This document shows, piece by piece, positions 1-20,000 of a stretch of 20,000 nt of DNA. Made by a program: the position numbers and the translations under genes. Each line of letters starts with the position of its first letter. Within the stretch, counting starts at the first letter, position 1. A model generated the notes under the pieces. That model saw nothing but the letters and a program-made list of their open reading frames with translations, had not been told where the DNA came from and did not search any database. Origin of the DNA: an uncultured virus (IMG/VR IMGVR_UViG_3300029288_000003). Lineage: Duplodnaviria > Heunggongvirae > Uroviricota > Caudoviricetes. The DNA lies in the IMG/VR virus record IMGVR_UViG_3300029288_000003; one strand, 5' to 3'.

Positions 1-1
1 A

Positions 2-370
2 TGGCACAATACGTTTTGCGAAGGCCCTAATTACAGCCCGCAAGAGCTACGGGATACCCATAATTTTACTACGTTCGAGCGCCGGCAATGCCGCTATCAG
101 TTTGTCAACCTGCGGGCATTTTGTGACCATAGCACGTATGAACTGCGTGGCTTTCAGGGGACACTTGACTACCGCGAAATTTGCAACTGGATTAAAGCCC
201 ATTTGCGTTTTGTCGAATTCGTAAAAGACACGCCGATGGCTGAACTTGATGCCATGTTTGGGCAGGGATTACGTAAAGCCAAACGGAGTTTGCGTAAGGT
301 ACTTGGCACTTCACTAAGCAACTACTATGCAAAACTCTGGCGTAAACATGCCCATAGGGTGGCCGTATGA
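2..370 (+). CDS. Putative amidoligase (COOH-NH2 ligase family), C-terminal part; 5' end outside the window
   Basis: Frame +2 is open from the window start to TGA 368-370. It reads ...RQCRYQFVNLRAFCDHSTYELRGFQGTLDYREICNWIKAHLRFV..., which aligns by eye with RRRYEWLNFVAYYEHRSIEVRLHHGSLNATEICNWIRGI in 5554..6963. Not in the ORF track. Confidence 0.75.
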   Translation, partial: WHNTFCEGPNYSPQELRDTHNFTTFERRQCRYQFVNLRAFCDHSTYELRGFQGTLDYREICNWIKAHLRFVEFVKDTPMAELDAMFGQGLRKAKRSLRKVLGTSLSNYYAKLWRKHAHRVAV

Positions 371-651
371 ACTTGAACCCGTTACGCTATCAGTTAATGA
401 CCCAGGTTGAAAGCCTGATTCGTGGGACTGAAACCCTATTAGCCGATCCTCAGATTCAGAGCCGGATACTGGTTGCTGTTGTAGCGCGTGACTGTCTCAT
501 ACGCCAATTATTTTGGGGTGAGCAATTACTGGCGACATTGCGGGATGAGGGAAACTATTATCATGCCCGCGATGAGTTTAACATTGCAAGCCGGGCGAGT
601 GAGAAAGCCCTAAACATACTCCATGATTTTCATAACCCAAGGTGTTCATAA
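367..651 (+). CDS. Hypothetical protein, paralogue of 9268..9546
   Basis: ATGA overlap with the upstream gene; shares AR..LI.Q.FWG...LA..RD with 9268..9546. Confidence 0.8.
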   Translation: MNLNPLRYQLMTQVESLIRGTETLLADPQIQSRILVAVVARDCLIRQLFWGEQLLATLRDEGNYYHARDEFNIASRASEKALNILHDFHNPRCS

Positions 652-878
652 TGTTTTCAGTTAGACAAAAACGCGAAATCGCCGACGCCGTGCAACGTAT
701 TCTAAGGGATACTAACCACCCCGAATTGCCCGCCGGTGAGATTCAATTCAAGCTGCATGTTGATGGTGCCCGACCAGGAAGTAGTTGGGCGGATATACAG
801 AATAACGGGGCTGTACCGAATCCAACGGTTAATCCGCATAATGAGCGGCAGGATTCACTTGACAAACCAACAAAATAA
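651..878 (+). CDS. Hypothetical phage protein
   Basis: TAATG overlap with the previous stop; MFSVRQKREIADAVQRILR... Confidence 0.75.
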   Translation: MFSVRQKREIADAVQRILRDTNHPELPAGEIQFKLHVDGARPGSSWADIQNNGAVPNPTVNPHNERQDSLDKPTK

Positions 879-886
879 GGTAGAAT
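859..886 (+). promoter_or_regulatory. sigma70-type promoter TTGACA-N16-TAGAAT
   Basis: Near-consensus hexamers; ATG 894 lies 7 nt after the -10 element. Confidence 0.7.
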
Positions 887-893
887 AGATTAT

Positions 894-1220
894 ATGAAAT
901 ACGCCATTCGATTAAGTCACCTACCGCCCGTCGTTATCTACGCCACCCTCAAGCGCTCGGCTGAGGATGTTGTAGCGGCCTTGTGTGAGGAAGCTACCGA
1001 AGCGAAGCAATGCGGCATGGGTATTTGTGGTTATGTCAACAAGGTTCTACGCTGGTTGTCTGACGATCTTCTGTGCGAATCGTGCCAACTGGTTGAAGAT
1101 GATACCCGACTTGTCTTTACCGATACGCGGGATGCTGATTATCTTATCACTAAGACGGATAAGGGCTTTGACGTGGTGCGCCTAACCGATTCGTATGATC
1201 GGGAGCTATTGGGCCGATAA
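894..1220 (+). CDS. Hypothetical protein (M[KR]YA-start family)
   Basis: ORF directly after the promoter; weak similarity to 1826..2161. Confidence 0.75.
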   Translation: MKYAIRLSHLPPVVIYATLKRSAEDVVAALCEEATEAKQCGMGICGYVNKVLRWLSDDLLCESCQLVEDDTRLVFTDTRDADYLITKTDKGFDVVRLTDSYDRELLGR

Positions 1221-1222
1221 GC

Positions 1223-1408
1223 ATGATATTCAACGAATGGTGGACGCGATACGGTAGTGCTTGTGTTGGCATGGAAACTATGCAAGAGGTAGCCCGCCTA
1301 GCTTATGAGGAGGGGGTTAAGGCTGGGTATGATACCGGATATGATGAGGGTTATTCTAACGGCTATGATACCGGCAGCAATGACGAAAGAGAGGTTCATT
1401 TCGGATGA
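1223..1408 (+). CDS. Small protein, FxxWW...AY/WxxG family
   Basis: MIFNEWW...ARLAYEEG followed by GYxx repeats. Confidence 0.75.
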   Translation: MIFNEWWTRYGSACVGMETMQEVARLAYEEGVKAGYDTGYDEGYSNGYDTGSNDEREVHFG

Positions 1409-1557
1409 CATTCGATCAGTGGTGGGAAGAAAATAAAGAGGATTGCACATACTCCGAACTGCCAACCGACGTGATAAAGTTGATTGCGATGGCTGCGTAT
1501 GATGCCGGGTGGGAGGAAGGGTGGGACAAAGGCTGTATTGTCCCGTCAATACAATGA
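1405..1557 (+). CDS. Small protein (50 aa), FxxWW...AY/WxxG family
   Basis: Manual translation MTFDQWWEENKEDC...IAMAAYDAGWEEGWDKG...; ATGA overlaps at both ends. Confidence 0.75.
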   Translation: MTFDQWWEENKEDCTYSELPTDVIKLIAMAAYDAGWEEGWDKGCIVPSIQ

Positions 1558-1823
1558 GATACGCAATACAAACCCCCATTGCTGTTTTCTGTTGCCGATT
1601 GTTTTTGCCAAAACAATTAGTGATAGACCGATTGCATACACGTAATACGTCATGCGCGGGGGTCTACACTAGAACACGTTGGATACACGAAAAGTTACTT
1701 GCGATGAATCCATCGTTGGCTATCTTGGACCATTTCAACCAGGATGATGATAGACTTCCTAGCAATCAAACCCCGGAAGAATGGTGCGAAGTACGAATCT
1801 TTGCCTATGATTTAGGATTCTGA
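1554..1823 (+). CDS. Hypothetical protein (M[KR]YA-start family)
   Basis: Start reassigned to ATG 1554 (ATGA overlap); MRYAIQTPIAVFCCRL resembles MKYAVIMRDVIFCCEL. Confidence 0.7.
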   Translation: MRYAIQTPIAVFCCRLFLPKQLVIDRLHTRNTSCAGVYTRTRWIHEKLLAMNPSLAILDHFNQDDDRLPSNQTPEEWCEVRIFAYDLGF

Positions 1824-1825
1824 AA

Positions 1826-2161
1826 ATGAAGTATGCCGTAATTATGAGGGACGTGATTTTCTGTTGTGAATTGCACGATACCCCTACCGATGTTCTTAAC
1901 GCCTTGAATGAATGGGATAACCATGATCTTGGCCCCTTTCAGCGTAAGAGTCTAGCCCGCGATTGCTTGGAAGATTTGGAATTGAACCAGTGGCATAGCG
2001 GCGATGTTCATGTTATCGAGGATAGCTTGCCGCTGATGGACAACCAGCCGGTCAACCATTGGGCGAATCATGTAATCTTGTGGGATGCCACTAGCGGCTT
2101 TTATTTTGAGCGCTGTTTATCGGGCGATTGCGGCAACTGTAACTGTGGTGGGAAATGCTAA
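1826..2161 (+). CDS. Hypothetical protein (M[KR]YA-start family)
   Basis: ORF in the coupled gene train. Confidence 0.75.
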   Translation: MKYAVIMRDVIFCCELHDTPTDVLNALNEWDNHDLGPFQRKSLARDCLEDLELNQWHSGDVHVIEDSLPLMDNQPVNHWANHVILWDATSGFYFERCLSGDCGNCNCGGKC

Positions 2162-2727
2162 CCAGTTTGCAATTTACTGAGAAGTGGCGTTGCTTTGCAG
2201 AGGGCGATACTATTAAGTTTCGCCCCGGCGTTAATCTACTGGTTGGCGATCAAGGCAGTGGTAAGAGTAGCGTACTACAGGCTATTGCAGCTAGTGCTAA
2301 GGCAAAGAAATACACGTATCAAGTTGACCTTGGCAAAAAGGTCAAGGTGGTGGCTGATAAGATGCCTGCGGGCGGCTTTGATTTTGAGAAGGATAACCGC
2401 CGTACACGTCCCTACTTTGACCATGATAATTTTCAAGCACACATAGCAATGATGTGGTCAAGCCACGGGCAATCAAACCTTGCAATCTTGCGTAGTATGG
2501 CAAAGATGCAAGGTACTTTGATATTCCTTGATGAGCCGGATATGGCCCTTAGCATACGGTCGGTCTACAAATTGATCGACCTGTTAAATGCGGCTGCTAT
2601 TCGTAAATGTCAAATTGTTGCCGCCGTTCATAACCCGATTTTAATTCAGGCATACCCCGAAGTTTACTCATTAGAAAAACGAAAGTGGGTATACAGTGAC
2701 GAATTCATTTTGAGTCAAACACCATGA
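2155..2727 (+). CDS. Stand-alone ABC/SMC-like (AAA_21-type) ATPase
   Basis: Walker A GDQGSGKS, signature-like SSHGQ, Walker B/D-loop IFLDEPDMALS, H-loop VHNP. Confidence 0.88.
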   Translation: MLTSLQFTEKWRCFAEGDTIKFRPGVNLLVGDQGSGKSSVLQAIAASAKAKKYTYQVDLGKKVKVVADKMPAGGFDFEKDNRRTRPYFDHDNFQAHIAMMWSSHGQSNLAILRSMAKMQGTLIFLDEPDMALSIRSVYKLIDLLNAAAIRKCQIVAAVHNPILIQAYPEVYSLEKRKWVYSDEFILSQTP

Positions 2728-2858
2728 TTCAGTGGTACGTTATAGTACGAAAAGATAATGGCTATCCGCTACAAATTTATGCGGATAAGGAACTAGCAGA
2801 ACAGATTGCCCGTGCGAATGGCGAGAAAGTTGTACCCGTAACCCCGGTGACAAAATGA
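2724..2858 (+). CDS. Small hypothetical protein (44 aa)
   Basis: MIQWYVIVRKDNGYPLQIYADKELAEQIAR...; ATGA overlaps at both ends. Confidence 0.65.
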   Translation: MIQWYVIVRKDNGYPLQIYADKELAEQIARANGEKVVPVTPVTK

Positions 2859-3010
2859 CTTGGTATGAAGCGATTAGCGAGTTGTGCTTGCAAGTTGATA
2901 GTGAAGAAACTATCAAAGATATTCTAGCGACGGCGGTTGATGAGTGTATGATTACGTCGCATGATGCCGATAGCATTGCTAAAATGGTTCATGTAGTGAG
3001 GCCAGTATGA
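2855..3010 (+). CDS. Small hypothetical protein (51 aa)
   Basis: MTWYEAISELCLQVDSEE...; ATGA overlaps at both ends. Confidence 0.65.
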   Translation: MTWYEAISELCLQVDSEETIKDILATAVDECMITSHDADSIAKMVHVVRPV

Positions 3011-3180
3011 AAAACGAACAATTTGAGGAATGGTGGGCGACAATGGAACCCGGTTTTCGGGACGTGCAACCCGTGCTGATGTTGGCTTTCAAGGAAATTG
3101 CCGAGAAGGCATGGGATAATGGTTTCGATTGTGGATGGGATGCTTGTGGCGATACACTTTACTGGGGAACCGATGGATAA
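3007..3180 (+). CDS. Small protein (57 aa), FxxWW...AY/WxxG family
   Basis: MKNEQFEEWWATM...EIAEKAWDNGFDCGWD... Confidence 0.75.
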   Translation: MKNEQFEEWWATMEPGFRDVQPVLMLAFKEIAEKAWDNGFDCGWDACGDTLYWGTDG

Positions 3181-3304
3181 GGAATTCGAGAAGTGGTGGG
3201 CTGCGGTCGAGCAATCGGCCCCGTGGATGCGCCTGCGCGGCTTGGACTATGCAATCAAGGCGATTGCATGGTCAGCGTGGAAAGCTAGTCGAGGTCTAAT
3301 ATGA
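3173..3304 (+). CDS. Small protein (43 aa), FxxWW...AW family
   Basis: Start reassigned to ATG 3173: MDKEFEKWWAAVE...AIAWSAWKAS. Confidence 0.7.
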   Translation: MDKEFEKWWAAVEQSAPWMRLRGLDYAIKAIAWSAWKASRGLI

Positions 3305-3507
3305 TTTATGCTTTGGTAAGCGGCGGCAAGTTTCTACACGGCCTCTATACTGATCCTCGAAAAGCTGCGGCATTGATTGCCCGGCAAGATAAGTATGGCG
3401 ATTGGGATGCCATTACCGCTTTGCTGGCGGCTGGGGAAGCGTATGCTTGTTGGACACTGATACCCTTGTCGCTTGACTGTGAATTCAAGGGGGACATACG
3501 GCTATGA
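3301..3507 (+). CDS. Hypothetical protein
   Basis: ATGA-coupled ORF. Confidence 0.65.
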   Translation: MIYALVSGGKFLHGLYTDPRKAAALIARQDKYGDWDAITALLAAGEAYACWTLIPLSLDCEFKGDIRL

Positions 3508-3692
3508 AAGTACAATTTTTCTGTGATAGCGGGGCTAACATTCATTCCTGCCATAAGTCTGGTATCTTGGATACTGTCAAAGATTTGGGGCTTGATGATG
3601 GTGAGTGGGAAGCACTCTCGGATAATGAAAAGTATAAGTTAGCTGAGGAATGGGCTAACAACTACCTGGAAATCTACTTCGAGGAATCCTAA
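3504..3692 (+). CDS. Small acidic hypothetical phage protein
   Basis: ATGA-coupled; upstream AAGGGGG RBS. Confidence 0.75.
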   Translation: MKVQFFCDSGANIHSCHKSGILDTVKDLGLDDGEWEALSDNEKYKLAEEWANNYLEIYFEES

Positions 3693-3883
3693 TGCACATC
3701 ATCGGATTCGTACCGCCTGAATGGCTTGATGCCATTGTCGAGTCAATGAACGCGGAATTTCCAGGGTGGTGTTTTTCAGGTGTAGACTTGGATACCATTG
3801 TAGCTGAGTATTTGCCCCATGATGCAATCATGCCCTTGATTGAAGCCTACCTTGACGGTGTAAATGATGCGTGGGAACTATGA
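3692..3883 (+). CDS. Small acidic hypothetical protein
   Basis: TAATG coupling; GAGG RBS. Confidence 0.7.
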   Translation: MHIIGFVPPEWLDAIVESMNAEFPGWCFSGVDLDTIVAEYLPHDAIMPLIEAYLDGVNDAWEL

Positions 3884-4062
3884 TGGAATATAAACACTGG
3901 CGAATTATGATCGGGCAACGCAAGGATGGTTGGTATTACCTTGTGGAGATATTGCCCAACAAAACATTCAAGGCCACTTATGGCCCGTTTGCCGGGCCAG
4001 AAAGTGCGGAGTATGACGCTAAGCAAGTGATTGATGTACTCGAAAAATACTTGGAGTGGTAG
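3880..4062 (+). CDS. Hypothetical protein
   Basis: ATGA-coupled; last ORF before the non-coding island. Confidence 0.7.
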   Translation: MMEYKHWRIMIGQRKDGWYYLVEILPNKTFKATYGPFAGPESAEYDAKQVIDVLEKYLEW

Positions 4063-4154
4063 CGCTTTAAGACGTGCCGGATTCATGGCCGGAAGGGTGC
4101 AAGTCCCAATAAGGTCTAGTAGACCAACCGGGTGCAAGGCCCGGCTATCATTCT

Positions 4155-4199
4155 AAAGCCCGCTATACCGGATGGCCGGTCACTGGCGGGTTTCCTTTT
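4155..4199 (+). terminator. Probable intrinsic terminator
   Basis: Stem AAGCCCGCTA/TGGCGGGTTT with inner ACCGG/CCGGT, followed by TTTCCTTTT. Confidence 0.55.
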
Positions 4200-4213
4200 A
4201 CCCAGGGGGTCTA

Positions 4214-4441
4214 ATTGTCGGGGTCGATTTTTGTTGAAAATAAACCCCAGAAATTTTAAGGCCCTATACGGCAGATTATCGGGGTCATATTCGATGTCCA
4301 ATTCGGACGTACAATTATCGGGGTCATGGATTAACTTATATTTTAGTTATATTTCTTGGACCCCGCTATTCCGAATTATCCGACGCTCTAACCCAGAAAT
4401 TAAAAAGGTTAATTGCTGATAAACTGTGACCCCGATAGTCG
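4214..4441. repeat. Cluster of ATT(G/A)TCGGGGTC motif copies
   Basis: Copies at 4214, 4274 and 4314 (+) and 4427-4441 (-). Confidence 0.8.
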
Positions 4442-4523
4442 CCTGTATGTTGCTGGCGTCACTAAGGGTTTATCCGATTCTAGCCGCACGGCAAGAATCC
4501 CTCACAGATTTTTACCGCTGGCC

Positions 4524-4551
4524 TTGACTTTGTTGCAAAACGTGGTATAGT
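4524..4551 (+). promoter_or_regulatory. sigma70-type promoter TTGACT-N16-TATAGT with extended -10 TG
   Basis: Near-consensus hexamers with the same spacing as the other promoters. Confidence 0.7.
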
Positions 4552-4556
4552 TAAGA

Positions 4557-4795
4557 TGTTGAGGGAAATTGTGCTACCGAAAACTTATAGGAGATACAGC
4601 CAACCGACTTTCAATTCCGTAACCGCTTAAAAGCTACTGCCCGCCTTGATACTGTAAGTATCTCTATGTCGGGATTCCCGGTACTCGCGGTAGAATAGCC
4701 GTATCATCGGCACTATAAGTCTTGGCAACGCAACCTCTTGCGGTAATCCTTGTTTCGGCCTCAATGCTTGTAGCTGGTTGTTGTTCCTCCCTTGC
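4557..4795 (+). ncRNA. Candidate structured ncRNA (about 240 nt)
   Basis: Lies between promoter 4524-4551 and terminator 4800-4838; no ORF in the track; nested complementary segments. Confidence 0.5.
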
Positions 4796-4799
4796 ACAC

Positions 4800-4838
4800 G
4801 GGCGGGTAGGTGTGTGGCCTATCCCGCCCATTCTTTTT
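4800..4838 (+). terminator. Intrinsic terminator
   Basis: GGGCGGGTAGG/CCTATCCCGCCC stem followed by ATTCTTTTT. Confidence 0.75.
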
Positions 4839-5038
4839 GTCCGATTAAGTCGATTGTCGGGGTCATGGATAACATAAAAATTTTTATGTTGCGCTTTTTT
4901 CGGCTCGCTAACCCCAGGTAAAATAAGAACTTACGACTTTTTGGATTCCAGCTTGGTGGAAATTTGAGGGTCGCAATGTAGGGGAAACCGGCACCCCTTG
5001 ACCGTTATAATTGATATAATCGGCCAAGTAGCGGTACA

Positions 5039-5074
5039 ATCGTTAAGATCGTTAAAACCGTTAGAACCGATAAG
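5039..5074. repeat. Four imperfect 9-bp tandem repeats
   Basis: ATCGTTAAG ATCGTTAAA ACCGTTAGA ACCGATAAG. Confidence 0.6.
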
Positions 5075-5099
5075 ATTATTATAAACGATCTAATCGGAA

Positions 5100-5241
5100 A
5101 CCCCACTGGGATCGGCACAAGAGTTGTGACCGATACAACCGGCAGAATTGCAACGTATTGACGTTGCAATCGGTAGAATCGCTACAATCGGTAGCATTTG
5201 ACGGTCTAACCGTCAAAATCGCACCATTCGCTATCCTAACA
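5100..5241 (-). ncRNA. Candidate multi-hairpin ncRNA (3' end uncertain)
   Basis: Downstream of the perfect minus-strand promoter; hairpins at 5111-5134, 5147-5170, 5181-5195 and 5197-5217. Confidence 0.45.
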
Positions 5242-5247
5242 CTATCT

Positions 5248-5275
5248 ATTATACCACGCCGTTGTGGTTTGTCAA
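5248..5275 (-). promoter_or_regulatory. sigma70-type promoter TTGACA-N16-TATAAT (minus strand)
   Basis: Reverse complement reads TTGACAaaccacaacggcgtggTATAAT, a perfect consensus with extended -10 TG. Confidence 0.8.
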
Positions 5276-5482
5276 CTACAATCCAGATAAACGGCCTTTT
5301 CTGGTTGGCGGGGTGATGCCAAGATTGTCGATTGTCGGGGTCATGGCATTTTACGCGCCTGCGCGTAATATAGTATAATGTCAAAATCTGCGCCGGAATA
5401 ATTGTAAAATGTGATAGATCGAAAAAATCTGTTGCAATCTGAAAAAATCTTTGCAGGTTTCCGAACTATCGGCCAATTTTGC

Positions 5483-5510
5483 TTGACACCCGCCGACGGC
5501 ATGGTAAGAT
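5483..5510 (+). promoter_or_regulatory. sigma70-type promoter TTGACA-N16-TAAGAT
   Basis: Upstream of the GGAGGG RBS and ATG 5554. Confidence 0.75.
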
Positions 5511-5553
5511 ACAATGTAAGTCTGATTTTCCCTATCTAACGGAGGGCTAGGCA

Positions 5554-6963
5554 ATGGCGATAGCTACGTCGAAAATCGAATTACCCAACCATACACAATG
5601 CCCGGATTGTCGGCAATGGTATGAGGGGGAAGGGGCAACGGCATACGGCAATGGTGACACCCGTACAGTATGCCCTAATTGTGCGGAATTGGCGGGATAT
5701 GTTGCTTGTGACGATTGCGGCAAGCTATTCCCCGAATTGCACGATTGCGACGGGGATAACTATTGCGACGATTGCGCCGATTCGCACGGGTTTAAGCAAT
5801 GTTCGCAATGTGACGAATGGATGGATTCTGACGATCTGGAAGAATATGACGATGAGTTGTATTGCCGGGAATGTGCCGATGCCGCCGATCTATACCATTG
5901 TGACGATTGCGGCAAGCTATTCCACACTGACGATTTAACCGATTGCGACGGTAACTACTATTGCGACCGTTGCAAGGATAACAATGGGTATACGGAATGT
6001 TACCATTGCCATGATACTATCCATCGGGACCATTGTAGCACGGGTGCCGATGATGAGGATTATTGCGAATCGTGCTGGTGTGACCATTTTTCGGTTTGTG
6101 AGGATTGTGGCACAACTATCTGGACTGACGATTGTGTCTATACTAGGGATGCTTGCTATTGTAGCGATTGTGCCCCTGGTGCCGAGAATTACGAACCGAA
6201 GCGTTTTGACGGTTCTAACAATACTTTCACAAAAATCGGTCAGCGCGCCTTTGGCGTAGAAATCGAGACTGACGAATGTGATGGTTATGAGGATTACGAC
6301 GGTCGGGGCGCCTTTGGCGCAAAACCCGATGCTTCCGTAAATGGCAAAGAGTTTTATTCTGACATTCTTTCCGGGGATAAGGGTCTTGCGGAAATTGAGC
6401 AGTTTTGCCGTTTTGCGGATCGTAACGGTTTTGCCGTTGATTCCAGTTGTGGGCTTCATGCCCATTTTGACATGCGGAACGAAAATAACGATAGCATGAA
6501 GTCTATCGCTTGTGCCATGCTTTCCACTTATGAGGTTTGGAAGGCTTTTGTCGATGAGGCAAGACACGACAATCATTACTGTCATGCTAGTTGTGCCAGT
6601 TTGGGCGAAGTTTACGGCGTTACCGATTTTAGGGATTGGGGCGGTCGTAGGCGTCGTTACGAATGGCTCAATTTTGTGGCCTATTACGAACATAGGAGTA
6701 TTGAGGTTCGGTTGCATCATGGCAGTCTTAACGCCACTGAGATATGTAACTGGATTAGGGGTATTTCCTTGTGGATGGATTGGGCCGCAAGTAAGGGTTG
6801 GAAGGAAGTAAGGGATTCTCTGATTTACAAGAGTTATGCCGAAAGATTCGCCCTTATGTGCAAGGTTTGGGAAAATGCCGGTTGTGCCGATCTTGTCGAT
6901 TGGTTCAAGGAACGGGTTGAAGCATCGGAAATCGAATGGGCCGAATTAGCCGAAGTAGCCTAA
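5554..6963 (+). CDS. Putative amidoligase (COOH-NH2 ligase type) with long N-terminal CxxC Zn-ribbon repeat region
   Basis: Motifs FGVEIE, D.S, EF.S..L, CGLHAH, RY..LN and IEVR.H.GSL typical of phage amidoligases; first ~205 aa are CxxC...YCxxC repeats. Confidence 0.85.
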   Translation: MAIATSKIELPNHTQCPDCRQWYEGEGATAYGNGDTRTVCPNCAELAGYVACDDCGKLFPELHDCDGDNYCDDCADSHGFKQCSQCDEWMDSDDLEEYDDELYCRECADAADLYHCDDCGKLFHTDDLTDCDGNYYCDRCKDNNGYTECYHCHDTIHRDHCSTGADDEDYCESCWCDHFSVCEDCGTTIWTDDCVYTRDACYCSDCAPGAENYEPKRFDGSNNTFTKIGQRAFGVEIETDECDGYEDYDGRGAFGAKPDASVNGKEFYSDILSGDKGLAEIEQFCRFADRNGFAVDSSCGLHAHFDMRNENNDSMKSIACAMLSTYEVWKAFVDEARHDNHYCHASCASLGEVYGVTDFRDWGGRRRRYEWLNFVAYYEHRSIEVRLHHGSLNATEICNWIRGISLWMDWAASKGWKEVRDSLIYKSYAERFALMCKVWENAGCADLVDWFKERVEASEIEWAELAEVA

Positions 6964-6979
6964 TTGGAGGGTTAGGCCG

Positions 6980-7011
6980 TAGGGCGGGGTCATACCCGCC
7001 CTATCTTTTTT
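6980..7011 (+). terminator. Intrinsic terminator
   Basis: TAGGGCGGG/CCCGCCCTA stem followed by TCTTTTTT. Confidence 0.8.
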
Positions 7012-7022
7012 GCCAGTTTGTC

Positions 7023-7073
7023 CGATTGTCGGGGTCATACCTGGCGCTCCCGCGCATTCGTTATGACCCCGAT
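7023..7073. repeat. Inverted pair of the CGATTGTCGGGGTCA motif
   Basis: Full copy at 7023-7037 (+); ATGACCCCGAT at 7063-7073 (-). Confidence 0.75.
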
Positions 7074-7158
7074 GATAGTAATAAACGGCCTGTATTCCCT
7101 CTGACGTTACAATCGGACCCTAGCCCCGTGGTTTTCCACGCTATCCCGTCGATTTTGC

Positions 7159-7186
7159 TTGACTAAGCAAAATGCCGATCTATGCT
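7159..7186 (+). promoter_or_regulatory. sigma70-type promoter TTGACT-N16-TATGCT
   Basis: Near-consensus hexamers; upstream of ORF 7241. Confidence 0.7.
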
Positions 7187-7240
7187 TGTATAGTGGAGGG
7201 CGGGAGTTTACAACACTAGCCTATTGTGGAGGGTGCTAAA

Positions 7241-7429
7241 ATGGACCTAGTTTGTATCCGTTGTGGCAATGCGTTTGTGTCTAGTCGGTCCCATGATCTA
7301 TGCCCCGATTGTCGCAAGAGGGAATCCCGCAAGCGCGCCTATCTGCGCAGAAAAGAGCGGGAATCCATTTTGCGGGATTGCGGGCTAGTCAAGGTTAGGG
7401 GCGCTCTTGGCGGGGTCTATTGGGAGTAG
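7241..7429 (+). CDS. Small Zn-finger (CxxC...CxxC) basic protein
   Basis: GGAGGG RBS before ATG 7241; CIRC...CPDC. Confidence 0.75.
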   Translation: MDLVCIRCGNAFVSSRSHDLCPDCRKRESRKRAYLRRKERESILRDCGLVKVRGALGGVYWE

Positions 7430-7440
7430 AAAAAATCTAC

Positions 7441-7468
7441 TTGACAACCCGCAACCTTGACCTATGCT
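7441..7468 (+). promoter_or_regulatory. sigma70-type promoter TTGACA-N16-TATGCT
   Basis: Followed by ATATAGAAGGGGAG leader/RBS. Confidence 0.75.
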
Positions 7469-7493
7469 TGATATAGAAGGGGAGGGCGAAACA

Positions 7494-7559
7494 ATGCTTT
7501 ACCTGATTTTGATTTTCGCGTTTCTCTGGTTGTCGGGTTCACTTGACCGTTTACTCTAG
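7494..7559 (+). CDS. 21-aa hydrophobic micropeptide
   Basis: MLYLILIFAFLWLSGSLDRLL; own promoter and strong GGAGGG RBS. Confidence 0.6.
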   Translation: MLYLILIFAFLWLSGSLDRLL

Positions 7560-7569
7560 GGGGTGTGCT

Positions 7570-7749
7570 ATGCGATACCGCATTATCAGCCGGGAGAATG
7601 TCGAAACCTCATACGATTTTGTCAACCTTACGATTGCGGGTTTCCGCTCTGCGCATGATGCTTGCCAAGTATGCCAGCGTATTGACATACTGGCATACGT
7701 GATGGATACTTTCACGGGGCAAACCTTATACGAAAATTGGAAGGGGTAA
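7570..7749 (+). CDS. Hypothetical protein
   Basis: Start reassigned to ATG 7570 (AGGGGG RBS). Confidence 0.7.
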   Translation: MRYRIISRENVETSYDFVNLTIAGFRSAHDACQVCQRIDILAYVMDTFTGQTLYENWKG

Positions 7750-7752
7750 ACC

Positions 7753-8043
7753 ATGCGAAAGCTACGGCAAGCTATCGTCAAGGTTTTGGCCGATCTAAAA
7801 TCGGTCGAATATACCGATAAGGTTATCGGCCCCCTTGCCCATTGTGTCGCATACTTGGAAGGGTTGGCCGATCCAACAACGGAACAAGAGCGGGAAAGCC
7901 TAGTTGTCGGGTTGCGGGATTGCGTCAACCAGTTTGATGATTTTGCCGAAATTGAGGAAGATAACGGCAATACCAATTCTGCCGAAGTTTTGCATCTTGC
8001 CCGTTGGGATGCTTTAATGGCCATTTACTTTTTTGACAGGTGA
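7753..8043 (+). CDS. Hypothetical protein
   Basis: AAGGGG RBS; in the gene train. Confidence 0.75.
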   Translation: MRKLRQAIVKVLADLKSVEYTDKVIGPLAHCVAYLEGLADPTTEQERESLVVGLRDCVNQFDDFAEIEEDNGNTNSAEVLHLARWDALMAIYFFDR

Positions 8044-8046
8044 ACC

Positions 8047-8343
8047 ATGAAACTGGTCTGTAGCGGTTATACCGAAGAGCGCAGAAGCGCCCGTTTTAAG
8101 GGTTGGGCAAACGCCCTAGCTTCTCCCCGGTTTACAATCTTGCGGGCGGACGATACCCCCATTGTCGATTGCGATATGGGGACAATGGCGATTACAACCT
8201 ATACGGTTAGCTTGGAAGGGCACCCCGCCCGTACAATCAGCCGTAAAGACATACAACCTACCGCCCGGTTGTATTGTGACGCCCAACGGTTGCGGAAAAG
8301 CATAGGGACCGCGCCCCTTATGCTTATCCGTCCTAACCGTTAG
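8047..8343 (+). CDS. Hypothetical protein
   Basis: AGGTG RBS; in the gene train. Confidence 0.7.
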   Translation: MKLVCSGYTEERRSARFKGWANALASPRFTILRADDTPIVDCDMGTMAITTYTVSLEGHPARTISRKDIQPTARLYCDAQRLRKSIGTAPLMLIRPNR

Positions 8344-8390
8344 AATCGGGCCGAAAAGCAAAGAATCGGGAAAGATTTTTCCCGTATTGC

Positions 8391-8418
8391 TTGACACCCG
8401 CCACCCCTAACGTATGAT
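8391..8418 (+). promoter_or_regulatory. sigma70-type promoter TTGACA-N16-TATGAT
   Basis: Followed by AATAGAAGGGGAG leader/RBS. Confidence 0.75.
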
Positions 8419-8438
8419 TAAATAGAAGGGGAGAGACA

Positions 8439-8585
8439 ATGGGCGGAACAATTACAAGGTTGACGATTCTCCGACACCCGCTATTGATTGCGGGGTTGTT
8501 TGGGTGGCGGGTTGCGGTTATGGGTATCGTTCATCCCCACCCGATAACTTTCCTTGACCTCTTGCGGACAATGGGGAGGGTGTAG
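8439..8585 (+). CDS. Small hypothetical protein (48 aa)
   Basis: MGGTITRLTILRHPLLIAGLFGWRVAVMG...; promoter and RBS upstream. Confidence 0.6.
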   Translation: MGGTITRLTILRHPLLIAGLFGWRVAVMGIVHPHPITFLDLLRTMGRV

Positions 8586-8587
8586 CA

Positions 8588-8941
8588 ATGCTTACGAAAA
8601 CCGAAAGATACGCGATAGCAAACGCCGCAATCGCCAAGCTAGGGGCGCGTAGGGCAATGGAAGCATCCCGCCCGGTTTACCCGCCGATACCCAACCCGAC
8701 GGGTTTTGACGGGGTGGACCTCTTGCCCGGTCGATACCCCCGTTATCGGGCGCGTATCCGATTTTGTGACGCCCTTAGTGGGCAGGATACCCGTATCACA
8801 TTGGGCACCCGGTTTGATAGTGCCGAACAAGCGGGGTATGCTTACGCTGCCGCGCACGTAAAGCTATGGGGCGCGGTTAGCCGATACACCCGCGATATAT
8901 CGCCGGATGAATTGCAAGCAATGATCGACGGGGGCCGATGA
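8588..8941 (+). CDS. Stand-alone AP2-domain DNA-binding protein
   Basis: TGFDGV...YRARI...ITLGTRFDSAEQAGYAYAAAHVKLWG matches the AP2 pattern (G..GV..W/Y.A.I...LG.F.T.E.A..AY..A...L.G); no HNH motif. Confidence 0.75.
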   Translation: MLTKTERYAIANAAIAKLGARRAMEASRPVYPPIPNPTGFDGVDLLPGRYPRYRARIRFCDALSGQDTRITLGTRFDSAEQAGYAYAAAHVKLWGAVSRYTRDISPDELQAMIDGGR

Positions 8942-8948
8942 TTTTTAT

Positions 8949-8976
8949 TTGACAATCACAATTCCCGATCTATGCT
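8949..8976 (+). promoter_or_regulatory. sigma70-type promoter TTGACA-N16-TATGCT
   Basis: Followed by ATATAGGAAGGGG leader/RBS. Confidence 0.75.
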
Positions 8977-8999
8977 TAATATAGGAAGGGGATACAATC

Positions 9000-9266
9000 A
9001 TGGCGACAACAAAACGATACGGGCGGAATGGTGGCGAGTATGCGGGCGGGTACTATCGCCGACAACCGGGCGGGTGGTGGTATCTATGGGCCAACGTGGA
9101 AGATTACGCCAACGGCAAACCACGCGATACCGTCTTGTGTGGCCCCTTGCCGGTTGCGGAAGTAAGGGCACAACTAGCCCGCTATGTGGCGGATAGGGCG
9201 GTAGAAGCATTGCAAGCGGGGCGGGTTGTCGGTTATGTTTTGGGTGCTAACAGACTGGGGGTGTAA
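9000..9266 (+). CDS. Hypothetical protein
   Basis: Promoter and RBS upstream. Confidence 0.75.
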   Translation: MATTKRYGRNGGEYAGGYYRRQPGGWWYLWANVEDYANGKPRDTVLCGPLPVAEVRAQLARYVADRAVEALQAGRVVGYVLGANRLGV

Positions 9267-9267
9267 C

Positions 9268-9546
9268 ATGGTTACAAGAGAAGGGGTTGCCGATAGTGTC
9301 GCGCGGGTGGTCAAGCTACTTGATAACCCCCGCCTTGCCCCTTGTCCCCGTAATTCGGTTGTGCGGGATGCAAGGGCTGCGCTGATTGCGCAGATTTTTT
9401 GGGGTGATAGGGTTCTTGCCGCCTATAGGGATGGTATCGACCCTATGCCCTTTGCCGACGAAATGGCGAAAGCCTATCATCGGGGTCATGCCGCGCTTGA
9501 CAAGTTTGTGGATTGTATCCGAAACAAGGATTGCAACGGGGTCTAA
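9268..9546 (+). CDS. Hypothetical protein, paralogue of 367..651
   Basis: Start reassigned to ATG 9268; ARAALIAQIFWGDRVLAAYRD. Confidence 0.78.
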   Translation: MVTREGVADSVARVVKLLDNPRLAPCPRNSVVRDARAALIAQIFWGDRVLAAYRDGIDPMPFADEMAKAYHRGHAALDKFVDCIRNKDCNGV

Positions 9547-9547
9547 C

Positions 9548-9856
9548 ATGGTCAATATGTTTTGTGAGGATTGCAACGGTTGCGATCATTGTGAGTGTTG
9601 CACCGATTGCACGAATTGCATGAATTGCGGGTTTTCCTACAAGTCTACCCGTTGCGTCAAGTCGTCGCATGTTATCAGGTGTAACGAGTGTGTCGATTGT
9701 GACGTTTGCGAGAATTGCAATCATTGCATCGGTTGTCACGATTGCAAGGATTGTGAGTATTGTATCGACTGCGGGGGTCTTGTCGGTCGTAAGTATTGCA
9801 TCGGTGGTAGGCAATATACCGAAGCAGAGTTTTTTACCGTATTGGGCAGGGCATGA
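9548..9856 (+). CDS. Cysteine-rich Cxx-repeat protein
   Basis: Start reassigned to ATG 9548; C at about every third residue; C-terminal CGGLVGRKYCIGGRQYTEAEF. Confidence 0.8.
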   Translation: MVNMFCEDCNGCDHCECCTDCTNCMNCGFSYKSTRCVKSSHVIRCNECVDCDVCENCNHCIGCHDCKDCEYCIDCGGLVGRKYCIGGRQYTEAEFFTVLGRA

Positions 9857-10023
9857 TAGACCCCGAAAAAACCGCCGAAAAAATCCTAGCTAGTTGTCAG
9901 TCTGATAGCGACATAGCACAAGAGCTAGGATTGTCGCCCGATGCTATAGCTATCATCCGCGCAGCGTATGACATTGGGCGGGATGATGGCATGGTAGAAG
10001 AATCTAGCGGGTGGGGGCGATAG
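9853..10023 (+). CDS. Small hypothetical protein (56 aa)
   Basis: MIDPEKTAEKILASC...IRAAYDIGRDDG...; ATGA coupling. Confidence 0.65.
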   Translation: MIDPEKTAEKILASCQSDSDIAQELGLSPDAIAIIRAAYDIGRDDGMVEESSGWGR

Positions 10024-10226
10024 TGGCAAGCTACAAGCATAGCAACGGTCGGCTAGTCCATCGGCGGGGCGGTAGGTTTCGCGTATCGACCCTTGCCGAT
10101 ATTGGCCTTGCCGTATGTTCTGTTTGCGGCAAGCTATATGCCCCTGATTTTAGCGACATAGCGGGTGTGGTCGATCCCCGCATTATCAAGGATCGACAAA
10201 CAACCTGCCCGGATTGCCGAAAATGA
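10023..10226 (+). CDS. Small Zn-finger protein
   Basis: CSVC...CPDC; GTG start overlapping the previous TAG. Confidence 0.7.
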   Translation: MASYKHSNGRLVHRRGGRFRVSTLADIGLAVCSVCGKLYAPDFSDIAGVVDPRIIKDRQTTCPDCRK

Positions 10227-10363
10227 AACGATACCTAATTTTGCTGGGGTGTGTATCCGCTATGGTGTGTAGTTGTGGGCTATTGTGGCAATACCCCATG
10301 TGGTGTAGTGTTGTATCATTCTGGTTAGGGGCGATATACGCCACCCTACAGTATGGGAGATAG
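10223..10363 (+). CDS. Small membrane protein (46 aa)
   Basis: MKRYLILLGCVSAMVCSCGLLWQYPMWCSVVSFWLGAIYATLQYGR; ATGA coupling. Confidence 0.55.
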   Translation: MKRYLILLGCVSAMVCSCGLLWQYPMWCSVVSFWLGAIYATLQYGR

Positions 10364-10364
10364 T

Positions 10365-10490
10365 ATGTCGTTTGTGGTAGTCAATCTGTTATCTGCCCTG
10401 ATTTACTTGCTTGTAGTGGGTGTACCGCTTTGTCTACTTGGAGGGGTGCTAGGGGCTATGATAGTCGGGCTGATTAAATCGCTACGCTAG
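10365..10490 (+). CDS. Small membrane protein (41 aa)
   Basis: MSFVVVNLLSALIYLLVVGVPLCLLGGVLGAMIVGLIKSLR; GGGAG RBS. Confidence 0.6.
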   Translation: MSFVVVNLLSALIYLLVVGVPLCLLGGVLGAMIVGLIKSLR

Positions 10491-10926
10491 TTGCCCTTTG
10501 CTCGATTTAATGCCGGAAATGGCCGTTTTTATTTGCTCGGTTTTGCCGATTGTCGGGGTCGAATCGACCCGATTAAAGTGTAGTCAAAATGATGGCGCTA
10601 TATTGTAGTCAATATGATACACCCAAACGGGTTATGGGTTCGCGTGTTCTGATAATGCGAATAATACCTTGTGTATGGATACGGAGGGTGCGGAGGATAG
10701 CAACAGTGGGGACGGCTGGTTGCTTGTTGGTGGTTATAACGGATGTGCGGTGTCTCGCTCCTCGCGCAATGGAGCAATGGAAAAACCCTAAGAAATGTTA
10801 AAATCGTTAGACAAGCTACAATCCATACACTTATTACCACTGTTATAAACGCATATTGTTCTATTTATATGGATTATATGGGTCAAATACGGTTGTATCA
10901 AGCGTGTCGATTGTCGCAAGTGGGCT

Positions 10927-11001
10927 GATTGTCGGGGTCATACCGGGTCTAGGCGGAATATACGGTACAATACATACAAACATTCGTGACCCCGACAATC
11001 G
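10927..11001. repeat. Perfect 14-bp inverted pair of the GATTGTCGGGGTCA motif
   Basis: GATTGTCGGGGTCA at 10927-10940 and TGACCCCGACAATC at 10987-11000. Confidence 0.85.
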
Positions 11002-11460
11002 TTATACATACTACATGCTTACATGCTTAGCATATTCGTTATAATAGTAATGATCGTTATAACAGTTACCTATGTATCTATGTATGGATTGTAGTATGTA
11101 TGCAGGTTGTGTGTAGTATGTGTGATGTAACATACATACAGACTACATGCAACATACTGGTTATAGGGGGTATAGTATATTTAATAAATAAAATAAATAT
11201 ATTATTTATTCTAATAATACAGTATATGCCCTATATCATACATGGTGCGAGCGTGTCGGTTGTCGGGGTGGGGATGACTGGGAGGGTCAAATTGATTGTA
11301 GTGAGTCTGACGATTATAACGATTCCTCCGGCCGCTGTTCTGACTGGCGTAGTAGTCAAAAATAGGTCTCTAACGCGGCAATTCGCCAATTTTAAAGAAA
11401 ATCGTCAATTTATGACGAGTTAAAAAGATATAACTGCTTATCCGCTAAGTAGTTATAGAT

Positions 11461-11856
11461 TTGAAATGCATAATTGAAACGCAAAAAGCTATTTATGCCT
11501 TTTTAATTTCGCCGAACGAATGCACACCCCCCGGACTTAACTTTACGTTTCAATTGACACAAACTACAGGCTGGTAAGGGTTTAAAGCAGGCTCTCACGC
11601 ACACTTAGGGCAGATTGAAACTCAAATATATATTTCTCACGAGGAAAAGTTTTACTACGCGAGAGAAAATATATTTTTGTATATAAGGGAGATGTTTCCA
11701 GGGACAAAAGCATACATTTGCGTTTCAATTAGAAACCCGGCGTCCCAAGTCCAGGGCAGGTAGCTTGTTAGGAATTGAAACGCAAAGATAAAACCCTCAT
11801 TTTGGCGAAATCGCGCCCTCAAAAACACAGGTATGCGTTTCAATTATGCATTTCAA
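11461..11856. repeat. Inverted-repeat cassette: 23-bp perfect outer IR with six alternating AATTGAAACGCA-type boxes
   Basis: TTGAAATGCATAATTGAAACGCA at 11461-11483 and its exact reverse complement at 11834-11856; inner boxes at 11546, 11614, 11717 and 11773. Confidence 0.85.
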
Positions 11857-12199
11857 TCACAGTCCCATACGTCCCTGTACGTTTGAGTTTTATTAAACGC
11901 GACCATATTTGAGGGCATGTTGCTTGTTCGGGAGTGACCTTATGATTATTCACTATCATTCCAAGCCGCTTGTATAAAGTGCTTATGGCTATATTACCAC
12001 ATGCCTGATGATGCAGTTGATAGATAGTAGAGTACCGCTTCCCTGACAACTCGAAGAATTCAGGCACCACGGCCACTTCTGGCGGCAGGTCGCGTAATCG
12101 CTTCCGAAGAATATGAATGGTACTTACATAACAACGCGGATGCTCAAAAAGCTCCTGTGCATTTGCAAACTTCTGACCCCAGCATATAATCATACGCAA
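11840..12199 (-). CDS. Putative DNA-binding protein with two NUMOD/HTH-like repeats
   Basis: ICWGQKFAN...PRC.V....L.KRL...PPEVAV and G..Y..I...ISTLYKRL...PEQA; resembles 19704..20000. Confidence 0.65.
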   Translation of the reverse strand: MRMIICWGQKFANAQELFEHPRCYVSTIHILRKRLRDLPPEVAVVPEFFELSGKRYSTIYQLHHQACGNIAISTLYKRLGMIVNNHKVTPEQATCPQIWSRLIKLKRTGTYGTVIEMHN

Positions 12200-12324
12200 C
12201 TCCTATAACTTTTGAAGTTGATACCATCCATGAATAATTCAAGCCAGTTATCCGCATAAACCCTGACTTCATAAGAATGCCCATCTGGCTCAACACACCG
12301 ATAAATTATAGTCAAATATTCCAT
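12190..12324 (-). CDS. Small hypothetical protein (44 aa)
   Basis: Start reassigned to ATG 12324 (MEYLTIIYRC...). Confidence 0.55.
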   Translation of the reverse strand: MEYLTIIYRCVEPDGHSYEVRVYADNWLELFMDGINFKSYRSCV

Positions 12325-12425
12325 AATAAATTTACCCAATCTATAATATGAGTGTAAATATAAAGCATACCAGCGGCTAGTACCATGATCCAAAAAAGAC
12401 AAATCAAATCATCTAATAGCTTCAT
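12312..12425 (-). CDS. Small membrane protein (37 aa)
   Basis: MKLLDDLICLFWIMVLAAGMLYIYTHIIDWVNLLWNI fills the gap in the gene train. Confidence 0.45.
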   Translation of the reverse strand: MKLLDDLICLFWIMVLAAGMLYIYTHIIDWVNLLWNI

Positions 12426-12852
12426 ATTCTATAATCTCCACTCGCTCTATCACATCACCTTGTTTAATAGCATTAACTACATTCATACCTTCAATAACCT
12501 GACCAAAAACACTATGTTTACCATTAAGCCAAGGACAGTTGCAGTGGCAGATGAAAAACTGGCTTGAAGACGTATTTGGTCCGCTATTCGCCATCGACAA
12601 ACAACCAGCAGTATGCAGGAGGCGAGGGTCAAATTCGTCTGGTATGAGGTAGCCCGCACTTCCGAACCCCGTTCCTAGCGGGCAGCCGGTTTGAATCATA
12701 AAATCAGCAATTACTCTATGAAATTTCAAGCCATCATAAAAGCCTGCGTTGACAAGATTCTTGAAATTTGCTACTGTATTAGGCACAAGTGGTGATAGTG
12801 CTGCTACTATAATCCCTCGATTTGTTGTAATAATTACTGTATCAAGCCCCAT
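12409..12852 (-). CDS. Cyclophilin-type peptidyl-prolyl cis-trans isomerase
   Basis: P.TV.NF, FYDG..FHRVI..FMIQ.G, LSMAN.GPNT.SSQFFI, WLNGKHSVFGQV.EG. Confidence 0.95.
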   Translation of the reverse strand: MGLDTVIITTNRGIIVAALSPLVPNTVANFKNLVNAGFYDGLKFHRVIADFMIQTGCPLGTGFGSAGYLIPDEFDPRLLHTAGCLSMANSGPNTSSSQFFICHCNCPWLNGKHSVFGQVIEGMNVVNAIKQGDVIERVEIIEYEAIR

Positions 12853-12998
12853 GAGCGTAAACACCTTTCCATATATTCAGGGAATCGTTGATCTTCGACT
12901 GTGGAATCATCAGGCAACAAGCCCGTGGCTAACCAATGAAGATACTGTTCATGTGTTAGCTTCCATCCAGCAAGCTGTTCGAGTTCATGTTTTGTCAT
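12834..12998 (-). CDS. Small hypothetical protein (54 aa)
   Basis: MTKHELEQLAGWKLTHEQYLHWLATG...; fills the gap in the gene train. Confidence 0.55.
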   Translation of the reverse strand: MTKHELEQLAGWKLTHEQYLHWLATGLLPDDSTVEDQRFPEYMERCLRSWGLIQ

Positions 12999-13254
12999 TG
13001 AAATACCGATAATAGATGGCCTGCCCGACCCAAACCGTGTTGGCTGTTACCACACCGAGTCCACCAACTAGACTCCACCACGCATTCACATAAGGGTAAA
13101 AGTACAAATTCCAGAACCCCCAGGCGTTAAAAAAGATCATTGGCAGGAGGCTAACGCCCTTCAACTCTTTGTCAAGGTAGAGTTGCCAACAATTTTTAGC
13201 AATGACAACCCCGCCCAGAAGTTCAAATCCACCGTTGATTATATCAGGTAACAT
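12985..13254 (-). CDS. 3-TM membrane protein, SemiSWEET/PQ-loop-like
   Basis: 89 aa with three hydrophobic segments; LY.DK..KGVS motif after helix 1. Confidence 0.6.
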   Translation of the reverse strand: MLPDIINGGFELLGGVVIAKNCWQLYLDKELKGVSLLPMIFFNAWGFWNLYFYPYVNAWWSLVGGLGVVTANTVWVGQAIYYRYFNDKT

Positions 13255-13630
13255 TCATCACCCTCTCTGTATATTTCCAAGCAAACGGCACCCACAGCAC
13301 CCAATATCCTGCATCATGCAATTTTGATACCATTTGCTGGCCTGCCGCTTTATTGAGGGTATGCACAATGATTTTATCAATCTTTGGTTTGTGTTCAATA
13401 ATCCAGCGCACAACCTCCATGCCTGTATCAGGATCGGCAGAATTCGCGGCCTCTTTCCCACCGAGGTCGTGATCTAAGAAAACCCAATCCCACTTAACCC
13501 AACCCAGATTCTCGCCGTCGGATAAAAAGTTAATACAATCAACAGCCGTAGCCACAGTAATCGCCGACGGTACTGCCGACCGGAATACTTTTGTTCGTTC
13601 AGGACAATCATCTAGGAACAGAATACTCAT
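13244..13630 (-). CDS. Stand-alone receiver-like protein (cyclic-phosphate-processing REC type)
   Basis: LFLDD, FLDHDLG, TG.EV..W and IVHT.N motifs; start reassigned to MSILFLDD. Confidence 0.75.
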   Translation of the reverse strand: MSILFLDDCPERTKVFRSAVPSAITVATAVDCINFLSDGENLGWVKWDWVFLDHDLGGKEAANSADPDTGMEVVRWIIEHKPKIDKIIVHTLNKAAGQQMVSKLHDAGYWVLWVPFAWKYTERVMNVT

Positions 13631-13672
13631 TTTATCTCGCTCTATGCTTTTGCACCGTCGCAATTTTTGGAA

Positions 13673-13888
13673 TCATTCGGACCAACCGTATTGAACCGAT
13701 TTCATTGGCCAACCACCTTGGACTTGCCCGCAGTCAAGACAGATAACCAATTCAATTTCACCTTCGCCTTCCACATTTGTCCCGATAAGACGAGTAGCCC
13801 CAGTACCTTTAATGTAGGCTAATTTATCAGATTGGCAAGATTGACATTTAGAAGGCAAGTTTGTTGTAGTGGGGAGGGTTAATTGCAT
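13673..13888 (-). CDS. Small Zn-ribbon protein
   Basis: CQSC...CLDCGQVQG. Confidence 0.7.
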   Translation of the reverse strand: MQLTLPTTTNLPSKCQSCQSDKLAYIKGTGATRLIGTNVEGEGEIELVICLDCGQVQGGWPMKSVQYGWSE

Positions 13889-14325
13889 ACTTTGTTCCTT
13901 ACAATATTACGCAAATCATACGTAGCAAATTTTCGGATATTTTTTGGATTCACAGGCCCGGTTAGAAAATCAAATGGCTTAGCATGGTGTCCAAAATACG
14001 GGCAATCTAAATCATGTGTTAAATGTAAAGTATCGTCAGGGTGATTATGTGTATATTGACAATATGCTGATATGCTTGGATCAAATTTTAGCTTTAAACC
14101 GACTAACCGGATGCTTTGATGTTGACTACCTAATGCAACTAACATGCCAATCAGTTCTAATCCATGTAAAGGACGGGGCCAAATCCAAATAGCCCCAGGC
14201 CGGATTAGTTCACCAATGGTATCACGAAACCTCTCATAATAGTGTGAAGCTACAGAATGTGGTAGCAGGCCACTTATCCGTATTTCGCGCCATTGTTTTA
14301 AGGTTGTGTAGTGATACCCTAACAT
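13879..14325 (-). CDS. Hypothetical protein, possible ADP-ribosyltransferase-like fold
   Basis: N-terminal YHYTT....I...GLLP and later IW.W resemble ART-fold strand motifs; function tentative. Confidence 0.55.
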   Translation of the reverse strand: MLGYHYTTLKQWREIRISGLLPHSVASHYYERFRDTIGELIRPGAIWIWPRPLHGLELIGMLVALGSQHQSIRLVGLKLKFDPSISAYCQYTHNHPDDTLHLTHDLDCPYFGHHAKPFDFLTGPVNPKNIRKFATYDLRNIVRNKVCN

Positions 14326-14495
14326 ACGTAATTCACTTTTAAAACTTCGAGGGCTGCCATTACATCATTAAAAGCCAATTGCGCTGACTCTTGAGCCGTG
14401 TTGGTATCCTCTATGGTCCCCTCAGTCGCGCCCTCAAGAATGTCGAACAAGTTATCGAGACGTTTTTGTACTTCTGTTTTTACGCGAACTAACAT
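14319..14495 (-). CDS. Small hypothetical protein (58 aa)
   Basis: MLVRVKTEVQKRLDNLFDILEG...; AGGAG RBS. Confidence 0.55.
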   Translation of the reverse strand: MLVRVKTEVQKRLDNLFDILEGATEGTIEDTNTAQESAQLAFNDVMAALEVLKVNYVC

Positions 14496-15162
14496 ATTTT
14501 ACTCCTAACCCTAGAAAATAAAGTAATGAGAGACAACCAGCCAGCCATAACATACTACATGGGTCTGGCGGGGTCAAAACTGCTGAGATAGCAACAATAG
14601 TAAAGATAGCCTGACGCCAGTATCCCGCCCAATTGATAGGTAAAACAAGCATGACTAATGGCAATTGAAATCCAATACCAAAACAAATTGGTAAAAGAAC
14701 CGCAAAATTCAGCCATGCTGACACTTGTGGCTGAATATCTACGCCTAAAGTTTTATTATACCCAAGTAGAAAGTTCAATATTGGCTCAAAAACTTGCAAA
14801 GCTACAATGTTACCCAATACAAACAAGCAAAGACTAGCAGGCAGCCAGCGAATAAGCCGTCGTTCATGCGGGTATAGCCCCTCTGCAATGAATTTCCAGA
14901 CTTGATAGAATATCCAAGGACTTGCAATTATTGTACCGAGGGTTAAAGCCGCCCGTAAATACAAATCAAATGCTTCTGTGACCGTAAAACTTGTTAAATG
15001 CGTAGAAAAGCCATTAGCAGACAGGGCTTTGACAAGTGGTTGCTGTAGTAATTTAACAACGGGCGTTGCAATAACACAACCGACAACAATTCCGACTACC
15101 CATCCCAAGAGGGAGAGGATCAATCGTCGTCGTAGCTCAATAAGATGGTCCCAGAATGTCAA
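14452..15162 (-). CDS. tatC: Twin-arginine translocase subunit TatC
   Basis: MTFWDHLIELRRRLI, EAF..Y, PWIFYQVWKFIAEGLYPHERR, FGIGFQLP, WR.AI and AVLTPPDP..M...A...LY; multiple TM segments. Confidence 0.93.
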   Translation of the reverse strand: MTFWDHLIELRRRLILSLLGWVVGIVVGCVIATPVVKLLQQPLVKALSANGFSTHLTSFTVTEAFDLYLRAALTLGTIIASPWIFYQVWKFIAEGLYPHERRLIRWLPASLCLFVLGNIVALQVFEPILNFLLGYNKTLGVDIQPQVSAWLNFAVLLPICFGIGFQLPLVMLVLPINWAGYWRQAIFTIVAISAVLTPPDPCSMLWLAGCLSLLYFLGLGVKYVSSRKNRSTKTSR

Positions 15163-15392
15163 TGTCTGTACTCCACATGCTTAACATGCTTATAAAATTC
15201 GCTCCAACCTTGACTGTTGCGTACTTCATGCTTATCGTGTAATATCAATACTGCAACAATTGGCCATACCATAAGAGCGATTGGCGTTAGACACCATTCT
15301 GTTGGGTTGTAACATAACATCGCATCGACTTTTAAAGTAATCAATGCTCCTATAATCCAACTGACTAATAACACTAGACCCATTATTAACAT
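15159..15392 (-). CDS. Small membrane protein
   Basis: Two hydrophobic segments; ATGA coupling to tatC. Confidence 0.65.
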   Translation of the reverse strand: MLIMGLVLLVSWIIGALITLKVDAMLCYNPTEWCLTPIALMVWPIVAVLILHDKHEVRNSQGWSEFYKHVKHVEYRH

Positions 15393-15628
15393 TTATTTAT
15401 CTCCAAAAAAGAATCATTGACAGTGATAGGCCGTTCAATAAGTTTATAAATGGCGACAACAACATTTGTAGCGCCTACTTTAAGTAACCAACGAACATAC
15501 TCATCACAACCATCTTTAGTGGCTCGATATGCTGTATGTCGGCTCACGGTTCCCATTAAATCTCGCATTGACGATATACGATAAAGTAGTTCACTCGATT
15601 GATTTTCCAAAGATTGCTCCAATACCAT
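15386..15628 (-). CDS. Hypothetical protein (start uncertain)
   Basis: ORF in the gene train. Confidence 0.55.
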   Translation of the reverse strand: MVLEQSLENQSSELLYRISSMRDLMGTVSRHTAYRATKDGCDEYVRWLLKVGATNVVVAIYKLIERPITVNDSFLEINKC

Positions 15629-15809
15629 CTGAAAGTCCTAATATCGGTTGGTCCACATCGAATGTTACTACGGTGTCAACAGTCATCTTGCGACCAATTT
15701 TTTCTTCAAATTGATCCACCCGCCCGTGGTCATTGACCGTACAAATCAGTTTGTCACCCGGCTCTAAATTAACTGTGTGACTAAGTTTATTTCTAGTCCG
15801 TTCCTTCAT
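15591..15809 (-). CDS. Hypothetical protein
   Basis: AAGGA RBS. Confidence 0.7.
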   Translation of the reverse strand: MKERTRNKLSHTVNLEPGDKLICTVNDHGRVDQFEEKIGRKMTVDTVVTFDVDQPILGLSDGIGAIFGKSIE

Positions 15810-15863
15810 CGTATTCCTTCATCCTGTCTTTAATGTCACGAAGATTATTCATATTCAAAGCAA

Positions 15864-16073
15864 TTATGCCGATAAGTTCATCGAGCATACGTTCATTATC
15901 TGTTTAAAGGTCTCTAAGCCTTTTTCATGGGCAGCCATGAGTGTGGCATGAATACGTTTACCTTCTTCAATATTTGATATTAAGGCATCGTGAATAATCT
16001 TCAAAGATGCTCTATCATTTTTAATCACGCCACGACTAACAGCATCAACTAAAATTTCAAGTTCTCGGTCCAT
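15864..16073 (-). CDS. Hypothetical protein
   Basis: Abuts the upstream gene; AGGGG RBS. Confidence 0.65.
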   Translation of the reverse strand: MDRELEILVDAVSRGVIKNDRASLKIIHDALISNIEEGKRIHATLMAAHEKGLETFKQIMNVCSMNLSA

Positions 16074-16325
16074 TTATTCCCCTAATGATCCTGTATAAAC
16101 AACGGGTGATTCTTTGGTAGGAACCGCATCAATAAATCGAATAGCTTTCCAATGAGGCCAGCCATCATAGCCGCCAGACACATATACATACTCAATCGTT
16201 GCAAATTCAAGCCAGCGAATTGACTCTTCTCCACAATCATTGTATAACCAGCGTGGAACGAAAAGAAACTTTCGCGTTACTTTCATATCACCGCAACACG
16301 GACCTTTGCAAAAAATAATTCTCAT
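16074..16325 (-). CDS. Hypothetical phage protein
   Basis: ATGA coupling; KFLF.P...RWLE.A motif. Confidence 0.7.
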   Translation of the reverse strand: MRIIFCKGPCCGDMKVTRKFLFVPRWLYNDCGEESIRWLEFATIEYVYVSGGYDGWPHWKAIRFIDAVPTKESPVVYTGSLGE

Positions 16326-16702
16326 TTGACACCCTTAATAGTAGCATTATGATCTAGTAATTTTTGTTTGACCCATACTTCATCGGCATGATGCCAAGCA
16401 CCACATGAACAGGGTCCAATTAGCATATCGCAATGTTCATTGCAGGCGTTATAATGGTAGTCTAACCAGTCCTCTGGCCAAGCTAATAACCCATTATTTG
16501 CAACTTGTAATGTAGTTACATACTTAGGCCGTAGATGCTGCGCCCAAGCCTCTAAAATCGCTTCTGTAGGATCGTTCGCTTGAACAACAATATCATCAAA
16601 GTAACACCACCAATATCCAAGCCCAGCTTTATTACTTAATCGTATCTGACCTGGATAAGCACGAAGAGTTGCAATAGCTAATTCATCTTTAGTGACACTC
16701 AT
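16322..16702 (-). CDS. Hypothetical protein with C-terminal CNE.CDML.GPC.CGAWH motif
   Basis: ORF in the gene train; Cys/His cluster. Confidence 0.7.
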   Translation of the reverse strand: MSVTKDELAIATLRAYPGQIRLSNKAGLGYWWCYFDDIVVQANDPTEAILEAWAQHLRPKYVTTLQVANNGLLAWPEDWLDYHYNACNEHCDMLIGPCSCGAWHHADEVWVKQKLLDHNATIKGVK

Positions 16703-16862
16703 TTAAAAACCTTTCAATTTTTCGCTTTAACTCATCTTCTTCGGGGTAAAGATGGTCAGAACAATCATTTTTATCGACAAAAAGCAAAAGATTATAAACA
16801 ATAGTCGCCTCTTGTTGACTAAGAATTATAATCGGACTGCCATCAATATCGGTACTAGGCAT
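16689..16862 (-). CDS. Small hypothetical protein (57 aa)
   Basis: MPSTDIDGSPIIILSQQEA...; fills the gap in the gene train. Confidence 0.55.
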   Translation of the reverse strand: MPSTDIDGSPIIILSQQEATIVYNLLLFVDKNDCSDHLYPEEDELKRKIERFLNECH

Positions 16863-16864
16863 GA

Positions 16865-17101
16865 TTAGAAATCATTAAAGGTTTCATGGTGAGGGTCAAA
16901 ATGAATAAACGCCTCCCTCTCATAATGGCGGCGGGCCTCTGCTTCGGCATCTAATGCTTCTTCTTCGGCTCGTAACCAACCACGACGAAATTCATATTGT
17001 TGCTCATCTGTCAAATCATCAGGATATGAATAGCGACTGCGACCTTGTTCAAAGGCGCGTGCCCCAAGCTGACGAAAATCAGTATCATCATACCAACTCA
17101 T
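16865..17101 (-). CDS. Rmf-like small protein, paralogue 1
   Basis: GARAFEQGRSRYSYP.....Q..EFRRGWLRA; GGAGG RBS before ATG 17101. Confidence 0.6.
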   Translation of the reverse strand: MSWYDDTDFRQLGARAFEQGRSRYSYPDDLTDEQQYEFRRGWLRAEEEALDAEAEARRHYEREAFIHFDPHHETFNDF

Positions 17102-17303
17102 TGGCTGAACCTCCATAAAGCCTGCGGAAAAATTCATTCTTAGTGTGACGATATAATGCCGCATCTTGAGCAGCAATCCAGCCCCGTCGAAATTCATGTT
17201 GTTCTTCGACTGTAAATGCAGCCGGAGTGTCTGTCGGACCTAAACCATCTGCATAGGCTTCTTTGCCCATTTGATAAGGATTTCTTGTACTAAATTGACT
17301 CAT
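17088..17303 (-). CDS. Rmf-like small protein, paralogue 2
   Basis: GKEAYADG.....P.....EQHEFRRGWIAA; GAGG RBS before ATG 17303. Confidence 0.6.
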   Translation of the reverse strand: MSQFSTRNPYQMGKEAYADGLGPTDTPAAFTVEEQHEFRRGWIAAQDAALYRHTKNEFFRRLYGGSANELV

Positions 17304-17761
17304 TTTAAAGCCTCTTCTATTGACCAACCTAATTGACGCCGCGAACGAAATTTAACAGGATCGACACCAAAATATCGAGCCAAAGCGGTTTCAGACGGAA
17401 AGACTTGATCTTGATAACAAACACGATAACCGCATCCACTACCCTTTCGTCGAGCCGGTTTTGGTGGTTTTGCCCGACCAATTACTAGCTCATCAAGTTT
17501 TGTCGCAGACGTTTGTGCCACACGTCTAGTTAAGGTATTGAATGAAACCGAACAACGAGAATCACGAGTAACCCAATAGATATTCGGAAACCAAGTATCC
17601 CAACAGGAATACTTACAACCTTCAACAAGCGCCCCCTCGGCTTCCAGTATTTCTTTATGGTCGTGGGATAATTGATTTATTACCCAGTGCCCCTCAATGA
17701 TTCTAGCACCTAATGCTGTCATCAATGAATTAAATTTTGAATTACAAACAATAGTTATCAT
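17300..17761 (-). CDS. Hypothetical protein with C-terminal NUMOD/HTH-like DNA-binding repeat
   Basis: YQDQVFPSETALARYFGV.....RSRRQLGWSIEEAL. Confidence 0.65.
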   Translation of the reverse strand: MITIVCNSKFNSLMTALGARIIEGHWVINQLSHDHKEILEAEGALVEGCKYSCWDTWFPNIYWVTRDSRCSVSFNTLTRRVAQTSATKLDELVIGRAKPPKPARRKGSGCGYRVCYQDQVFPSETALARYFGVDPVKFRSRRQLGWSIEEALK

Positions 17762-18111
17762 AGATATAATACACCATATTCGTTGTTAGAAATGGAATAA
17801 TAGCAGCGATGAACGCCCCGCGCTCGCATTGCATTTTGACAGTTATAGCAAGGTCGAGCATTTGCTAAAGTTCCATTTCGTCGTATACGCACTACGTATA
17901 CATCGGCTCCACGATCTAATTTACGCACTAGACGAGCCTCTGCATGAGCTTGTGCATGAAGTTGACGACAAGGTACATTATTTGCTGTGACTGTTGTGCC
18001 ATCATTACGTATACCAACAGCCCCTAGACGGTAATGCCGTCGCACATTTTTTGCATCACCTTTAAGAGCGATACTTTGAGCTAAACGAAAATATCTATCA
18101 ACTTTGGCCAT
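17758..18111 (-). CDS. Zn-dependent cytidine/deoxycytidylate deaminase-family protein
   Basis: HAE and RPCYNC motifs; LGAVG strand. Confidence 0.85.
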   Translation of the reverse strand: MAKVDRYFRLAQSIALKGDAKNVRRHYRLGAVGIRNDGTTVTANNVPCRQLHAQAHAEARLVRKLDRGADVYVVRIRRNGTLANARPCYNCQNAMRARGVHRCYYSISNNEYGVLYL

Positions 18112-18364
18112 TAGTTATTGCATTATCTGCATGACAAGGTTCATCGTTGACTTTAATCTCTATCAATTTATCCCCTTTTGAAGAAACAATAATGATGGTA
18201 TCTATTAGTTTATGATCTTTTTCAAATGGAAATTCAAGTAATAGACCAGTCACGATGGCTTGAATTGTTTTGACTTTACGCTGTTTCTCATACACAACAA
18301 TAGCGTAGCTACCATTTAACAAACTTGGATCAGTGCCCGGAGGCGCTGTTGCTTTAATATTCAT
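18098..18364 (-). CDS. Hypothetical protein
   Basis: Start reassigned to ATG 18364 (ATGA coupling). Confidence 0.65.
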   Translation of the reverse strand: MNIKATAPPGTDPSLLNGSYAIVVYEKQRKVKTIQAIVTGLLLEFPFEKDHKLIDTIIIVSSKGDKLIEIKVNDEPCHADNAITNGQS

Positions 18365-18495
18365 ACAAGAAGTACCCCTAAAATAAATCCAACTACAATA
18401 CCCCACAACAATGGATGTACTGGAACTTGTACTGTCGGCGGCATTTTAAATTCAGTGTTAGTGGCGTATTTACTCCACCAGTCACTACTTCTCAT
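18361..18495 (-). CDS. Small C-terminally anchored membrane protein (44 aa)
   Basis: MRSSDWW...LLWGIVVGFILGVLLV; ATGA overlaps at both ends. Confidence 0.55.
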   Translation of the reverse strand: MRSSDWWSKYATNTEFKMPPTVQVPVHPLLWGIVVGFILGVLLV

Positions 18496-18935
18496 GGACA
18501 TAAAATAGCCTTTGCAATAGCGATGGCTTCATCAAGACAATATGCTCGAAAGCCGATAGCTTCCTTAATCATAGCGTGATCGTGCGGGTTGCCATCGTTC
18601 ATTACACAAATAATTGGAATATCGTTATCCCATGCCCAAGCAATCTCCATTACTGTACCAATGCTTACTTTATCCGCATCTTTCAGATTTACAAGCAAAA
18701 CGTCACAACGAATACAATCCCAATGATCCCGTGTCATAATTCCACGAGGGCAACTGATGGGGTGGTCATAATTATTACCTACGCTAGTTTCATTGGCAAG
18801 ATATTCCTTAGCTCGCATAGGGTCCAGCCCGACAATTCCGACTTCGGCTAATTTTTGTTTAGCATAGTTTCGCCAATTTGTACAACCACCATACGTGCAA
18901 CCAGTAATAGGGCCAGCAAGATAAACTGTACTCAT
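18492..18935 (-). CDS. Nucleoside 2-deoxyribosyltransferase / nucleotide N-glycosidase family protein
   Basis: VYLAGPI, P, RD...I..CDVLL and S.GT.MEI..A motifs. Confidence 0.85.
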   Translation of the reverse strand: MSTVYLAGPITGCTYGGCTNWRNYAKQKLAEVGIVGLDPMRAKEYLANETSVGNNYDHPISCPRGIMTRDHWDCIRCDVLLVNLKDADKVSIGTVMEIAWAWDNDIPIICVMNDGNPHDHAMIKEAIGFRAYCLDEAIAIAKAILCP

Positions 18936-19201
18936 TCTTTAATCCTTATTGTTTTCCGAATAATCTTATGAATGCCGGATTTTGGATAAGTCCCTACTAC
19001 TCTAAAGTTATCTTCTCCGGTTATATTACCTTCAAACCAATCCATTGCCAATGTAATAGATTTCTTATCCTCATGTACAATATGCCCCACAGCGACACCA
19101 GGAACTAAACATGCCCTATTAGACCATTCAGTTCTTGTCATGCAGTCGCTACCATGAATGGCAGCATCAGTCCAATAAATAGCCGCGAGTTTTATTTTCA
19201 T
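18932..19201 (-). CDS. Hypothetical phage protein
   Basis: W.DA...VG.IV.E....I.LA pattern; ATGA coupling. Confidence 0.7.
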   Translation of the reverse strand: MKIKLAAIYWTDAAIHGSDCMTRTEWSNRACLVPGVAVGHIVHEDKKSITLAMDWFEGNITGEDNFRVVGTYPKSGIHKIIRKTIRIKE

Positions 19202-19278
19202 ACGCCGCTGTATGTTTCAACAAAAATATAGATCAATCCTAAAAATATCAAAATGACAATAAACCCACCGTCAATCAT
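19198..19278 (-). CDS. 26-aa hydrophobic peptide
   Basis: MIDGGFIVILIFLGLIYIFVETYSGV; GGAGGAG RBS; ATGA coupling. Confidence 0.5.
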   Translation of the reverse strand: MIDGGFIVILIFLGLIYIFVETYSGV

Positions 19279-19438
19279 CACAACTCCTCCCTGAATATTC
19301 TTCACATTCGATTTGAATATCGTCCTCAAATTCTGGTTCAAACTCATCAATCAACGCTTCTTTTAGTCGTTCGACTAAATCAAATACATCAGTTCCCGCT
19401 GGAATGCCATGTAATTGAACCCTAAAACTAGCGTACAT
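19271..19438 (-). CDS. Small acidic hypothetical protein (55 aa)
   Basis: MYASFRVQLHGIPAG...; GGAG RBS. Confidence 0.55.
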   Translation of the reverse strand: MYASFRVQLHGIPAGTDVFDLVERLKEALIDEFEPEFEDDIQIECEEYSGRSCDD

Positions 19439-19700
19439 TCTGCTCTCCACAACAGGGGGTTATAGGACCAAATAGCTTAAAACGAGCCGGGTCATAGCTT
19501 CCACCAGCCAGATGCGCTGTTTGAATATCTAATTCTGACAGCAATTTTAATGCCAAATTCAGTTTATGGTCCTCTGGAAGTTCAGTATTACCGGCTTGGT
19601 CTGTAAAATAAATGCCCGCCAACTGCAATGCACGAGCCGCCTCCCGAATGTATCGGTTAGCCACGGCCCTTGGGTCTGTGTTACATCTGCAACATGACAT
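19428..19700 (-). CDS. Hypothetical protein
   Basis: AGGAG RBS. Confidence 0.7.
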   Translation of the reverse strand: MSCCRCNTDPRAVANRYIREAARALQLAGIYFTDQAGNTELPEDHKLNLALKLLSELDIQTAHLAGGSYDPARFKLFGPITPCCGEQNVR

Positions 19701-19703
19701 AGA

Positions 19704-20000
19704 TTATTCTCCTACAATGGCTTGCTCTATGGTTGTAATTGGCTTACGAACCCGCTGGTCCTTTACCGCCTCTTCGGGAATAACACCCTTGTTAAGTTTC
19801 TTCAACAGAACACTATACCCCACCTTACATCGAGAGTCAAGCGCCAAATCCTTAATTGAGGCAAAATTCTGGCCCCAACACACCAATGACTTGCAAATTC
19901 GGGTTGGCGGACTCTTTTTAACAGCCTCATCTGGGTTAATACCCTTCGATAGCCGCTGAACAAGAGTCTGATAAGATACCTCACAACGGGGGTCTTGTGT
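19704..20000 (-). CDS. Protein with tandem NUMOD/HTH-like repeats; 5' end outside the window
   Basis: Frame is open from the window end: DPRCEVSYQTLVQRLSKGINPDEAV...CWGQNFASIKDLALDSRCKVGYSVLLKKLNKGVIPEEAV. Confidence 0.7.
   Translation of the reverse strand, partial: TQDPRCEVSYQTLVQRLSKGINPDEAVKKSPPTRICKSLVCWGQNFASIKDLALDSRCKVGYSVLLKKLNKGVIPEEAVKDQRVRKPITTIEQAIVGE

Follow-up and report, generated by a model that had tools for sequence, protein, structure and literature searches.

A G/C-rich intergenic box behind intrinsic terminators in the early region of a phage clade, a candidate protein-bound boundary element

We find that a short asymmetric DNA box recurs in the spacers of the hyperplastic early-gene region of a clade of large siphovirus-type phages that apparently lack an integrase, and that it stands at a fixed distance behind intrinsic terminators. 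The reading we prefer, at about even confidence, is that the box is a protein-bound, stoperator-like boundary element in terminator-box-promoter cassettes that resemble PeSLs. More tentatively, we nominate the early AP2-fold protein of ORF 8588-8941 as its reader.

The window (the whole 20,000-nt stretch of DNA analysed here) contains 11 matches to the 14-mer GATTGTCGGGGTCA with at most 2 mismatches, against 0.15 expected and a maximum of 2 in 200 shuffles. They lie at 4213(+), 4274(+), 4313(+), 4427(-), 4852(+), 5330(+), 7024(+), 10548(+), 10927(+), 10987(-) and 7528(+), the last being a degenerate copy absent from the list of an earlier note on this DNA; the 12 copies listed there are all present, some with starts one base off. 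Two of these are more divergent: the 7064(-) copy, TATCATCGGGGTCA, has 3 mismatches to the 14-mer and retains the core TCGGGGTCA, and the 11257 copy retains TTGTCGGGGT. A longer asymmetric box of ~14-23 bp, with the form GRTTGTAAC-GRTTR-TCGGGGTCA, has the 14-mer as its conserved core; in it, one or two GRTTGTAAC/GRTTR half-sites, spaced by ~9 bp, precede TCGGGGTCA. The copies and their neighbours are collected in the Table.

Table. Box copies, terminators, promoter-like sites and candidate reader in the window
Feature	Position	Strand	Detail
Box copy AATTGTCGGGGTCG, first after terminator 1	4213..4226	+	core 27 nt past first T of T-run at 4191
Box copy GATTATCGGGGTCA	4274..4287	+	14-mer scan
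Box copy AATTATCGGGGTCA, left arm of wide convergent pair with 4427(-)	4313..4326	+	spacer 102
Inverted box copy GACTATCGGGGTCA	4427..4440	-	14-mer scan
Exact box, first after terminator 2	4852..4865	+	core 26 nt past T-run start 4831
Exact box, GATTGTC half-site doubled	5323..5343	+	between divergent promoter-like sites 5275-5248(-) and 5350-5379(+)
Exact box, first after terminator 3, left pair arm	7024..7037	+	kept at orthologous place in G002
Inverted box copy TATCATCGGGGTCA, right arm of 7024 pair	7064..7077	-	spacer 28
Box copy GATTGTCGGGGTCG	10548..10561	+	58 nt past last + strand ORF
Exact box, left pair arm	10927..10940	+	between promoter-like sites 10901-10873(-) and 11018-11045(+)
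Exact inverted box, right arm of 10927 pair	10987..11000	-	spacer 48
Degenerate box copy CGGTTGTCGGGGTG	11257..11270	+	motif search
Core copy TATCATCGGGGTCA within Cys-rich coding ORF 9386-9856	9475..9488	+	missed by earlier note
Intrinsic terminator 1, hairpin and TTTCCTTTT	4149..4199	+	-21.0 kcal/mol
Intrinsic terminator 2, GGGCGGG...CCCGCCC and ATTCTTTTT	4800..4839	+	-23.5 kcal/mol
Intrinsic terminator 3, CGGGGTCAT in stem-loop (hairpin 6979-7004)	6979..7012	+	-20.9 kcal/mol
Sigma70-like promoter, downstream of 4213-4440 box cluster	4524..4551	+	10 of 12, TG
Sigma70-like promoter of amidoligase gene	5483..5510	+	promoter scan
Sigma70-like promoter, downstream of 7024/7064 pair	7159..7186	+	promoter scan
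Candidate reader, 117-aa protein with AP2-like domain	8588..8941	+	profile, AlphaFold model, structural matches
9-bp tandem arrays, upstream half-site alone (reverse complement AATCGTTAA / CAATCGCTA)	5038..5190	-	

The box is retained across four related phage genomes, even though protein identity among them is only 45-67%, and it is confined to one part of the genome. In G001, a 105-kb record near-identical to this phage, 22 of 25 matches (17 forward and 8 reverse in all) fall at 77.5-99.5 kb, within 21% of the genome. Matches exceed those to a reversed-pattern control in all five genomes (G001, 25 versus 2; G002, 32 versus 4; G003, 53 versus 9; G004, 13 versus 2; G005, 15 versus 0). Gene calls, like promoters and terminators, come from simple in-house heuristics; by these calls, the matches not wholly within a gene number 19/25 in G001, 20/32 in G002, 38/53 in G003, 8/13 in G004 and 7/15 in G005, where non-coding DNA makes up 14%, 17%, 14%, 14% and 10%, respectively (binomial p 4e-4 to 9e-22). 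The earlier claim that it is exclusively intergenic holds for the listed copies, the 10548 copy overlapping nothing but a 36-aa ORF whose score is the lowest that the crude gene caller accepts, but not for the motif overall, given the core inside the Cys-rich ORF. Core orientation is strongly biased in G003 only (45:7); in G002, G004 and G005 the inverted partner copies make it roughly even.

The box is coupled to terminators. We counted predicted terminators inside the motif region that are co-directional with the core and have dG <= -14; in three genomes, the core starts 25-28 nt past the first T in 19 of 32 such strong early-region terminators (G001 5/11, G002 7/9, G003 7/12), compared with 0 of 37 elsewhere and a chance expectation of 0.002-0.004 per terminator. 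Only about half to three quarters of the predicted in-region terminators carry a box. The three window terminators proposed earlier each have the hairpin and T-run, and each has a co-oriented core behind it, 26-27 nt past the first T; the 14-mer itself starts 21-23 bp past the first T of the U-tract. The proposed copy beyond the end of the gene train and the word shared with the stem-loop of terminator 3 are likewise present. The first copy after a terminator points the same way as the genes. The hairpins upstream differ in sequence from copy to copy, and a fixed offset behind unrelated hairpins suggests that position is under selection. Downstream of the amidoligase orthologues in the window and G002 (45% amino acid identity), only the T-tract and both box arms align; the stem and spacer do not. 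In the G+C-rich genomes G004 and G005, no T-rich terminator was detected before the box pairs.

We suggest that the box acts as double-stranded DNA, a docking site for a sequence-specific protein that would mark and seal the boundary between transcription units. The bound protein would halt RNA polymerase arriving at the terminator or reading through it, in the way that stoperators, the sites of L5 gp71 and of the TipsytheTRex immunity repressor, are proposed to halt elongating host RNA polymerase (PMC9283540); it may additionally tune the next promoter. Downstream-bound obstacles stop polymerase at EcoRI-Gln111, LacI and yeast roadblocks, with a standoff of 14 nt at EcoRI-Gln111 (10.1101/100073), and a review proposes that roadblocks cooperate with canonical terminators in delimiting transcription units (PMC10310618). 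Subtracting 14 nt from the window boxes (4213-14=4199, 4852-14=4838, 7024-14=7010) gives a position inside a U-tract each time. A polymerase stalled 14 nt before the obstacle would have its RNA 3' end at the 7th-9th nt past the hairpin, and U-tracts are described as 7-9 nt long (PMC3993855); as this is the usual release point, the block would keep polymerase positioned over the U-tract. If the protein also covers the upstream half-site, polymerase would stop before the U-tract and this geometry argument fails. A narrow literature search surfaced no natural bacterial or phage system in which a dedicated box stands a fixed distance downstream of intrinsic terminators.

The stoperators of cluster A mycobacteriophages, as described in PMC9283540, are also asymmetric, ~13-14 bp long, present in more than 20 copies in promoter regions and in short spaces between genes, and oriented with transcription; here, G001 has 25 spacer-enriched copies, and the first copy past each terminator is always co-oriented. 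Unlike stoperators, which are genome-wide, the box is restricted to roughly a fifth of the genome, keeps a fixed distance from intrinsic terminators and often has an inverted partner, and its nearly even orientation in G002, G004 and G005 departs from strict stoperator behaviour. None of the five records of this phage group shows a tyrosine integrase, so an immunity repressor is unlikely, and the candidate reader has a predicted AP2 fold rather than the HTH-plus-stoperator-domain architecture.

Along the DNA, the elements run from terminator to box to sigma70-type promoter. Under sigma70 rules, an assumption that may not hold for the host, 54 of 106 cores have a co-directional promoter-like site within the next 150 nt downstream, and only 2 of 106 have a -10 within the preceding 150 nt. 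Lying after terminators and before promoters, box-bearing spacers should rarely be transcribed. This supports the conclusion that the box is not an RNA leader but a site where DNA-binding proteins act, and it upholds the earlier description of an intergenic signal bracketing early transcription units, one that is conserved across a phage clade. The promoter association also favours an operator, at which an activator or repressor controls the downstream early promoters (shut-off or timing) and nearness to terminators reflects tight packing. Eight G003 copies end 11-14 nt before the -35, a placement usual for class I activators or UP elements, and the window boxes at 5330 and 10927/10987 lie between divergent promoter-like sites. 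However, promoter spacing is otherwise loose (11-143 nt, in either orientation), whereas three genomes keep the terminator spacing tight at 25-28 nt; no box accompanies the strong window promoters at 7441, 8391 and 8949, and no + strand promoter-like site follows the 10548 box. We therefore regard a pure operator as unlikely, if still the best of the alternatives.

A less probable explanation is that the box belongs to a PeSL-like shuffling cassette, kept alike by recombination or gene conversion and serving mainly as microhomology for swapping ORFan modules rather than as a protein site. PeSLs of T4-like myoviruses are repeated cassettes of a terminator and a sigma70 early promoter in hyperplastic, ORFan-rich regions, as here, and are reported to mediate such shuffling (PMC4122927; PMC2839356). 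Most of the G002 genes at 33-66 kb lack homologues in G001, G003 and G004, those that are shared occur in scrambled order, box pairs bound cassettes of 1-8 genes, and G003 has near-identical duplicated terminator-plus-box units at 129235 and 134169. Yet the core is shared between genomes at 45-67% protein identity while neighbouring stems and spacers have diverged, so concerted evolution inside one genome is no explanation, and the 25-28-nt offset is fixed despite unrelated hairpins. PeSLs are defined by a stem-loop, an AT-rich stretch and a promoter; the most conserved part here is a G/C-rich box that is none of these, is kept between distant genomes and occurs in a siphovirus-like phage. Among the kinds of protein site suggested earlier, an operator or roadblock fits best, whereas nucleoid, injection and recombination sites lack specific support. 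The sole exception is that the region is hyperplastic and its gene order scrambled.

A second, inverted copy frequently follows 21-59 bp after the first. The 7024/7064 and 10927/10987 modules are convergent pairs, as had been noted, and the five genomes contain 24 convergent pairs versus 6 divergent. Such pairs could form RNA hairpins (for processing, stability or back-up termination) or DNA cruciforms; indeed, as single strands, 7018-7082 folds at -29.4 kcal/mol (z -4.6) and 10922-11005 at -31.4 kcal/mol (z -4.4). Nevertheless, we consider a structural role very improbable. The solo copies (4852, 10548, 5330) do not fold above background (z -0.05, -0.80), the arms pair only across an invariant 8-11 bp, and their flanks differ consistently (left GATTGT, right ATCAT or ACTAT), with no co-variation beyond the 8-bp core. 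The pairs have no U-tract behind them, there is no Rfam match, and the position of the element again argues against transcription. Sequence, not structure, is under conservation in the box arms.

In phages, AP2 domains usually serve HNH endonucleases, which counts towards the least probable reading, a target of a DNA enzyme rather than of a regulator: a Chi-like anti-nuclease signal, the site of a homing endonuclease, or a site-specific nick in virion DNA of the kind seen in T5, tf and phiKMV-like phages. This phage has some T5-like traits (a dmp-type phosphatase and a long tape measure protein), and nicked phages bear conserved 9-19-nt consensus words, short like the box and repeated many times in virulent genomes (PMC3517423); but nick words, as described there, lie on one strand anywhere in the genome, those of tf not being tied to spacers, whereas the box occurs on both strands, avoids genes and holds its terminator offset, and the AP2-like protein has no nuclease domain, nor was a longer fused homologue found, which is weak evidence.

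Returning to the boundary element, its reader may be phage-encoded, though we infer this less firmly than the docking site itself. ORF 8588-8941 (P0001) encodes a protein whose AP2-like three-strand-plus-helix domain (residues 43-98) is preceded by N-terminal helices and followed by a C-terminal helix. The protein has no Pfam match even at E<=10, and a PF00847 search of the five genomes gave nothing at E<=1; the AP2 identity assigned earlier is therefore invisible to Pfam and is supported at the level of predicted fold. The best four PDB matches of the family profile are all AP2/ERF domains (E 0.026-0.53), and the AlphaFold model has the three-strand-plus-helix fold. Its best three structural matches are plant AP2 domains (AtERF1 GCC-box domain 1GCC, WRI1 7WQ5, TEM1 7ET4), which residues 36-98 overlay with Z 5.3-6.1, rmsd 1.9-2.2 Å, 53-57 residues aligned and 28-33% identity. 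The candidate differs from plant AP2/ERF proteins and phage HNH-AP2 endonucleases in falling below every Pfam threshold, in lacking an HNH domain and in having extra N- and C-terminal helices.

In 5 of 5 genomes the AP2-like gene falls within the motif region, a co-occurrence biased because the relatives were found through that gene and further confounded because the entire early region is clade-specific. G011, a complete TerL relative, has neither gene nor motif. The core is absent from 4 of 15 AP2-bearing metagenome contigs, and G013 and G016, both incomplete records, show boxes at their contig ends but no AP2 gene. As monomeric readers of G/C-rich boxes, AP2 domains would suit the asymmetric TCGGGGTC core. 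Co-occurrence, gene position and this base preference make the pairing plausible, though somewhat less likely than not. Among 20 G002 genes common to G003 and G004 and absent from G011 and G012, the AP2-like protein has the sole recognised DNA-binding fold.

The box is an asymmetric word, not a palindrome, and it is strongly enriched in the window. Allowing up to two mismatches, its 14-mer, GATTGTCGGGGTCA, was found 11 times, compared with 0.15 expected and a maximum of two in 200 shuffles; its 8-mer core, TCGGGGTC, occurs 13 times, nine on the + strand and four on the - strand. Between them, the mismatch scan and the core scan recovered every copy listed in the earlier note and added two that it lacked, one degenerate (7528) and the other a core copy (9475) within a Cys-rich ORF (9386-9856). 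This ORF encodes a CxxC-repeat protein (phrog_15341) and shares DNA, in another frame, with ORF 9226-9546; a terminator-like hairpin lies at 9377-9393, and the gene boundaries called here are tentative. Position counts and contexts extend the consensus: the core TCGGGGTC, followed by a variable base, is preceded by a single GRTTGTAAC/GRTTR unit or by two at a spacing of about 9 bp. Two relatives also show enrichment of the half-site GTAACGATT by itself, with 14 copies in G002 (1.4 expected; 13 within the motif region) and 11 in G003 (1.9 expected; all within the motif region), and core-less 9-bp tandem arrays of the half-site lie at window 5038-5190. The arrays at 5038-5073 (AATCGTTAA) and 5167-5190 (CAATCGCTA) repeat, in reverse complement, the upstream half-site of the box; a perfect 12/12 sigma70 promoter (5275-5248, - strand) points into them, and there is no credible ORF there.

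The window matches bases 88,492-105,376 of G001, a 105-kb IMG/VR record rated 79% complete, at 99.98% identity. A genome-wide scan of this record bore out the suggestion that the motif is confined to one region: 22 of 25 copies lie at 77.5-99.5 kb, which is 21% of the genome, implying that the box system reaches about 11 kb upstream of the window. Homologues of ORF 8588-8941, the AP2-like candidate reader (27 proteins, alignment A1), led to four relatives, G002-G005, in every one of which the box matches are clustered. The 8-mer core is also present in 11 of 15 short metagenome contigs bearing an AP2-like homologue, one of the 11 (L119) being the window's own sequence, and absent from the other four (L120-L123). 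An exact 14-mer scan of IMG/VR matched at least 118 stretches, with a single match each among the 80 listed; apart from contig G005, these look like chance.

Box matches in G001 (13-mer, up to two mismatches) and four relatives, with the number not wholly inside called genes
Record	Length	Box matches	Reversed control	Outside genes	Non-coding share	Binomial p
G001	105 kb	25	2	19/25	14%	7e-12
G002	147 kb	32	4	20/32	17%	1e-8
G003	175 kb	53	9	38/53	14%	9e-22
G004	125 kb	13	2	8/13	14%	7e-5
G005	67 kb	15	0	7/15	10%	4e-4

Genes were called by a crude codon-usage method, and promoters and terminators likewise by simple heuristics made for this analysis. A match counted as outside genes when it was not wholly inside a called gene, and the count was compared with the genome's non-coding share. 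By this measure, the proposed intergenic bias holds in all five records, the outside-gene share being far above the non-coding share (p 4e-4 to 9e-22). Several of the apparently coding matches lie in tiny ORFs behind terminators, and these ORFs are probably not real genes.

The position of the box relative to terminators is narrowly defined. We predicted terminators as T-runs with a preceding hairpin of -14 kcal/mol or better. For co-directional terminators in the motif regions, the distance from the first T to the start of the core is 25-28 nt in 5 of 11 cases in G001, 7 of 9 in G002 and 7 of 12 in G003; the corresponding figure for terminators outside these regions is 0 of 37, and chance is 0.002-0.004 per terminator. 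All copies at this canonical offset are co-oriented with the genes. Two further cores near terminators in G003 have offsets of 9 and 19, the latter inverted. The hairpin sequences differ, implying that most terminator-box units are not recent duplicates, with the exception of a near-identical duplicated unit in G003 (129235 and 134169). No T-rich terminators were seen ahead of the box pairs in the G+C-rich G004 and G005, so terminator coupling is demonstrated for three genomes only. We conclude that the box is a genuine cis element of the whole clade, and that the rule governing its position is unusually strict. A near-copy of its core, GGCGGGGTCAT, lies inside terminator hairpins of two genomes (window 6979-7004; G002 ~49811-49850).

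A co-oriented copy often has an inverted copy after it. This arrangement gives 24 convergent pairs (6, 9, 2, 4 and 3 in the five genomes) compared with 6 divergent ones, with spacers mostly of 21-59 nt and often G+C-rich. The element CATTCGT, described earlier as a shared part of two such modules, is indeed common to those at 7024 and 10927, but it is not kept in the G002 pairs. The window and G002 have orthologous amidoligase genes (45% identity), and in the DNA behind them alignment is limited to the T-tract and both arms, the terminator stem and inter-arm spacer having diverged. Such a phylogenetic footprint, in which two sequence sites are constrained separately, speaks for the arms being recognised as DNA sequence rather than as a hairpin.

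The asymmetry and conservation of the box, its occurrence in presumably non-transcribed spacers and its fixed place behind terminators lead us to infer a protein docking site, which would mark the boundaries of transcription units. The box is most likely a protein-bound boundary mark and may cooperate, as a roadblock, with the terminator. EcoRI-Gln111 halts E. coli elongation complexes 14 nt ahead of its site (10.1101/100073), a U-tract length of 7-9 nt is given in PMC3993855, and a review notes that roadblocks may cooperate with canonical termination in delimiting units (PMC10310618). Fourteen nucleotides ahead of the 14-mer's first base lie window positions 4199, 4838 and 7010, the 7th-9th nt after the three hairpins and inside their U-tracts. 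A roadblock at the box would act together with the terminator, its geometry fitting the 14-nt standoff. If the upstream half-site were also covered by protein, the stall would come ahead of the U-tract, so the geometry argument hinges on the protein footprint.

The main rival is that the box is an operator of nearby promoters. We searched for promoter-like sites (TTGACN, 16-18 nt, TANNNT), a sigma70-type pattern that may not be the host's. Of 106 cores, 54 have a co-directional site within 150 nt downstream of them, compared with 2 that lie within 150 nt downstream of a -10. The box thus follows the terminator and precedes the promoter, and only read-through should transcribe it. Eight G003 copies end 11-14 nt ahead of a -35, and two window boxes have divergent promoter-like sites on either side, as an operator might; promoter spacing is otherwise loose, however, and three strong window promoters have no box. 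The box itself was rejected as a -35/-10 promoter: TTGACC and TACAAT in the inverted copies are separated by an 11-nt spacer. Downstream of one window promoter (4524-4551), approximately 280 nt without a credible ORF run up to the strong terminator at 4800-4839. This stretch (4552-4839) may be a non-coding RNA; neither it nor the rest of the window has an Rfam match at E<=1.

Among known systems, the roadblock reading brings the box closest to the stoperators of cluster A mycobacteriophages. As described in PMC9283540, these are more than 20 asymmetric 13-mers in promoters and short intergenic spaces, oriented with transcription, at which a repressor halts elongation. The box is likewise an asymmetric site of 13-mer type present in more than 20 copies (25 in G001, 32 in G002 and 53 in G003). 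Stoperators are genome-wide, whereas the box, although biased to intergenic DNA, has 22 of its 25 G001 copies in a fifth of the genome. They also follow the direction of transcription; here 85 copies are co-oriented with the genes and 38 anti-oriented, a bias that is strong in G003 alone (45:7) and about even in G002, G004 and G005. Finally, stoperators are read by a temperate phage's immunity repressor, which has an HTH plus a stoperator domain; no tyrosine integrase was found here in five records, three of them complete.

The setting is more like that of the PeSLs of T4-like phages, in which a stem-loop terminator lies by a sigma70-type early promoter and the unit is repeated in hyperplastic regions. 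A PeSL-like shuffling cassette fits our data in that the motif region is hyperplastic and scrambled, with the PeSL literature as a parallel, but it does not account for the conservation, between genomes, of a word distinct from both promoter and hairpin. The conserved parts of PeSLs are the promoter, an AT-rich stretch and the stem-loop, whereas here a separate G/C-rich box is kept and stems and spacers have diverged. PeSLs also mediate cassette exchange and mini-circles; what is seen here is scrambled gene order and ORFan cassettes. In logic the box is nearest to stoperators, in setting to PeSLs, without belonging to either; its mechanism is potentially novel.

Action of the box pairs through their structure is a weakened alternative. 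As single strands the pairs would fold stably (z about -4.5), but solo copies are at background, and the arms, which differ consistently beyond the 8-bp core (GATTGT on the left, ATCAT or ACTAT on the right), show no co-variation; the placing of the box behind terminators and ahead of promoters also speaks against it. A nick site is likewise weakened, since the nick words of T5, tf and phiKMV-like phages lie on one strand, whereas G001 uses both (17 forward and 8 reverse copies), and there are the 24 convergent pairs.

If a protein reads the box, the product of ORF 8588-8941 (P0001) is a candidate. The earlier note called it an AP2 protein; model and structure matches, and more weakly the profile, point to an AP2 fold, but there is no Pfam match to PF00847. 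P0001 has no Pfam match even at E<=10, and the PF00847 profile finds nothing in G001-G005 at E<=1. The four best PDB matches of the A1 profile are all AP2/ERF domains (WRI1, two AtERF1 entries and ERF096), with E values of only 0.026-0.53, and P0001 has an Atlas feature match (score 0.91) to a cluster with PF00847 in 53% of its members. Its AlphaFold model (mean pLDDT 71; domain 74-90) has strands at 43-46, 52-60 and 67-76 and a helix at 79-98, forming a three-stranded antiparallel sheet packed on one helix, as the AP2/ERF fold requires. The best Foldseek match is 1gcc_A (probability 1.00, TM 0.68 by target, rmsd 2.5 over 56 columns). VIA gave Z values of 6.1 for WRI1, 5.9 for TEM1 and 5.3 for AtERF1 (rmsd 1.9-2.2, identity 28-33%), modest but as expected for a 55-residue domain; the next row has Z 4.4 and rmsd 6.3. 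In AP2/ERF domains it is this sheet that contacts a G/C-rich DNA box. Four arginines on strands 2 and 3 are invariant in A1 (R54, R56, R58 and R69), and R58 and R69 align with two arginines of AtERF1 that we take to be base contacts. A search for longer, fused homologues, weak as evidence, found none.

As the proposed pairing predicts, the AP2 gene lies within the motif region in all five genomes. We also scanned 11 longer contigs recovered through the terminase, out of at least 254 TerL relatives, with G001-G005 as the positive control of the gene search. The AP2-like gene is absent from all 11 and the box cluster from nine, including the complete G011; two of the nine (G008 and G015) have one one-mismatch match each. 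The remaining two (G013 and G016) are partial records with boxes at their ends and no AP2 gene seen. In G013, four tandem boxes with a 28-bp period (496-609, L259) lie directly behind a terminator, in inverted sense relative to it. No alternative shared word was found behind the predicted terminators of G011 and G012, which lack the motif. Twenty G002 genes are common to G003 and G004 and absent from G011 and G012; the AP2-like fold is the sole recognised DNA-binding fold among them, although 10 of the 17 scanned have no Pfam family. On this co-occurrence, which comes from biased sampling of a clade-linked trait, the AP2-like protein is our best candidate reader, an assignment that we hold tentatively. 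A 57%-identical homologue lies on a 1.2-kb contig (L269) binned with an Anaerolinea MAG and lacking the box core, which points to a host only faintly at best and is too little to name one.

Among the products of G002, a complete relative of 147 kb, are a 1,280-aa tape measure protein, major head protein, portal and large terminase, together with RNA and DNA ligases, RtcB, a dmp-type phosphatase, three amidoligases and a ParB-like protein. No RNA polymerase or integrase family match was found among 72 of its ORFs of at least 170 aa, and PF00589 (tyrosine integrase) has no match in any of the five records, three of them complete. These results imply that the phage, apparently a large siphovirus-type one, is probably virulent and dependent on host RNA polymerase. 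Runs containing the window sequence are landfill and groundwater metagenomes. No GenBank phage has a megablast match to the window, searches of viral contigs with the amidoligase and with a single AP2-like protein found nothing, and tblastn with the amidoligase gave distant amidoligases only.

A protein-read boundary mark would show by what means a large phage that relies on the RNA polymerase of its host can keep dozens of small early cassettes independent of one another in transcription. Terminator, box and reader would form a simple, portable part with a directly testable spacing rule, and an HNH-less AP2-fold phage protein would have a job. In the fullest version, which we think rather unlikely, the stand-alone AP2-fold protein would be a true transcription factor; with boxes one standoff (~14 bp) past the release point, it would lock RNA polymerase on the U-tract, making switchable, protein-assisted terminators that insulate early cassettes. 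Such a boundary element would be of a kind not described in bacteria or phages, and would give a prokaryotic virus an equivalent of the AP2 regulators of plants and apicomplexans. Those regulators are thought to derive from endonuclease AP2 domains, and the system, if real, would bear on the long-standing problem of how the AP2 DNA-binding domain passed from selfish endonucleases into transcription factors. For annotation of this uncultured clade, the box is usable as a marker of transcription-unit ends.

In the window, small + strand genes run up to 10,490 and converge on - strand genes from ~11,600, which include TatC, cyclophilin, a cREC receiver, dCMP deaminase and nucleoside deoxyribosyltransferase; TatC, the cyclophilin-type prolyl isomerase and the cREC receiver domain protein are neighbours (12409-15162, -). 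The AT-rich convergence zone holds a second repeat family (11473-11857), seven copies of ATTGAAACGCAA in alternating orientation, 59-104 nt apart. A paralogous stretch in G001 (10626-10883), 74% identical, has four copies, and the repeat is not enriched in G002-G005. The amidoligase of the window (5554-6963; 469 aa) has a Cys-rich repeat at its N-terminus, and the same region of G002 holds three amidoligase paralogues with a glutamine amidotransferase and a radical SAM gene.

Follow-up and report, generated by a model that had tools for sequence, protein, structure and literature searches.

6S RNA is built around a -35-like arm and a bubble whose 3' side is -10-like, and 6S-1 additionally carries a small 3' hairpin (PMC8876501). 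Ms1 of Actinobacteria is 230-300 nt long, contains a bubble as well as extra hairpins and associates with RNA polymerase; searches for 6S RNA miss it (PMC9130861). No phage-encoded 6S-like RNA was found in searches of the largely open-access literature. The 20,000-nt stretch of DNA analyzed here (the window), part of a large phage genome, very probably contains a stand-alone phage gene for a structured noncoding RNA (ncRNA) of about 280 nt that is transcribed from a host-type promoter, as judged by comparison with a related phage. Its predicted fold may partly resemble that of 6S RNA.

Genomic setting and transcription unit

The nearest record, G001 (105 kb), is identical to the window over positions 3800-5600 and places the ncRNA unit at ~93050. 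It encodes tRNAs, a tmRNA, Ro60, two RNA ligases, DNA polymerase A and several amidoligases; RlaP is likewise encoded by the phage. The host is probably a planctomycete, as suggested by the best genome match of the phage TatC (a Thermogutta assembly, 48%, one of four loci) and by the named relatives of the phage cyclophilin, which belong to Thermoguttaceae and Pirellulales but also to proteobacteria. The TatC and cyclophilin genes are located at window positions 14452-15162 and 12409-12864, both on the minus strand; it is unusual for a phage to carry a TatC gene. Cys-rich zinc-finger/amidoligase paralogues, at least four in number, are found at window 2-370 and 5554-6963 and at G001 83446-88861, with a glutamine amidotransferase nearby. 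The segment 11000-11840 of the window is AT-rich and almost devoid of ORFs, and gene orientation and GC skew switch there, marking it as a candidate replication origin or terminus. A divergent sigma-70-family-like protein hits TIGR02937 (E 9e-8, under the cut-off) and phrog_351 (E 4e-8), whereas region-2 Pfam profiles gave no match; weaker counterparts are found in related phages. This protein is probably the phage's own sigma factor. The features of the locus, together with this gene, are as follows.

4274-4440, no strand assigned: three upstream copies (4274, 4313, 4426) of a dispersed 15-nt phage repeat
4524-4551, plus strand: host-type sigma-70 promoter with -35, 16-nt spacer and extended -10; phage consensus; counterpart in the related record G003
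4558-4838, plus strand: predicted ncRNA, ~281 nt including the terminator; putative 5' end; ortholog found by a model built from the window only
4571-4630, plus strand: 19-codon ORF, GTG at 4571 to TAA at 4630; peptide not conserved
4800-4838, plus strand: intrinsic terminator; inner four pairs inverted in the ortholog
4852-4866, plus strand: downstream copy of the dispersed 15-nt phage repeat
G001 34431-35096 (L004:14431-15093): divergent sigma-70-family-like protein, 221 aa

A preliminary description had proposed a stand-alone ncRNA of about 240-280 nt between a strong promoter and a terminator. This is supported by the promoter, the ~240 nt without a conserved ORF, the terminator and a fold that is kept in an ortholog. 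The promoter (TTGACT-16-TATAGT with a TG) is real, its -10 hexamer and the preceding four bases each being the commonest among 34 such phage promoters (6 of 34 each). The 5' end of the transcript can be inferred to lie near 4558, 6 nt after the -10 box, since an ATG stands 6 nt past this box in 11 of the 34 promoters. The terminator is likewise genuine, with a 12-bp hairpin (4800-4829, -23.7 kcal/mol) followed by a T-rich tail, though it is absent from the listing of a simple terminator scanner. The small ORF was also found with the length described, about 19 codons, and is in frame with an ATG at 4556, just ahead of the putative transcription start. An internal promoter at 4691 is unlikely, as there is no -35 box and the neighboring helix covaries, and the 14-nt antisense match to 9519-9532 is no better than expected by chance (E 0.38).

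The 15-nt repeat is present in 11 copies in the window (4274, 4313, 4426, 4852, 5330, 7024, 7063, 9475, 10548, 10927 and 10986) versus 0.10 expected. The copies lie in both orientations around promoters and terminators, and the repeat is present in the relative G002 too; it is possibly a protein-binding or recombination site.

Other ORF-free units are found in this phage group. One runs on the minus strand from window position 5275 to ~4900, converging on the ncRNA, with a perfect consensus promoter (12/12) and a hairpin chain (z -4.4) partly built of 9-nt repeats; its counterparts in G002 and G003 differ in sequence and have the same dispersed motif at the end. Another promoter unit (L006:17190-17492, minus strand, equal to G001 77492-77190; ortholog L036:1270-1540) has a strong ribosome-binding-like sequence, no start codon and two long arms, is well conserved in G003 (score 205 versus 61 shuffled) and is itself a candidate ncRNA. 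A promoter-terminator unit just after the tmRNA (L007:2734-3020, equal to G001 82734-83020) is predicted to form a rod (z -1.45); no ortholog of it was found.

Predicted fold and its conservation

Three related records were reached via the DNA polymerase. In one of them, G003, an ortholog lies in a syntenic position upstream of the corresponding amidoligase gene (protein identity 58%) and has both a promoter and a terminator. The ortholog body is 68% identical (152 of 223 aligned bases) and better conserved than the flanks (score 152 versus 104 and 92; shuffles 51-65), and a model built from the window alone recovers it with 42.9 bits (E 3.7e-11). The RNA has two known members, those of the window and G003. 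No third member was found by blastn against phages and plasmids, by DNA patterns in genome contigs, in eight further related or neighboring viral records (all fragments), in 455 kb of phage loci, or in genomes of the presumed host order (121) and family (40). In viral contigs, none of 25 pattern loci besides the known ortholog scored with the model, and five loci with the terminator pattern were all unrelated. A metagenome scan with the neighboring protein returned the contig of the known ortholog, a contig nearly identical to G002 and a short one that lacks the region.

The predicted conserved fold is a rod consisting of a 70-nt arm and a bubble, with a -10-like hexamer at their junction. Its elements are listed below.

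4570-4574, plus strand: 5' strand of helix P1, pairing with 4794-4798; 9 bp in the ortholog; one double-sided change
4589-4597, plus strand: 5' strand of helix P2, pairing with 4743-4750
4599-4610, plus strand: 5' strand of P3, the helix closing the bubble, pairing with 4717-4726; two double-sided changes
4611-4621, plus strand: unpaired 5' side of the bubble, 11 nt (also 11 in the ortholog); short local pairs possible
4622-4691, plus strand: irregular 70-nt arm, formed in independent minimum-energy folds of both orthologs
4691-4696, plus strand: TAGAAT, a -10-like hexamer conserved where arm and bubble meet; its T is paired and the other bases are mostly open
4698-4711, plus strand: hairpin P5 on the 3' side of the bubble; one double-sided change
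4729-4742, plus strand: hairpin P6 between P3 and P2; two double-sided changes, the alignment being fitted here
4775-4781, plus strand: conserved segment rich in G and U; in a second conformer it can pair with 4596-4602 in place of P2/P3

The arm is composed of 4622-4626 paired with 4687-4691, an A-rich internal loop, 4635-4643 paired with 4670-4673 and 4679-4683, and an apical hairpin (4648-4662), and its span of 70 nt is exactly the same in both phages even though indels occur within it. TAGAAT, identical in both orthologs, begins with the final base of the arm and continues for five bases beyond it; in unconstrained ensembles the unpaired probability (window, ortholog) is 0.09 and 0.07 for the T and 0.31-0.77 and 0.78-0.96 for the following five bases. 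The 3' side of the bubble has six open bases and then P5. Helix P1 has a low probability in the window fold (0.1) and a probability of 0.95-0.99 in the ortholog. The two conformers, P2/P3 and 4596-4602/4775-4781, are within 1 kcal/mol of each other in both orthologs. A Y-RNA-like bulged helix near the 5' end is not conserved.

The preliminary description had drawn the RNA with five nested long-range helices and two local hairpins. As written, the strands of all five pairings are complementary, but C4577 is used by two of them, and imposing the set is 13.7 kcal/mol less favorable than the optimum (-47.1 versus -60.8). Only 4577/4753 has an appreciable pair probability (0.3-0.46); the other four are unsupported, with ~0.01 for 4561/4784, 0.04 for 4573/4770 and 0.00 for both 4583/4713 and 4591/4658, the last two being rejected. 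The local hairpins 4698-4711 (p ~0.87) and 4729-4742 (0.55-0.89) hold and are conserved in the ortholog.

Selection on the fold was assessed by folding each sequence separately and comparing pair probabilities through a sequence-only alignment, with random substitution at the same sites as the null. The overlap was 18.7, compared with 7.6 ± 2.8 (0 of 300) and 6.5 ± 4.3 (5 of 300) for two nulls; three other gap settings gave 0, 4, 0, 1, 0 and 0 of 110 nulls. A blind count of kept single pairs was weaker and alignment-dependent (p 0.046, 0.002, 0.21 and 0.21). In the fitted alignment, 10 of 56 pairs carry changes in both partners and pairing is lost in 2 of 104 cells; the structure was chosen with both sequences known and the alignment was fitted to it, so that the former count leans towards the fold, and the shuffle of the pair count does not amount to a probability. 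The inner four pairs of the terminator are inverted between the window and the ortholog. The folding-energy test suggested in the preliminary description gave an unremarkable result, the body being no better than shuffles (z -0.04); z is -1.34 with the terminator, -1.7 for the core 4589-4750 and -3.05 for the ortholog core. The comparison with homologues, also suggested there, was favorable within its two members: the ortholog retains the base pairs and loses the peptide, the opposite of a locus conserved for its coding sequence.

Possible promoter mimicry and competing explanations

By analogy, the ncRNA may tentatively be regarded as working like 6S RNA, as a decoy for the host housekeeping RNA polymerase, without belonging to the 6S family. 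The 70-nt arm would take the role of upstream promoter DNA and the hexamer at 4691-4696 that of the -10 element, located at the melting fork; strand 4611-4621 (11 nt) would play the template, and P3/P2 would represent downstream DNA. The RNA would thus bind host RNA polymerase containing the housekeeping sigma factor, damping host and early phage transcription, and this capture could favor the phage's own sigma-like factor, which provides a motive for such a decoy. The second conformer might be a release or off state. A rather doubtful extension is that an RNA of phage origin, sharing no sequence ancestry with 6S, arrived at open-promoter mimicry by convergence and sequesters the housekeeping RNA polymerase of the host such that the phage sigma factor takes over. 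Of the roles named in the preliminary description (decoy, antitoxin mimic or scaffold), the decoy agrees with this best guess, and the other two are rivals without positive evidence.

A paired first T with the rest of the -10 element open corresponds to the -12/-11 fork of open promoters, and the probability, calculated post hoc, that a hexamer of this kind falls at any of 10 helix ends is ~0.04. The first unpaired base is an A and the fifth a U, matching A131 and U135 of Escherichia coli 6S RNA, and A131 is invariant across 30 aligned 6S RNAs. However, these bases are not diagnostic, since E. coli 6S mutants at A131/U135 bind normally (PMC8876501) and the 6S RNAs of the host family mostly lack the A at the A131-like position. 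Promoter mimicry is also disfavored by the frequency of -10-like hexamers (one or two in each of seven units folded), by the reliance of the phage on the host polymerase for many of its own promoters, and by the short 5' bubble strand, the extra hairpin and the bistable closing region.

The fold could instead serve as a structured decoy or ligand for another host or phage protein, such as an antiphage nuclease, a toxin or the Ro60/RNA-repair machinery, with the conserved loops as binding sites. This explanation is possible, if somewhat doubtful: the phage invests heavily in RNA (tRNAs, tmRNA, Ro60, two RNA ligases and RlaP), unpaired motifs are conserved in the internal and apical loops of the arm, and four further ORF-free units in these phages also have an apical loop containing UGUA, but no partner was identified, the Y-RNA motif is absent and the unit is ~20 kb from the Ro60 gene. 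It would gain if the different, ORF-poor unit that the complete relative G002 has in the same syntenic place were a distant homolog, as the hexamer would then be dispensable. By eye, this unit has a 73-nt arm, whose A-rich loop is the same and whose apical loop is similar, followed by a hairpin; no hexamer was found at its arm junction, and it gave no significant score with the window model. Homology of units B and C and of the G002 unit to this RNA is not significant. A bistable switch or scaffold, oligomerizing or ligand-sensing, with a function beyond the known classes is unlikely. The two mutually exclusive closing conformers are near-equal in energy in both orthologs, P2/P3 covary and the alternative helix is conserved in sequence; yet the energy difference is inside prediction error, the alternative helix has no double-sided change and there is no downstream gene to control.

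An element acting at the DNA level or in replication is improbable to a similar degree. The transcript would then form an R-loop or serve as a primer between the repeats on either side; alternatively, the locus would be an emptied promoter-terminator cassette with an incidental fold. The dispersed repeat on both flanks, the convergent second ORF-free unit, the G/U-rich 3' part, the resemblance of the 5' 60 nt to the leader of another cassette (E 0.03) and the near-zero z of the body are consistent with this, while the compensatory changes, the constant arm length and the better conservation of the body than of the flanks argue against it, as does the switch of strand and skew near 11-12 kb, away from the unit. 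It is very improbable that the transcript is an mRNA for a very small peptide with surrounding regulatory structure. The GTG occupies the same place and frame relative to a shared R-Y-S in both orthologs, with an indel of 6 nt between them in the sequence-only alignment; against this, the ortholog peptide has 11 codons rather than 19, those three residues are the only ones shared, the ribosome-binding site is weakened and the GTG lies within helix P1.

If promoter mimicry is the true function, the phage would use an RNA, not a protein, to redirect host RNA polymerase, and this RNA would take the place of protein anti-sigma factors and appropriators. The ncRNA may also be one of a set of at least four ORF-free structured RNA cassettes in this phage group, and it adds an uncatalogued structured RNA from barely studied large phages of probable planctomycete hosts.

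Comparison with known RNA families

A search of the unit against Rfam, including RF00013, gave no match in any family, in line with the failure of the preliminary description to recognize one. A 6S model was constructed from the 30 best of 65 6S matches in 150 Planctomycetota genomes, with one duplicate dropped and E. coli added (29 Planctomycetota sequences plus E. coli); its consensus structure is poor (22 pairs). This model did not match the unit or the ortholog and scores E. coli 6S RNA at 89.4 bits. 6S profile searches of the unit were empty, and its alignment scores with 10 host-family 6S RNAs equal those of shuffles. On sequence and profile comparison, the phage RNA is not a 6S family member by any model. 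The A-rich 5' loop of the arm is also seen by eye in 7 of the 10 host-family 6S RNAs; complementarity of the G/U-rich tail to a conserved stretch of these RNAs (9 nt in the ortholog but 6 nt in the window, by eye) was dropped. With the same 6S model, 30 of 40 genomes of the presumed host family Thermoguttaceae proved to contain a 6S-like RNA of 205-233 nt whose arm is branched. For Thermogutta terrifontis, a species outside this count, PMC5673643 reports no 6S RNA.

Y RNAs (YrlA/YrlB) occur with Ro60, which this phage encodes, and a pairing that resembles one with a bulged C lies close to the 5' end of the window RNA. However, the Y-RNA motif GNCGAAN0-1G (as defined in PMC4201824) is absent near the 5' end in both orthologs, and the Ro60 gene (G001 71602-73206) is not within 4 kb of the unit. 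Directly upstream of Ro60 are three tandem ~60-nt repeats with the Y-RNA Ro60-binding motif (G001 71377-71600, L006:11377-11600), undetected by Rfam at the gathering score; similar sequences are also present in G002 and G003.

CsrB/RsmZ-type sponges have many GGA motifs in their loops. A CsrA sponge was rejected, the two orthologs having only three and two GGA motifs, which are not conserved. A tmRNA was also rejected, as no tRNA-like ends or tag frame match and the phage tmRNA is elsewhere; neither ARAGORN nor Rfam matched a tRNA-like domain in the unit. The retron/DGR reverse transcriptase profile PF00078 gave no hit in three records, one of them complete. GOLLD, ROOL, OLE and raiA are, like the phage RNA, stand-alone structured RNA genes near tRNA-rich phage regions, and none has an Rfam match with it. 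The viral candidate RNAs described in PMC10690425 are 29-151 nt long and were required to have at least three members, whereas the phage RNA is longer and has two; no trace of the ortholog was found in the six searchable supplementary files of that paper.

Ms1 is similar in size, bubble and extra hairpins, but belongs to another host phylum, has no Rfam match with the phage RNA and binds core enzyme, a behavior not expected of an RNA with a -10-like hexamer. Compared with 6S RNA, the phage RNA is longer (280 versus ~185-230 nt), is phage-encoded with its own terminator hairpin, and has a shorter 5' bubble strand (11 versus ~16 nt in E. coli), the extra hairpin P6 and a bistable closing stem. 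The 6S signature (C-A-C at the junction with conserved downstream and closing helices) is missing, and only its A is shared. In its predicted fold, the phage RNA may share with 6S RNA a rod with an apical arm of ~70 nt (72 in E. coli), a central bubble and a closing stem; both have an A and a U at the -11- and -7-like positions of the 3' bubble strand, and the small 3'-bubble hairpin of Bacillus subtilis 6S-1 (PMC8876501) resembles hairpin P5 of the phage RNA.
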